A DNA stretch of 61,711 nucleotides, counting the filler. It is 4 parts of 4 records of this genome, joined end to end, with 100 filler letters (N's around TTAATTAATTAA, not from the genome) between each part and the next. Parts side by side here need not be neighbours in the genome. Positions count along the whole stretch, not along the records: positions 49,668 to 61,711 come from DRR723986_4804; 3 more parts are not named here. One strand, 5' to 3'. Shown here in pieces: positions 1 through 61,711 of this stretch. Within the stretch, counting starts at the first letter, position 1. Every line of letters starts with the position of its first letter. The notes under the pieces are model-generated. The model was not told where the DNA came from and searched no databases. It was given only the letters and a program-made list of their open reading frames with translations. The position numbers and the translations under genes are program-made.

Positions 1-165
1 ACCCGCGATCAGGCGATCACCTATCTGCAGCAACGTGAGGCAGAGCTGACCAACCAACTGTCCCAAACCGAAGCCGAATTGCGGGCCGCGATGGATGGAT
101 TGCGCGATGCACGTCACGAGGCCGAAGAAATGCGGGCCTATATTGATCGTCAAAAGGGCGCTTGA
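1..165 (+). CDS. 3' end of a hypothetical coiled-coil protein (partial)
   Basis: Frame 1 is open from base 1: TRDQAITYLQQREAELTNQLSQTEAELRAAMDGLRDARHEAEEMRAYIDRQKGA*. Heptad-like composition; not in the ORF track because it lacks a start. Confidence 0.7.
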   Translation, partial: TRDQAITYLQQREAELTNQLSQTEAELRAAMDGLRDARHEAEEMRAYIDRQKGA

Positions 166-210
166 GCGCAGCAACGCTGGCACGCACCAAAGCCCCCGGT
201 CGGGGCAGTT

Positions 211-669
211 TCACTTGATCAATCTTTTGCGAACTTCCGGGTCAGGAACAAAACAAAGGTTCGCCGTTCCGAACCAACGATACCGATTGCGCGCGACAAA
301 TCGGTAAAGGACGTTCCGCACTGAACGGGGCAGAATTAGAACAACGCTTAAGCTACGCCAGCCCCCGCCAAGCCGCCGACCCACATGCGCCAAGGCATCC
401 AGCGCGGAATAGGCGCGCCCCTCGTCCAGAAAGAGCCAGGAGTTCGGGTCTTTCGGATCAAGGTCATAGTGCTGCATCAATGCTGCCCCAAGCTCCGATT
501 GCAGTGGGACAATCCGAAATTCGCCGCGGTGATCATTGCGGGCAATCCACATCGCGCTGCGTGCGCAGAGGGCACAGTTTGCGTCCATAACACAGACCGG
601 CCCCTCATCAGAAAACGCCGGAACATCCGGCGCATCCCGATAGGAATATTGAGTGTTTCTTAACGTCAT
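211..669 (-). CDS. DCC1-like thiol-disulfide oxidoreductase (DUF393)
   Basis: DxxCxxC motif (MDANCALC) and C-terminal YRFVARNRYRWFG signature; start moved to ATG 669. Confidence 0.9.
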   Translation of the reverse strand: MTLRNTQYSYRDAPDVPAFSDEGPVCVMDANCALCARSAMWIARNDHRGEFRIVPLQSELGAALMQHYDLDPKDPNSWLFLDEGRAYSALDALAHVGRRLGGGWRSLSVVLILPRSVRNVLYRFVARNRYRWFGTANLCFVPDPEVRKRLIK

Positions 670-757
670 GGCCGAACATCTGCCGTGCATAGGCAGAAAA
701 ATCAACAACTTTTAGTTGTTTTCACTGCGGCTGTTGCAAGATTAACGGTTGACTGAG

Positions 758-1204
758 TCAAGCAACTGTCAAGCAGGCACATTTTGCGTGGTGGGCCACA
801 TGGGCCGATGTGCTGCCCATCATCAGAGCCGTCAGATTGCCCAAGCCGCGCCGCCCCGTCACAATCAGATCAGCGCCAACCGCATTGGCACAATCCAGCA
901 TATCATGGGCCGGATCACCGCCGCCGACATGAGGCACCAGTTTTGCACCACCTGCCGCGTCGGCAATGGCCTGCGCCTGCGCAAAAACCTTGTCCGAAGC
1001 TTCTTTGATCTCTTCTGGTTTGGGCATGGTCGTCGCCACATGATACCCCGCCACGGCCCCCAAAGCGAAAGCAACCGTTTCATGCACAGGCGTATGTGAC
1101 AGATGCACTGCTGAGCCGTATTTCTGCGCGAGGTCGCAGGCCACTTTCAGGGCGTTCTGCGACGGCTCGGACCCGTCAAAACCGACTACGATATTGCTAA
1201 ACAT
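758..1204 (-). CDS. universal stress protein (UspA family)
   Basis: IVVGFDGSEPS start, ADLIVTGRRGLG...MGSTS...CACLTV end; 148 aa. Confidence 0.95.
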   Translation of the reverse strand: MFSNIVVGFDGSEPSQNALKVACDLAQKYGSAVHLSHTPVHETVAFALGAVAGYHVATTMPKPEEIKEASDKVFAQAQAIADAAGGAKLVPHVGGGDPAHDMLDCANAVGADLIVTGRRGLGNLTALMMGSTSAHVAHHAKCACLTVA

Positions 1205-1262
1205 ACCTCATCTCCCTTTTGATCCGTTATCATAATTATGCCGCAAGAAAGGCGGCATCACC

Positions 1263-1276
1263 TTGATCCACATCAA
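1263..1276. promoter_or_regulatory. FNR/FnrL-type binding site upstream of usp
   Basis: Perfect TTGAT-ccac-ATCAA about 60 nt upstream of the usp start; AT-rich -10-like CATAAT at ~1235-1240 on the minus strand. Confidence 0.8.
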
Positions 1277-1312
1277 CAGAGATTTATTGGATATTTGTCA
1301 GATGCTTGCGCC

Positions 1313-1756
1313 TTACCAACGGCTCAACGCATCCTCGTCTTCGTCCTTTGACGCAACCCAATCTGCCCCTTGCGCCGTGACTTCCCGCTTCCAGAACGGG
1401 GCGCGGGATTTGAGGTAATCCATCAAGAATTCCGCCGCCTCAAAGGCATTTTTGCGGTGCCGTGCGGCGGTGGCGACCATCATGATCATCTCACCGGGGT
1501 ACAGCCGCCCATAGCGGTGGATCACCAGAACATCGCCCAGCGAAAACCGTGCAACCGCGGTTTGTGCCATCTCGCGCAGGGCGCTTTCGGTCATTCCGGG
1601 ATAATGTTCGATTTCCATGACCTCAAGCGGATCATCCGGCAGATCCCGCACAACGCCTGTAAAGGTCACAATCGCGCCCATATCCGTATGGCCTTGGGCA
1701 AAATCAGTGCTTTCTTTGCCCAGATCAAATGGCGCGTCCTGAACCGAGATACGCAT
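1313..1756 (-). CDS. moaE: molybdopterin synthase catalytic subunit
   Basis: GAIVTFTGVVR, EHYPGM, HRYGRL, MDYLKSRAPFWKRE motifs. Confidence 0.97.
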   Translation of the reverse strand: MRISVQDAPFDLGKESTDFAQGHTDMGAIVTFTGVVRDLPDDPLEVMEIEHYPGMTESALREMAQTAVARFSLGDVLVIHRYGRLYPGEMIMMVATAARHRKNAFEAAEFLMDYLKSRAPFWKREVTAQGADWVASKDEDEDALSRW

Positions 1757-1759
1757 CCG

Positions 1760-2008
1760 TTAGCCACCTGTCATTGGCGGAAAGAATGCCACTTCGCGTG
1801 CGCCGTCCAGCGACGCGTCAAAATCCGTTAGGGTCTGATCAACGGCAACCCGCAGCGCGGTCAGATCGGAAAACGCCAGATCATAGCGATCTTCGCGGGC
1901 CCGCAGTTCGGCAACCAGATCCGCAACTGTCTTGGCCTCGGTTTCGATCTTTTCGCGCGGAAGTCCAATGCGTTCACGGACCCACGCAAAATACAAAACG
2001 TCCATCAT
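1760..2008 (-). CDS. moaD: molybdopterin synthase sulfur carrier subunit
   Basis: LYFAWVRE start and EVAFFPPMTGG C-terminal diglycine; adjacent to moaE. Confidence 0.97.
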   Translation of the reverse strand: MMDVLYFAWVRERIGLPREKIETEAKTVADLVAELRAREDRYDLAFSDLTALRVAVDQTLTDFDASLDGAREVAFFPPMTGG

Positions 2009-2670
2009 TGTCCCTCCCGAAGATGTGGCAGCGCCTTGCGCAGGTAATCATATCCCGTCACCGCCGTCAGCGCCGCCGCAATCCACAGCAACCACAGGCC
2101 AAGCCATCCAGCCCATTCCATGCCTTCCAGCTTCCAACGCAGGCCAAGCACGTCCTCTTCCTCGCCGTTCAGAACCGCATCAATCATTGCCTCGTCCATG
2201 CCAAAGACTGACATGCCGAGGTAATGTTCAAAAACGCCCTGAGCAAAAAGCACAGTGATCGCGGTCATCTGAAAGGTCGTCTTCCATTTGGCCAGTTGCG
2301 TGACCTTCAGTGTGCCCGCCACATCGCCAAGGAATTCCCGCAGGCCGGAAACAAACACCTCGCGGAACAGGATCACAGTGGACGGCAGGATCAGCCAGGG
2401 CGACCAGCTTGAGAATGCGATGATCACCATCAGCGCAATGACCACCATCGCCTTGTCGGCAATCGGGTCCAGCATCGCGCCCAGTTTGGTTTCCTGTTTC
2501 CACGCCCGCGCCAAATAGCCATCAAACCAATCGGTGATCGCTGCCGACAGGAACAACAGAAGCGCAAACCAATCCGCATAAGGCCGGGTGAAATACAAAA
2601 ACATCACCGCCACGCCGGGCGCAGCGACCAGACGCAGGACAGTCAGGATATTGGGCAGATTCCACTTCAT
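2005..2670 (-). CDS. pgsA: CDP-diacylglycerol--glycerol-3-phosphate 3-phosphatidyltransferase
   Basis: NLPNILT start, TDWFDGYLAR...GAMLDPIADK CDP-alcohol phosphotransferase motif; uvrC-pgsA-moaDE order. Confidence 0.96.
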   Translation of the reverse strand: MKWNLPNILTVLRLVAAPGVAVMFLYFTRPYADWFALLLFLSAAITDWFDGYLARAWKQETKLGAMLDPIADKAMVVIALMVIIAFSSWSPWLILPSTVILFREVFVSGLREFLGDVAGTLKVTQLAKWKTTFQMTAITVLFAQGVFEHYLGMSVFGMDEAMIDAVLNGEEEDVLGLRWKLEGMEWAGWLGLWLLWIAAALTAVTGYDYLRKALPHLREGQ

Positions 2671-2746
2671 GTCGGCACCCTACAGTGACCTTTCAGGACG
2701 TAAAAGCATCAAGATTGCCCCAAAGGCAGCCAAGGGCATCGGGCCA

Positions 2747-4612
2747 CTACCCGCGCTCATGGAAAAAAGCGTAAATCGTTTCGGCCAAGGCATCTGAAAC
2801 ACCATCAACAGCCTTCAGGTCGCTGAGGGCCGCGCGGCCAACTGCCTTGGCCGAGCCGAAATGCGCAAGCAGCGCTCGTTTGCGGGCCGCACCCACGCCG
2901 GGCACATCATCAAGCGGTGTCGCGCCAACAGCCTTGGCCCGTTTCGCGCGATGCGTGCCAATGGCAAAACGGTGCGCCTCGTCGCGCATACGCTGCACAA
3001 AGTACAGCACCGGATCATTGTGGCGCAGGGCCATCGGGCGTTTGCCAACGCGGTGGAATTCTTCCTTGCCCGCATCGCGGTCCACCCCTTTGGCCACGCC
3101 CACCATCGGAATATCCTCAACCCCGTATTCGCGCATGATCGAGGCAACGGCACTGACCTGCCCTGCCCCGCCATCAATCAAAAGCAGATCCGGCCACATG
3201 CCCTGACTGCGATCGGGATCTTCTTTGATCAACCGTTTGAACCGGCGGGTGAGCACCTCTTTCATCATGCCAAAGTCGTCACCGGGGGTCAGATCCTCAC
3301 CTCGGATGTTGAACTTGCGGTACTGGTTTTTCATAAACCCGTCCGGCCCCGCCACGATCATGCCGCCAACCGCATTGGTCCCTTGGATGTGCGAGTTGTC
3401 ATAAACCTCGATCCGCTGTGGCGGTTCGGGCAGATCAAAGGCATCCATCAACCCCTGAAGCAGTTTTGTCTGTGTGGCGGTTTCCGCCATCTTGCGGGCC
3501 AGAGATTCCCGCGCGTTGCGCAGGGCGCCATCGACCAGATCGGCCTTTTCCCCGCGTTTCGGCACGATCAACTCAACCTTGCGGCCCAGTTTACCAGTCA
3601 AAGCATCCGCCATCAGATCGGGATTCTCGATCTCGTTGCTGAGGATCAACTGGCGCGGCGGTTCGCGGGTGTCGTAAAACTGGCCGATAAAGGCCTCAAG
3701 CACCTCGGCCGCATCCACATCGGCACCGACGCGTGGATAATAATCACGGTTGCCCCAGTTCTGATTGGCGCGGATGAAGAACACCTGCACGCAGGCCTGA
3801 CCACTGTCCATATGCAGCGCGATGATATCAGCCTCGGACACGCCTTTTGGGTTGATGCCCTGCGCGGTTTGCACCTGCGTCAGGGCTTTGATCCGGTCTC
3901 GCAACGCCGCCGCCCGCTCAAACTCCATCTCTTCGGAGGCGGCGGACATCTCACTGGCCAGACGCGCCTGAATATCGGTGGTTTTGCCCGACAGGAATTT
4001 TTCCGCGTCCCGTACTGTCTGGCGGTATTCCTCGGGACTGACCTTGCCCACGCAAGGGGCCGAACACCGTTTGATCTGATGTTGCAGACAGGGGCGTGTC
4101 CGGCTTTCGAACATGGCGTTGGAACAATCGCGCAGCAAGAACACCCGCTGCAATTGGTTCAACGTCCTGTTGACCGCACCGGCGCTGGCGAAGGGGCCAT
4201 AATAGCTGCCTTTTTCTTTCTTCGCGCCGCGATGTTTCTTGATCTGCGGATAATCGTGGTCTGCCGTTACCAGAATATTGGGAAAGCTTTTGTCGTCGCG
4301 CAGCAGCACGTTGAACTTCGGCTTGAGCTGTTTGATCAGGTTCTGCTCAAGCAGCAGCGCTTCTGTCTCTGTCTTGGTGGTCAGAAACATCATCGACGCG
4401 GTGTTGGCGATCATCCGAGAAATGCGCCCTGAATGGCCAGTGGGGCGGGCGTAACTGCTGACCCGCGCCCGCAGATTTCGGGCTTTGCCAACGTAAAGAA
4501 CACGGCTTTCGCTATCGAGCATCCGGTAAACACCGGGTGATGCGTCGATGGTCTTCAGATACCCCTGAATGACCTCACTTCCAGTTTTTGGAATATCCGA
4601 TTCGCTGTTCAT
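2747..4612 (-). CDS. uvrC: excinuclease ABC subunit C
   Basis: GIY-YIG (PGVYRM...YVGKARNL), RIEVYDNSH, LIDGGAGQ, RDEAHRFAI, C-terminal HhH. Confidence 0.98.
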   Translation of the reverse strand: MNSESDIPKTGSEVIQGYLKTIDASPGVYRMLDSESRVLYVGKARNLRARVSSYARPTGHSGRISRMIANTASMMFLTTKTETEALLLEQNLIKQLKPKFNVLLRDDKSFPNILVTADHDYPQIKKHRGAKKEKGSYYGPFASAGAVNRTLNQLQRVFLLRDCSNAMFESRTRPCLQHQIKRCSAPCVGKVSPEEYRQTVRDAEKFLSGKTTDIQARLASEMSAASEEMEFERAAALRDRIKALTQVQTAQGINPKGVSEADIIALHMDSGQACVQVFFIRANQNWGNRDYYPRVGADVDAAEVLEAFIGQFYDTREPPRQLILSNEIENPDLMADALTGKLGRKVELIVPKRGEKADLVDGALRNARESLARKMAETATQTKLLQGLMDAFDLPEPPQRIEVYDNSHIQGTNAVGGMIVAGPDGFMKNQYRKFNIRGEDLTPGDDFGMMKEVLTRRFKRLIKEDPDRSQGMWPDLLLIDGGAGQVSAVASIMREYGVEDIPMVGVAKGVDRDAGKEEFHRVGKRPMALRHNDPVLYFVQRMRDEAHRFAIGTHRAKRAKAVGATPLDDVPGVGAARKRALLAHFGSAKAVGRAALSDLKAVDGVSDALAETIYAFFHERG

Positions 4613-4672
4613 GAGTTCCGCCTGATTCTTAGCCTTTGCTGCAACAGGAAGCCGCAGTTAACAAGTGTGAAC

Positions 4673-4707
4673 ATACCCACGGAACTTGTGGATAAGTCTG
4701 ATGATAA
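4673..4707. promoter_or_regulatory. cluster of three DnaA boxes (DARS-core-like geometry)
   Basis: ATACCCACG-5nt-TGTGGATAA-3nt-TGATGATAA. The central box is a perfect reverse TTATCCACA; the flanking boxes have 3 and 2 mismatches. Confidence 0.6.
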
Positions 4708-4900
4708 CTTCTGATCAACGCAGTTTTCTCTTTGTTTTCGGCAGGGTTCGTCGTTTTGCCTAAAAAATAGGCACTGCAGTAAGGCGCTGTTTTTATTGAT
4801 TATTTTTTTGACCGCTCGTCCAAATTATTGAAATCACTTGATTTTTGCAACAAAACTGCAATCTTTGCGTGTCCGGTGCAGAACTTTGCCGCCGCGTAGG

Positions 4901-5680
4901 TCACTCGACCCCAAGAACATCCGGTGTTTTCCAGCCCAGATGTTGCCCGCCATCCACGCAAAGCAGCTGACCGGTGACCGCAGGCGCGTTCAAAAAGTAG
5001 CTGAGCGCCGAGGTGATTCCCCTTGCATCCGCACCGCGCTGCAAAACCGTATTGCGCCGCTGCGCCGCGAAATGCGCGTCGCTTTGCCGGCTGCCTTGCA
5101 ACGTAGGCCCCGGCCCGATCGCATTCACCCGGATCGCGGGGGCAAGCGCCTGCGCGGTGGTTTGGGTCATCGCCCAAAGGCCCATCTTGGCCAGCGTATA
5201 GGTCATGAACTCAGGCGTCAGCTTGCGCACCCGTTGATCCACCATATTGACGATCAACCCGACCGCCTGCGGCTCACCATTCTCATCAAACTCCGGCGCG
5301 AGCCCCTGCGCGGCCATGGCCTGTGTCAGCACAAATGGTGCCCGCAGATTGCTGCCCAAATGCCGGTCCCAGCTTTCCAGCGTGGCGGATTGCACGGTGT
5401 CATATTCAAAGATCGACGCGTTGTTGACCAGACAGGTGATTGGCCCACCCAGCGCCTCAACCGCCAGAGGGAAAAGCGACTGCATCTGATCCTCGTCCAA
5501 CAAATCCGCCTGCAGCGCCACGGCGCGGCCACCTGCGGCCTCGATCCGCCAGACGGTTTCATCGGCCCCATCCGCAGAGCTGGCAAAATGCACCGCCACA
5601 TCATAGCCCTGCGCAGCAAGCTCAAGCGCCATAGCGCGGCCCAAACGATGCCCTGCCCCTGTTACCAATGCGCCTTTCAT
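4901..5680 (-). CDS. SDR family oxidoreductase (pteridine reductase/FolM-like)
   Basis: TGAGHRLG, LVNNAS, YTLAK catalytic YxxxK, VTGQLLCVDGG. Confidence 0.88.
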   Translation of the reverse strand: MKGALVTGAGHRLGRAMALELAAQGYDVAVHFASSADGADETVWRIEAAGGRAVALQADLLDEDQMQSLFPLAVEALGGPITCLVNNASIFEYDTVQSATLESWDRHLGSNLRAPFVLTQAMAAQGLAPEFDENGEPQAVGLIVNMVDQRVRKLTPEFMTYTLAKMGLWAMTQTTAQALAPAIRVNAIGPGPTLQGSRQSDAHFAAQRRNTVLQRGADARGITSALSYFLNAPAVTGQLLCVDGGQHLGWKTPDVLGVE

Positions 5681-5690
5681 GGCGGCCTCC

Positions 5691-6647
5691 TCAGATCAAA
5701 ACAACAATCAGATAGAGGGCATATAGGGCGCTGAGGGCAATTCCCCAGAGACGGGTGATGTCCATTTTCAAATATACAAACGGGATCAGCAGCAACGATG
5801 CGCCCAGCATCACCCACAGATCAAACCGCAAGAACTCAGGATCAACCGAGATCGGCCCGACCAGCGAGGCAATCCCGATAATGGCCAGCAGGTTGAACAT
5901 GTTCGATCCGATGACATTACCCAATGCCACATCGGCCTGACGGCGCAACGCAGCCATCACTGTTGTGGCCAGTTCCGGCAAGGATGTCCCGATTGCAACA
6001 AGCGTGAGGCCAATGACCGTGTCGCTCACGCCGTAGGCTTGCGCAATCACGGTGGCGTTGTCCACCAAGAGCCCCGCACCCACCGGTAACCCGATCAGCC
6101 CGAGCACCAGAAAAACCACGATCTGCCATCCCGGCATATCCGGATCTGCGCCTTCGGGTTCTTCATCCTCGTCAGGTTCACCTTTGCAGGCATTGCGGTG
6201 CGCTTTGGCATCGCGGAACGCATCGGCCAGCACATAGGCCAACCCGCCGAGCAGCACCAAACCGGCCAACCAGTCAAACACACCGCGAAACGCCAGTGCG
6301 ATAAACAGGATCGAAGCTGCGATCATGAAATTGTAGGTCTTGCGGGTGCGGCATTCGGATGTGTGCATCGTCGCCAAAAGCGCCGGAATACCCAAAACCA
6401 ATAGAATATTGGCGGTGTTCGACCCCACCACATTGCCCAGCGCAATACCGGGGGCATCGTCCAGAATGGCCTTGATCGAAATCAACAGCTCAGGCGCGGA
6501 GGTGCCAAAAGCCACAATCGTCAGACTGACAATCAAGGCTGGGACACCCAGCCGCAGCGACAGGTTCACCGCCCCTTTGACCAGCGCGTCACCCGCTAGC
6601 AAAAGGATCAGCAACCCCAAACCGGACAGTAGCCATGGCATCACCAT
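5691..6647 (-). CDS. calcium/sodium antiporter (CaCA, YrbG-like)
   Basis: Two alpha repeats GTSAPE...GNVVGSN and GTSLPE...GNVIGSN; highly hydrophobic. Confidence 0.93.
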   Translation of the reverse strand: MVMPWLLSGLGLLILLLAGDALVKGAVNLSLRLGVPALIVSLTIVAFGTSAPELLISIKAILDDAPGIALGNVVGSNTANILLVLGIPALLATMHTSECRTRKTYNFMIAASILFIALAFRGVFDWLAGLVLLGGLAYVLADAFRDAKAHRNACKGEPDEDEEPEGADPDMPGWQIVVFLVLGLIGLPVGAGLLVDNATVIAQAYGVSDTVIGLTLVAIGTSLPELATTVMAALRRQADVALGNVIGSNMFNLLAIIGIASLVGPISVDPEFLRFDLWVMLGASLLLIPFVYLKMDITRLWGIALSALYALYLIVVLI

Positions 6648-6811
6648 CAGCTTTTTCCTCCGCAGCTACAGGGGCCTTTGCCGATGCGATAGCGCCCGCA
6701 AGACCGGCATTTGGTCTGTGAAAACCGCTTCCCGCCGATCCAGTGCATTTTTCCGAACCATGCCAGCACCCCCATAAAGACGAGGAAAAGAAGGACGATT
6801 TTGAAAACCAT
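6647..6811 (-). CDS. small (54 aa) membrane-anchored Cys-rich protein
   Basis: Manual translation MVFKIVLLFLVFMGVLAWFGKMHWIGGKRFSQTKCRSCGRYRIGKGPCSCGGKS*. Starts 3 nt after the S49 peptidase stop; its TGA overlaps the antiporter ATG (TGATG). Confidence 0.8.
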   Translation of the reverse strand: MVFKIVLLFLVFMGVLAWFGKMHWIGGKRFSQTKCRSCGRYRIGKGPCSCGGKS

Positions 6812-6814
6812 GCG

Positions 6815-7612
6815 TTACAGTCCAAACCGCGCAAATGCGGCGCGTTCCTCAATGCCGTGAACGGCGTCCTGCACCATTTGCATGCCAAACCGTGACATCA
6901 AACCGCGACGAACGCCATAGCGGCGCAGTTTGACCTTGTCGCCAAAGCGGTCTTTCAGAACGGGGAGCAGATGGCCGATGCCATCAATCAGGCCCAGCTC
7001 CTGCGCCCGCCGCGCCAGCCAGATCTCACCGGTGAACAGGTCAAGATCCGCAGGCAGTTTGTCGCCGCGCCGGTCTTTGATGTGGTCGATGAAATTGGCG
7101 TGAATATCCTCAAGCAAGGTTTTCAGCCGCGCGACATCCTCGGGGTTTTCGGGGCGGAACGGGTCCAGCATGGATTTGGATTTACCGGCAGTATAGACGC
7201 GCCGCTCGACCCCGTGTTCCTTGATAAATTCATGCACGCCAAAGGAGGCAGAGATCACCCCGATGGAGCCGACAACCGAACTGGGATCCGCGTAAATCTC
7301 ATCTGCCGCTGCCGCCAGCCAATAGCCACCAGAGGCCGCGACATCCTCGACAAAGGCAATTACAGGTATCTCTTTTTCCGCCGCCAGCCGCCGGATGCGC
7401 GCGCCGATCAGTGACGATTGCACCGGACTGCCGCCTGGCGAATTCAGCTCAAGCGCAACTGCGTCAGGCTTGCCCTTGGCAAATGCTTTTTCAATGACAG
7501 GGGCAAGGGTTGCGTCATTCAACGCCCCGCGCCCCTGCGTGCCGATCACGCCAGAGAGGCGGATCACGGCAACAGTCGGATCGGATTTAAGGAAGGGCAG
7601 CCATCGTTTCAT
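6815..7612 (-). CDS. S49 family peptidase (SppA/SohB-like)
   Basis: LNSPGGS, DVAASGGYWLA, GSIGVI motifs; start moved to ATG 7612. Confidence 0.93.
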   Translation of the reverse strand: MKRWLPFLKSDPTVAVIRLSGVIGTQGRGALNDATLAPVIEKAFAKGKPDAVALELNSPGGSPVQSSLIGARIRRLAAEKEIPVIAFVEDVAASGGYWLAAAADEIYADPSSVVGSIGVISASFGVHEFIKEHGVERRVYTAGKSKSMLDPFRPENPEDVARLKTLLEDIHANFIDHIKDRRGDKLPADLDLFTGEIWLARRAQELGLIDGIGHLLPVLKDRFGDKVKLRRYGVRRGLMSRFGMQMVQDAVHGIEERAAFARFGL

Positions 7613-7665
7613 GACAACCCATGTAGAGCGGCCAGCCGCCGCAAACAAGGCGGCTGGCAAAAGGT

Positions 7666-8427
7666 TTATTGACGGATGCGCCAGCCGGTGCGGAATATCC
7701 ACCAAATCACAGTCAGACAAACGCCTGTGAAAAACCCGATTGCCACCAGCGACGTCAGGATCGGAACGTCAGCACTGCCGTAAAAGGACCAGCGGAACCC
7801 CGAGATCAGATAGACAACCGGATTGAACATCGAGACCGATTGCCAGATCTGCGGCAACATCGAGATCGAATAGAACGAACCGCCCAGAAAAATCAGCGGT
7901 GTGATCACCAGCAACGGCACAATCTGCAACTGTTCAAAATTGCCCGCCCAGACCCCAAGGATAAAGCCAAACAGCGAAAAGCTCACGCTGGTCAGCACCA
8001 GAAAGGCAATCATCGCTAGCGGATTCTGGATGGAGAAATCGACAAAGAAAAACGCCGTTACCAAAATGATCGCGCCAATGATCAACGCCTTGGTTGCCGC
8101 CGCCCCGACATAGCCCAGAACAATCTCGATAAAGCTGATGGGGGCCGACAGGATTTCAGAGAACGTGCCGAGGAACTTGGGGAAATATATCCCAAACGAT
8201 GCATTTGAGATAGATTGTGTGATCACCGTCAACATGATCAGCCCCGGCACGATAAAGGCCGCATAGGTGATCCCGTCCACCTCTTGAATGCGGCTGCCGA
8301 TCGCGCCGCCAAAAACAACAAAATACAGCGAGGTCGAGATCACCGGCGCAAGAAAGCTTTGCGCAATCGTGCGGAAAAATCTATACATCTCAAAGATGTA
8401 GATAGACTTGATTGCAGTCCAGTTCAT
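7666..8427 (-). CDS. ABC-2 type transporter permease (YadH-like)
   Basis: Six TM segments, [28 protein letters not shown]; overlaps the ATPase gene. Confidence 0.92.
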
Positions 8428-9353
8428 GCCGCATCCTCCTTGACCAGACCAACAAAGATATCCTCAAGGCTGGATTGCCGGGTTTGCACATCGCGCAGGA
8501 CAAGCCCCGCCTCCGCCACATCTGCCAGCAGTTTGGTGATGCCCGTGCGTTCGGATTTTGTGTCGTAGGTATAGATCAAGGTTGTGCCATCCTCTGACAG
8601 CTCCAGCGCATCTGATTGCAGGGCCGCTGGAATTTCCGTGATCGGATCGGTCAGCAGCACATCCAGCTGTTTCTGCCCCATCCGCGCCATCAGCGTGTCC
8701 TTGTCCTCCACCAACATCAATTCGCCATTGGCGATCACGCCCACACGGTCGGCAATCGCTTCGGCCTCTTCGATGTAGTGGGTCGTTAGGATAATGGTCA
8801 CACCGTCGGCCTTAAGCTTGGCGACGATATCCCACATGTCCTTGCGCAGTTCGACATCAACACCAGCAGTGGGTTCATCCAGAAACAACACCCGCGGATC
8901 ATGCGCCAAAGCTTTGGCAATCAGCACACGGCGCTTCATACCGCCGGACAACTCACGCACCTGATTGTCTTTCTTGTCCCAAAGTGACAGCTGGCGCAGC
9001 ACTTTTTCGATGGCGGCATCATCGCTTGGTTTGCCAAACAGGCCCCGCGAGAATCGCACGGTGTTGATCACCCGTTCAAAGGGCTCCAGGTTGATCTCCT
9101 GGGGCACCAGACCAATGATCGACCGTGCGGCGCGGTAGTTGGTGACAATGTCGTGCCCGTCCACGGTGACAGATCCCGACGTCGCCGTCGTGATCCCGCA
9201 AATCGTTGAAATCAGGGTGGTTTTACCCGCGCCATTTGGCCCGAGCAGCGCCAGAATTTCACCCTTCCGAATGGCAAGATTGATGCCTTTCAGCGCCTGA
9301 AACCCGCCTTTGTAGGATTTGCGCAACTCGTTGATCTGGACAATGTCCGGCAT
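8424..9353 (-). CDS. ABC transporter ATP-binding protein (YadG-like)
   Basis: Walker [17 protein letters not shown] signature, LDEPT. Confidence 0.95.
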
Positions 9354-9415
9354 GCTCTTCTCCGCTTGTTGTGGCGGGGAACCTAGACCGGATATATCAA
9401 AGTGAACAGACCTGT

Positions 9416-9928
9416 TTAGTTTTTCTTCAGCCCGAACCAGCCTTTTTTGCCGCCCTCTTCGTCGTCCGGCGCCTCGGGCTCTTCTGCCGGGCCTTCCAAT
9501 GCGGTCTGCAAATTGTCAAAAAACTGATCGGCCATCTTTTTGGCAAAGCCGTCGATGATCCGGCTGCCAAGCTGCGCCAGCTTGCCGCCCACCTTGGCGT
9601 CCACATCATAGCTCAGCTCGGTGCCGCCATCCTTGGCCGCGAGCCGCACATCCGCGCCGCCCTTGGCAAACCCTGCCGCGCCTCCCTTGCCCGATCCGTC
9701 GATCTTCATCGCCTCGCCCGGCACCATGTCCGAGATCGTGACTTCGCCCTTAAAGGTCGCCTTCACCGGGCCGACCTTTTGCACAACGGTGGCCTGAAAC
9801 CCGTCTTCGACGGTGCCGGTTACCTCTTGTGCGCCCGGCACGCATTGCTTCAACACGTCGGGGTCGAGCAATGCGGCATATACCTCGGCCGGAGGGACAG
9901 CGATCTGGCGGGTGTCTGACATATGCAT
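9416..9928 (-). CDS. CoxG/SRPBCC family protein
   Basis: [38 protein letters not shown] motifs typical of CoxG. Confidence 0.88.
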
Positions 9929-10005
9929 GAGGCGGCTCCTTTTGGTGTTGGTCTCACGCTACGCATTTCTCTGGACAGGGGCAACGGGGCTGATAGGTCA
10001 AACCC

Positions 10006-10983
10006 ATGACTGAGGGATTCCAAAACCGGGCCGGGCTGGCCATTGCATTTGTATTGGGCGGGGTCGCAGCGATTTCGGTTAATGATATGCTGATCAAACA
10101 GCTGTCAGGCGGGTATCCCTTGCATCAGATTGTCTTTTCCCGATCCGCCATTGGCATCCTGTTCAGTTTGATTTTCGTCAAGATCGAAGGCGGCTGGCAT
10201 CTGCTGAAAACCGATCAACCTGCCTTGCACATTTTGCGCGGCTTGCTGGTGGTTGTGGCCAATATGACTTTCTTTGTTGCGCTGGCCGCCTTGCCACTGG
10301 CCGATGCGACCGCATTGTTCTTTGCCGCACCTTTGTTCATCACCCTTCTGTCCATTCCGATGTTGGGTGAAAAGGTTGGCCCGATCCGAATGGCCGCGGT
10401 ATTTGTCGGTTTCATCGGTGTGGTGATCATGCAGCGACCATGGGCAGGCACCGAGACATTGCAGGCCTCGCGGTTGGTTCTGTTGATGCCGATCATCGCC
10501 GCGCTGACTTATGCCCTGAACCAGCTTTTGACCCGCAAGCTGGGCGTCAAGGCCAAGGCATCGGTGCTGTCGGTCTACATCCAGGCAGTATTTATCGTGG
10601 TCTCTGCCGGGTTTTTCCTCGTGGCAGGGGATGGCCGGTTTGCCGAAGAAACTGCCAATCCTTCGGTGCAATTCCTGCTGCGGGCTTGGGTCTGGCCACC
10701 GCAAGAAGACTGGCTGGTTTTTGGCGGTCTGGGCCTAAACGCCGCGATCATCGGCTATGCGTTGAGCCAGGCCTACAGGCTGGCCGATGCCGCCACTGTC
10801 GCCCCGTTTGAATACGTTGGCCTGCCGCTGGCGGTATTCTGGGGCTTGGTGATCTTTGGCGACTTGCCCGAATGGGAGGTCTGGGTGGGCATCGCCTTGA
10901 TCATCGGATCTGGCCTTTTCGTTTTCCTGCGCGAACGGCAGAAGGCGCGTCAGGTCAAAGGCCGCGTGCGTGGCCGGTTCTAA
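10006..10983 (+). CDS. DMT (EamA) family transporter
   Basis: Ten hydrophobic segments, LGEKVGPIR, VAPFEY motifs. Confidence 0.9.
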   Translation: MTEGFQNRAGLAIAFVLGGVAAISVNDMLIKQLSGGYPLHQIVFSRSAIGILFSLIFVKIEGGWHLLKTDQPALHILRGLLVVVANMTFFVALAALPLADATALFFAAPLFITLLSIPMLGEKVGPIRMAAVFVGFIGVVIMQRPWAGTETLQASRLVLLMPIIAALTYALNQLLTRKLGVKAKASVLSVYIQAVFIVVSAGFFLVAGDGRFAEETANPSVQFLLRAWVWPPQEDWLVFGGLGLNAAIIGYALSQAYRLADAATVAPFEYVGLPLAVFWGLVIFGDLPEWEVWVGIALIIGSGLFVFLRERQKARQVKGRVRGRF

Positions 10984-10986
10984 GCG

Positions 10987-11949
10987 TTACGCAACCTGCA
11001 CCACCACTTTCCCCGTGGCCTTGCGACCGCGCAGCAATTCCAGCGCCTCATTGGCTTGATCCAACGGCAGCACATGACTGACGTGCGGCTTGACCTTGCC
11101 TGCCACATACCAATCAAACAACGTCTTGAAACTGTCCGTCAGCACCGCCGGATTGATCCGCGCATAACCGCCCCAATAAAGCCCAAGCACGGTGAGATTT
11201 TTCACCAAGAGGATATTTGCCGGGATCTGAGGCACTTCACCAGAGGCAAAGCCAAGCGGCAGGATACGCGCCTCGGGGTTGCAGGCCCGCATGGCCGCTT
11301 TGAACTGATCACCGCCGATCGGGTCATAAACCACATCCGCACCACCCAGCGATTTGACGATCTCGCGAATGTCATCGGTTTCCGAGTTGATCAGGTGGTC
11401 TGCACCGGCCTTGCGGCAGATCTCAAGCTTTTCCGCGCCGCGTGCGCAAGCGATCACCTCTGCGCCCATCAGCTTGCCCAGCTCCACCGCCGTAAGGCCA
11501 ACGCCGCCCGATGCCCCCAGAACCAACAGACGTTCCCCCGGCTTCAGCCGCGCCTTGTAGTCCAGCCCCACGTGGCTGGTGCCATATGCAATGAGGAAAG
11601 CCGCCGCATCAACCGCGTTCATCTCATCGGGGATCGGCACGCAGATCTCGGCGGGGATCGCCACATATTCCCCCAGACCGCCCTGCCCGGTGTAGGCCGC
11701 AATCTTTTGCCCCACCGCCAGATGATCCACCCCCACGCCCAATGCGGTGATCTCACCGGCCAGTTCCAAGCCCGGCGCATAGGGCAGCGCGGGCTTTTCC
11801 TGATAGGTGCCTTTGATCGACAACAGATCGGCAAAGTTCAAACCGCAGGTCTCTACCTTGACCAACACCTCACCTGCCTCTGGCGCGGGCATGGGCACGT
11901 CCTGCAAACTGAGCGGGGTGTTGTAGGCGGTGATTTGCATTGCACGCAT
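10987..11949 (-). CDS. NADPH:quinone oxidoreductase (MDR family)
   Basis: GLNFADLL, PGLELAG, LVLGASGGVG, ATGKVVV; start moved to ATG 11949. Confidence 0.92.
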   Translation of the reverse strand: MRAMQITAYNTPLSLQDVPMPAPEAGEVLVKVETCGLNFADLLSIKGTYQEKPALPYAPGLELAGEITALGVGVDHLAVGQKIAAYTGQGGLGEYVAIPAEICVPIPDEMNAVDAAAFLIAYGTSHVGLDYKARLKPGERLLVLGASGGVGLTAVELGKLMGAEVIACARGAEKLEICRKAGADHLINSETDDIREIVKSLGGADVVYDPIGGDQFKAAMRACNPEARILPLGFASGEVPQIPANILLVKNLTVLGLYWGGYARINPAVLTDSFKTLFDWYVAGKVKPHVSHVLPLDQANEALELLRGRKATGKVVVQVA

Positions 11950-12172
11950 GTTTGATCCTTCCGAAGTTCCCCGCAAAAGGCCAGAGCGCGGCATTTTTGG
12001 CAAGGGTTCACCCCGCCCCTGCTGCGCAAAACCCTGCGACAGATCGCGGCAGATCACCCGCCAAACGGGTCAATTGATGGTTTTGTGACAAATCTGTTCG
12101 GTTTCCCTTGAGAAAACCCTTAAACTGAACCAGATAAAGGCAATCTTTCAGGCCCCAAGATCAGGAGTTCGC

Positions 12173-15046
12173 GTGTCCCTCTTCCTTGTCGTTGCCCTCC
12201 CATTTCTGGGGGCCTTGCTACCCGGTTTGATGAATTCCGCCGGCCGTCAGGCCTGTGCGGGCGTGACCTTTACCGTCACTTTGGCAGCCCTCGTCGGCCT
12301 CATGACCAACCTGCCTGCGGTTCTGGCCGGAGAGGTCGTGACCACCGGCGTTAATTGGCTGCCGATGCTGGGTCTCAACGTGAACCTGATGTTGGACGGA
12401 CTCGGCTTTTTCTTTGCCAGCCTGATCCTGGGTATTGGTCTGCTGATCATCGCCTATGCGCGGTATTATCTGGCACGTGAAGACAACATGGGTGAGTTTT
12501 TCACCTATCTTCTGCTGTTCCAAGGCGCGATGGTCGGCATTGTCCTAAGCGATAACATACTGCTTTTGCTGGTATTTTGGGAACTTACCTCACTGTCTTC
12601 TTTCCTTTTGATCGGCTATTGGAAACATCTGCCCGAAGGGCGTCAGGGCGCCCGCATGGCACTGACCGTAACTGGAATGGGCGGGCTGGCAATGATCGGT
12701 GGCATGCTGATCCTTGGTCAGATTGTTGGCAGCTACGACCTCAGCGTGATCTTGCAGAACCGCGAGTTGATCCAAAACTCGCCGCTGTATCTGCCAGCGT
12801 TGTTGTTGATCCTGCTGGGCTGTTTCACCAAGTCCGCACAGTTTCCGTTCCATTTCTGGCTGCCGCACGCCATGGCCGCGCCCACGCCGGTCTCTGCCTA
12901 TCTGCACTCCGCCACCATGGTCAAAGCCGGGATTTTCCTTATGGCGCGGATGTGGCCAGTGCTGGCGGGCACGCCAGAGTGGTTCTTGATCGTCACCACC
13001 GCTGGTCTGATCACCATGGTTCTGGGTGCGGTGATCGCGCTCTTTAAACATGATCTGAAGGCGCTGCTGGCCTTTTCCACCGTGAGCCATCTGGGCCTGA
13101 TCACGATGCTGCTTGGCACGGGCACTGCCTTTGGCGCCATGGCGGCGGTGTTCCATATTCTCAACCACGCCACGTTCAAAGCCGCGCTGTTCATGTCCGC
13201 CGGGATCATTGATCACGAGACCCATACCCGCGACATTCGCAGGCTGGGCGGGCTGCGCCATTTGATGCCTGTGACCTTTGTTATTGCCACGCTGGCGGCC
13301 CTGTCGATGGCGGGCATTCCCCTGCTGAACGGGTTCTTGTCCAAAGAAATGATGCTCGAAGAGGCGACCCATACCGCCCTTTTCAACACACCATGGCTGG
13401 TGCCTGCGCTGGCAACGGTTGGATCGCTGTTCTCTGCGGCCTATTGTTTCCGCCTGATCGGCCATACTTTCCTTGGTCCAAAGCGCGACGATTATCCCAG
13501 TGCGCCTCATGATCCCGGCCCCGGCCTGTGGCTGCCGCCTGCCATTCTGGTGGTGCTGGTCGTGGCCATCGGCGTCGCACCGTTTCTGGCGGAGCCGCTG
13601 GTCAAGCTTGTGACCTCTGCCGTTCTGGGCGAGGCTGCTGCCCTGCCCAAGGCGCATCTGAAAATCTGGCACGGGCTGACGCCGCCGCTCTATATGTCGG
13701 TTGTCGCGGTGCTGGGTGGTCTCATTCTGCTGATGCTTTATCGCCCGGCCCTGCGCCTGTGGGATGCCGCGCCCCGGCCCGAAGCCAAAACGATCTTTGA
13801 CGCAACCATCGCAAGCGCGGTTTCGCTGGCCCGCGGGATCATTCATCCCCTGCACAACGGCGCGTTTTCGCGGTATGCGGCCCTAATGGTCGTGACCGTC
13901 ATCGCCGCAGGCTATCATGCGTGGTCCACCGGCACATTGGGCGCGGCCACCCGTACCGTGCAACCCGCCGGAGCGGTTGAGATCGCCGCCTGGGTGATGC
14001 TGGTCGCGGCGACGGGCGGCTTGGTGTTCCTGCATCGCAATCGTCTGCTGGCGCTGATCCTGATCGGGATTGTCGGCCTGATGGTTTCGGTCGGCTTTGT
14101 CTTCTTCAGCGCACCGGATCTGGCCATGACCCAGATCACGGTTGAGGTTGTCTCCATCATCCTGCTGTTGCTGGCGCTGAATTTCCTGCCCAACCGCACC
14201 CCGGTCGAAAGCACGGTTCTGCGCCGCACCCGCGACGCGCTGGTGGCCATCGCGGGCGGTCTGGCGACACTGGCGATGTCATATCATTTCCTGCTGCGCG
14301 AGGCCGTCACCTCGCCCATCTCCGAATATCACCTCGCCAATTCCTACAAGGGTGGCGGCGGCACCAATGTGGTGAACGTGATTCTGGTGGATTTCCGGGG
14401 CTTTGACACCTTTGGCGAGATTATCGTGCTGGGGATTGCCGCCTTGCTCATCTATGCGCTCACGGAAACGTTGCTGGATGGTCCGGTCCGGGCACGGCTG
14501 TTGAACCGCAAACCGGATCAACCCCGCGCGGGTGATATGCATCCCACGATGATGGTGGTCCTCACCCGCGTGATGATGCCCGTGGTCCTGATGGTGGGTT
14601 TCTACATCTTCTGGCGCGGCCACAATGAGCCGGGCGGCGGGTTTATTGCCGGGCTCGTGGTCTCCATCGCGGTGGTGATGCAATATATGGCCAGCGGCTT
14701 TTCCTGGACCTCGGCGCGGCTGCGCTATCCCTATCACGGGGTGATTGGCGCGGGCGTTTTGACGGCGGGCCTGACCGGGATCGGGTCGTGGTTTGTCGGT
14801 AAACCTTTCCTGACCTCCGATTTCACCTATGTGCGCATTCCGCCTTTCGAAAAATTTGAACTGGCCACAGCGGCCCTGTTCGATCTGGGCGTTTTCCTCG
14901 CGGTTGTTGGCGCAGTCATGCTGTCGCTGGAAAGCTTCTCAAGGCTGGCGCGGCGCAGGGATGTCCAAGACAGCGAACACCCGATGGACATTGACCCCTC
15001 CCGCGATCCCGCCGATGTCACCAACCCCGCGAAAGAAGGAGCATAA
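12173..15046 (+). CDS. mrpA: monovalent cation/H+ antiporter subunit A (MrpA-MrpB fusion, PhaA/B)
   Basis: FWELTS, KSAQFPFHFWLP.AMAAPTPVSAYLHSATMVKAG, DFRGFDTFGE, and a C-terminal MrpB part GHNEPGGGFIAGL. Confidence 0.96.
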   Translation: MSLFLVVALPFLGALLPGLMNSAGRQACAGVTFTVTLAALVGLMTNLPAVLAGEVVTTGVNWLPMLGLNVNLMLDGLGFFFASLILGIGLLIIAYARYYLAREDNMGEFFTYLLLFQGAMVGIVLSDNILLLLVFWELTSLSSFLLIGYWKHLPEGRQGARMALTVTGMGGLAMIGGMLILGQIVGSYDLSVILQNRELIQNSPLYLPALLLILLGCFTKSAQFPFHFWLPHAMAAPTPVSAYLHSATMVKAGIFLMARMWPVLAGTPEWFLIVTTAGLITMVLGAVIALFKHDLKALLAFSTVSHLGLITMLLGTGTAFGAMAAVFHILNHATFKAALFMSAGIIDHETHTRDIRRLGGLRHLMPVTFVIATLAALSMAGIPLLNGFLSKEMMLEEATHTALFNTPWLVPALATVGSLFSAAYCFRLIGHTFLGPKRDDYPSAPHDPGPGLWLPPAILVVLVVAIGVAPFLAEPLVKLVTSAVLGEAAALPKAHLKIWHGLTPPLYMSVVAVLGGLILLMLYRPALRLWDAAPRPEAKTIFDATIASAVSLARGIIHPLHNGAFSRYAALMVVTVIAAGYHAWSTGTLGAATRTVQPAGAVEIAAWVMLVAATGGLVFLHRNRLLALILIGIVGLMVSVGFVFFSAPDLAMTQITVEVVSIILLLLALNFLPNRTPVESTVLRRTRDALVAIAGGLATLAMSYHFLLREAVTSPISEYHLANSYKGGGGTNVVNVILVDFRGFDTFGEIIVLGIAALLIYALTETLLDGPVRARLLNRKPDQPRAGDMHPTMMVVLTRVMMPVVLMVGFYIFWRGHNEPGGGFIAGLVVSIAVVMQYMASGFSWTSARLRYPYHGVIGAGVLTAGLTGIGSWFVGKPFLTSDFTYVRIPPFEKFELATAALFDLGVFLAVVGAVMLSLESFSRLARRRDVQDSEHPMDIDPSRDPADVTNPAKEGA

Positions 15047-15047
15047 C

Positions 15048-15404
15048 ATGGAACTTCTTGTTGCCTGCGCCATCGGCATTCTGACCGCTGCGGGTATCTA
15101 TCTGGTGCTGCGTTTGCGCAGCTTTCCTGTGATCATCGGCATGTCCCTGCTGACCTATGCCGTGAACGTCTTTTTGTTCGCCTCGGGCCGGTTGACCGTT
15201 GGCGCACCGCCAATCCTGAGCGATGCCGCCAGCTATACCGATCCGCTGCCGCAGGCGCTTGTCCTCACCGCGATTGTGATCTCTTTTGGGATGACCGCCG
15301 TTGTGGTGATGATCGCGCTTGGCGCCTATCTGGGCGCAGATGACGATCACGTAGACGATCAAGCCCCGCCCGAGGCGGACCTCAAAGCGGAGGACGCGAC
15401 ATGA
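15048..15404 (+). CDS. mrpC: Mrp antiporter subunit C
   Basis: DPLPQALVLTAIVISF motif; ATG 15048 with AAGGAG RBS. Confidence 0.95.
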   Translation: MELLVACAIGILTAAGIYLVLRLRSFPVIIGMSLLTYAVNVFLFASGRLTVGAPPILSDAASYTDPLPQALVLTAIVISFGMTAVVVMIALGAYLGADDDHVDDQAPPEADLKAEDAT

Positions 15405-16948
15405 CCCATTGGATCATTGCCCCCGTTGTCCTGCCCGCGCTGCTGGCCCCGTTTATCGTGCTGGCGGCCCGTTATCACATTGGCATCCAGCGGGTGTTCT
15501 CTGTGGCGGGGGTGCTGTCGCTGATCGCGATTGCCGCCGGACTGGCATGGCAAGCCTCGGATGGAACGATCATCCTCTACCAGCTCAGCGATTGGGCCGC
15601 GCCCTTTGGCATTGTGCTGGTCGGCGACCGGCTTTCGACCCTGATGATATTGCTCACGGCGGCGCTGGCGCTTTGCGTGATCTTCTATGCCATTGGATCA
15701 GGCTGGGACAATCGCGGCTGGCATTTTCATGCGCTCTTTCAGTTTCAGCTGATGGGGATCATGGGTGCTTTTCTCACTGGCGACCTGTTTAACCTGTTCG
15801 TGTTTTTCGAAGTGTTGCTGATCGCCTCTTACGGGCTGATGATCCATGGGGGCGGCAACCTGCGCCTGCGGGCTGGGGTGCAATATGTGCTGTTCAACCT
15901 GCTTGGCTCGACCCTGTTCCTTTTTGCCCTTGGCGCGATCTACGCCGAAACCGGCACACTGAACATGGCCGATCTGGCCCAGCGTGTGGCGCTGATTGAT
16001 CCTGCCGCGTCCGTTGGTATCCGCATTGCGTCTGTCATGCTGCTGCTGGTGTTTGCGATCAAGGCGGCAGTGGTGCCGCTGCACTTCTGGCTTCCCTCAA
16101 GCTATGCCGAGGCGCCCGCCCCCGTTGCCGCCCTGTTTGCGATCATGACCAAGGTTGGCGCCTATGCGATCATCCGGGTCTATACCATGATCTTTGCCCC
16201 CGATCTGGATGTGACTGCGGGCCTGCACGGGCTGTGGCTTCTGCCTGCTGCGCTGGTCTCGCTGGCGCTGGGGATGATCGGCGTGCTGGCGGCTCGCAAG
16301 CTGGACCGGTTGGTGGCCTTTGCGGTGATCGGGTCGATGGGGATGGTGATGATCTCCATCTCGCTGTTCAGTCAGGCGGGCATTGCCGCAGCGCTGTATT
16401 ACATCGTGCATTCGACATTGGCGGCGGCGGCGTTGTTCCTGATCTGCGATCTGGTGCGCACAGGCCGCGCCCATCTGAACCTCACAGCAGCGCCGCCTGT
16501 CTCGGGTGCCGCCTTGACCGCTGCACTGTTCTTTGTCGCGGCCATCGCGATGACGGGCCTGCCGCCGCTATCAGGTTTTGTTGGTAAGCTGATGATCCTC
16601 GATGCCGCCTTTGACACGCCGCTTGCGGTCTGGACCTGGGCGATCATCCTGTCCGCGAGCCTGATCAGCGTTGTCGGTTTTGCCCGCGCGGGCAGCGTTC
16701 TGTTCTGGAAAGCCAACGCCGAAACCCTGCCCGAGCACGAAGGCCAACTGCCCGCCCCCCGGCCAAGCGTTTTGTCCTTTTCCGCGGTTGGCGGGTTGCT
16801 GGCATTGCTGATCTTGCACACGGTTTTTGCCGGACCGGCCTATCGCTATGCCGATGCCACCGCCAATCAGCTGTTTGATCCAGCGCCCTATATCAACAAG
16901 GTATTGGGCACACCGGGCAAGCTGAGCACACCGAAGGAGGGCCATTAA
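15401..16948 (+). CDS. mrpD: Mrp antiporter subunit D
   Basis: TGDLFNLFVFFEVLLIASY, PLHFWLP, TKVGAY. Confidence 0.95.
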   Translation: MTHWIIAPVVLPALLAPFIVLAARYHIGIQRVFSVAGVLSLIAIAAGLAWQASDGTIILYQLSDWAAPFGIVLVGDRLSTLMILLTAALALCVIFYAIGSGWDNRGWHFHALFQFQLMGIMGAFLTGDLFNLFVFFEVLLIASYGLMIHGGGNLRLRAGVQYVLFNLLGSTLFLFALGAIYAETGTLNMADLAQRVALIDPAASVGIRIASVMLLLVFAIKAAVVPLHFWLPSSYAEAPAPVAALFAIMTKVGAYAIIRVYTMIFAPDLDVTAGLHGLWLLPAALVSLALGMIGVLAARKLDRLVAFAVIGSMGMVMISISLFSQAGIAAALYYIVHSTLAAAALFLICDLVRTGRAHLNLTAAPPVSGAALTAALFFVAAIAMTGLPPLSGFVGKLMILDAAFDTPLAVWTWAIILSASLISVVGFARAGSVLFWKANAETLPEHEGQLPAPRPSVLSFSAVGGLLALLILHTVFAGPAYRYADATANQLFDPAPYINKVLGTPGKLSTPKEGH

Positions 16949-16949
16949 C

Positions 16950-17450
16950 ATGCTGATGCGCGCCTATCGCTGGCTGTTTCCACATCCGTTGTTGACGCTG
17001 CTTCTGGCGTTGATCTGGATCCTGCTGCAAAATGAGTTTTCTGCCGGTATGGCCGTCTTTGGCCTGATCCTTGGTGTTCTGATCCCGCGCCTGACTGCCG
17101 TGTGGTGGCCGGACCGTCCGGTCCGGTTTCACCTTGGCAATATGGCGAGCTACCTGATCATTGTTCTGTGGGACATTCTGGTGGCCAATGTGCAGGTGGC
17201 ATGGATCGTCCTGACAAAACCCAACTCAAAACTGCGGCCTGCCTGGATCATTATCCCGCTTGAGCTGCGCCAGCCCGAGGCGATTTCGGTTCTGGCCGGC
17301 ACAATAACCCTGACCCCCGGCACCGTCTCGGCAGATCTGTCCGACGAAGGGCACAGCCTGCTGGTCCATGTGCTGCACACCGACGATCCGGGCAGTGTCC
17401 GGGACGAGATCAAAGACCGCTATGAGCGCCGCCTGAAGGAGATTTTCTGA
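16950..17450 (+). CDS. mrpE: Mrp antiporter subunit E
   Basis: ITLTPGT motif, YERRLKEIF end; operon position. Confidence 0.94.
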   Translation: MLMRAYRWLFPHPLLTLLLALIWILLQNEFSAGMAVFGLILGVLIPRLTAVWWPDRPVRFHLGNMASYLIIVLWDILVANVQVAWIVLTKPNSKLRPAWIIIPLELRQPEAISVLAGTITLTPGTVSADLSDEGHSLLVHVLHTDDPGSVRDEIKDRYERRLKEIF

Positions 17451-17737
17451 TGGAAACCGCGATGCAATTCATGAACGCGGCAATGATCGCCGCCTTTGCG
17501 CTGGTGGCCCTGTCGCAAGTCTTGTCGATGGTGCGCCTTGTGATCGGGCCAAGCACCGGCGACCGCATTCTGGCGCTGGACACGATGGTGGTAAACGCCA
17601 TCGGGTTGATCATCCTGTTGGGCATTTCCCAAGGCAGCCGGATCTACTTTGAGGTGGCCTTGATCATCGCCATGCTCGGCTTTGTCTCAACCGTTGCCTA
17701 TGCGCGGTTCGTCCTGCGGGGGGATATCATCGAATGA
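17450..17737 (+). CDS. mrpF: Mrp antiporter subunit F
   Basis: GPSTGDRILALD motif, three TM segments. Confidence 0.94.
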   Translation: METAMQFMNAAMIAAFALVALSQVLSMVRLVIGPSTGDRILALDTMVVNAIGLIILLGISQGSRIYFEVALIIAMLGFVSTVAYARFVLRGDIIE

Positions 17738-18117
17738 CACTTGAAGTGATCGGAATATACGCTGTCGGCATCTGCCTGTTGATCGGGGCCGCCTTTGCCC
17801 TGATCGGGACCATTGGCCTGCTTAAGTTCAACGATTCCATGACCCGCCTGCATGCGCCGACCAAGGTCGGAACCATCGGCATTGGCGCATTGCTGCTGGC
17901 CTCAATGATCCACAGCTATGTCTTTGCGGACGGCTCGCTGCATGAATTGTTGATCATGGCGTTTCTGTTTGTGACCGCGCCAATCTCGGCCAATTTTATC
18001 GCCAAGGTGAACATCCACAAACGCACATGCGACACGCCCCCGTCGCCGCCGCAGGACGACATGTGGGCGACCCTGAACGTGCCAGAGGCCGACCGCGAGA
18101 TTGCCAAGGCAGAGTGA
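17734..18117 (+). CDS. mrpG: Mrp antiporter subunit G
   Basis: RLHAPTK, FLFVTAPISA motifs. Confidence 0.94.
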   Translation: MTLEVIGIYAVGICLLIGAAFALIGTIGLLKFNDSMTRLHAPTKVGTIGIGALLLASMIHSYVFADGSLHELLIMAFLFVTAPISANFIAKVNIHKRTCDTPPSPPQDDMWATLNVPEADREIAKAE

Positions 18118-18160
18118 TCGGTAGGCCCGGCATCTGCCCGGCCCACCCTTTGCCTGCTGT

Positions 18161-18934
18161 TTACCGGGGTGCCATGCGGATCGCGCCGTCAAGGCGGATC
18201 ACTTCACCGTTTAGCATCGGGTTGTCCAGAATGTGACAGACCAGTTTGGCGTATTCCGCAGGCTGGCCAAGGCGGGACGGGAACGGCACCTGTGCGCCCA
18301 GCGAATCCTGCACATCTTGCGGCAACCCTTCGAGAAGCGGCGTCAGGAACAGACCCGGTGCAATGGTGCAGACCCGCACGCCCTTGTCCGCCAGATCACG
18401 TGCCATCGGCAGAGTCATCCCCACGATGCCGCCTTTGGACGCGGCATAGGCCACCTGCCCCACCTGCCCTTCATAGGCCGCAACGGAGGCCGTGTTGATG
18501 ATCACACCGCGCTGGCCGTCAGGGGCCATCGGTTCGGCCCCGACCATGCCCGCCGCCGCCTCGGAGGCGCATTGGAACGATCCGATCAGGTTGATGCCGA
18601 CCACCTTGGAAAACAGCCCCGCATCATGGGCCTCGCCGCGCGACACGGTCTTGGCCGCCGGGCCGATCCCTGCGCAATTGACCAACACACGCGGCGTGCC
18701 CAATTGTTCGGTCACCGCGGCAAAGCCCGCCTTGACGCTGGCCGCATCCGACACATCAACCTTTTGAAAGATCCCGCCCAGTTCGGCAGCTTTGGCCTGC
18801 CCCTGCTCTTCGTTCAGATCAAAGATCGCGACTTTCAGGCCAGCCTCCGCCAGACCCTTTGCGCTGGCCGCGCCAAGACCTGACGCGCCACCGGTGACAA
18901 CCGCCACTGCATTTGCCCAGTTTTCCATATTCAT
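18161..18934 (-). CDS. 3-hydroxyacyl-CoA dehydrogenase type II (HSD10-like SDR)
   Basis: TGGASGLG, VNCAGI, YAASKGG, LNGEVIRLDGAIRM; start after AAGGAG RBS. Confidence 0.92.
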   Translation of the reverse strand: MNMENWANAVAVVTGGASGLGAASAKGLAEAGLKVAIFDLNEEQGQAKAAELGGIFQKVDVSDAASVKAGFAAVTEQLGTPRVLVNCAGIGPAAKTVSRGEAHDAGLFSKVVGINLIGSFQCASEAAAGMVGAEPMAPDGQRGVIINTASVAAYEGQVGQVAYAASKGGIVGMTLPMARDLADKGVRVCTIAPGLFLTPLLEGLPQDVQDSLGAQVPFPSRLGQPAEYAKLVCHILDNPMLNGEVIRLDGAIRMAPR

Positions 18935-18992
18935 ACTCTCCTTGCTTTGCCGATGTTGTGTGGCCCTGTGCCGCCAAAAGCAAGAGCAAGCC

Positions 18993-19838
18993 CTACCGCC
19001 GCGACAATAAGGACGCCAAACCAAGGATCGCGGAAACCACGATCAACAGCAGCGAGACCGCATTCAGAACGGGCGTTGACCCCTGTTTAAGCCGGTCAAA
19101 CATCGTCACCGTCAGCGGCGCATCCGAGCCCACCAGCATCAGCGTCGTGTTGAAATTCTCAAAGCTCATCAGCACCGCAACAACCGCCGCCGCAATCATC
19201 GCAGGCAACAGGAACGGCAGTGTCACCTGCCGGATCGCGCCCCATTTGGTCGCACCAAGGTTCAGCGCGGCCTCCTCCAGCGAGTGGTCGAATTTCTGCA
19301 ACCGGGCAGAGATCACCAGTGTTGCAAAGGTGGTGATAAAGGAAAACTGCCCGAGGATGACCAGGATCAAACCGGGGCGCAGCCCGTCAAACCACAGGCC
19401 CGTCGCCTCTTCCAGAGTGTTGGCGATACTGCTTGAGAACACAAGGATCGAAATCCCGAGGATGATCCCCGGAATGATCAGCGGCAGCAGCATCAGGATA
19501 TAAAGGAAATCCTTGCCCGCAAAGTCATGCCGCACAAACAGGAAGGCATTGCAGGTGCCCACCAGCACCGCCAGCCCCGACACCCAAACCGCAACAAAGG
19601 CCGATGTGCCAATGGACCGCAAGATGGGCCGCTCATGAAACACACCCAGACGCGGCGCTTCGGTGCCAAAGAACCAATCCCATGTGAACCCGTCCCATGG
19701 CAGCGAGGGAAAGACACTGTCGTTGAAGGCAAAGACACAGACCGTGATCAGTGGCAGCGCAAGATAGACAAAGAACAGCGTCACATAGGCCCGGTAGGTC
19801 CATTTGAAGCCGGACGATTGTGGAATACCCGTGATCAT
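18993..19838 (-). CDS. PotC-like ABC transporter permease
   Basis: EAA loop (LEEAALNLGA); part of a four-gene ABC operon. Confidence 0.9.
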   Translation of the reverse strand: MITGIPQSSGFKWTYRAYVTLFFVYLALPLITVCVFAFNDSVFPSLPWDGFTWDWFFGTEAPRLGVFHERPILRSIGTSAFVAVWVSGLAVLVGTCNAFLFVRHDFAGKDFLYILMLLPLIIPGIILGISILVFSSSIANTLEEATGLWFDGLRPGLILVILGQFSFITTFATLVISARLQKFDHSLEEAALNLGATKWGAIRQVTLPFLLPAMIAAAVVAVLMSFENFNTTLMLVGSDAPLTVTMFDRLKQGSTPVLNAVSLLLIVVSAILGLASLLSRR

Positions 19839-19839
19839 C

Positions 19840-20706
19840 TCAGCGCCCCATCGTCTTGCCCAGCGATTGGCCGGACAGTTTCAGTGCCAGAAAGACGATC
19901 AGCGAGGACAACCCCAGCAAAAGGAAGCCAAAGGCCGATCCCAGCTCCCAGTTAAAGCGGGTGATAAACTGATCATAAATCAGCCCGGTGAACCAAAGGC
20001 TGTCTTTCCCGCCCAGCAGGATGGGCGTCAGGTAATTGCCCAGCGACAGCATGAACACCACGATACAGCCCGATACGATACCGGGCATGGCATGGGGGAT
20101 CACGATCTCGCGCAGGATGCTAAAGCTGCTGCCGCCGAGGTCATAGCCGGCCTCGATCAGGCTGTCATCGAGGCTGTCCAGCGTGGTCACCAGCGGCACC
20201 ACCATGAACAGCATCGACGTATAGACCAGCCCCGTCATGATCGCCGCATCGTTATAAAGAAACTCAACCGGACCAGCCAGCACCCCGATATATTGCAAGA
20301 AGGAAGAGATCACACCGGTCTCGCGCAGCAGGATCATCCAGCCGAACGTGCGCACCAGCTCGCTCACCCAAAAGGGGATCAGGCACATCAGGAACAGGGT
20401 TGTCTTGGTCCGACCCCGTGTCAGCTTGGCGATGTAATAGGCCACCGGAAAACCGATCAGCAGGGTCAAAACCGTTGCCGTGATCGACATATAGGCGGTG
20501 CGCGCAAAGGTGTTCCAATAGAGCGGTTCGTTAAAGAACACCGCATAATTGGCAAGGCTGGTCTCATACTGCCGGATGCCGACCTTTTCCTGCAAAGACA
20601 CCAGAAACATGCCCACATGCGGCAAAACGATCAGCGTCATCAGCCAGATCGCGAGCGGGGCCATCAACAAGATCAACCCAAGGCGGGATTTGTCAGAGCC
20701 CATCAT
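19840..20706 (-). CDS. PotB-like ABC transporter permease
   Basis: IPFWVSELVRTFGW, LIEAGYDLG EAA loop. Confidence 0.9.
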   Translation of the reverse strand: MMGSDKSRLGLILLMAPLAIWLMTLIVLPHVGMFLVSLQEKVGIRQYETSLANYAVFFNEPLYWNTFARTAYMSITATVLTLLIGFPVAYYIAKLTRGRTKTTLFLMCLIPFWVSELVRTFGWMILLRETGVISSFLQYIGVLAGPVEFLYNDAAIMTGLVYTSMLFMVVPLVTTLDSLDDSLIEAGYDLGGSSFSILREIVIPHAMPGIVSGCIVVFMLSLGNYLTPILLGGKDSLWFTGLIYDQFITRFNWELGSAFGFLLLGLSSLIVFLALKLSGQSLGKTMGR

Positions 20707-21809
20707 CCGGCGGCCTGTCTGTAGCAACGTGTCTGGTCCGGCTCCCACCCGAAAAAGATCGGATCGCCCTTGGACAGATCACGGAACTCGCTGGTCTGCG
20801 GCAAGGCCACGCTCATCTCGCTGCCCGTGGCGCTGTCGCGCAGGATCAGCTGGCTGTTGGCACCGTTGAATAACACGCTTTCTACCGTGCCGTTGCCGGT
20901 ATTGCCCAGATTGCCAACGTCCTCTTGGCGGCGCGACAAACGCACCGCTTCGGGGCGAACAAACACCTGCGTCATGTCGCCCTCTTTCAAACCTTCACCC
21001 GCATCAACGCCCTGCAAGGCGACCCCATCACGGGTCAGCAGTTGCAAGCTGCCTGCACCTGCCACCTGCACCTTGGCCTGATACTTGTTTGCCTCACCGA
21101 CAAACCCGGCGACGAAGGCCGTGGAGGGTTGGTAATAAAGATCCCGCGCGGTGCCGACCTGTTCAAACACACCATGGTTCATCACCGCAATCTGATCGCT
21201 CATCACGAGGGCTTCGGATTGGTCGTGGGTGATATAGACAAAGGTTGTGTTGAACTCTGATTGCAGCTTTTTCAGCTCAATCTTCATATGCTCGCGCAGT
21301 TTCAGATCCAAGGCGCCCAATGGTTCATCCAAGAGCAGCACATCGGGCTCCAGCACCATACAGCGGGCAATCGCCACACGCTGTTTCTGGCCGCCAGACA
21401 GGGAATCCACCGGCCTGTCCGCCACGCCGCCAAGGCCGACGCGTTCCAAAACACGTTCAACCTGTTTCTTGATATCCACCTTGTTCACGCCGCGTTGGCG
21501 CAGGCCAAAGCCGACATTCGCGCCGATGCTCATCATCGGGAACAGCGCCAGATGTTGAAAAACCATGGACACGGGCCGCTTGTTTGGCGGCACGTTCAGC
21601 ATGCTCTTGCCCTTGATCAACAGATCACCGCCGCTGGGCGCTTGAAACCCCGCGATCATCCGCAACAGCGTGGTCTTGCCACATCCGGACGGGCCAAGAA
21701 TGGAGAAAAACGTGCCCGGCGGCACGTCAAAGCTCACCTCTTTGACAGCCTGAAAATCATCAAAACTCTTTGAGATCGCACGGCATTCAAGATCAGCAGT
21801 ATCAGGCAT
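20703..21809 (-). CDS. PotA-like ABC transporter ATP-binding protein
   Basis: GPSGCGKT, LSGGQKQR, LDEPLGALD, THDQSEA. Confidence 0.93.
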   Translation of the reverse strand: MPDTADLECRAISKSFDDFQAVKEVSFDVPPGTFFSILGPSGCGKTTLLRMIAGFQAPSGGDLLIKGKSMLNVPPNKRPVSMVFQHLALFPMMSIGANVGFGLRQRGVNKVDIKKQVERVLERVGLGGVADRPVDSLSGGQKQRVAIARCMVLEPDVLLLDEPLGALDLKLREHMKIELKKLQSEFNTTFVYITHDQSEALVMSDQIAVMNHGVFEQVGTARDLYYQPSTAFVAGFVGEANKYQAKVQVAGAGSLQLLTRDGVALQGVDAGEGLKEGDMTQVFVRPEAVRLSRRQEDVGNLGNTGNGTVESVLFNGANSQLILRDSATGSEMSVALPQTSEFRDLSKGDPIFFGWEPDQTRCYRQAAG

Positions 21810-21827
21810 CAGAGGGGTCTTTCACAC

Positions 21828-21856
21828 AAAGAAGCGGAGCGCGAAGATCGCGCTCC
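21828..21856 (-). terminator. stem-loop after the substrate-binding protein gene
   Basis: GGAGCGCG-N5-CGCGCTCC followed on the minus strand by GCTTCTTT. Confidence 0.5.
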
Positions 21857-21879
21857 AACCGTAGTTTTGTCAAACTGGC

Positions 21880-22941
21880 TTACTTGGCCGCGTTGATCCG
21901 GTCCAAGGTGGCACCTTCCAGCGCCTCAAGGCCCGCAGGCACCGCAGGATACCATTTGATGTTGTCGATCGCCTCTTGCGGGAAGCTGGCCTGATACTTT
22001 GCCTTCAGCGCATCGTCTACGCCAGCATCACCGCCTTGCGAGGCGGTGAAGTTGCCCGCTGCTGTGGTGATCATCGCCGCGATTTCGGGCTGCATCACAA
22101 AGTTGATCCAAGCGTAAGCGGCATCATCCGCGCGACCACGTGCAGGCATGGCAAATGTGTCGATCCAACCCAGCGCGCCGGACTTGGGCGCAACAAAGGT
22201 GATGTCGGCATTGTCATCGTTCAACTGCCAGCCACCGGTGTCCCATGCCATTGACGCGGTCACTTCGCCGGAACGCAGCAGGTTCTTGATCTCGTCACCG
22301 CCGCCCCAATAGGTTTTGACGTTGGATTTACAGTCGATCAACTGCGCCTCAACCTTGTCGAGGATCGCTTGATACGCATCGGCATCCGCATAAGCGGCAA
22401 AGGGATCCATGCCCATGGAGAAGGCGAAACCAATCAGTGTTGGACGCTTCAAACGGTAGGACACCTTGCCTGCAACGGATGGATCACACAGGTCCATGTA
22501 GTCTTGCACCTGACCTGCCATCGCAGTGTTCACCACCAGACCGGAGGTGCCCCAAACGTGCGGAACGCCATAAACCTCGCCATCGACCATGGTGTTGCCC
22601 TTGGTCGCTTCCAACATGGACGGGATGAACAGGCTGGTGTCGATCTTGGACATATCCAGTGGCTTGTAGATGCCAAATTCTGCCTGCGCACCGGCGATCC
22701 GGTCTTGGCTTGGCTGCGCCAGATCAAAACCGCCGCCATTGGTTGCACGCAGCTTGGCAACCATTTCTTCGTTGTTGGATTTGGTCACTTCTACGGTGTG
22801 GCCGGTTTCCGCCTCGAACTTGGCAACCACGTCTTCGGGCGCATATCCGCCCCATGTCAGCAGGCGCAGCGTGTCTGCCTGCGCCGAAAATGTCGTCAGC
22901 GCCAGCGCAGCGCCGGTCGCAAATAATACAGTCGATTTCAT
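21880..22941 (-). CDS. PotD/PotF-like extracellular solute-binding protein
   Basis: Signal peptide, LLTWGGY, FEAETG, SNNEEM, WGTSGL, WIDTF motifs. Confidence 0.9.
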   Translation of the reverse strand: MKSTVLFATGAALALTTFSAQADTLRLLTWGGYAPEDVVAKFEAETGHTVEVTKSNNEEMVAKLRATNGGGFDLAQPSQDRIAGAQAEFGIYKPLDMSKIDTSLFIPSMLEATKGNTMVDGEVYGVPHVWGTSGLVVNTAMAGQVQDYMDLCDPSVAGKVSYRLKRPTLIGFAFSMGMDPFAAYADADAYQAILDKVEAQLIDCKSNVKTYWGGGDEIKNLLRSGEVTASMAWDTGGWQLNDDNADITFVAPKSGALGWIDTFAMPARGRADDAAYAWINFVMQPEIAAMITTAAGNFTASQGGDAGVDDALKAKYQASFPQEAIDNIKWYPAVPAGLEALEGATLDRINAAK

Positions 22942-23327
22942 GTCACTCTCCCGTGGACGCAAATTGATTTTGCATTGGATGTTGGCGCATCAGCCCCACA
23001 TGGTCGCCACCAACATGGCATATTGGTAGGGGCAGTCCGGGCAAAGGACAACTGTTTTCGAATTGTTTTTTGTCCCGAAGGTCAAATTTTTTGTTACAGT
23101 TTTGTGACGGCAAACGGTTTTAATTCAATGACTTACCCGCTCATTCGCGCACAAACAGTTGTTCATCTGGAAACTTTCGACGGGTGCCGCGCAGGCTTCC
23201 ACAACGCCAAATTGCGGGCAAATCGGCGCCAGACTCTGCACACGGTTCACCCATCAAGAACCTCAAAAATCAGGTTAAATTCAGTTGGCTTGCCATCCCC
23301 CATGTCGCAATGAGACAACAGATGGGG

Positions 23328-23600
23328 TTACAGCGCCTTCTTCTGACGCAGGATCGCATCGTGGTTTTTGCAAAAGCTTGGCGGCGCATCCGCAACCGGA
23401 TGACGGGCCAGCCAAGCCTGGCAATCGGCCTCACTGTCGCAGGCGCAGCAATTCTGGACGCTGGCGCGAATATCCTTTTGTGTGGTCGGCCAGGCAGACC
23501 CCTCGCCAAGCGCCGCACCCGTGGCCTGAAGCATCCGGCGGCGCAAACGCATCCGGTCCTCGAATTTCTCGATTGTCATCTCTGAAAACTGCAATGCCAT
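23328..23600 (-). CDS. small Cys-rich protein (DUF6455-like)
   Basis: CxxC-x5-C-xx-WL...P.FCxN pattern; GGAGG RBS 7 nt before ATG 23600. Confidence 0.75.
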   Translation of the reverse strand: MALQFSEMTIEKFEDRMRLRRRMLQATGAALGEGSAWPTTQKDIRASVQNCCACDSEADCQAWLARHPVADAPPSFCKNHDAILRQKKAL

Positions 23601-23655
23601 CACGGTTCCTCCATGCGCCCTCAAGGGACATTAACATAGAGTTTGGACCCCGCAT

Positions 23656-23669
23656 TTGATCTGGAACAA
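23656..23669. promoter_or_regulatory. FNR/DNR-type binding site
   Basis: TTGAT-ctgg-AACAA (one mismatch to TTGAT-N4-ATCAA), about 55 nt upstream of the start at 23600. Confidence 0.6.
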
Positions 23670-23706
23670 ATCCGGGGCCGTCAAAAACCTGACCGATATT
23701 GCGCGC

Positions 23707-24234
23707 TCAGGCGACCTCAGCGGCCTTTTCGCGGGTGCAGGACAACCAAGCGCCCAATGCGCCCACCTCGGGTGCAACCTGCACCGCCAAACCTTCGGAG
23801 AACTCCAAAAACGCCTCTCGGTTCAGGGCATTCACGCCCGCAATGACCGGAATATCCTGCGCCAGCGCGGTTGCAATGACGCTGCGCATACCGCGGCCCG
23901 AGGCCTCGTGCTTGCCGAATTTGTTGATAATCAACACATCCACATCCGCGCCCAATCGCGCCGACACTTCGCCCACTGCCGTTTCTAGCGCCGCAGGGTC
24001 CAACCGGCATCCCTTGGCCTCAGCCCCGAGCGATTGCGAAATGCGGATCACCGGACCATCAGGCAGCACTTGCACATCCATATCGCAGGGGTGACAGGTT
24101 TCGCGCTCAGAATTGATCTGAACGATCCCGGCGGTTTTCATCCCCTTTGCGGCCAGCTCATCAGCCAAGCTGGCCAACAGCAAGTCGAGGTCGCCTTTGT
24201 GTTCGGTGATTGTATAGGCAAGGTTCATCATCAT
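23707..24234 (-). CDS. DUF2478 family protein
   Basis: IRISQSLG...GCRLDP, IINKFGKHEASGRG motifs; coupled to moeA. Confidence 0.85.
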   Translation of the reverse strand: MMMNLAYTITEHKGDLDLLLASLADELAAKGMKTAGIVQINSERETCHPCDMDVQVLPDGPVIRISQSLGAEAKGCRLDPAALETAVGEVSARLGADVDVLIINKFGKHEASGRGMRSVIATALAQDIPVIAGVNALNREAFLEFSEGLAVQVAPEVGALGAWLSCTREKAAEVA

Positions 24235-25511
24235 CAGCCTTCAAATGGTAAGAATTCCAACATGCTGCCCAAAGGCAGCTCTTTCACGTCGCCCGGCAGG
24301 CGCACCAGACCGTCACAGCCGACAAGCGGCGCCAGTTGTGCAGAATGCACCTGAGGGCCCAAGTGTACAACCTCACGGCCCTGATCATCCCGGCCAACAA
24401 TCGTCGCAGGGCGATATTCGCAGCGTCCGGTTTTGTGCTGCAATGGCGTATCGGCCCGCACCACTCGGGCCGTGCGCAGGCCATCCGCCGCGCCAGACAA
24501 ACGCTGGCACAACGGTTTCGCAAACAAGGTCCAAGTGACAAAGGCCGCCACTGGGTTGCCCGGCAGACCAAGGAACAAGGCCTGCCCGATGCGCCCGAAA
24601 GACAGCGGCTTGCCCGGTTTGATTGCAACACCCGCGAATTTAAGGTCTCCGCCTGCCTGAAGGATTGCCCCATGCACATGGTCCTCTTCGCCCACCGACA
24701 CGCCGCCCGTGGTGATCACAAGATCAGCAATCTCCGAAGCGTCCACCATGGCCGCGGCCAGCGCCTGTTTGGTGTCAGGGCATTCACTTTGACGCACCAG
24801 TTCAGCGCCAATGGCCGCAACGGCAGATTTCAACATTGGCCCGTTCACGTCATAGATCTGACCCGGGTCGAGGGTCTCTCCGGCGCGGGCCAACTCTGAT
24901 CCCGTGCAGATCACAGCGATACGCAGCTTGCGCACCACCTGCACCTTGGCCAACCCCGCGCCAGTGATCGCGGCCAGCTCGCGGGTGGTGATCACCTGCC
25001 CCGCAGGCACGATCACATCGCCCAGTGCCACGTCCTCTCCGGCGCGGCGGATGTTCTGGCCCACGGTGGGTGCGCGGTCAAAAACGGCCATTCCACCGGC
25101 CAGTTTCACCTGTTCCTGCATCACCACCGTATCGGCACCCGCCGGGATCGGCGCGCCCGTGAAAATACGTGTACATGTGCCCGGCTCTAGCGGAGCTTGC
25201 CCCGCCTGCCCCGCCGCGATCCGCTGGACCACGGGCAAGCGAAAGGGCCCCTCCTGCGGGCAATCGCCCCGGCGCAGGGCGTAACCATCCATGGCCGAAT
25301 TGTCGAAAGGCGGCATCATGATCTGCGCCTGCACATCGCGGCCCAGAACCCGGCCAAGCGTCTCATCCACTGGCAATTCTTCGGTCTCGGAAATGCGGCC
25401 CGTGACCTGACGGATCTGCTGCAAGGCCTCAGACACAGGCAGCAATGATTTGGTCTGCGGCGCGTCCGCGCAGCCGCAGCCGGGCAGTTCAAGTATCTCG
25501 TGTTTTGTCAT
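24234..25511 (-). CDS. moeA: molybdopterin molybdotransferase (MoeA/Glp)
   Basis: PPFDNSAMDGYA, RIFTGAP, TGGVSVG, IKPGKP, LPGNP. Confidence 0.95.
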   Translation of the reverse strand: MTKHEILELPGCGCADAPQTKSLLPVSEALQQIRQVTGRISETEELPVDETLGRVLGRDVQAQIMMPPFDNSAMDGYALRRGDCPQEGPFRLPVVQRIAAGQAGQAPLEPGTCTRIFTGAPIPAGADTVVMQEQVKLAGGMAVFDRAPTVGQNIRRAGEDVALGDVIVPAGQVITTRELAAITGAGLAKVQVVRKLRIAVICTGSELARAGETLDPGQIYDVNGPMLKSAVAAIGAELVRQSECPDTKQALAAAMVDASEIADLVITTGGVSVGEEDHVHGAILQAGGDLKFAGVAIKPGKPLSFGRIGQALFLGLPGNPVAAFVTWTLFAKPLCQRLSGAADGLRTARVVRADTPLQHKTGRCEYRPATIVGRDDQGREVVHLGPQVHSAQLAPLVGCDGLVRLPGDVKELPLGSMLEFLPFEG

Positions 25512-25559
25512 GTCGTGCCCTTTCGGCAGCGCCCAAACGACCAAAGGAGCGACCAACGG

Positions 25560-26126
25560 TCAGCCCACATGATACCCGCCTCCGGGCAGGCCGCGCCGGT
25601 CCAGCATATGCTCAAGCATCTGGCGCAGGTCCGTTGTCATCAATCGCGCCCGTGCCAGTGGCAGCAAGATCGCATTCTCTAAAATCAGATGGCGGCGTTT
25701 CTTGTCTGCAAATCCGCGCAGCACCGCCCGCTCGTCCCTCGTCAGATCAGACCTTTGCGCGTGCAGGCCATCCAGAATGACCAGACAGGATTTGGCCCCC
25801 TCCAAATGGCTGGCATGATCTTTGCTAAGCCTGTCCAATGTCTTGCCCACCTGGTCTTCCGGCTCGCATCTTTTGCGCAGCATCGGAAACAGGTCTTCCT
25901 CTTCGTCGGCAATATGCGCCGACAGTTCCTTGCGTAGAAATCCACGGGTTTGATCCAGATCCACAGGTTCTCGCGAGGGTTTTCCAGACAACCGGTCCAG
26001 CACGGCACAAATATGCCGCAGCCGGTAATGATCTTCATTGATCAGGTCGAGCGGACTGCCAAGCCGGGCCATTTCAGCCGGGCTTAACCAGTCTCCCCTC
26101 CGGGAAGGATTGAGGCGCATATTCAT
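25560..26126 (-). CDS. hemerythrin-like (HHE) domain protein
   Basis: H...HxxxEE (HIADEEEDLFP)...DH...HxxxE (HLILENAILLP) diiron-ligand pattern. Confidence 0.85.
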   Translation of the reverse strand: MNMRLNPSRRGDWLSPAEMARLGSPLDLINEDHYRLRHICAVLDRLSGKPSREPVDLDQTRGFLRKELSAHIADEEEDLFPMLRKRCEPEDQVGKTLDRLSKDHASHLEGAKSCLVILDGLHAQRSDLTRDERAVLRGFADKKRRHLILENAILLPLARARLMTTDLRQMLEHMLDRRGLPGGGYHVG

Positions 26127-26140
26127 CTCCCTTCCAACCG

Positions 26141-26621
26141 TCAAAATGCCTTAAGGTCGATCCCCACAATTTCCGCCGCATCGGTCAGACGCTGTGTCAG
26201 GGCTTGCACTTCGTGAACCCAGGCGTTCTTTTCCATCGCTGCGCGCAGCTTGGGTGCAACCGCATCGAAGGGCAGCACGGCACCTTCGGCAACAGCGTCC
26301 ATTCGCACGATATGAAAACCAAACCGCGAGGCCACGGGATCTGCGGTGATCTCACCTTCGCTCAGATCGCGTAGAGCGGCTTCGAACTCCGGTACGGTAT
26401 CGCCGGGTGACAACTGCCCCAAAAGCCCGCCGTTCTGGGCAGAGGAACAATCGCTGTCGTTCTTGGCCAAGCGGCCAAAGCATTTGGGATCAGCCAAGAC
26501 CTGCTCGGTCAGCGCCGCCGCTTTGGTCAGGGCCTTGCCGCGGGCCTCGTCATCTGACGGGTCTGCCGCGACCAGAATATGCGACACCTCCCAAAGAGGC
26601 GGGGCGCGGTAACGGTCCGGG
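26141..26621 (-). CDS. parvulin-type peptidyl-prolyl isomerase (PpiC/NifM-like), 5' truncated
   Basis: Frame open to the contig end: PDRYRAPPLWEVSHIL...SDCSSAQNGGLLG...TVPEFE...SRFGFHIVR. Confidence 0.88.
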
Positions 26622-26721
26622 NNNNNNNNNNNNNNNNNNNNNNNNNNNNNNNNNNNNNNNNNNNNTTAATTAATTAANNNNNNNNNNNNNNNNNNNNNNN
26701 NNNNNNNNNNNNNNNNNNNNN
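26622..26721. other. artificial contig spacer
   Basis: 44 N + TTAATTAATTAA (stops in all six frames) + 44 N. Confidence 0.99.
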
Positions 26722-28574
26722 ATCCATGTGAGATCTTGCAAGCCGATCCCGGCCCTGCGCCGGACATCCGAATGCTCAGCACCGATGAGGCACCGCCATG
26801 GTCGGGCGGCGGCGCGGCCTATGCCATCCCCGCGGTGCTTGAGGAGATCAAGAAGCATCAAACCACCCTGATCTTTCATAACACCCGTGCGCAGGCGGAA
26901 ATTTTCTTTCACAACCTGTGGCTTGCCAATGAGGACAGCCTGCCCATCGGCATTCATCACGGATCGCTGGACCGCGAACAACGCGCCCGTGTTGAGGCGG
27001 CGATGGTGCGTGGGGATTTGCGGGCGATTGTTTGTACGGGCAGTCTGGATCTGGGGATCGACTGGGGCGATGTGGATCTGGTGATCCAGATCGGTGCGCC
27101 CAAAAATGTCAAACGTCTGGTACAGCGGATTGGCCGCGCCAATCACCGCTATAACGCGCCCTCCAAGGCGCTTCTGGTGCCTGCGAACCGGTTTGAGGTG
27201 GTCGAATGTGTGGCTGCACTGGATGCGGTGCTGGCCGGTGATCTGGACGGTGATCCGCGCGGCCCCGGCCCGCGGGATGTTCTGTGCCAGCATATCCTGA
27301 TCGCGGCCTGTGCCGGCCCTTTTGATGCCGATGATCTGTTCGCCGAAATGACCAGCGCGGGAGCCTACGCCGCCCTGCCCCGTGCAGAATTTGACGCCTG
27401 CCTCGAATTTTGCGCCACGGGCGGCTATGCGCTTGCGGCTTACGACCGTTGGCAAAGGCTGTTGCAGCGGCCCGATGGACAATGGCAGCTGCGAGATCCC
27501 CGTGCCGCGCAGCGCATCCGCATGAACATCGGCACCATACAGGACACCGACACGCTCAAGGTTCGGATGCGGCGCAATCGCGGTGGCAAACCTTTGGGCG
27601 AAATCGAAGAAGGGTTCGCCGCAACGCTGACACCCGGTGATACCTTTTTGATCGGCGGGCAGATCGTCAAATACGAGGGCCTGCGCGAGATGACCGTTGA
27701 GGTCAGCCGTGATGCGGCCAAGAAACCCAAGATCGCCACCTTTATGGGCACGAAATTCGCCACCTCCACCCAGCTTTCTGCGCGGGTGCAGCAGATGTTC
27801 ACCCAAGACAGCTGGCCCGAACTGCCGCGCCATACGGCCGAGTGGTTGACCCTGCAACGCGAGGTCAGCCAGCTGCCGCAGCCGGGCCGTTTGCTCATTG
27901 AAAGCTTTCCCCATGACGGGCGCGAGCAGACAGTGATTTACGGCTTTGCCGGGCGCAACGGTATGCAAACGCTGGGTCTGCTGCTTACCAAACGGATGGA
28001 GGAATTGGGTTTGCATCCGATGGGCTTTGTCGCCACGGATTATGCCACCTTGATCTGGGGGCTGGATGCGGTGGATGACCCTGCGCCGTTGTTTGATCCG
28101 GGCGCATTGCAGGATGGACTTGAGACATGGCTGGCCGGGAACGCGGTGATGAAACGCACCTTTCGCGCCTCGGCCACAATCGCAGGTTTAATCGAACGCA
28201 ACACGCCTTCGGCACGCAAATCAGGGCGGCAGGCGACGTTTTCTTCCGATATTCTGTATGACACTTTGCTGCGCTATGATCCTGATCATCTGATGATGCA
28301 GATCACCCGCGAGGAGGCGTTGCGCGGCCTGGTTGATTTTGGCCGCATCGAAGAGATGATCGCCCGTGTGGATGGCCGGATTGATCACAAACGGCTGTCG
28401 CGGGTGACCCCGCTTGCCGCGCCGTTGTTTCTGGAAATGGGCCGCGTGCCGGTCAAAGGCGCCGCCGAGGAACGTTTGCTGGCCGAAGAGGCAAGCCGAT
28501 TGATGGAAACCTCGGGCCTTGCGCAGATCGCACCGCCGCCTTCGGACAAACCGCGTTGGCGGGCGGGCTTCTGA
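26722..28574 (+). CDS. ligase-associated DNA damage response DEXH helicase (Lhr-core), 5' truncated
   Basis: TLIFHNTRAQAE, HHGSL, CTGSLDLGIDWG, QRIGRANHR, RMNIGTI motifs. Confidence 0.93.
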
Positions 28575-28592
28575 GCCGCCCCCCAGCGCCGG

Positions 28593-29528
28593 TCATTTTG
28601 CCCCGCTTTCATTGACGATCCAGTCCTGAACCCGCGAGGTGATCGACCCCTTGCGCGGCGCGGCGTGGTTGATCTTGATGAAATACCCCCGGCCAGAGGT
28701 CACAACATGCGGCAGCACCTCGACCAGCTCGCCACTGGCGATATGATCGTCAATCAGACTGTGCCAACCCAGCGCGATCCCCTGCCCCGACACGGCGGCG
28801 CGGATAATCATCTCATAGGTGTTGAACGTCGCCCCCTTTTGCAAAACCCCGCTGCGCCCGCCTGCTTGGGACAGCCATTCAGGCCAGTCAAACCAAGGCG
28901 CTGCGGTGCTGCCCGCCCCCAGATGCAACAGTTTGGATTGATGGTCCCAAAGGTCATTTGCAGCGGACAGCGGGCCTATCGTTTCCAAAAATCGGGGGTT
29001 TGCGATGGCAGACACGGCCTCGGGGAACAACAAATGCGCCTCGGGGCCGACATCGGGTTTGGCCGCCATAAAGATCGAGATGTCAGGCTGCACGTCGCCT
29101 TCCTGTAAGGGGTCCTGCGAGGCCAAAACCCGCAGATCAATCTCGCCCAAATGTTCGCGCAACATCGGAAGGCGCGGCAGCAACCAAAAAGACGCAAACG
29201 CATAGTCCACGGCGATCAGAACACGGTTGGGCGCGGTGCGGCGGCGGCGCTGGTCAAATTGATGGGCGATCGTGTCGAGCGGTTCTGCCGCCATCTGAAA
29301 CAGCGCCGCCCCGCTGCCAGTCAGTTCGATCCCGGTTGAGCGGCGAAAGAATAATTTGGTCTGCAAGGTGTCTTCGAGGTTCTTGATACGTTTGCTTAAA
29401 CTGGGTTGCGACACGCCCAGTTCTTTGGCCGCGCGGGTGATACTGCCGTTGCGACAAACCACAACAAAGGCACAGAGATCGGCCACGCTCCACAACAGGT
29501 GGCGATAGCTATTGGTTATGACGGCCAT
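28593..29528 (-). CDS. LysR family regulator (GcvA/choline-sulfate-regulator-like)
   Basis: HTH GSITRAAKELGVSQPSLSKRIKNLE; DYAFASFWLLPRL; GQGIALGW. Confidence 0.93.
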   Translation of the reverse strand: MAVITNSYRHLLWSVADLCAFVVVCRNGSITRAAKELGVSQPSLSKRIKNLEDTLQTKLFFRRSTGIELTGSGAALFQMAAEPLDTIAHQFDQRRRRTAPNRVLIAVDYAFASFWLLPRLPMLREHLGEIDLRVLASQDPLQEGDVQPDISIFMAAKPDVGPEAHLLFPEAVSAIANPRFLETIGPLSAANDLWDHQSKLLHLGAGSTAAPWFDWPEWLSQAGGRSGVLQKGATFNTYEMIIRAAVSGQGIALGWHSLIDDHIASGELVEVLPHVVTSGRGYFIKINHAAPRKGSITSRVQDWIVNESGAK

Positions 29529-29557
29529 TCAATTCTCTCACTTCAACGGCAAAAAAC

Positions 29558-29594
29558 CATACTCTACACATTTCCCTCATAGGAAAAAGCTTTG
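29558..29594. promoter_or_regulatory. putative LysR operator in the divergent promoter
   Basis: CATAG-N7-CTTTG (near ATAG-N7-CTAT) at 29578-29594, with a weaker CATAC-N7-ATTTC copy 20 nt upstream. Confidence 0.4.
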
Positions 29595-29659
29595 CCGTTC
29601 ATATCTGCGTCGGTCGCAGAACATGCACAGGCAAGGCGGCACAGGGGGGAATAACCAAA

Positions 29660-31318
29660 ATGCAACCACCATTAACCGATCTGCCGATCAAGACGGCGGA
29701 CAAGGGATTTTATTCAGGCTTTAACGTCGATGTCACAGTGACATCAAAACTGGTCGTTGGCGCGCTGGTCATTTGGGCCGTCGCCTTTCCCGAACAGGCC
29801 GGTTCGGTCCTGTCGGGATTCAACAGCTTTATTCTGGCCAACTTTGGCCTTTGGTACATCTATGTGATGGCGTCATTTGTTCTGGTTTGCCTCGTGCTGG
29901 CCCTTTGGCCCGCTGCCGGACGGCTCAAGCTTGGCCTGCCTGACGATGTACCGGAATTTTCAAACTTTTCGTGGTTCTCGATGATGTTCGGCGCGGGCAT
30001 CGGGGTCGGCATGTTGACCTGGGCCGTGGCCGAGCCGATTTACCACTTCCGCAACAACCCCGAGGTTATTCAGGGCGCGGTTGAGGGCGGCACGGCGGAA
30101 AATTTCATCAATGCCTACCAATGGTCTTACCTGCACTGGGGCTTCTCGGCCTGGGCCTCTTATGCCATCGCGGGCCTGTCTTTGGCCTATTTCGCCTATC
30201 GCCGCGGCTTGCCGCTCACCATCCGGTCATCTCTGACACCACTGTTCGGCAAGGCGCTTTCGGGTCCGGTTGGCACGGTGATTGATATCGTCGCGGTGAT
30301 TGCGACAATCCTTGGGGTTGCGCAGACGCTGGGCTTTGGCGTGGAACAATTTGTCGCCGGGATGAGCCGGATCGGCATTGGTGAATGGCTGATGAACGAC
30401 GAAGGCACAGCGTCCTCGCTGGGCATTATCGTGGCGATTGTGATCATCATGGGCGCATCGACCCTGTCGGCGCTGTCTGGCGTTGGCAAAGGCATCAAAT
30501 GGCTGTCGAATATCAACATGGGCTTGTCGATTTTCCTGCTTGGGTTCCTGATGCTGTTCGGCTCCACCTGGTTTGGCGTTCAGGCGTTGTTCGTGGGCAT
30601 GTGGGAATACATCATCAACCTGCCGTCTATGATGTTTACCGTCTATTCCGGTGACGGCACCGGCGGCGTGGCAGACAAGCTTGAAGGCTGGCAGGGCGCA
30701 TGGTCCGTGTTCTATTGGGCGTGGTGGGTGGCGTTTGCCCCCTTTGTTGGCCTGTTCCTTGCGCGGATCTCGCGGGGGCGGACCATTCGTGAGTTTGTTC
30801 TGGGCGCGTTGATTGTGCCTGCGATCATGTGTTTTGTCTGGTTCTCCTTTGCGGGCGGCACGGCGATTGACATGGAGTTGAACGGCGCAGCCGATGGTGC
30901 GATTTTTGGGGCCAGCGATGGCGACAAGATCTTTGCCATGACCGGCCTGATGCTGGGTGAAGTTCTGGGTTGGGGCATGGCGGTGATCATCGTTGTTCTG
31001 CTGATGACCTATCTTGTCACCTCTGCGGATTCGGCTGTGTTGATCGTCAACACCATCAATGCCGCAGGCGACGAAGGGCCAAAGGCGCGTCCGCATATCC
31101 TGTTCTGGGGTGCAGCACTGGCGGCTGTGGTAGCCGCGCTGTTGCTGGTGGGCGGTTTGACCGCGATCCAGACGGCGATGGTGATCGGGGCACTGCCGTT
31201 CTCTTTGGTGATGGTGTTGATGTGGATCGCCCTGATCAAGGCGATCTACAACGATGGCCGGCGCGAAGCGGTTGGCGTGACCACCACTTTTGACCCGGAC
31301 ACATCCGAAAGCCAGTAA
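29660..31318 (+). CDS. BCCT family transporter (betaine/choline/carnitine)
   Basis: SWFSMMFGAGIGVG, HWG, FYWAWW.AFAPFVGLFLARISRGRTIREF, VTSADS. Confidence 0.95.
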   Translation: MQPPLTDLPIKTADKGFYSGFNVDVTVTSKLVVGALVIWAVAFPEQAGSVLSGFNSFILANFGLWYIYVMASFVLVCLVLALWPAAGRLKLGLPDDVPEFSNFSWFSMMFGAGIGVGMLTWAVAEPIYHFRNNPEVIQGAVEGGTAENFINAYQWSYLHWGFSAWASYAIAGLSLAYFAYRRGLPLTIRSSLTPLFGKALSGPVGTVIDIVAVIATILGVAQTLGFGVEQFVAGMSRIGIGEWLMNDEGTASSLGIIVAIVIIMGASTLSALSGVGKGIKWLSNINMGLSIFLLGFLMLFGSTWFGVQALFVGMWEYIINLPSMMFTVYSGDGTGGVADKLEGWQGAWSVFYWAWWVAFAPFVGLFLARISRGRTIREFVLGALIVPAIMCFVWFSFAGGTAIDMELNGAADGAIFGASDGDKIFAMTGLMLGEVLGWGMAVIIVVLLMTYLVTSADSAVLIVNTINAAGDEGPKARPHILFWGAALAAVVAALLLVGGLTAIQTAMVIGALPFSLVMVLMWIALIKAIYNDGRREAVGVTTTFDPDTSESQ

Positions 31319-31338
31319 TAACACGTCGAGCAGTTGCG

Positions 31339-31378
31339 CGGCCCGCCGACCTTTGGTCTGGCGGGCCGTTGCGTTTTT
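31339..31378 (+). terminator. rho-independent terminator after the BCCT gene
   Basis: CGGCCCGCC...GGCGGGCCG stem followed by TTGCGTTTTT. Confidence 0.65.
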
Positions 31379-31435
31379 GAAAGGCGGCTCACCACGGCGC
31401 TTGCCAAAGCGGCCGATTTCCAACATGAAAACAGG

Positions 31436-32098
31436 ATGAACGGATTTGATTTCACTTTGGCAGGCGCACAATTGATGGCGCTTGGCTCCGGTGCGCTGTG
31501 GTGGGCCGAACAAAGCCTGCTTTGTGTCAGTGATCTGCATCTGGGCAAATCCGAACGGATCGCGCGGCGTGGCGGTGCGGCCCTGCCCCCTTATGACACC
31601 CGCGATACGCTGACCCGGCTGGCGGCGGATCTGACCCTGACCAACGCCCGCAGCGTGGTGTGTCTTGGCGACAGTTTCGATGATCTGGGCGCGGCGCTGG
31701 CCCTGCCCGAAGAAGAACGCCTCTGGATCACCCGCCTGCAAGCCGGGCGGCGCTGGGTCTGGATTGAGGGCAACCACGACCCCGGCCCGGTGAATCTTGG
31801 CGGCAGCCATCTGTTCGAGTTGCCCATCGCGCCGCTGACCTTTCGCCATATTGCCCTGCCAGGGGCCAGCGGCGAAGTGTCAGGGCACTACCACCCCAAG
31901 GCCAGCGTCAGCCTGCGCGGGCGCAGTATCACGCGGCCTGCCTTTCTGTTTGACAGTGACCGTCTGATCCTGCCCGCCTATGGCACCTACACCGGCGGTT
32001 TGCGTAGCCGCGCCGAACCTTTGGCGGAATTGATGCGCCCTGAGGCAAAGGCCATCCTGACAGGCAAAACTCCAACCGCAATCCCGATGCCGCGATAG
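31436..32098 (+). CDS. pdeM: ligase-associated DNA damage response metallophosphoesterase/endonuclease
   Basis: SDLHLGKS, PPYDTRDTL, CLGDSF, GNHD, SGHYHP, LPAYGTYTGGL. Confidence 0.92.
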   Translation: MNGFDFTLAGAQLMALGSGALWWAEQSLLCVSDLHLGKSERIARRGGAALPPYDTRDTLTRLAADLTLTNARSVVCLGDSFDDLGAALALPEEERLWITRLQAGRRWVWIEGNHDPGPVNLGGSHLFELPIAPLTFRHIALPGASGEVSGHYHPKASVSLRGRSITRPAFLFDSDRLILPAYGTYTGGLRSRAEPLAELMRPEAKAILTGKTPTAIPMPR

Positions 32099-32105
32099 GA
32101 CAATC

Positions 32106-32525
32106 ATGCCCCCCGAAGAGATTGACCGCATACACCAAAGCTTTGGCGCGCAAAGCATGATGGCAACGCTTGGCGCGGCGCTGGAGGATGTCTCGCGAGG
32201 CAGCGTCACGATCACCGCACCCATCCTGCCCGGCGCGATGCAGCAACAGGGCTTTGGCCACGCGGGGCTGACCTTTTCCATTGGCGATTCCGCTGCTGGC
32301 TATGCGGCCCTGACCACCCTGCCGCTGGACAGGGAAGTGGTCACTGCCGAGATCAAGATCAACCTGCTGGCGCCTGCCATGGGGGATCGGTTGATCGCTG
32401 TGGGCAAGGTGGTGAAACCCGGCAAACGCCTATGCGTGGTCACATCCGAAGTGTTTGCCGAAACCGAAGGCACCCGCAAATTGATTGCGATTTTGCAAGG
32501 CACCATGGTGCCGGTCGCGGGTTAG
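32106..32525 (+). CDS. PaaI family thioesterase (hotdog fold)
   Basis: QQQGFGHAG...DSAAGYA, EIKINLLAPA. Confidence 0.92.
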   Translation: MPPEEIDRIHQSFGAQSMMATLGAALEDVSRGSVTITAPILPGAMQQQGFGHAGLTFSIGDSAAGYAALTTLPLDREVVTAEIKINLLAPAMGDRLIAVGKVVKPGKRLCVVTSEVFAETEGTRKLIAILQGTMVPVAG

Positions 32526-32528
32526 GGT

Positions 32529-33296
32529 TTACAGCAATCCCGCCGCTTTGGCCGCCGGGCGGTTGCTGCGGCTGACGGGCACTTCGCTGGCGTCGGACAT
32601 CACCAGCAAATCACGTCCGTTGCTGCGCCTGTGGCCCGTAACCGCATCCAGCGCAATCCAATGGGACCGATGCACCACCAGCCCCTGCGCCTTTTCCAGC
32701 TCCGCTGCCGCATCGCTGAACCGCATCAGGATCAGGCTTTCGCCTTTGGTTGTTACCACATTCAGGTAGTGATCCTGCGCCTCGATACGGACCAGCGGAC
32801 CGCGCTGTGCATATGGAATGCGCTCCAGAAATCGTGCTGTGCCGTCCGGCTCATTCTCAGGGCTTGCGGCGGCGGGATAGGCTTGATGGATCATCCAGAT
32901 GAACCCGGTGATCAGCAGGACAACAATGACGATCAGCCCCAGCAGGTAAAAGAAAAAGCTCCACCCCAGATCAATGTCAAACACCCAGCGGTTCAGCATC
33001 ACGATGAACCCGCTGAGCCCAAGGGCAAAAACACCCCAAAGCACGCCGCGCTGCCATGGCGCTTTGCCTTTTGCCAAATCGGGCAGAAAGCTGCCCCAGA
33101 CCGAAACCCCGACCACCAGCGCCCAATAGGCAAACCGGCCCGGCAGGGACAGGTAATCGATCGTGCCAAACGGCCCCGATAGGGCGCAGACCACCGTCAC
33201 CAGAACCCAGATCGCAGCAGCCAGAACCAATCCGCGCCGTTCACGAAGCGCCAGATGCAATTGGCCCGGTTGTGTCGTCATTCGCGTGTCCCTCAT
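32529..33296 (-). CDS. membrane-anchored LytTR-domain transcriptional regulator
   Basis: Four N-terminal TM helices; LytTR motifs IEAQDHYLNV, HRSHW, VPVSRS. Confidence 0.9.
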   Translation of the reverse strand: MRDTRMTTQPGQLHLALRERRGLVLAAAIWVLVTVVCALSGPFGTIDYLSLPGRFAYWALVVGVSVWGSFLPDLAKGKAPWQRGVLWGVFALGLSGFIVMLNRWVFDIDLGWSFFFYLLGLIVIVVLLITGFIWMIHQAYPAAASPENEPDGTARFLERIPYAQRGPLVRIEAQDHYLNVVTTKGESLILMRFSDAAAELEKAQGLVVHRSHWIALDAVTGHRRSNGRDLLVMSDASEVPVSRSNRPAAKAAGLL

Positions 33297-33373
33297 GTCA
33301 GCCGCGCAAGGGGTGTCGCGGCCCTTGGCTGGTTTCTGTCACAACCCTCCCCAGTTGATCAATGGAGCCTGAC

Positions 33374-33772
33374 ATGACCCTTGCACCGCTGCTGCGTGCC
33401 GACCCGATAATCCAGATTCACGCCATTGCCGCAATGCTGGCCCTGGGGATTGCCGTTTTGATGTTTACCCTGCCCCGCGGCACGCCGCTGCACAAGCGGA
33501 TGGGGCGCGTTTGGGTGGCGGCCATGGCGGTGACTGCGCTCAGCAGTTTTGGCATTTGGGGGTTTCGCCTGATTGGCCCGTTCAGCCCAATTCACCTGCT
33601 GTCGGCCTATGTGCTTTATGGCCTTGTTGGCGCGGTGCGGGCGGCCCGGCAAGGACGGATCGCCGAACATCAGGCCATTATGAAAAGCATCGTCTTTTGG
33701 GGGTTGATCGTGGCCGGGGCGTTTACCTTTATCCCCGGCCGGATCATGTTTTCCGTGGTGGGCGGCGGTTAG
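33374..33772 (+). CDS. DUF2306 family membrane protein
   Basis: [42 protein letters not shown]; divergent from LytTR. Confidence 0.87.
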
Positions 33773-34671
33773 GCCGTCAGGCCTTCGGGCTCTTCCAAAC
33801 CGTTGGCACGGCAGCAGGCCGTCACGGTATTGGCCAGCAGGCAGGCGATGGTCATCGGGCCAACACCGCCGGGCACAGGCGTGATCGCGCCTGCACGCGC
33901 GGCGCAGCTTTCGAAATGCACGTCGCCGACCAGCTTGGTCTTGCCTTCGCCCTTTTCCGGTGCATCCAGACGGTTGATGCCCACGTCGATCACGGTTGCG
34001 CCTTCCTTGATCCAGTCACCCGGCACCATTTCGGGGCGGCCCACGGCGGCCACAACGATATCGGCCCGGCGCACCACGTCGGCCAGATCTTTGGTGCGGC
34101 TATGCGCGATGGTCACGGTGCAGCTGTCGTTCAGCAAAAGCTGCGCCATCGGCTTGCCCACGATGTTGGAGCGGCCAATGACAACGGCATCCATACCCGA
34201 GATCGACCCATGGTGATCGCGCAGCATCATCAAACACCCCAGCGGCGTGCAAGGCACCATGGATTTCTGACCGGTGCCCAAAAGGCCCACGTTGGAGATG
34301 TGAAAGCCGTCCACGTCCTTCGCAGGCGAGATGGAGTTGATCACCAGATCCTCGTCCAGATGGCCGGGCAGTGGCAGCTGCACCAGAATGCCGTGGATTT
34401 CGGGATCGTTGTTCAGATCGTCAATCAGCTTGAGCAGATCGGCCTCGGAGGTGTCTGCAGCAAGCTTATGCTCAACCGATTTCATGCCAACTTCGACGGT
34501 CTGTTTGCCCTTGGACCGGACATAGACCTGGCTTGCGGGATCTTCGCCCACCAGCACAACGGCCAGACCGGGGGTGATGTCGTGATCGGTTTTCAGGCGC
34601 TGCACATGCCCGGCGACTTTCTCGCGCACGGTGGCTGCAAAGGCTTTTCCGTCAATGATCTGAGCTGTCAT
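33769..34671 (-). CDS. folD: bifunctional methylene-THF dehydrogenase/methenyl-THF cyclohydrolase
   Basis: [49 protein letters not shown]. Confidence 0.97.
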
Positions 34672-34681
34672 CAGGCTCTCC

Positions 34682-35563
34682 TTAAAAATCTGTCCGGGCA
34701 TAGGCATCCCGGTAGTGGTTCATCTGCATTTCAGTGGCGTGGACCGCATTGGACATCAGCGTGGCAACCGTGACTGGCCCAACGCCCCCCGGCACCGGTG
34801 TGATCCAGCCCGCGACATCCTTGCAGCTTTCGTAATCGGCGTCGCCAACGGTCTTTCCATCGACCCGGTTGATGCCAATGTCAATCACAACGCATCCGGG
34901 CTTGAGCATCTCGCCCGTCACCAGCCCCGGCTTGCCCACCGCAACAAATACCGCATCGGCGGCGCGGCTGTGCATCGCAACGGATCGGGTCATGTGGTGG
35001 CAAACGGTGACCGTGGCGCCAAGCCCCATCAGCAGAAACGCGATGGGTTTGCCAACGATTTCGGAGTGGCCGATCACCGCCACGTTCAGGCCCTCGATAT
35101 CCAGCGGCAGAGTTTTGAGGATCTCGACCGCGGCCACAGCCGTACAGGGGCCAAGCGCCAGATCGTTATAGACGATATTACCGATGGACGCGGGGTGCAT
35201 GCCTTCGACGTCCTTGAGCGGGTGCACAAGCTTTTGCAGGGTCTTGACCGGAATGTGATCCGGCAAGGGGCGCTGAATAATGATCCCGTTGACGCGCGGG
35301 TCAGCGTTCAAACCCTGAATGATACCGGTCAACTGTTCCAGCGAGGTATCGGCGCCATAATTGCGCGCCTCGAAATCCACACCGGCACTTTGCGCCGATT
35401 TTTGCTGATTGCGCACATATAGCTCGGCAGCGGCGACATCGCCCACAGAGAGGGACACCAGTTTGGGTTGCCAGCCTTTGTCTGCCAATTCGCCAGCACG
35501 CGCCGCGACGCCCTTGCGCATGGTCGCTGCAATGGCTTTGCCGTCGATGATCGTTGCACTCAT
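34682..35563 (-). CDS. folD: divergent FolD paralog
   Basis: FolD fold motifs [24 protein letters not shown], but YVRNQ, GHSEIVG and CHHMT substitutions. Confidence 0.9.
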
Positions 35564-35616
35564 GTAAATTGGTCCTTTGCTGGCGCCACAATACGGCCAA
35601 GCAGGGTGGAATGGAT

Positions 35617-35639
35617 AAGGGGGGCAAATTGCCCCCCTT
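35617..35639 (-). terminator. stem-loop between fhs and the folD paralog
   Basis: AAGGGGGGCAA-A-TTGCCCCCCTT perfect inverted repeat just after the fhs stop; weak U tract. Confidence 0.55.
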
Positions 35640-35647
35640 GGTGTTGT

Positions 35648-36317
35648 TTAGAACAGGCCTTCAACTTCGCCTGCATCGTTCAAACCGATGCTTTCGGCGG
35701 ACGGCACGCGGGGCAGGCCCGGCATGGTCATGATCTCACCGCAGATGGCGACGACAAAACCGGCACCGGCGCTCAGGCGCACTTCACGCACTGGGATGTC
35801 GAACCCTGTGGGCGCACCACGTTCGTTCGGATCCGTGGTAAAGCTGTACTGCGTTTTCGCCATGCAAACCGGCAGGTTGCCGTAACCCTGATCTTCCCAT
35901 TCTTTCAGCTGGTTCAGGATCTTCTGATCCATCTGGGCGCTGTCGGCACGGTAGATCTTGGTCGCAATCGTATTGATCTTGTCCGCCAGACCCATGTCAT
36001 CAGGATAGATCGGGGCAAAGTTGCTTTCGTTGGCTTCGATGGTCTCGACCACCTTTGTCGCCAGATCGGCAGAGCCTTCGGAGCCCAGTTCCCAGTGACG
36101 GGACAGAACCGCTTCGGAACCTTGGGAGGCCACGTAATCCTTCACCGCCTGCACTTCGGCGTCGGTGTCGGTGACAAAGTGGTTGATCGCAACGACCACT
36201 GGCACACCAAAGGATTTCATGTTCTCGATGTGACGGCCCAGGTTGGCGCAGCCGCTCTTGACCGCATCAACGTTTTCCGTGCCCAGATCGGCCTTGGCCA
36301 CGCCGCCGTTCATCTTC
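35648..36317 (-). CDS. fhs: formate--tetrahydrofolate ligase, 5' truncated
   Basis: [38 protein letters not shown]. Confidence 0.95.
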
Positions 36318-36417
36318 NNNNNNNNNNNNNNNNNNNNNNNNNNNNNNNNNNNNNNNNNNNNTTAATTAATTAANNNNNNNNNNNNNNNNNNNNNNNNNNN
36401 NNNNNNNNNNNNNNNNN
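36318..36417. other. artificial contig spacer
   Basis: 44 N + TTAATTAATTAA + 44 N. Confidence 0.99.
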
Positions 36418-36453
36418 GTAGTCTGGTGCTCTATCCAGCTGAGCTACGGGTGC
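36418..36453 (-). tRNA. tRNA-Arg (probably ACG), 5' half only, cut by the contig end
   Basis: Minus strand reads GCACCCGTAGCTCAGCTGGATAGAGCACCAGACTAC: acceptor 5' strand, D arm and anticodon stem, ending in CT-AC within the anticodon. Confidence 0.85.
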
Positions 36454-36540
36454 CTGCCAAAAGGAAGGCGGACACATACAGTCAGCCCAAAAGGGATGCA
36501 AGCCTGTTTTCCCCGCCTTCTGCAGCAATATCGGATGAAT

Positions 36541-37548
36541 TTATTCTTCGGTGTGGCCTGAGCCGCTCTCCCCTCCAGGCGGCAAATCATATTCCGGTCG
36601 ATGGGATGAGGGTGTCTCAAGGTCCGGTTCAATTCCCGTTTCGCCGGAAATCCATTCCGCATAGGCTGAAACGCGGGAATAAACGCCAGGACTGTCCTGC
36701 CGTGCGCAGCCGAGCCCCCAGCTGACCACACCGATTTGCACGGGGCCTTCTTCCCATGTCCGCGCCACCAGCGGGCCGCCACTGTCACCCTGGCAGGAAT
36801 CCGTTCCGCCGCTGCCGGCACAGATCTGCAGCGCCGGATCAACGCTGACCCCGGCAAATTCCTGGTCCAGCCCGTATTGATCAATCAGCGTGGCAATTTG
36901 CTGTTTGCATGTCTCCGGGGCGACCGGCGGCACCAAGCCTTCCATCAGCGCGAGACTGGGTGCGCTGACGTGCCGCCCTGTCCGGTTGAAGCCTTCTTCC
37001 TGGCTGCCCTGTTCCTCTGTGTTTCCGTATCCCGCCACAACGACTTCAGTTTGCGCCGAGTCCGGGTCTGGTGCCCGGCCCGTCAACCCGTCCAGGCGGG
37101 AAAGCGGGCCATCCCAGCGCCCGACAATGTGCAGGAGGGCAAGGTCGTCCCCCAACTCGGCATGACCGGACCGATAGCCAGGGTGGATGACGATCCGGTC
37201 CACCGGAAAGGATGCGTCCTTTGGCGTCTCCAGCAGCGTTCCTGCGCCGACAACGGCGAACAGCGGTCCAAAGCGCTTCAGATCACCCCGGACATCCGGA
37301 AGGTATTGGGCGGCGCGCCCTGTTTCTGATTCAATCCGCACTGTTTCCACGCAATGGGCCGCAGTCAGGGCCCATTCCGGAGAAATCATCGAGGCGCCGC
37401 ATTCATGATAGATATTCCTGCCTTGCTGAGACTGGAGCGAAACGATCCCCGGCCAGTCATCTGGATCCGCTTCGCGTCCACCCACCACACAGGCCGTGGC
37501 AAGCGCCACCGCGCCGAGGGCGAACCCCCATTTCCAGGTTGGTCTCAT
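36541..37548 (-). CDS. trypsin-like S1 serine protease, predicted lipoprotein
   Basis: Catalytic triad LTAAHC, DLALL, DSCQGDSGGP; GVVSWG; lipobox-like LATAC. Confidence 0.92.
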   Translation of the reverse strand: MRPTWKWGFALGAVALATACVVGGREADPDDWPGIVSLQSQQGRNIYHECGASMISPEWALTAAHCVETVRIESETGRAAQYLPDVRGDLKRFGPLFAVVGAGTLLETPKDASFPVDRIVIHPGYRSGHAELGDDLALLHIVGRWDGPLSRLDGLTGRAPDPDSAQTEVVVAGYGNTEEQGSQEEGFNRTGRHVSAPSLALMEGLVPPVAPETCKQQIATLIDQYGLDQEFAGVSVDPALQICAGSGGTDSCQGDSGGPLVARTWEEGPVQIGVVSWGLGCARQDSPGVYSRVSAYAEWISGETGIEPDLETPSSHRPEYDLPPGGESGSGHTEE

Positions 37549-37577
37549 GCGGAAACGTCCTCCCCTGCTTCGTCCCC

Positions 37578-38579
37578 TCAGGCCACTGCGCCGGACTGCC
37601 GCCGCGCCTCATGTACGCCGCGCGCAATCGCCCGGGCCAAAGTCGAGGCAGCTAACTCTCCGATCCGGGTCACTGTCAAAGGGTCCGGAGCCGGCAAGGC
37701 TTCACTTGCGGTTGATAGCACAAATACTGCGTCTCCGTCGAAGGGGGCAAATACCGGCCGGATTGCGCGGGAGAATCCCGACAAAGCCATCTGGGCGATC
37801 CGGCTCGCCTGGGTAGGCGTCAGCGGAGCATCTGTTGCAACACAGGCGATCGTTGTGTTCTGGCCGAGAACCGGATTGGCCTTGGCCGCGCCCCAGTCGT
37901 CCGGATCCATTGCGAAATCTGCTGGAGGCCGCGCTCCGCCAAACTCACCGTCCAGTTCATACGGCCAGGCCCAATAGACATCCGTGCCAGGCATCAGGAC
38001 CGAACCGAAAGCGTTCACACAAGCGAGCGCCCCAACGGTGAACCCTTCCGCTGTCACGACACTGGCCGAGCCCGTGCCGCCCGGATGTTGGCCCGCTCGC
38101 GCGCCATGACCCGCCCCAGTGCGCCCGAGGTCGAAATCTTTCGAGGCGGTGTTGAAAGCCTCAAGGCCAAGCGCCGCATAAGGCGCAATTCCGGTCCAGT
38201 TCTTGTCGCCCCCATTCGCCAGATCGTACAGAATGGCTCCCGGCACGATGGGCGTGGGCGGCACGCCGGGCCGGTCGACCAGGCTGAACCCGCGTCCCGC
38301 CTCTTTGAGACCCGCCATCACGCCATCAGCTGCACCCAGACCAAATGCGCTCCCGCCGGAAAGGAAAATTCCGTCGACATGGTCCACCATTGCGCCAGCT
38401 GAAAGCAGGTCTGTTTCCCGGGTTCCAGGCCCTCCCCCGGCGACAGCACAAGCGGCAACCGCGGGTGCGTCCGGCAGGATCACTGTGACACCTGTATCGA
38501 TGCGGGCATCCTGTGCCTGTCCGACACGCACACCTGCGACATCGGTGATGAGATTCCGTTTCCCGGCTGCTGTGGCCAT
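37578..38579 (-). CDS. P1/S58 family peptidase (DmpA-like)
   Basis: NLITDVAGVRVG, GGGPGTRETD, LSGGSAFGL, NTTI, DGDAVF. Confidence 0.92.
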   Translation of the reverse strand: MATAAGKRNLITDVAGVRVGQAQDARIDTGVTVILPDAPAVAACAVAGGGPGTRETDLLSAGAMVDHVDGIFLSGGSAFGLGAADGVMAGLKEAGRGFSLVDRPGVPPTPIVPGAILYDLANGGDKNWTGIAPYAALGLEAFNTASKDFDLGRTGAGHGARAGQHPGGTGSASVVTAEGFTVGALACVNAFGSVLMPGTDVYWAWPYELDGEFGGARPPADFAMDPDDWGAAKANPVLGQNTTIACVATDAPLTPTQASRIAQMALSGFSRAIRPVFAPFDGDAVFVLSTASEALPAPDPLTVTRIGELAASTLARAIARGVHEARRQSGAVA

Positions 38580-38659
38580 TACAATGTCCTGTCGGTCTTT
38601 CCCTTTGGAACTCCCTCTCTTAAGGTCCGCCACGACTCACGCAAGCCAAGGACACTGCC

Positions 38660-40492
38660 ATGAAGATCGCCCGCCCTCTCCTTGCCGTCCCCTTCCTTGC
38701 TGCCCTCCTCCTGTCCGCCTGTGCGGCGCCGGACGGAAAGCAGGATGTCTCGGTCTCCGAAGCGGCGCAGAGCGCGGCAGAAGCAGCTGCCAGCGAAGCT
38801 GTCGCAGCCGCACCGGAAGTCGCCGATGAGAATGAATGGACCAAGGGCGCCATGGTGGCCGCGGCAAATCCCGAAGCGGTGGAGGCCGGTCTTGAGATCC
38901 TGCGTAAAGGCGGCACGGCAGTTGATGCGGCCATCGCGGTACACACGGCTCTTGGCCTTGTCGAACCGGAAAGCTCCGGCATCGGTGGCGGCGGTTTCAT
39001 GGTCTATTACGACCACGCCAGCGGCGAGGTCACGGTATTTGACGGACGCGAGCGCGCGCCCGCCGCGGCAACGCCGGAATATTTCATGAAAGATGGCGAG
39101 GCGATGGACTTTATCTCGTCCTGGCAGTCAGGCCGGTCGGTCGGGGTGCCGGGCGCGGTTGCCCTCTACAAATCGGCTCATGACGCGGCTGGCAAGCTGG
39201 ACTGGGAAGACCTCTTCCAGCCGGCCATCACGCTCGCCGAAGACGGCTTCGTGGTGGAACGCAAGCTCGCCGCCACGCTGGCCAGCGACCGCCTTCAGCA
39301 ATTTGTCCGGCTGGATGACCTGCCGGATTCTGCGGCCTATTTCTATCCGGACGGCGTGCCGCTGGCGGAAGGCTCGATCAAGACAAACCCGGCCTATGCC
39401 GAAACACTGAAACGCGTCGCAAGCGAAGGGCCTGCGGCCTTCTATTCAGGCGAGATCGCTGAATCGATCGCCTATGCCGTATCCCACGACCCGTCCCTTC
39501 CGGGCGCGATGACGGTGGAGGACCTCGCCAATTATGAAGTGGCGGTTCGACCAGCGCTCTGCGGTGTGGAGCCAGATGGCTACAAGGTCTGCTCGGCCCC
39601 GCCGCCATCTTCCGGCGGAGTGACGCAGAACATGATCCTTGGCCTGTATGATCGCCTCAAGCCGACCAGCGAAGAAGAGGCAACCGAGGAAGGCTTCCTG
39701 AAAGCCTTCGTCGATGCCCAGCGTCTGACCTATGCCGACCGCGACCATTATGTGGCTGACGCCGACTTCGTCCCCGTCCCGGCAGCAGAACTGATCGATC
39801 CGATCTATCTCGACGTGCGTGCGACAGAAGTCTTCGCGCCGGACCAGCATGCAACGCCGGGTGATCCGGGGATTGCGCTCGGCCGCGGCCCGATGCGTCA
39901 GATGTGGGGCGAAGACCCAACCGATCATCATCCGGGTACGACGCATTTCTCGATCATCGACCCCTATGGCAACGCTGTATCGATGACGATGACGGTCGAA
40001 GCCGCATTCGGGAACTCCGTCATGGTTCACGGTTTCATGCTGAACAACCAGCTGACCGACTTCTCGCGCGAACCGACAAAAGGCGGCAAGCCGGTGGCCA
40101 ATGCCGTTGCCGGCAACAAGCGCCCCCGTTCGTCCATGTCCCCGACGCTGGTCTTCAATCCGGAAGGCGACCTGTTCATGGTCACCGGTTCGCCGGGCGG
40201 CAACTCCATTGTTGCCTATGTCGCCAAGACGCTGGTCGGCGTGCTCGAATGGGGGAAGACAGCGCAGGAAGCCATCAACCTGCCGAACATCATCGCCCGC
40301 GGCGATGTGGTCGGCGTGGAAGTCGACCGCGAAGGCGGACCGGAAGCGGCCGAAGCCCTGCGTGAGATGGGCTATACCGTCGAAGAGCGTCAGGGCGAGA
40401 ATTCCGGCCTGCACGTCATCATCGTGCGCGAGGATGGCCTGGAAGGCGGGGCAGACCCGCGCCGTGACGGGGTTGCACGCGCCCTCGAATAG
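38660..40492 (+). CDS. ggt: gamma-glutamyltransferase family protein (lipoprotein)
   Basis: GGTAVDAAIA, SGIGGGGF, TTHFSIID autocleavage Thr, LNNQLTDFS, KRPRSSMSP, GGADPRR; LSAC lipobox. Confidence 0.95.
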   Translation: MKIARPLLAVPFLAALLLSACAAPDGKQDVSVSEAAQSAAEAAASEAVAAAPEVADENEWTKGAMVAAANPEAVEAGLEILRKGGTAVDAAIAVHTALGLVEPESSGIGGGGFMVYYDHASGEVTVFDGRERAPAAATPEYFMKDGEAMDFISSWQSGRSVGVPGAVALYKSAHDAAGKLDWEDLFQPAITLAEDGFVVERKLAATLASDRLQQFVRLDDLPDSAAYFYPDGVPLAEGSIKTNPAYAETLKRVASEGPAAFYSGEIAESIAYAVSHDPSLPGAMTVEDLANYEVAVRPALCGVEPDGYKVCSAPPPSSGGVTQNMILGLYDRLKPTSEEEATEEGFLKAFVDAQRLTYADRDHYVADADFVPVPAAELIDPIYLDVRATEVFAPDQHATPGDPGIALGRGPMRQMWGEDPTDHHPGTTHFSIIDPYGNAVSMTMTVEAAFGNSVMVHGFMLNNQLTDFSREPTKGGKPVANAVAGNKRPRSSMSPTLVFNPEGDLFMVTGSPGGNSIVAYVAKTLVGVLEWGKTAQEAINLPNIIARGDVVGVEVDREGGPEAAEALREMGYTVEERQGENSGLHVIIVREDGLEGGADPRRDGVARALE

Positions 40493-40512
40493 ACGGGCAC
40501 GCCTAACTCCAG

Positions 40513-41100
40513 ATGGCCAAGCTCTACTTTTCTTACGCCGCCATGAATGCGGGCAAGTCGACGATCCTGCTTCAGGCGGCGTACAATTATCGTGAGCGGG
40601 GGATGGACGTCCTCCTACTCACGTCTGCCCTCTACAAGGATGACGACGCCGGTCACATTTCGTCCCGCATCGGTATCAGCGCCGATGCCACACTGTACAC
40701 GAATGAAACGGATCTCTTGTCCCTGGTGAGGGACAGGCAGGCCGAACACCGCATCGATGCGATCTTCGTCGATGAGGCCCAGTTCCTGACAAAAGACCAG
40801 GCTTGGCAACTCGCCCGAGTAGCTGACCGTCTGGATGTGCCGGTTCTTGCCTACGGCCTTCGCACCGATTTCCGCGGTGAACTCTTCGAGGGCTCTGCCG
40901 CCCTGCTCGCGATCGCAGACTCGCTGCGCGAAGTCCGTACGATCTGCGAATGCGGGCGCAAGGCGACCATGGTCGCGCGTCTGGGTCCTGACGGAAAAGC
41001 CCTGACCGAAGGCGACCAGGTCTCCATCGGCAAATCGGTCTATGTCTCTCTGTGCCGGCGGCACTGGGAAGAGAAAATGGGGCGCCAGCCTCCCGCGTGA
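40513..41100 (+). CDS. tdk: thymidine kinase
   Basis: AMNAGKST, VDEAQFL, YGLRTDF, ICECGRKAT, YVSLCRRH. Confidence 0.97.
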   Translation: MAKLYFSYAAMNAGKSTILLQAAYNYRERGMDVLLLTSALYKDDDAGHISSRIGISADATLYTNETDLLSLVRDRQAEHRIDAIFVDEAQFLTKDQAWQLARVADRLDVPVLAYGLRTDFRGELFEGSAALLAIADSLREVRTICECGRKATMVARLGPDGKALTEGDQVSIGKSVYVSLCRRHWEEKMGRQPPA

Positions 41101-41115
41101 TGCGGTTTCGCGGGA

Positions 41116-42291
41116 TCAGGACGCAAGCTGGGCTGTCAGCGCGTCGGCCAGCAGCCGGCCTGATGGCGTCAGCGACAAGACGCCCCGGTCGAAATTGACC
41201 CAGCCCTGATCGACGAAAACAGCAATCTTTTCGCGCGACACCGGCCTGCCGGACACGGCTTCGATCCGCGCTACGTCTATGCCACTGGCAGGACGCAGTC
41301 CCATCGCAAGCAATTCCTGCGCGATGGCATTCGCATCCAGCCTTTCAGCATCGCCCCAACCCGAGCCGAGCGTCTGAGCATTGGCCATGTAGACTTCAGG
41401 ACGGCGGTGCGCCTCATAGGCATAGCGATGCCCGCTCACAGTCACGCGGCCATGCGCGCCGGGCCCTGCTCCGATCCAGTCCCCGCCCTGCCAGTAGATG
41501 AGATTGTGCACCGATTGGTATTCCGGCGACATGGCATGGTTGGACACTTCATAGGCCGGCAGCCCCGCCTTCTCCAGAAGGTCCTGCGTCAACTCGAACA
41601 TGTCGGCCTGATCATCGTCGGGCATGGGGTCGATCTGGCCCCGCCCGACGGCAAGCCCGAAGGCCGTCCCTTCCTTGATGGTCAGCTCGTAGAGAGACAG
41701 GTGCGGCATGCCCATGGCCAGCACATCTTCCAGTTCATTCTGCCAGTCGTCCGCCTGCTGACCGGGCCGGGCATATATCAGGTCGACGCTGACGGACCGG
41801 AATACCCGCATCGCCCGCGCGACGCTCGCCCGCGCGCCGTCGGCGTCATGATCACGGCCCAGAAAGGCCAGCGCAGAATCGCGCAATGACTGGACCCCTA
41901 CGGAAAGCCGGTTCACGCCAGCACTCTTAAGACCTGAAAGATCTGCCCGCATCACATCGTTCGGGTTCGCCTCAAGCGTGATTTCCGCGCCCGGTTTCAC
42001 ACTGAACACATCATCCGCCGCTTTCAGGATGCGCTCGACATCCGCAGGCGCCAGCAGCGATGGCGTCCCGCCGCCGAGATAGACTGAGTCCAGCGCGCCA
42101 TGCTCCGGCATGCGCTGGCGGTGCTCACGGATATCGGTGCAGATCGCGTCGACCAGCAAGGACGGATCACGGTCCTTGGCAGCATACACATTGAAATCGC
42201 AATACGGGCAGATGCGCGTGCAATAGGGCCAGTGGACATAGAGACCGAACCCGAAATGCGGACCGAAAGGATGCAGGGCTTCTTCCGTCAC
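41116..42291 (-). CDS. hemW: radical SAM heme chaperone
   Basis: [34 protein letters not shown]; coupled to rdgB. Confidence 0.93.
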
Positions 42292-42893
42292 GACAGAAGC
42301 GCCGCCTTCAATTTGCGGAAAGCGTCGGCGCGGTGGCTCATCGCATGTTTCCGGTCCGGATCCATTTCGCCGAAGGTGATCGTTTCTCCATCGGCGACGA
42401 AGATCGGGTCATAACCGAAGCCCTTCTCCCCTCTTGGCGGCCAGACAAGCTGTCCATGCACTTCGCCTTCGAAGACTTCCTCATGCCCGTCCGGCCAGGC
42501 CACTGCGAGCGCGCAGACGAATTTGGCAGACCGGTCTGAATTGCCGGCCGCCTGCAACTCTTGCTCAACCCGCGCCATGGCCACACCGAAATCACGCGGC
42601 TCGCCTGCCCACCTTGCGGAGTAAATGCCGGGGGCACCGTCCAGCAAAGTGACCGACAGCCCGGAATCGTCCGACAGGGCGGGTGCGCCCGTTTCGGCCG
42701 CCGCGGCACGCGCTTTCAGCAGCGCATTGCCGGTGAAACTGCTCTCAGTTTCTTCAGGCTCTGGCAGGTCCAGATCAATGGCGGAGACAACTTCAAGGCC
42801 CAAGGGTTCGAACAAGTCCTTGAGTTCCCTCACTTTTCCTTTGTTGTGCGTGGCGGCGATCAACCTGCCGGAGGACAGGGTCCGATGTGTCAT
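42288..42893 (-). CDS. rdgB: non-canonical purine NTP pyrophosphatase
   Basis: [31 protein letters not shown]. Confidence 0.96.
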
Positions 42894-42943
42894 ATTTCGC
42901 CCTTCTGAAATGGTTCCATTCTTGCTTTCGTCACAAATTCCTA

Positions 42944-42958
42944 TATCGTTATTCGGTA
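42944..42958. promoter_or_regulatory. imperfect palindrome, candidate operator for the downstream XRE regulator
   Basis: TATCG-TTATT-CGGTA overlapping a putative -10 region downstream of TTGCTT. Confidence 0.4.
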
Positions 42959-43027
42959 AGAGCTTGTAGAGAAGCAACGCTCAGTCCGGCATAGATCATC
43001 CAGCGGAAAGGATGAAGAGAAGAAGGC

Positions 43028-43549
43028 ATGACAGGTAAAACGCGCAATTCCATGGCGGCGATCATGACAGTCCTCGTCACTGTCGTCATGTGGATGACGG
43101 CTGCCATCGGCGCCATCGTTCTCCTGGCCGGCGGTATTGAACTCGTTTCGATGCTCTCCGGGTCTCCCATCAGCATCGGCGCCATCAAGGTCGACGATCA
43201 CGACATCTCCGTTCCCGAACTTGCCGCCGGCCTGGTCGGTGTGCTCGTCGTGGTCTGTGCGGTGGTTTTTGTGAGCCTCGAATTGCGCAAGATACTGGCA
43301 ACTCTCGCGGCGGGCGATCCGTTCGTGCCGGATAACGCCGTTCGCCTCACCCGCATCGCCATCGCAATCGCCATTACCCAGCTGATGCGGTACCTCATCG
43401 CCATCTTCGTGGGGCTGATGGTGACCGGTACATCGCTAGAATTTTCCGTTGACCTTATCGCCTGGGCGTCCGTCGCCGCCCTGTTCATTCTCAGCCAAGT
43501 CTTTCGGGAAGGCACACGCCTTCGCGACGAAGAGAAAATGACCATATAG
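43028..43549 (+). CDS. DUF2975 family membrane protein
   Basis: GDPFVPDNAVRL and C-terminal VFREGTRLRDEEKMTI; paired with an HTH gene. Confidence 0.9.
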   Translation: MTGKTRNSMAAIMTVLVTVVMWMTAAIGAIVLLAGGIELVSMLSGSPISIGAIKVDDHDISVPELAAGLVGVLVVVCAVVFVSLELRKILATLAAGDPFVPDNAVRLTRIAIAIAITQLMRYLIAIFVGLMVTGTSLEFSVDLIAWASVAALFILSQVFREGTRLRDEEKMTI

Positions 43550-43559
43550 GAGGGTAGCC

Positions 43560-43799
43560 ATGTCTATTCGCGTAACCCTCGATCGTGTCCTGTTAGACCG
43601 CCGCATGTCCCTGACGGAACTGTCGGAACGTGTCGGCGTGACGCTCGCCAATCTCTCCATACTCAAAACCGGTAAGGCGAAAGCCATCCGCTTCTCCACT
43701 CTGGAAGCGCTGTGCCGGGAACTCGGCTGTCAGCCAGGAGACATCCTCATCTTCGACTCCGAAGATGATGGCGCCACCGAACGCGTCGCGGCGGAATAG
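43560..43799 (+). CDS. XRE/Cro-C1 HTH regulator (YozG/HTH_26-like)
   Basis: MSLTELSERVGVTLANLSILKTGKAKAIRFSTLEALCRELGCQPGDIL. Confidence 0.95.
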   Translation: MSIRVTLDRVLLDRRMSLTELSERVGVTLANLSILKTGKAKAIRFSTLEALCRELGCQPGDILIFDSEDDGATERVAAE

Positions 43800-43801
43800 C
43801 G

Positions 43802-44179
43802 ATGCGGGACGGTCTCTACGATTCAGGAGATGTCGTCTCGATCCGCTTTGGCGGTGTGCTCAGACATTACGGCGTGGTGACTTCGCGCGGAACCGTGATC
43901 TGTAATTCGCGTCTGCACGGCGGCGTGGTGGAACAAAGCTTCGAAGCCTTTTCAGCCGGACGTGATGTCCGCCTGCATGGCCGCTACAGCGATCTCGACG
44001 CGTATCATGTCGAGCTGCGTGCCCGGCGCCATCTCGGCAAGGAATATGACCTGTTCGGGTCAAATTGCGGCCATTTCGTCCGCCACGCGCACCGCCGCAA
44101 GCCGACCCCGATGCAGGTGGCCGCCGCGACCGTGCGCACGGTCGGCGACATGTTTGGTGGACCGAAGCGCCGCTATTAG
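43802..44179 (+). CDS. LRAT-like (permuted NlpC/P60) protein
   Basis: GD...HYGVV then [11 protein letters not shown] (His before NCxHF Cys); starts 2 nt after the HTH stop. Confidence 0.8.
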
Positions 44180-44901
44180 CCGAGCGCGGCGCGCTGGGCA
44201 GCGAACAGCTCGTTACAGCCCTTCTCGGCGAGGCGCAGCATCTCATCCAGCTCGGTGCGCGTCAGAGGGCGTTCCTCACCCGTGCCCTGCACTTCAATGA
44301 AGCCGCCATCGGAGCTCATGACGACATTCATGTCGGCTTCGCCTGCCGAGTCTTCCGGGTAATCCACGTCCAGAACGGGATGATCCTGATAGACGCCAAC
44401 GGAAATGGCGGCCGCCTGTTTCACGATCGGGTTCGCCGGGATCACGCCCTCATCGACAAGGTATTTGCAGGCCAGCGACAGGGCGACGAAGCCGCCGGTG
44501 ATGGACGCAGTCCGCGTGCCGCCATCGGCCTGCAGCACGTCGCAGTCGATCGTGATCTGGTTCTCGCCAAGGGCAGCAAGATCGCAGACCGAGCGCAGCG
44601 ACCGCCCGATCAGGCGCTGGATCTCCTGGGTTCGGCCGGACTGCTTTCCAGCCGCTGCTTCGCGCCGGCCGCGGGTGTGCGTCGCGCGTGGCAGCATGCC
44701 GTATTCCGCCGTTACCCAGCCGCGCCCCTGCCCTTTCATCCAGCCAGGTACCCGGTTTTCCCAGCTCGCCGTGCACAGGACATGCGTATTGCCGAACTTT
44801 GCCAGGCAGGAACCTTCCGCATAGCGGGTCACTTCGGTCTCAAGGACGATCTCGCGCATCTGGTCAAAGGGGCGGCCTGACGGGCGGACGAGCTGGCTCA
44901 T
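44176..44901 (-). CDS. rph: ribonuclease PH
   Basis: [49 protein letters not shown]. Confidence 0.97.
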
Positions 44902-44991
44902 GGGGGACCTCCTGTTTGGTGCCACGCCTGATTGCGGGTTTTGCCGCACCTGTCTACACCGGATCGCCTAGGGAACAGAAAGCGGGGGTCC

Positions 44992-46662
44992 ATGACCAGC
45001 GACATCACGATTGCGCGGGGTGCGAAGAAGCTGCCTATCGGACAGATCGGTCAGCGTTTGGGAATTGGCGCGCAGGATCTCATCCCCTTCGGCTACGACA
45101 AGGCAAAGATCAGCAGCCACTATCTGGCCAGCCTGAAACAAAAGAAGGATGGCAAGCTCATCCTGGTGACGGCGATCAATCCGACACCTGCTGGTGAAGG
45201 CAAGACCACGACGTCCATCGGCCTCGCTGATGCGCTGCGCCGGCTGGAGAAGAACGCCCTTCTCTGCCTGCGCGAACCGTCGCTCGGCCCCTGCTTCGGC
45301 ATGAAGGGCGGCGCCACAGGCGGCGGCCGCGCACAAGTCGTTCCAATGGACGACATCAACCTGCATTTTACCGGCGATTTCCACGCCATCACGTCAGCGC
45401 ACAATCTGCTGGCGGCGATGATCGACAACCATTTGCACTGGGGCGCGGAAACCGGGCTGGAACCGACCCGCGTTGCCTGGCGCCGCGTGCTGGACATGAA
45501 CGACCGCAATCTGCGCCAGGTCGTGACCGGCCTTGGCGGCTCCGGAAACGGCTCGCCGATGGAATCCGGCTTCGACATCACGGTCGCTTCGGAGATCATG
45601 GCCATTCTCTGCCTCGCCAAAGATGCTCACGATCTGGAAGAACGGCTGGAACGGATCGTGGTCGGTTACAAGCGCGGCCGGGTGCCGGTCACCGCGAAGG
45701 ACATCGGCGCTGTGGGCGCGATCATGGCGCTGCTGCGCTACGCTCTGCTCCCGAATGTTGTGCAGACACTGGAGAACAATCCCGTCCTCATCCATGGCGG
45801 GCCGTTTGCGAACATCGCGCATGGCTGCAACTCCGTCATCGCGACCAAGGCGGCGCTGAAGATGTCGGACTATGTCGTCACCGAAGCCGGGTTCGGGGCA
45901 GACCTCGGCGCAGAGAAATTCTTCAACATCAAATGCCGTCAGGCCGGGCTTACGCCGTCTGCCGCCGTGCTGGTTGCCACTGTCCGTGCTCTGAAAATGC
46001 ATGGCGGCCTGTCGCTGAAGGAGTCCGCATCTGTCGGCTATGGCGCGCTGGAAGCCGGACTCGCCAATCTTGGCCGCCATGTCGAGAATCTGAAGAAATT
46101 CGGCGTTCCGGTAGTGGTAGCCATCAACAGGTTTACCTCCGATACATCCAGCGAGTTGGCAGCGGTCGAAGCCTACTGCCACGAACTTGGCATACCGGTG
46201 TCGGTCTGCACCCATTGGGCTGAAGGCAGCCGCGGCGCAGAAGACCTTGCCCGCAAGGTCGTCGAGACAATCGATACCAAACCTGCAGAATTCAAGCTGC
46301 TCTACCGGGATGAGGCGCCCCTGCTCGAAAAGATCGAAACCGTGGCGCGTGAAATCTACCGTGCCGAAAAGGTCGAAGCGTCGGACAATGTCCGCGCTGC
46401 GCTCCGGCGAATGGAAGAGGCCGGCTTCGGCCATCTGCCGGTCTGTATGGCCAAGACGCAGTACAGCTTCTCCAACAATCCGAAACTGGTCGGGGCGCCG
46501 GAGAAACACGTTCTGCAGTTGCGGGAAGTGCGCCTGTCGGCAGGCGCCGGATTTGTCGTGGGCATTTGCGGGGACATCATGACGATGCCCGGTCTGCCCC
46601 GGCATCCGGCTGCCGAGGGCATTTCCCTCAATGCCGACGGGGAAATCGACGGCCTCTACTAG
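44992..46662 (+). CDS. fhs: formate--tetrahydrofolate ligase
   Basis: [55 protein letters not shown]. Confidence 0.98.
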
Positions 46663-46680
46663 CTGACGGTGTGAGGCCTA

Positions 46681-46708
46681 TTGAATGCGGGCCATCGGCC
46701 CCCTATCC
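46681..46708 (+). promoter_or_regulatory. putative RpoH (sigma-32) promoter of hrcA
   Basis: TTGAA-N15-CCCTATCC ending about 8 nt before ATG 46717. Confidence 0.55.
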
Positions 46709-46716
46709 ATCTTGGT

Positions 46717-47805
46717 ATGCAAACGCATCCGGACACACAATCGCTGATGCAGCGCCTCGACCAGCGCTCGCGGGACATTTTCCGCGAGATCGTCGAGGGC
46801 TATCTGGCAACCGGGGAACCTGTCGGATCGCGCACCCTGTCCAAGGGCAGCATCGCCCTCTCCCCGGCGTCGATCCGGAACGTGATGGCGGATCTGACAG
46901 AGCTCGGCCTGCTGGACGCACCGCATATCTCCGCCGGGCGCGCGCCGACCCATATGGGCCTGCGCCTCTTCGTGGATGGCTTCCTTGAGATCGGTGAACC
47001 CGCCCGGGCCGACCGCGAGACCATCGACGACCGGCTGAAATCGGCCGGCGCGGACTTCGAGAACGTCCTCTCGGAAGCCTCCGACATTCTGTCGGGTCTT
47101 GCGGGCGGTGCGGGCCTTGTGTCGTCTCCGAAGCGCGACGCCGCCGTGCGCCATGTCGAATTCCTGCCGCTGGGCCCGCGCGATGCCATCTGCATCCTGC
47201 TGACCGAGGATGGCGATGTCGAAAACCGCTTCATCCAGGTGCCGGAGGGCCTGCCTTCCACGGCGCTGATCGAAGCGGGCAACTACCTCTCCACCCGCAT
47301 GAAGGGCCGCACGCTGGCCGAAGCGGCGCAGGATGTGCGCGAGGAACTGAGTTCCCGCCGCGCGCAGCTCGATGTGACTGCCGCCGGCCTTGTCGAACAG
47401 GGGCTCGCCCAATGGAGCGGCGAAACACCCGGCCGGGGCCGGTCCCTGATTGTACGCGGCCGCGCAAACCTGCTGGAAGATGCCAAAGCCGCCGAGGATC
47501 TAGACCGCGTGCGCCAGCTGTTCAACGAACTGGAACGCCAGCAGAATGTCCTCGATATCCTCGACACCACACGAGAAGCTGGCGGGGTGCGACTCTTCAT
47601 CGGCTCCGAAAACCAGCTTTTCCCGCTATCAGGTTCAAGTGTGATCGTCGCGCCCTATATGGGAGGCGGAAAACAGGTCATCGGCGCCCTTGGCGTGATT
47701 GGGCCAACGCGGCTGAATTATGCAAGAGTGATCCCGATGGTAGACTATACAGCGAAGGTCGTGGGCGAGATCCTCTCCCGCCGCCGCGCCAAGGACGGAA
47801 AATGA
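46717..47805 (+). CDS. hrcA: heat-inducible transcriptional repressor
   Basis: YLATGEPVGSRTL, SPASIRNVMADL, PHISAGRAPT, GVIGPTRLNY. Confidence 0.96.
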   Translation: MQTHPDTQSLMQRLDQRSRDIFREIVEGYLATGEPVGSRTLSKGSIALSPASIRNVMADLTELGLLDAPHISAGRAPTHMGLRLFVDGFLEIGEPARADRETIDDRLKSAGADFENVLSEASDILSGLAGGAGLVSSPKRDAAVRHVEFLPLGPRDAICILLTEDGDVENRFIQVPEGLPSTALIEAGNYLSTRMKGRTLAEAAQDVREELSSRRAQLDVTAAGLVEQGLAQWSGETPGRGRSLIVRGRANLLEDAKAAEDLDRVRQLFNELERQQNVLDILDTTREAGGVRLFIGSENQLFPLSGSSVIVAPYMGGGKQVIGALGVIGPTRLNYARVIPMVDYTAKVVGEILSRRRAKDGK

Positions 47806-48362
47806 TGAGCGACGAAGCGAAGACTGAAGACACAGAATCTGTCGAAACGCCTGAAAACGCCGCCCCGGAAGAGGCGACGCCGGAAGATACGATCCTCCGC
47901 CTCGAAGCGGAAAAGGAAGAGATGCGCGGCCAGCTGCTGCGTACGCTGGCTGATCTCGACAACACCCGCAAGCGTGCCCAGAAAGAGGTCGCCGATGCGC
48001 GGGTCTATGCGATCGAGAAATTCGCCGCAGACCTGCTCAGCGTCTCCGACAATCTCGCCCGCGCCCTCGCCGCCCTGCCGGACGGGGATCGCGACGCGCT
48101 CTCGGAAGCCGGCAAAAACCTCCTCAACGGCATCGAGATGACCGAGAAGGAACTACACACGGCGCTGGCCCGCAACGGTGTGTCCGTGATCGCAGCCCTG
48201 CCCGGCGATGCATTCGACCCGAACCTGCATCAGGCGGTGGCCAACGCCCCCTCCCCGCAGGCGCCCGGCACGATCCACGACGTGTTCCAGACCGGCTGGA
48301 AGATCGGCGACCGCGTGCTCCGCGCCGCCATGGTCGCCGTCAGCGCAGGCTCGACGAACTAG
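47802..48362 (+). CDS. grpE: nucleotide exchange factor
   Basis: LRTLADLDNTRKR, FDPNLHQAV, GWKIGDRVLRAAMVAVS; overlaps the hrcA stop. Confidence 0.96.
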   Translation: MMSDEAKTEDTESVETPENAAPEEATPEDTILRLEAEKEEMRGQLLRTLADLDNTRKRAQKEVADARVYAIEKFAADLLSVSDNLARALAALPDGDRDALSEAGKNLLNGIEMTEKELHTALARNGVSVIAALPGDAFDPNLHQAVANAPSPQAPGTIHDVFQTGWKIGDRVLRAAMVAVSAGSTN

Positions 48363-49183
48363 GCTTCGATTTTCAGATAAACCGCCGAAGCATCGTCCCT
48401 GCGCTTGATGCGGGGGATGTCTTCGTGGGGCGTGTCTTCGAAGTCGCGCAGCACGCGGATCAGGGCGGGCAGGCCTTTCTCCGACATGTCCGCCATCAGG
48501 CTTTCCAGCGTGTGGGTCGCATAGGGCGAGATCAGCCGGTAGAGGCCGTCGCTCATCAAGCAGACCTCATCACCCGGACCCATTGGTATCCGCGCAGTCT
48601 TGAGATTGCTCACAACTTCCGGTCCCAGGCCAAAGCCTGTCCCGATTTCATTGGACATCCGCCGGCTCTGGCGCAGCCAGCCCATGCGCTCTTCGGGCGT
48701 CAACGCCAATATGCGGCGGGCGGCAGCGGTCTCGTCTTCCGCCTTTTCCGCGTGACCGATCAGACGCACTTCTGACCCGGACCGGACAAGGGCCATGCAG
48801 TCGCCCATGAACACAACAACCGCTTCGCCGCCTTGTAGCTGCATCCAGATGCCGGAAGCGATGGGCAGAGCCTCGCCCGGCAATTTCTCTAACGGAATCT
48901 TGCTTTCAGCGTCAGCGCGCTGACGTACATCGGCGAGGACGGAGGCGAAATAGGCCTCGGGTGTCTCGCCGCTCTGAGGCCCCTGCATCAGCCGGTCTGA
49001 CAGCGCTTCAGCGATCCAGGCGGCGCCGCTTTCGCAGGCTGGAAACGGGCGCAAATCGGTCACATCGGTCGCCCCGTCCAGCACCCAGGCGGTGCCTGCG
49101 GCCGCACCGAATCCGGCCCGGTCATCACCTGTCTTGCCCGGCACGCCGGGGTCGTTCACCGTGCTGATGACATCCAGCTGCAT
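48359..49183 (-). CDS. PP2C-like phosphatase domain protein
   Basis: GDD, WVLDGAT, MGDC, LMSDG, RDDAS metal-binding motifs. Confidence 0.85.
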   Translation of the reverse strand: MQLDVISTVNDPGVPGKTGDDRAGFGAAAGTAWVLDGATDVTDLRPFPACESGAAWIAEALSDRLMQGPQSGETPEAYFASVLADVRQRADAESKIPLEKLPGEALPIASGIWMQLQGGEAVVVFMGDCMALVRSGSEVRLIGHAEKAEDETAAARRILALTPEERMGWLRQSRRMSNEIGTGFGLGPEVVSNLKTARIPMGPGDEVCLMSDGLYRLISPYATHTLESLMADMSEKGLPALIRVLRDFEDTPHEDIPRIKRRDDASAVYLKIEA

Positions 49184-49274
49184 CGCCCGCCCTCGTGTCA
49201 TATGCCCTGGGCCAAACGTCTAACATGGTTCGCCCAGCGCCGCACATGAACGCTTTGAGACGTTTGGCCGACCC

Positions 49275-49567
49275 TCAGCGCTCCACCAGTTCGACCCGCC
49301 GGTTCTGTGCCCGTCCGGCATCGCTGCCATTGGAAAACACCGGCGACAATGGTCCCACGCCATGGGGCTCCAGCCGGTCAGACGCAATCCCGTAATCCTG
49401 TTTCAGCGCCTCGGCGACAGCCCGAGCGCGGTCATCCGACAGCTTGCTGTTATAGGCGTAGGTGCCCTTGGAATCCGTATGTCCCACAATATAGAAAGCC
49501 TTATCCGGATGGGCGGTCAGATAGGCTACAATGGCATCTAGAGTATCCGTCTTGGTCAAGCCAGTCT
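49275..49567 (-). CDS. OmpA family protein C-terminal domain, 5' truncated
   Basis: VGHTDSKG..YNSKLS.DRA.AV, NRRVELV. Confidence 0.9.
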
Positions 49568-49667
49568 NNNNNNNNNNNNNNNNNNNNNNNNNNNNNNNNN
49601 NNNNNNNNNNNTTAATTAATTAANNNNNNNNNNNNNNNNNNNNNNNNNNNNNNNNNNNNNNNNNNNN
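49568..49667. other. artificial contig spacer
   Basis: 44 N + TTAATTAATTAA + 44 N. Confidence 0.99.
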
Positions 49668-50521
49668 CGGGCGGGCGGGGTTTGGGCCGCTGGGGTTTGT
49701 GCGGGGGCGCTGGCCTGTTGGGGCGTGGGCGGCACCGGATCAGGGGGCGCCACCTCCTCGAGGGCAGGAGGCGGCGCTGGGGTGTCGATGGTGGTCAGGG
49801 GGGAAAGCTGCCAGGTTGCATCGACAAACAAAAACACATCTTCCAAATCAGAGGCGCCCAATTCGCCCGGCACATGCGCCTGCCACGCCAGATAGCAGTG
49901 GTCAGGTTCCAGATCGCTCAGATCGCGCAAATCGGCCAAACCCGCGGCTTGGGCGGTGATCTGGGTGGCCCCAAGGCTGCGCAGCTCAGCCAGCAGCAGA
50001 TCGGGGCGCGCGCCCAGCGCCAACGCCGGGCCGGTCAACTGAAAGTGCAACAGCTGTTGGGATTGGGCCACAGGCGCTGCACAATCCACAGCATCGGCGC
50101 CATCTTGGGCTGTCGCCGTATCGGTGGTATCGGGGCCAGTATCGGGCCCAGTATCTGGGGCGCAAATTTCGGTCAGCTGCGCCAAGATCTGCGCCCGCGC
50201 GCCATTGGTATCGGGCTGCCCTTCCACCAGCGCGGGGATCTGATCGCGCGCGGCCAGTGCCAGGCGGATCAGCGCATCGCTGACCGCCACCTGACCCGAG
50301 CGCACCCGCTCGAACGCGGTTTCAAAATCGTGAATAAAGCCCGCCAGCTCGGCAAAGCCAAACATCGCACCGCTGCCCTTGATCGTGTGCAGATCGCGGA
50401 ACACCTGGTTGACCAGCCCGCCATCGCCCGGCGCCTCTTTCAGGTCGATCAACCCTTTTTCCAGGCTTTCCAGCAGCTCGGCCAGCTCTTCCATAAAGAC
50501 CTGGGTCAATTCGTCATTCAT
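49668..50521 (-). CDS. cheA: chemotaxis histidine kinase (Hpt/P2 region), 3' truncated
   Basis: FRDLHTIKGSGAMFGF Hpt motif, EDVFLFV, Pro/Ala-rich linker; follows cheY. Confidence 0.93.
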
Positions 50522-50886
50522 CAGCCCAGCACCTTTCTAATAACCGCCAGCAGCTTGTCTTGGGTGAAAGGTTTCACCATCCAGCCCAGGGCCCCGGCCG
50601 CGCGCGCCTGATCTTTCAGGTTCTCGGTGGAATCGGTGGACAGCACCACAATCGGCACGCCCTGCCCATGGGGGTGGGCCCGCAGCGCGCGGATCATCGA
50701 CAAACCATCCATATTTGGCATGTTTTGATCGGTAATAATGGCATCCACACGCTGTGCTGTGGCCAGGTTAAACCCTTCTTGGCCATCATTGGCCTCTAGC
50801 ACATCATAGCCCGCTTCGCGCAGCGTCAGGGCAATCATCCGCCGGATCGAGGGGCTGTCATCCACGGTTAGAACGGTTTTGCTCAT
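50521..50886 (-). CDS. cheY: chemotaxis response regulator
   Basis: Single receiver domain: VDDS, TDQNMPNMDG, LST, VKPF. Confidence 0.93.
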   Translation of the reverse strand: MSKTVLTVDDSPSIRRMIALTLREAGYDVLEANDGQEGFNLATAQRVDAIITDQNMPNMDGLSMIRALRAHPHGQGVPIVVLSTDSTENLKDQARAAGALGWMVKPFTQDKLLAVIRKVLG

Positions 50887-51200
50887 GCTGTCCTCGGGTC
50901 GTTGTTTTGGGGTAGGTTTGGCGCCAGAAACGGGGCAAAGACCGCCTGCATCGCATGCGCCTCAAGGCGTGGCCAAATGGGGTGATCTGCAGGGATCGGG
51001 GCAAAACCAAAGGGCACGCCCCGCAGCTGGGCCGCCAAGCCGGCCGCCAATAAAACCTGCAGGGGGCCAAAATCGATATGCGCAAGCGCGCTGGCATCCA
51101 AATGCACGCCCCCGCCCTGTAACGCCGCGCTTAATTGCTGTACCAATTCGGCCGATTGCGCATGATATAGTTCGGCTGGTAAAGCCAACTGCGTGACCAT
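50883..51200 (-). CDS. STAS-domain protein at the head of the che operon
   Basis: LDASALAHIDFGPLQVLLAA STAS-like motif; GGAG RBS; overlaps cheY. Confidence 0.8.
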   Translation of the reverse strand: MVTQLALPAELYHAQSAELVQQLSAALQGGGVHLDASALAHIDFGPLQVLLAAGLAAQLRGVPFGFAPIPADHPIWPRLEAHAMQAVFAPFLAPNLPQNNDPRTA

Positions 51201-51239
51201 TTTTTCTTCTCCACTTGCCACCTGGGCCAAGATGCGCTG

Positions 51240-51255
51240 TGCAAGTGCTCGGCCA
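51240..51255 (-). promoter_or_regulatory. putative sigma-54 (-24/-12) promoter
   Basis: Minus strand TGGCCGAGCACTTGCA: exact GG-N10-GC spacing with TGGC and TTGCA. Confidence 0.5.
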
Positions 51256-51449
51256 GGTTGAGAAAAAGAACGGTCAAAAACGCATGGTTTTAATGGCGCC
51301 AAAAGCAAGGCGCCGGGCTTTAATCATTATATATCAATATTTTATGTAATTTTTTGCGCAAAAGGGTAGGTGCACCACCCCAATGCCCCCGCCAAAAAAG
51401 CTTGATACAAGGGGCAGGCACACCAATTTTCTACCGCTTAAACGCAGCG

Positions 51450-51764
51450 CTAGCTGAGATGCGCCAAGGTGCCCATCATGAAATCGCGGTTGTAGCGCAG
51501 GGCACGCACGCGCGGGTCATCATCTGATTTGCGCATAACGGTGTCATAATCGGCCAGGCAAATCAGCTGCGCCTCGTTCTCGATGATCTGAAAGCTGCGC
51601 GCCCCCAGATAGGCACGGCGAAAGGCTGCGGCCAACCGGGGGGTGGGAAAGTTTAAAATCGTCGCGGTGCCACCGGCGGTATTTTGCAGCCCGTAGCATA
51701 CCACTTTTTGACGGTCGAAAATAAAATCGGCAAATTCCACTTGGCTTTCACGATAGCTTTGCAT
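51450..51764 (-). CDS. hypothetical protein (104 aa)
   Basis: Fills an otherwise empty gap, AGGGGG RBS-like sequence before ATG, protein-like composition; no recognisable motif. Confidence 0.6.
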   Translation of the reverse strand: MQSYRESQVEFADFIFDRQKVVCYGLQNTAGGTATILNFPTPRLAAAFRRAYLGARSFQIIENEAQLICLADYDTVMRKSDDDPRVRALRYNRDFMMGTLAHLS

Positions 51765-51904
51765 TTGGCCCCCTGCGGATTGGGTTTGCGTTGGGCACGC
51801 GGCAGGCCACGCGCCGTAAGGTTCACGCTAGGGCCAGCAGATATAGCGGGCCAGAGATTCTCTGCGCAAATGCTGCAGTGCGGCAAGACGCCCGCGCCGC
51901 GCGA

Positions 51905-53005
51905 TTAATTTTTGGGCAAACCTGCGTCGTCAGTGGGGCCCAACGCATAAGACGGGCGCGCAAAATGCCAAAAAAACCTTTCAAAATTTGGGCAGGCCCC
52001 TGCGGCCAGCTCTAGCAGCGCCACGGCCGATGGCGGCAGGCTTTCGCCCAAGTGCCAGCGCATCGCTGGCCAATCGCCGCGCAAGGCCCGGTTGGGGGCT
52101 GCAAAAATGGCCTCGGTCAGGGGCGCCAAAATGCCCTGCCCCACTGGCGCGGGAAACTGAAACGCGCCCGCGGGCAGGTGCACATCCGCCAGCACCCCGC
52201 CGCGGCCCGGCTCGGCCATGGCGCTGTGCCAGCGCACCACCAGCCAGCTGTGATAGCCATCTGTGGCCGGCACCTGGGGCACCGCCTGCAGCGGCATATC
52301 GGCCTGCGCGCGCAGCCACATGGCCCAGGCCATGGGCACGGGCTGGCCGGCAAAGCGCAACGCCAGCGCAACCTCGGCCAGCAAATCGGCATCTTGCGCC
52401 AAAAACGCCACCGTGCCTGCAAAATGCAGGCTTTGCAGCGCCTCGGGCGGCAGGTTGACCCGCCTGCGCCCGTAATCTGCCTGGTAAAACACCAGATGTG
52501 TTAGCGCGTAGGCTGCATTTTGGTTGGGCACCGCGAATTGGCGGCTTTGCCCCAGAAACCCCGCCAATCGCTGCCCCAGGCCCCGGTCGGGGCGGCCCAG
52601 CCCACGGCGCGCAAACAGCGCCGCCGCCTCGGCGCGCTGTTGATCAGACAGCTCTGCCAGATCAAGCCGCTGGTCATGGCACCATTGCGCCAGCACCGAA
52701 CCCACGCGCCCCGGCATGCCCAGATCCTCGAGATCCAGCGCCATAGACAGAAAAAAGCGGTAATATTGGGGGAAATCCCCCGCCAGCTGGGCCAAGCTGG
52801 CATAGGTTTCGTGATAGAGCGCCAAAACATCTGGCCCCACCTCGGCACCGGTGGCGCGCAACACGCATAGGAATTCGGCATTTTCTTTCAGCCACATCAC
52901 ATCGCCCATCGGCCTGCGCTGCTGCAACAGCGCGCAGGCCAGCCGGGCCATAGCCCCCGCTTGTGGCGCGGGGCTGGGGCGGCGAAAGGCCAGAACCTGT
53001 GCCAC
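51905..53005 (-). CDS. uncharacterised helical protein (DUF6902-like)
   Basis: WLKENAE, FPQYYRFFLS, AELSD.QRAEA, AAYALTHLVFY, DLLAEV blocks; GTG start 10 nt after the upstream peptide stop. Confidence 0.8.
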   Translation of the reverse strand: MAQVLAFRRPSPAPQAGAMARLACALLQQRRPMGDVMWLKENAEFLCVLRATGAEVGPDVLALYHETYASLAQLAGDFPQYYRFFLSMALDLEDLGMPGRVGSVLAQWCHDQRLDLAELSDQQRAEAAALFARRGLGRPDRGLGQRLAGFLGQSRQFAVPNQNAAYALTHLVFYQADYGRRRVNLPPEALQSLHFAGTVAFLAQDADLLAEVALALRFAGQPVPMAWAMWLRAQADMPLQAVPQVPATDGYHSWLVVRWHSAMAEPGRGGVLADVHLPAGAFQFPAPVGQGILAPLTEAIFAAPNRALRGDWPAMRWHLGESLPPSAVALLELAAGACPNFERFFWHFARPSYALGPTDDAGLPKN

Positions 53006-53015
53006 GATCTGTGGC

Positions 53016-53213
53016 TTAGCTGTTTAAGCCTGCGATATAGGCGCCCGCCGCCTGGCCCAGCAGCATATCGCTGCCCGCCTGCGGGCCCAGCCCGGCGATA
53101 TAGCTGCCCGTGGCTTGGCCTGCCAGCATCTGCGCCGGGGCATCTTGGGGGTGCGGCGCGGGGGTGGCCTGTGGCATGGCCAATTCGGCGGTGGGTTTCA
53201 AAACTGCAGTCAT
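53016..53213 (-). CDS. small Gly/Ala-rich peptide with internal repeat (DUF6749-like)
   Basis: Strong AAAGGAG RBS; MLAGQATGSYIAGL and MLLGQAAGAYIAGL repeated with a 21-aa period. Confidence 0.78.
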   Translation of the reverse strand: MTAVLKPTAELAMPQATPAPHPQDAPAQMLAGQATGSYIAGLGPQAGSDMLLGQAAGAYIAGLNS

Positions 53214-53372
53214 TTCGGCTTCTCCTTTGTGGTGAATGGATAAAAGTCAAAACAGCTTTGGGCTGTATGTCAACAAAGTTATTCCCGCTTTGGATGTTTT
53301 TACCCGCACAGCCGGCCCACGGCTTGCCTGCGCCGGGCCATGGGGGGTAGATGGAACAAAGAGGAGAGGCAG

Positions 53373-54179
53373 ATGAAAATCGCGACGTTTAACATCAACG
53401 GTGTGAAAGCCCGCATTCAAACGCTGTGCGATTGGCTGGATGAAACCAAGCCCGATATCGCCATCTTGCAAGAGATCAAATCGATCGATCAGGCCTTTCC
53501 CCGCGAACTGATCGAGGATCGCGGCTATGTGGTGGAAACCCATGGGCAGAAAAGCTTCAACGGCGTGGCGCTGCTATCGCGCTACCCGCTAGAAGATGTC
53601 AGCCGTGGCCTGCCGGGCGACGAGGGCGATGACCAGGCCCGCTATATCGAGGCCACCGTGGTGGGCAAAACCGCGCTGCGCATTTGCGGGCTTTATCTGC
53701 CCAATGGCAACCCGGTCGAGCTGGACCCGACAGGCCAGCCCGTGGCGGGGGGCAAATATGCCTATAAACTGGCCTGGATGGCACGGCTAGAGGCCCGCGC
53801 CAAGGCGCTGCTGGCGCAGGAAATTCCGTTTTTGATGGCTGGCGATTACAACATCATCCCCCAAGCCGAAGATGCCAAGCGCCCCGAAGCCTGGGCCGAG
53901 GATGCGCTTTATCGTCAAACCAGCCGCGAGGCATTTCGCAAACTCTTGGCGTTGGGCCTGACCGAGGCATTTCGCGCCCGGGTGCAGGGGCCGGGGCATT
54001 ATTCGTTTTGGGATTATCAGGCCGGCGCCTGGAACCGCGACGATGGTATTCGCATCGATCACTTTCTGCTTAGCCCACAATGTGCCGATATGATGACAGA
54101 TTGCCACATCCAGCGCGATATGCGCGGGCGGGAAAAACCATCAGATCATGTGCCAGTTTGGCTAGAGCTAGACAACTAA
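53373..54179 (+). CDS. xth: exodeoxyribonuclease III
   Basis: MKIATFNING, LQEIK, YLPNGN, GDYN, RIDH, SDHVPV. Confidence 0.96.
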   Translation: MKIATFNINGVKARIQTLCDWLDETKPDIAILQEIKSIDQAFPRELIEDRGYVVETHGQKSFNGVALLSRYPLEDVSRGLPGDEGDDQARYIEATVVGKTALRICGLYLPNGNPVELDPTGQPVAGGKYAYKLAWMARLEARAKALLAQEIPFLMAGDYNIIPQAEDAKRPEAWAEDALYRQTSREAFRKLLALGLTEAFRARVQGPGHYSFWDYQAGAWNRDDGIRIDHFLLSPQCADMMTDCHIQRDMRGREKPSDHVPVWLELDN

Positions 54180-54182
54180 ATG

Positions 54183-54208
54183 AAAAGCCCGCGCTTTTGG
54201 CGCGGGCT
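54183..54208 (-). terminator. terminator between convergent xth and the YqeY gene
   Basis: AGCCCGCGC-N5-GCGCGGGCT stem with a TTTT tail on the minus strand. Confidence 0.65.
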
Positions 54209-54234
54209 GCGGGTGCTTGTGCTGCGGATTGTGC

Positions 54235-54696
54235 TTATGCGCTTAGGCGATCTTTCACCGCGGGGCCAACGGCACCAAAATCCATCTGCCCAGTGTATTT
54301 GGCTTTCAGCGCCGCCATCACCTTGCCCATATCGCGGATGGATTGCGCACCAATCTCAGCAACGGCCGCGTCAATGGCTTTGGCCACCTCGGCCTGCGAC
54401 AGCTGGCGCGGCAGGAATTCTTCGATAATCACGATCTCGGCGCGCTCGCGCTCGGCCAGATCAAGGCGCCCCCCCTCTTCGTAGGCGCGCGCGCTTTCCT
54501 GGCGTTGCTTGGCCATTTTGCCCAAAATCGCCAAGATCTCGCTATCGGGCACGCCTTCGTCATTGCCATCGCTGCGCGCATCAATATCACGGTCTTTGAT
54601 CGCGGCATTGATCAGCCGAAGGGTTGACAACCGCTCGGGCTGTTTGTCTTTCATCGCTTGTTTCAGGGCGCTATTCACCCGATCTCGCATGTCCAT
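54235..54696 (-). CDS. GatB/YqeY domain protein
   Basis: LKQAMKDK..RLSTLRLI, KQRQESA..YEEGGR, FLPRQLS, RDMGKVM; start moved to 54696. Confidence 0.94.
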   Translation of the reverse strand: MDMRDRVNSALKQAMKDKQPERLSTLRLINAAIKDRDIDARSDGNDEGVPDSEILAILGKMAKQRQESARAYEEGGRLDLAERERAEIVIIEEFLPRQLSQAEVAKAIDAAVAEIGAQSIRDMGKVMAALKAKYTGQMDFGAVGPAVKDRLSA

Positions 54697-54837
54697 CGCT
54701 GGCTCCGTTTTCCCGTTCGGTCCTGAATGCGTGTAAATAGGCATTAAAGCCGTCGCTGACAACAGCCGTTGCACCCTTGACCTGTGGGGCGTGGGGCCAT
54801 AGGAACACGCCAATTTGGCCGCCACGAGGATTCCCCC

Positions 54838-56001
54838 ATGTCGCAAACATCTGCCCCCCGCCCAACCGCCTGCCTTGCGCTCGCTGATGGCACAGTGTTT
54901 TACGGCCGCGGCTTTGGTGCCACAGGCACGACAGAGGCGGAACTTTGCTTTAACACCGCCATGACGGGCTATCAGGAAATTATGACAGACCCCTCGTATG
55001 CCGGGCAGGTTGTCACCTTTACCTTTCCCCATGTCGGCAATGTGGGCGTAAACCCCGACGATGATGAAACCGCCGATCCGGTGGCCGCGGGCATGGTGGT
55101 GAAATGGGACCCGACAGAGCCCAGCAACTGGCGCGCGGCAGAGCATCTTTCACCCTGGCTGCATCGGCGCGGGCGCATCGCTATCGGCGGCATCGACACC
55201 CGCCGCCTGACACGTGCCATTCGCCAGCAGGGCGCGCCGCATGTGGCGCTGTGCCATAACCCTGAAGGCATCTTTGACATCGAGGCGCTGGTGGCGCGCG
55301 CGCGCGGCTTTTCCGGGCTCGAGGGGCTGGATCTGGCCAAGGATGTGACCTGCGCCCAATCCTATCGCTGGGATGAAATGCGCTGGGCCTGGCCCGCGGG
55401 CCACACCCGGCAGGAAAACCCCAAATTCAAGGTGGTTGCCGTAGATTTCGGCGCCAAACGCAATATCCTGCGGTGCCTTGCCTCGGCCGGTTGCGACGTC
55501 ACCGTGCTGCCCGCCTCTGCCACCGCCGACGAGGTGCTGGCCCATGCCCCCGATGGCGTGTTCTTGTCGAACGGCCCCGGCGACCCGGCCGCCACCGGCA
55601 GCTACGCGGTGCCAATGATCCGCAGCATTCTTGATCAAACAGATTTGCCGATTTTTGGCATCTGCCTGGGCCACCAAATGCTGGCCTTGGCGCTGGGCGG
55701 CAAAACCATCAAGATGAACCACGGCCACCACGGCGCGAACCACCCGGTAAAAGACCTGGAAACCGGCAAGGTCGAGATCACCAGCATGAACCACGGCTTT
55801 GCGGTTGATAGCCAAACCCTGCCTGAGGGCGTGCTGGAAACCCATGTCTCGCTCTTTGACGGTTCGAACTGCGGGCTGCGCATGCGCGACCGCCCGGTGT
55901 TTTCGGTGCAATACCACCCCGAGGCCTCGCCCGGGCCGCAAGACAGTTTTTACCTGTTTGAACGCTTTGCCGCCTCGATGGCCGCCCGCGCCGCACAGTA
56001 A
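54838..56001 (+). CDS. carA: carbamoyl-phosphate synthase small subunit
   Basis: [41 protein letters not shown]. Confidence 0.98.
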
Positions 56002-56034
56002 CACCGCCAAGGCCGCGCCAAGACTGCGCAGGCG

Positions 56035-56050
56035 TTAACCACGCGTTAAC
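56035..56050 (+). promoter_or_regulatory. CtrA binding site
   Basis: Perfect TTAA-CCACGCG-TTAAC (TTAA-N7-TTAAC) in a GC-rich intergenic gap, about 40 nt upstream of the GT2 gene. Confidence 0.75.
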
Positions 56051-56091
56051 CCTGCCCGGGCGACAACCGATCCAAAACAAGGGTGGATCGG

Positions 56092-57969
56092 ATGGCAAAG
56101 CGCGGGCAGGTGGGCATTTCTGACGACATATCTGGGCCAAACGGGCCTGCGCCCGCGCAGCTGTATCAGGGTGCACCCTGGGGGCCGGTTTGGAATGGCA
56201 GGCGCGACACTGGCCCAAATACCGGCCCCCAAAGCGGCCCAAGGGCGGCCAGCCTGGCACGACAGCTGGTGCGGCTGGGCGCGCGGGCGCAGGCCGCGGG
56301 GCAAACATCTGCCACGCCATCGCCTGACAGCCTGCAGGCGGCTTTGCACGCGCATCAGCCTGCACTGGCGCTGATCCAGGCACTTGGCCCGCAAACCTGC
56401 CTGAAACACGCGCTCTTGCCGCTTGTGCACAGCGAAACAGGCGCCAAGCTGCTGGTTATGGGCGATCGCACCCAGGCCCCGCCGCCCGCCCTGCCCGCGG
56501 CATGGCAGGGGGTGCCCGTGCAGCTGGCCCCACAGGCCGATGTGCAAAACCAGATCGCGGCAGCCTTTCGCAAAACATTGGCCCAAGCCGCCTTAATGCG
56601 GGTGCCCAGCCTTGAAAGCTGCCGCAGCTGGGGCCGGCGCCCGCGCCTTAGGCTGGCGGCCATTGCCCTGGCGGTGATGGCCTGCCTGGCGCTGGTTTGG
56701 GCCTTTCCCATAGGCATGCTGCTGGCGCTTACGTTTTGGGCGGTGTTTACGCTGATCGTGGCCGCGCTGTTGAAAACCGCCGCAACACTGGCCCATCTTC
56801 TGGCCCCTGCCGCTGCCCCACCGCCCGACGTGGCCGAGGCGCAGCTGCCTGTGATCTCGGTTTTGGTGCCATTGTTTCGCGAAACCGATATTGCCGATCA
56901 TCTGCTGCACCATCTCAACCGCCTGAATTACCCGCGCGACAGGCTGGATATTGTGCTGGTGTTGGAAGAGACCGACGCGCTGACCCAAAATGCGCTGCAG
57001 CGCACGCCCCTGCCCGCGTGGATCCGCATGGTTACCGTTCCCGATGGCCGCCCCCGCACCAAGCCGCGCGCGATGAATTACGCGCTGGATTTCTGCCATG
57101 GCGATATCATCGGCATATGGGATGCCGAAGACGCCCCCGCCCCCAACCAATTGCGCGTTGTGGCCGCAGAATTTGCCCATGCCGGGCGCGATGTGGCCTG
57201 CCTGCAAGGCGTGCTAGATTATTATAACCCCCGCCAAAACGCCATGGCACGCTGTTTTACCATCGAATATGCCACCTGGTTTCGCCTGATCCTGCCCGGC
57301 ATGGCGCGGCTGGGCATGGCCATTCCGCTGGGCGGCACCACCTTGTTTTGCCGCCGCGATGTGCTGGAGGGGCTGGGGGGCTGGGATGCCCATAACGTGA
57401 CCGAAGACGCCGATCTGGGCTTTCGGCTGGCGCGGCACGGGTATCGCACGCAGATGATGCCCACCACCACCCACGAAGAGGCCAATTGCGCGCCCCTGCC
57501 CTGGGTGCGCCAACGCTCGCGCTGGCTAAAGGGCTATATGGTGACGTGGCTGGTGCATATGCGCCACCCGCTTTTGCTGCGCCGGCAATTGGGCTTGTGG
57601 CGGTTTCTGGGAATGCAGGCGCATTTCATCACCGCTTTGTCACAATTCATGCTGGCACCGCTGTTTTGGTCGTTTTGGCTGATCTTGCTGGGCCTGCCCC
57701 ACCCGCTGCAGGGGCAAGTATCGCCGGGCGTCTTATTGGCGATGGGCCAGATCTTTGTTGGGGTCGAGCTGATCACGCTTTGCGCCGGGCTGATTGCCGT
57801 GCGCGGGCGCGCGCACCGCCACTTGCTGGTGTGGGTGCCACTGATGCCGCTCTATTTCCTGATGGGCAGCCTGGCCGCCTACAAAGCGCTGTGGGAGCTT
57901 GTCTGCGCCCCGTTTTACTGGGACAAAACCCAGCATGGCCTGTCGCTGCGCATTATTCGATCCCTTTGA
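56092..57969 (+). CDS. processive family 2 glycosyltransferase (membrane polysaccharide synthase)
   Basis: VLVPLFRE, TKPRAMN, DAED, TEDADLG, QRSRW (D,D,D,QxxRW), TM helices, WDKTQHG. Confidence 0.92.
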   Translation: MAKRGQVGISDDISGPNGPAPAQLYQGAPWGPVWNGRRDTGPNTGPQSGPRAASLARQLVRLGARAQAAGQTSATPSPDSLQAALHAHQPALALIQALGPQTCLKHALLPLVHSETGAKLLVMGDRTQAPPPALPAAWQGVPVQLAPQADVQNQIAAAFRKTLAQAALMRVPSLESCRSWGRRPRLRLAAIALAVMACLALVWAFPIGMLLALTFWAVFTLIVAALLKTAATLAHLLAPAAAPPPDVAEAQLPVISVLVPLFRETDIADHLLHHLNRLNYPRDRLDIVLVLEETDALTQNALQRTPLPAWIRMVTVPDGRPRTKPRAMNYALDFCHGDIIGIWDAEDAPAPNQLRVVAAEFAHAGRDVACLQGVLDYYNPRQNAMARCFTIEYATWFRLILPGMARLGMAIPLGGTTLFCRRDVLEGLGGWDAHNVTEDADLGFRLARHGYRTQMMPTTTHEEANCAPLPWVRQRSRWLKGYMVTWLVHMRHPLLLRRQLGLWRFLGMQAHFITALSQFMLAPLFWSFWLILLGLPHPLQGQVSPGVLLAMGQIFVGVELITLCAGLIAVRGRAHRHLLVWVPLMPLYFLMGSLAAYKALWELVCAPFYWDKTQHGLSLRIIRSL

Positions 57970-58606
57970 TGGACCCTGAATCAAGCTTAAGCCGCGTGAT
58001 AAACGCCTTGGAAATGTGATCGCGCAGCGCATGGTAGGCGGTATCTTCTTCGCGCCCGGCAATTGCGGCAACGATCGCATCATGTTCGGCCAGGGCATCT
58101 TGGCCGCGGCCTTCGGCTGCCAGCGAGGTGGTGGCCATCAGCGCCATCGAGCGGTGCACAAGATCTAGCTGTTGCACCAGATAGCGGTTGTGCGAGGCCA
58201 GATGAATTTGCTTGTGAAAGCGCCTGTTGGCCCGGCTGAGCGCCTTGGGTTGATCGATCAGCGCGCGGTCTTCCTCGACCATATCGCGCAGCACCCGCAC
58301 CTCTTCTTGGGTGGCATGGCGCGCAGCCAGCCGCGCGGCCAGCCCCTCTAGCTCGGCGCGCACGACATACAGCTCGGACAGCTGGTTATGATCGAGCGAG
58401 GCCACAATCAACGAGCGGCCATCGCGGGTGAGCAGCGATTGCGTCTCTAGCCGCTGCAGCGCCTCGCGGATGGGCGTGCGCGATACGCCAAAACGATCTG
58501 CCAACTCGCTTTCCACCAGGCGATCGCCCGGGCGGTAGGTGCCGCTGTCGATGGCCTCAAGTATCAGCGTATACGCATCTTTTTGGGTTGGCTTAAGATC
58601 GGCCAT
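57953..58606 (-). CDS. GntR (FCD) family transcriptional regulator
   Basis: PGDRLVESELADRFGVSRTPIREAL; NRRFH, EH...H FCD motifs. Confidence 0.95.
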   Translation of the reverse strand: MADLKPTQKDAYTLILEAIDSGTYRPGDRLVESELADRFGVSRTPIREALQRLETQSLLTRDGRSLIVASLDHNQLSELYVVRAELEGLAARLAARHATQEEVRVLRDMVEEDRALIDQPKALSRANRRFHKQIHLASHNRYLVQQLDLVHRSMALMATTSLAAEGRGQDALAEHDAIVAAIAGREEDTAYHALRDHISKAFITRLKLDSGSIKGIE

Positions 58607-58730
58607 AGTGCCCCCTTTGATCAGACAGGCAACCCTAGCCGCTGCAAGAGCGCAAAATCAAGGCCACAAATCGCCACAAACGGGCCATGCCACCTTGTGC
58701 CGTCGCGCCCGGGGCACTAGCCTGCCCCCC

Positions 58731-59375
58731 ATGCCGCGCGATCAGTTTAGCCATGTCAGAACATGGGTGTTTGACCTGGACAACACCCTATACCCGCCAG
58801 AAATGCGCCTGTTTGATCAGATCGAACAGCGCATGACGCAGTATGTGATGCGCCAATTGGGCGTGGACCACACCCAAGCCAACCACCTGCGCAAAACCTA
58901 TTGGGCGCGCTATGGCACCACCCTGGCCGGCTTGATGCGCGAACACCAGATCGATCCCGAACCCTATCTGCACGAGGTGCATGATATCGATTTCAGCGTG
59001 CTGGCCCCCGACCCGGCGCTGGCGCGCGAAATCGCAGCCCTGCCAGGGCGGCGGATTATCTATACCAATGGCTCGGCCCCTTATGCGCGAAATGTGCTGG
59101 CCGCGCGGGGGCTGGCCGGGCTGTTTGATGCCATCTACGGGGTGGAACATGCCAGTTTTCGCCCCAAGCCCGAGCGCGACGCCTTCGAGCAGGTTTTTAG
59201 CCGCGATGGCGTAGATACCCGCACCGCCGCCATGTTCGAGGACGATCCGCGCAATCTGGCCGCCCCCCATGCCATGGGCATGCGCACCGTCTTGGTGGCG
59301 CCCGCGCCCCTGCCCGCCCCCCATATTCACCACCACACCAACGATCTGGCCGGATTTTTGGCGCAGCTGCGCTAA
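58731..59375 (+). CDS. pyrimidine 5'-nucleotidase (HAD)
   Basis: WVFDLDNTLYP, YGTTLAGL, YTNG, KP, MFEDD.RNL. Confidence 0.93.
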   Translation: MPRDQFSHVRTWVFDLDNTLYPPEMRLFDQIEQRMTQYVMRQLGVDHTQANHLRKTYWARYGTTLAGLMREHQIDPEPYLHEVHDIDFSVLAPDPALAREIAALPGRRIIYTNGSAPYARNVLAARGLAGLFDAIYGVEHASFRPKPERDAFEQVFSRDGVDTRTAAMFEDDPRNLAAPHAMGMRTVLVAPAPLPAPHIHHHTNDLAGFLAQLR

Positions 59376-59505
59376 CGCATGCGCCCGGCCCCGCCGCCCG
59401 GGTATTGCTGGCGATGTGCCGCGATGCGTCAATCTGCGCATTTCATTCACAAAATTGAATGTTATGTCCTGCAGCATCAAATAACCGCGAAAGGACGCCC
59501 CCCAG

Positions 59506-59727
59506 ATGAGCGCAGCCACATCCCAAACCCACGCAGCCGATGGCCCCATCGCTGCAGGCACAACAAAAACAACAGCCACCGAAAAAGCCCTGTTTTTGGC
59601 CGTGCTGGTGGCGCTATTGGCCTGGGGGCTTGCGATTTTCACCTGGGGTGTTCCGGGGCTTTACATTCCCGCGCTGGCCATGGTGCCGGTGATGTATGTG
59701 ATCTTGATCTTGATCTCGCGCGGCTAG
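59506..59727 (+). CDS. small two-TM membrane protein
   Basis: AAAGGA RBS; hydrophobic C-terminal half ending LLAWGLAIFTWGVPGLYIPALAMVPVMYVILILISRG. Confidence 0.75.
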   Translation: MSAATSQTHAADGPIAAGTTKTTATEKALFLAVLVALLAWGLAIFTWGVPGLYIPALAMVPVMYVILILISRG

Positions 59728-59817
59728 GCGCGGCAAAGGGGCGCGGGGGGCAGCCATCGCAATGGCGCTTGGAACCCCGGCCCCAACGGCCTATCTTTGC
59801 CGCAGGAGGCATGGGCC

Positions 59818-61020
59818 ATGAGTATTCTTGAGACCGATATCGTTGTGTCTGGTGGCGGTGTCGCCGGGCTGACCGCCGCGGCGCTGTTTGGCAGTGCCGG
59901 GTTTCGCGTGATCTGTGTTGATCCCGAGCCCCCCATCACCGAGCGCGATGCCCCCGGCGCCGACCTGCGCACCACAGCGTTTTTGCAGCCCTCGCAAGCC
60001 CTGTTAGAACGCGCGGGCCTGTGGCAGGCCCTGGCGCCCCATGCGGCTGATTTGCAGATCATGCGCATTGTCGATGCCGGCGGCGACACGCCCGAGCCGC
60101 GCATCGTGAAAGATTTCAACGCCCGCGATATTTCCGACAAACCTTTTGGCTGGAACCTGCCCAATTGGCTGTTGCGGCGCGAAATGCTGGCGCGGCTGGC
60201 AGAGCTGCCCAATGTCGATTTTCGCCCCGGCACCCGCACCAAAGATGTGTTTACGCGCCAGGCCCATGCCCGCGTGGCGCTTAGCTGTGGGGCCACGGCC
60301 CAAGCCCGGCTGGTTATTGCCGCCGATGGGCGCAATTCGGCGGTGCGCCAGGCGGTGGGCATCGGGGTGAAAACCACCCGCTATGGGCAAAAGGCGCTGG
60401 CCTTTGCCGTCACCCACCCCATTCCGCATGAAAATATCTCGACTGAGATCCACCGCAGCGGTGGCCCTTTCACCTTGGTGCCGCTGCCCGATTATCAGGG
60501 CAAGCCCAGCTCGGCCGTGGTATGGATGGAACATGGCCCCGAGGCGCTGCGGCTGGCCACGTTGCCGCAAGAGGCGTTTGAGGCCGAAATGAACACCCGC
60601 GCCTGCGGGCTGTTGGGGCCGCTGACGCTGGCCTCGCGGCGCACGGTCTGGCCGATTATTTCGCAAGTGGCCGAACGGCTAAGCGCCGAGCGGGTGGCGC
60701 TGGTGGCCGAGGCCGCGCATGTGCTGCCCCCCATTGGTGCGCAGGGGTTGAACATGAGCTTGGGCGATATGCGCGTGCTGCTAGAGCTGGCCGAGGCAAA
60801 CCCCGGCGATTTGGGCCGCGCGCAGATGCTAGAGGCCTATCACCGCCGCCGCCACCTAGAGGTGCGCGCGCGCATCGCAGGGATTGATATGTTAAACCGC
60901 GCCTCGATGCTGGCACCGCGCCCCTTGCGCGACTTGCGCGCCATGGGATTAGACGCCATTTACAGCCTGGCGCCTGTGCGCCGGACCATGATGCAACTGG
61001 GGCTTGGCGCGCGCGGCTGA
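59818..61020 (+). CDS. UbiH/UbiF-family FAD-dependent hydroxylase (UbiL-like)
   Basis: GGGVAG, IAADGRNS.VR, EAAHVLPPIGAQGLN. Confidence 0.92.
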   Translation: MSILETDIVVSGGGVAGLTAAALFGSAGFRVICVDPEPPITERDAPGADLRTTAFLQPSQALLERAGLWQALAPHAADLQIMRIVDAGGDTPEPRIVKDFNARDISDKPFGWNLPNWLLRREMLARLAELPNVDFRPGTRTKDVFTRQAHARVALSCGATAQARLVIAADGRNSAVRQAVGIGVKTTRYGQKALAFAVTHPIPHENISTEIHRSGGPFTLVPLPDYQGKPSSAVVWMEHGPEALRLATLPQEAFEAEMNTRACGLLGPLTLASRRTVWPIISQVAERLSAERVALVAEAAHVLPPIGAQGLNMSLGDMRVLLELAEANPGDLGRAQMLEAYHRRRHLEVRARIAGIDMLNRASMLAPRPLRDLRAMGLDAIYSLAPVRRTMMQLGLGARG

Positions 61021-61047
61021 GGGAATTTGAGTATTTTTGGCAAGATG

Positions 61048-61070
61048 AAGGGGGGCGCTGTGCCCCCCTT
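61048..61070. terminator. hairpin between convergent genes
   Basis: AAGGGGGGC-GCTGT-GCCCCCCTT. Confidence 0.55.
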
Positions 61071-61083
61071 TGCGTGATGCGCA

Positions 61084-61711
61084 TCAGAGCACCTGATCGA
61101 GCGCCTTTTCAAGGCGGGCGAGCGCTGCGGGCACATCGTAGAGCTTATCAAGGCCGAAGAGGCCCAGGCGGAAGGTCATGAAGCCTTCGGGCTCGTCGCA
61201 TTGCAGGGGCACGCCGGCTGCGATTTGCATGCCGAGGGCTGCAAATTTCTTGCCGTTTTGGATATCCGGGTCGGTGGTGTAGCTAACCACAACGCCTGGC
61301 GCGCCAAAGCCCGGGGCGGCCACCGAGCGGATGCCGCGCGCGGCCAGCATGGCGCGCACGCCATCGCCCAATTGCCATTGCGCGCGGCAAAGCGCCTCGA
61401 ACCCATAGGCGCGGGTTTCCAGCATAGTGTCGCGGAATGCGCGCAGCGCATCGGTGGGCATGGTGGCATGATAGGCATGGCCGCCCGCCTCGTAGCTGGC
61501 CATGATGGCGCGCCATTTTTTCAAATCGAGCGCAAAGCTGGTCGAGCTGGTGGTTTCCAGCCGATCTAGGGCGCGCTGCGACATCATCACCAGCCCGGCC
61601 GAGGGCGAGGCAGACCAGCCTTTTTGTGGCGCCGAGATCAACACATCGACCCCTGTTGCGGCCATATCGACCCAGGCACAGCCCGAGGCGATGCAATCGA
61701 GCACCATCAGC
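61084..61711 (-). CDS. class V PLP aminotransferase (serine-pyruvate/alanine-glyoxylate type), 5' truncated
   Basis: VLDCIASG, ISAPQKGW PLP-lysine motif, YHATMPT, FRLGLFG. Confidence 0.92.
   Translation of the reverse strand, partial: LMVLDCIASGCAWVDMAATGVDVLISAPQKGWSASPSAGLVMMSQRALDRLETTSSTSFALDLKKWRAIMASYEAGGHAYHATMPTDALRAFRDTMLETRAYGFEALCRAQWQLGDGVRAMLAARGIRSVAAPGFGAPGVVVSYTTDPDIQNGKKFAALGMQIAAGVPLQCDEPEGFMTFRLGLFGLDKLYDVPAALARLEKALDQVL

Follow-up and report, generated by a model that had tools for sequence, protein, structure and literature searches.

A RiPP system, in its general definition, encodes a ribosomal precursor with a leader and cores beside a tailoring enzyme that modifies the core, and a protease removes the leader or spacers. 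In the multi-core RiPPs, which comprise cyanobactins, microviridins and other graspetides, borosins, fungal dikaritins and plant burpitides, the leader is followed by repeated, spaced cores. A small ribosomal peptide can also be the raw material for a small product, as in PQQ (from PqqA), mycofactocin (from MftA) and the pearlins, all of which have only one core and depend on radical-SAM or other cofactor enzymes. Further candidates for comparison are enzymes that act on short peptide motifs, namely the LanC-type cyclases and the β subunits of prenyltransferases. Finally, a member of the DUF6895 family has been reported, as cited in PMC13352647 and PMC13453073, to be a lasso-peptide epimerase (Shi et al., ACS Catal 2026, 16:1757).

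The locus described here is located in a stretch of 61,711 nucleotides joined from four records (the window) and displays the general RiPP layout, which is seen in 49/49 loci. Both of its genes are on the minus strand. The peptide gene (53016-53213) starts with ATG, encodes 65 amino acids and ends with TAA. Its Pro/Ala-rich leader part (amino acids 1-28, MTAVLKPTAEL...; 53130..53213), which carries an N-terminal motif common to relatives, is followed by repeat unit 1 (amino acids 29-42, MLAGQATGSYIAGL; 53088..53129), a GPQAGSD linker (amino acids 43-49; 53067..53087), repeat unit 2 (amino acids 50-63, MLLGQAAGAYIAGL; 53025..53066) and a short tail consisting of NS and the stop codon (53016..53024). 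Unit 1 aligns to the 13-residue unit of the family and contains its G-x-A-[VT]-x-x-aromatic-x-x-G-x pattern. The period is 63 nt; the DNA copies at 53092-53129 and 53029-53066 are 76% identical, and the eight codon differences between the 14-codon units are split into five synonymous and three non-synonymous ones. A Shine-Dalgarno-like AAAGGAGAA (53220..53228) is located 6 nt 5′ of the ATG, for which a strong ribosome-binding site had been claimed previously, and similar GGAG/GGGA motifs are found ahead of the peptide genes in relatives. A 10-nt spacer (53006..53015) separates the peptide stop from the GTG start of a gene for a 366-residue DUF6902 protein (51905..53005), the proposed peptide-modifying enzyme. 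The original prediction had described both ORFs, the two 14-residue units with their joint and period, and the 10-nt distance to the downstream gene, and its coordinates agree with ours.

The GTG start is supported by the alignment of the first 18 residues with the N-termini of homologues; public gene calls for close relatives start 18-19 residues later and give 347-348 amino acids. GC3 exceeds GC2 in a coding-like manner in both ORFs (0.76/0.56 and 0.74/0.50), and no overlapping alternative frame of either ORF has this pattern. The two genes are probably co-transcribed. A 462-nt RNA-library contig (X14 record 5, 52743-53204) spans both ORFs, which is weak evidence for co-transcription, since a contig is no proof of one continuous transcript. 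The small ORF is covered by RNA-library contigs from two studies, a weak hint of expression given that such contigs may contain DNA and that strand and transcript ends are not readable from them; the stretches that they leave uncovered, 53276-53342 and also much of the enzyme gene in most runs, carry no meaning. A promoter and terminator scan of 51300-53450 gave counts at or below shuffled expectation, and Rfam had no match at E ≤ 0.1 in 51000-54000. A downstream 104-residue ORF (51450-51764) was rejected as a third component because it is confined to the window lineage.

The previously suggested resemblance of the large protein to DUF6902 was confirmed: Pfam DUF6902 (PF21843, gathering cut-off 27 bits) matches it with 340.1 bits and an E value of 1.6e-101 over residues 1-350, full length at model positions 1-350 of 351. 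DUF6895 (PF21836, gathering cut-off 23.8 bits) also matches above its cut-off (74.3 bits, E 1.4e-20, residues 27-244), and as this match is weaker and overlaps that of DUF6902, the window protein is a relative of DUF6895 and not a core member. DUF6902 is distinguished from DUF6895 by its own Pfam family and by an extra C-terminal extension (residues about 270-350). No other Pfam family, and hence no PqqD-like RiPP recognition element (frequent in RiPP systems though not universal), matches the enzyme at E ≤ 1, and NCBIfam has no family for either ORF. An alignment of 31 DUF6902 sequences that includes the window protein contains 62 invariant columns, and it is on invariant columns that the blocks WLKENAE, QYYRF, YALTHLVFY, DLLAEV and YHSW, earlier singled out as resembling active-site elements, are found. 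DUF6902 proteins and two genuine DUF6895 proteins (L068 and L069) align at Y-x-x-[TS]-H-x-x-F-[FY]-x-x-[DE]-[YF]-G, D-x-x-x-E and Y-H. The residues that the window protein has in common with these two DUF6895 proteins are W38, Y166-x-x-[TS]-H170, D207-x-x-x-E211 and Y251-H252. Cys is not among the residues of the window protein that are invariant or nearly so in the 31-sequence alignment. Only three enzyme columns track W-type versus G-type cores, none of them convincingly.

The likeness to the lasso-peptide epimerase family consists of sequence homology to the window protein and of small peptide genes beside both families, but the partner there is, as that report is cited, a lasso precursor, whereas the partner of DUF6902 is a multi-unit repeat peptide. 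No lasso cyclase or lasso peptidase genes were found with Pfam near DUF6902 among the window neighbours and in the flanks of relatives. Both genuine DUF6895 loci that we found have duplicated peptides upstream, and one of them adjoins genes for a papain-like peptidase, an O-methyltransferase and an MFS transporter.

The names of the sources indicate Rhodobacteraceae/Rhodobacterales as the host family (f1 in the genome searches). Of the 201 genomes of this family of marine bacteria, 50 contain DUF6902, the cassette occurs in about a quarter of its genera, and a class-wide sample contained DUF6902 above the cut-off in 4/4 family genomes and in 0/397 others. The original prediction called for homologues to keep an upstream repeat peptide of variable copy number, and a same-strand leader-plus-repeat ORF with 2-20 units does precede DUF6902 at all 49 examined loci whose upstream region is intact; a strict pattern recognized 48 of them, and L043 was recognized by eye. 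The association is reciprocal. A back-translated core pattern matched 17 of the 201 genomes, in 14 cases directly beside DUF6902 and in three as lone single matches elsewhere; 11 of the 14 adjacent matches are tandem (3-17 copies), tandem arrays were found only next to DUF6902, and the reversed-pattern control gave no match in the 201 genomes. Strong divergence is seen in a single DUF6902 copy (G048, E 5e-30), which lacks TH170, E211 and YH251-252 and is not accompanied by a peptide ORF.

The peptides of relatives were reached via enzyme homologues and not via peptide search, as a homologue search with the window peptide retrieved only two near-identical proteins. Their ORFs span 57-420 amino acids and consist of a conserved leader (motif M-[TSN]-A-[QL]-x-K, with A at position 3 in 34/42 and K at position 6 in 31/42) and 2-20 tandem units with the consensus G-[DE]-A-[VT]-E-[ML]-F-[ST]-S-[GW]-S, derived from 323 units of 13 residues in 48 peptides. 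An acidic residue at −5 and Ser at +2 are present in 85-87% of the units, most cores contain no Cys, and natural core variants include FSSGS, FTSWS, FTTSM, FTSCA, YIAGL and others. The linkers vary in length and begin with AP or GP, and in 28 of 48 relatives the stop codon directly follows the last core. The earlier claim of selection on the peptide, made from synonymous divergence in the window, holds for the family: in 1284 pairs of units compared within 36 genes, positions +1 to +4 of the core carry a synonymous difference in 35-55% of pairs and a non-synonymous one in 2-4%. The cores are under strong purifying selection and the linkers vary freely. The earlier suggestion of DUF6749 for the peptide was not borne out, because Pfam matched no family to the window peptide or to eight relatives and returned only repeat artefacts with no passing stretch. 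The best ESM Atlas look-alike of the peptide scored 0.78, under the lead level.

The AlphaFold2 model of the window enzyme is confident (pLDDT 87.6, pTM 0.87) and has a predicted fold that resembles an α/α toroid. The six conserved blocks begin helices at residues 36, 79, 121, 162, 206 and 251. In VIA-align comparisons, class II terpene cyclases, prenyltransferase β subunits and the LanC-like domain of CuvL matched the model with Z scores of 11.1-10.0, values of 10-11 being in the range where a common helical arrangement alone may be reflected, and AGE and cellobiose 2-epimerases matched it with a Z score of 8.6. Residues 12-272 superpose on many toroid enzymes with Z 8-11 and an rmsd of about 4 Å, which is under the safe level for helical models. 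Foldseek found nothing in the PDB at E ≤ 0.001, and when PDB sequences were searched, the DUF6902 profile and a DUF6895 protein produced only noise (E 0.26-1.3) and no solved relative. The fold comparison did not identify the protein as a known unrelated enzyme, although the arrangement is only generically α/α-toroid-like. The likeness to LanC-type cyclases (CuvL LanC-like domain, Z 10.0 over 253 residues) and to prenyltransferase β subunits (GGTase-I and FTase β, Z 10.6-10.7) is one of fold class, with only 7-14% identity in the structural alignments and no sequence similarity, and the His-Cys-Cys zinc site of the LanC type has no conserved counterpart in DUF6902.

As terpene cyclases, prenyltransferase β subunits, glycoside hydrolases and sugar 2-epimerases are the best fold matches, DUF6902 might, like many α/α-toroid enzymes, act on a small molecule such as a sugar or a terpenoid-like substrate, with an EamA transporter exporting the product and the repeat ORF being a regulatory leader or incidental. 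DMT/EamA-family transporters usually do carry small metabolites. We nevertheless consider this reading very improbable: ORFs of this length range with amino acid-level selection across the unit are unlike attenuator leaders, peptide and enzyme are never apart in the 49 loci, the decayed enzyme has lost its peptide, DUF6895 genes likewise follow duplicated peptide genes, and neither the DxDD motif of class II terpene cyclases nor a Zn-binding Cys is conserved in the 31 DUF6902 sequences.

In 32 of the 49 loci the pair is followed immediately, in the same orientation, by a dedicated EamA/DMT transporter gene, which is absent from the remaining 17, the window included. An orthologue with at least 44% identity, as against no more than 38% for paralogues, was detected in 31 of 50 DUF6902-positive genomes, each time next to the pair, and in one of 151 DUF6902-negative genomes, where it is a fragment at a contig start; none is present within the 61.7 kb of the window. 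With Pfam, no peptidase family was detected in the genes around the window pair or within flanks of 1.5-5 kb in relatives; a protease encoded elsewhere may act. No RiPP recognition element was found in the window or in the same flanks. The original prediction, according to which neither a protease nor an exporter is adjacent, thus stands for the protease in both the window and the flanks of relatives, but for the exporter it is limited to the window lineage because 32 of 49 related loci have an adjacent EamA/DMT gene. The neighbourhood of the cassette is of a housekeeping type, between xthA and erpA/dgt/argS, and in three of four DUF6902-negative genomes checked the site is empty, with xthA abutting erpA and dgt. 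Paired TGTGGATAA sites, which are DnaA-box-like, are present upstream in 31 of 41 relatives and absent upstream of the window copy; CtrA, LexA, lux-box-like and RpoN patterns occurred in 0-3 loci each among 41 upstream regions.

The absence of a protease near any locus, the housekeeping setting, the loci that have no exporter and peptide translations with no signal peptide as judged by eye would all suit a repeat protein that works intact and uncleaved, for instance as a disordered acidic protein, with DUF6902 as its modifier, chaperone or partner in a protein-maturation pair. This explanation is unlikely in our assessment, though less so than action on a small molecule, since a fixed unit and ORF end combined with 2-20 copies fit unit dosage better than a defined architecture, the linkers are free to vary while the cores are constrained, and a small-molecule-type transporter accompanies the pair in most loci.

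Considering that the pairing recurs with 2-20 peptide copies, and often with an exporter, in about a quarter of the genera, it is probably a modified-peptide system that has not been described. We favor, with reasonable but not high confidence, the interpretation that the window pair is a derived two-gene version of a family-specific cassette, the full form of which contains a precursor, the DUF6902 enzyme and an EamA/DMT exporter. This is likely an undescribed RiPP-like cassette whose putative function is to make modified peptides. It shares a leader, repeated short cores, strain-variable copy number and a single adjacent tailoring enzyme with multi-core RiPPs, but differs from them in its own enzyme family, unit motif and DMT exporter; Pfam found no PatA/PatG, ATP-grasp ligase, fused N-methyltransferase, DUF3328/UstYa or BURP domain in the pair and its neighbours. 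Unlike the PQQ, mycofactocin and pearlin systems, the cassette has one α/α-toroid-like protein and up to 20 cores, although a PQQ-like small product would suit its small-molecule-type exporter. A full-text literature search retrieved no papers on DUF6902 or on five core motifs, and wider searches for multi-core RiPPs in this bacterial group retrieved none on this family.

The comparisons establish the gene pair and its conservation, selection on the peptide, the reciprocal occurrence of peptide and enzyme, the link to the exporter, the homology to DUF6895 and the likeness in fold class; for binding, chemistry, cleavage, export and biological role we infer the following route. DUF6902 would bind each unit (G-[DE]-A-[VT]-E-[ML]-F-[ST]-S-[GW]-S in the family and G-Q-A-[TA]-G-[SA]-Y-I-A-G-L in the window) and might modify it by cofactor-free or metal-assisted acid-base chemistry in a putative reaction pocket formed by the residues common with DUF6895 (Y166, T169-H170, D207, E211 and Y251-H252). 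The most likely reaction would be L-to-D epimerization of one residue per unit, which is favored because of the analogy with the DUF6895 lasso-peptide epimerase as that enzyme is cited. Short modified cores would then be freed by proteases encoded elsewhere and, in the three-gene form, the products would exit the cell via the DMT transporter. More tentatively, and with somewhat less than even confidence, the cassette may represent a new ribosomal natural-product class confined to the marine Roseobacter-group family, in which a multi-core precursor with up to 20 copies of a 5-11-residue core, an α/α-toroid maturase (DUF6902, sister to DUF6895), dedicated DMT export and a conserved control region of its own with paired DnaA-box-like sites would yield an abundant, small and diffusible product, either a peptide or a metabolite derived from one, serving for example as a signal, metal binder or antagonist, and DUF6895 and DUF6902 would form a general peptide-tailoring superfamily with cognate G-x-x-[VT]-x-x-aromatic cores.

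If the cassette does make modified peptides, an undescribed two- or three-gene pathway to a peptide product exists in about a quarter of the genera in a marine family that is ecologically dominant, built from an enzyme family without known function and a precursor family absent from Pfam. DUF6902 would gain a substrate, the emerging DUF6895 enzyme family would extend beyond lasso peptides, and a very compact peptide-engineering system would become available, in which a single enzyme meets a repeated recognition unit and the core variants form a natural library.

Within the family, the window copy is the most derived variant, with a Tyr core, two units and no exporter. Its unit lacks both the acidic −5 residue and Ser +2, and its enzyme has an atypical composition and by far the longest branch (2.2 compared to a median of 0.42). 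Given the missing exporter and core residues, the low unit number and the branch length, this copy may have a different role or be losing function. At the extreme, a functional family cassette could be represented in the window by a relic heading for loss, as the divergence of its two units, the lack of the conserved upstream control region with its TGTGGATAA pair and the existence of a clearly decayed copy in G048 would suggest in addition to the features above. We regard the relic as improbable, more so than an intact repeat protein and less so than action on a small molecule, because both ORFs are intact, the window protein keeps all 62 invariant columns and RNA-library contigs lie over both ORFs. 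The window copy is still under purifying selection: against a 96%-identical relative, the peptide has a dN/dS of 0.05 and the enzyme one of 0.25, and the L002 peptide (82% identical) keeps the unit G-x-A-T-G-S-Y-I-A-G-L despite 12 codon changes in the leader and other positions.

The gene pair lies on the minus strand of the window and consists of a small ORF of 65 codons with an ATG start (53016-53213) and a large ORF of 366 codons with a GTG start (51905-53005). The small ORF encodes a 28-residue Pro/Ala-rich N-terminus followed by two units of 14 residues each, MLAGQATGSYIAGL and MLLGQAAGAYIAGL, which are joined by GPQAGSD and followed by NS and the stop codon. The sequence AAAGGAGAA is found 6 nt 5′ of its ATG, and a 10-nt gap separates its TAA stop from the GTG of the large ORF. 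At the DNA level, the two units are spaced by 63 nt and are 76% identical, with five synonymous and three non-synonymous differences among 14 codons. GC3 exceeds GC2 in both ORFs, as is typical of coding DNA, but not in the overlapping alternative frames. The pair is thus as the original prediction described it, with the strand and the GTG start as additions. Paired, masked 44-base runs of N are present at 26622-26721, 36318-36417, and 49568-49667, and none touches the two genes.

The 366-residue protein is a full-length match to Pfam DUF6902 (340 bits, E 1.6e-101), a family already named in the original prediction, and its second Pfam match is DUF6895 (74 bits, E 1.4e-20); an NCBIfam scan of the protein returned no family. 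Its homologues, all from Rhodobacterales genera, are publicly named either ‘DUF6902 family protein’ or ‘hypothetical protein’, and a full-text literature search for DUF6902 gave no paper. Judged by profile matches, the family is a small one: out of 1.84 billion, a 31-member profile matched 218 cluster representatives at E ≤ 0.001, and 107 when the limit was set at E ≤ 1e-30. Within the family to which the window belongs, DUF6902 is carried by 50 of 201 genomes, representing 49 of 200 genera, and in a class-wide sample it exceeded the cut-off in 4/4 genomes of that family and in 0/397 others. In the alignment of the 31 members, which are 38-44% identical to the window protein except for one 96% relative, 62 columns are invariant. 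These contain W38-K40-E41-N42-A43-E44, P79-Q-Y-Y-R-F84, S120-D-x-Q-R-x-E126, Y166-x-x-T-H170, D207-x-x-x-E211, and Y251-H252, and the active-site-like blocks named in the original prediction are among them.

To compare the upstream DNA, we oriented and read all 49 retrievable DUF6902 loci, comprising 30 loci of a first set, a further 16 genomes, two named metagenome-assembled relatives, and the window. A same-strand ORF ends 10-147 nt before the enzyme gene in all 49; two of these ORFs are truncated at contig ends and one at a masked stretch. A strict pattern identified the peptide in 48 loci, and the MMCVS-type units of the remaining one (L043) were recognized by eye. A leader of the form M-[TSN]-A-[QL]-x-K (A3 in 34/42, K6 in 31/42) precedes 2 to 20 tandem units, in agreement with the original prediction of an upstream repeat peptide with variable copy number. 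The DUF6749 assignment suggested for the peptide is not supported, since neither the window peptide nor any relative scanned matched a Pfam family. Counted from the aromatic residue as position 0, the consensus of 323 units reads G(−6), D/E(−5, 85%), A/G(−4), V/T(−3, 91%), E(−2, 53%), M/L/A(−1), F(0, 93%; Y in 11), T/S(+1), S(+2, 87%), G/W(+3), S(+4). A variable linker beginning with AP or GP comes next, and in 28 of 48 ORFs the stop codon lies exactly behind position +4. The window unit G-Q-A-T-G-S-Y-I-A-G-L fits the frame of this consensus yet is an outlier, its −5 position being non-acidic, with Tyr at 0 and Ala at +2. In G056, the repeat-peptide gene is split across the ends of contigs C63 and C101 (7 and 5 pattern matches), so that unit counts taken from draft assemblies should be read as minimum values.

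Selection on the peptide, which had been proposed from the two window units, is borne out by the comparison of 1284 unit pairs within 36 genes that carry at least four units. At positions +1 to +4, synonymous differences occur in 35-55% of the pairs and non-synonymous ones in only 2-4%, compared to non-synonymous differences in 34-46% of the pairs at −5 to −1. The pattern that defines the units constrains some of these positions, but +1 is unconstrained and shows 44% synonymous versus 4% non-synonymous differences. In a comparison of the window with its 96% relative, the peptide has a dN/dS of 0.05 and the enzyme one of 0.25, and the value of the neighboring xthA is 0.02. The back-translated pattern M-F-[ST]-[ST]-G-[ST]-A-P matched in 17 of 201 family genomes (reversed control, 0): 14 matches lie directly beside DUF6902, in 11 cases as tandems of 3-17, and three are solitary and elsewhere, one being in a DUF6902-negative genome. 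It is very improbable that the enzyme acts on a small molecule and the upstream ORF is regulatory. A single DUF6902 copy, that of G048 (L040:4983-6071, E 5e-30), located between erpA and xthA at the same chromosomal site as the others, is strongly diverged: it has lost T-H170, E211, and Y-H251-252, which breaks the D...E motif, and no peptide ORF of at least 20 residues with core units lies upstream. The gene appears to be a remnant of the cassette.

An AlphaFold2 model of the enzyme built on the 31-member alignment is confident and all-helical (pLDDT 87.6, pTM 0.87). Foldseek gave no PDB match at E ≤ 0.001. An independent structure search aligned residues 12-272 to α/α-toroid enzymes, namely class II terpene cyclases (9mhs_B, Z 11.1, rmsd 4.2, 227 residues), prenyltransferase β subunits (Z 10.6-10.7), the LanC-like domain of the lanthipeptide synthetase CuvL (Z 10.0, 253 residues), and sugar 2-epimerases (Z 8.6). 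As scores in this range can arise, for helical models, from a common arrangement alone, we describe the predicted fold as α/α-toroid-like. Each of the six conserved blocks starts a helix (residues 36, 79, 121, 162, 206, and 251), and in the model this spacing would be that expected of six inner toroid helices.

A DUF6895 member has been reported, according to a title in the reference lists of PMC13352647 and PMC13453073, as a lasso-peptide epimerase. Only two genuine DUF6895 genes were found in a 401-genome phylum sample, and both are preceded by small peptide genes. One (region L068:5251-6885) follows two 65-residue peptide paralogues that are 69% identical and have as neighbors a papain-like C39/C70 peptidase, an O-methyltransferase, and an MFS transporter. 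The other (region L069:5425-7338) follows a single 143-residue peptide ORF with two internal repeats, and each of the four copies has the C-terminus G-x-L-[VA]-G-[PR]-W-[FY]-[VI]. W38, Y-x-x-[TS]-H, D-x-x-x-E, and Y-H are common to DUF6902 and both DUF6895 proteins. These observations favor, without proving it, the view that tailoring of ribosomal peptides encoded next door is common to the superfamily as a whole.

Behind the enzyme gene, 32 of 49 loci carry a same-strand EamA/DMT transporter gene of about 305-313 codons, commonly with an overlap of a few bases. In a family-wide search, EamA orthologues (44-100% identity) were present in 31 of 50 DUF6902-positive genomes, always adjacent. Among the 151 negative genomes, a single one yielded an orthologue, a fragment that begins at base 2 of a contig; the remaining matches are to paralogues, none of them more than 38% identical. 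The orthologue at G094:C1:1466937-1467791 contains one in-frame TGA and is possibly a pseudogene. The cassette is an insertion/deletion unit at xthA|erpA, because in three of four negative genomes examined xthA directly adjoins erpA and a dgt-like gene, and both DUF6902 and EamA are missing from between them; at the fourth locus, neither flanking gene is found within 1.5 kb.

Taken together, we consider a RiPP-like cassette, in which DUF6902 would recognize each peptide unit and then modify it, the best-supported reading and a reasonably probable one. Epimerization of one residue per unit is tentatively the leading candidate for the chemistry: the only characterized relative, known by its title, is an epimerase, the conserved residues are His, Asp, Glu, and Tyr, with Cys missing from the set, and the units, including those of the window, share only backbone-level features and an aromatic residue. 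The products would presumably be released by unlinked proteases and exported via the DMT transporter. A repeat protein that is modified and stays uncleaved is a considerably less probable reading. The RiPP-like cassette follows the logic of known multi-core RiPPs (leader, repeated cores, and one enzyme) and differs from them in its enzyme and precursor families and in having a dedicated DMT exporter; literature searches, whose coverage excludes subscription papers and supplements, returned no description of the peptide/DUF6902 family.

No EamA gene was found in the window lineage (the window, L001, and probably L002). In L002:4001-4605, a 70-78% relative, the DUF6902 frame is apparently interrupted (best tblastn piece residues 9-123, longest ORF 128 codons) and the 65-residue peptide gene is intact. 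The far side of the cassette in this lineage is occupied by a 104-codon ORF and a STAS/CheY/Hpt cluster. The ORF (51450-51764, minus strand) immediately follows the enzyme gene, has no Pfam family, occurs only in this lineage (100% identical in L001), and is covered by RNA-library contigs in 4/4 runs, once at a word depth of 20.7. The minus-strand genes at 48359-51308 encode a STAS-domain protein, a CheY-like receiver, an Hpt-domain protein with a masked stretch inside, an OmpA-like fragment, and a PP2C phosphatase, unlike the erpA/dgt/argS flank of the relatives. Loci that lack EamA tend toward lower unit numbers, and their enzymes toward longer branches, the longest being that of the window enzyme (2.2 versus a median of 0.42). 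Decay of the window copy, to be weighed between this branch and the outlying unit on one side and the low peptide dN/dS on the other, is unlikely.

In 31 of 41 loci (upstream regions of L003-L054), TGTGGATAA, the reverse complement of the DnaA-box consensus TTATCCACA, is found with at most one mismatch at about −110 and once more at about −186 from the start codon of the peptide gene; the match is exact in 24 of these loci. With shuffled controls, the mean was 2.6 loci and the maximum 7. Conserved A-rich/TTGCAA and GTGCAA blocks lie closer to the gene. Neither window positions 53214-53473 nor L002 contain TGTGGATAA, and it is also missing at three empty xthA|erpA sites and at the G048 locus with its decayed copy. 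Contigs assembled from the RNA libraries of two studies match the window at 95-99% identity and extend over the small ORF: record 12 of set X16 corresponds to 52975-53224, and record 5 of set X14 to 52743-53204, bridging both ORFs. Because such libraries can hold DNA and the contigs carry no strand or transcript-end information, they give a weak hint that the small ORF is expressed.
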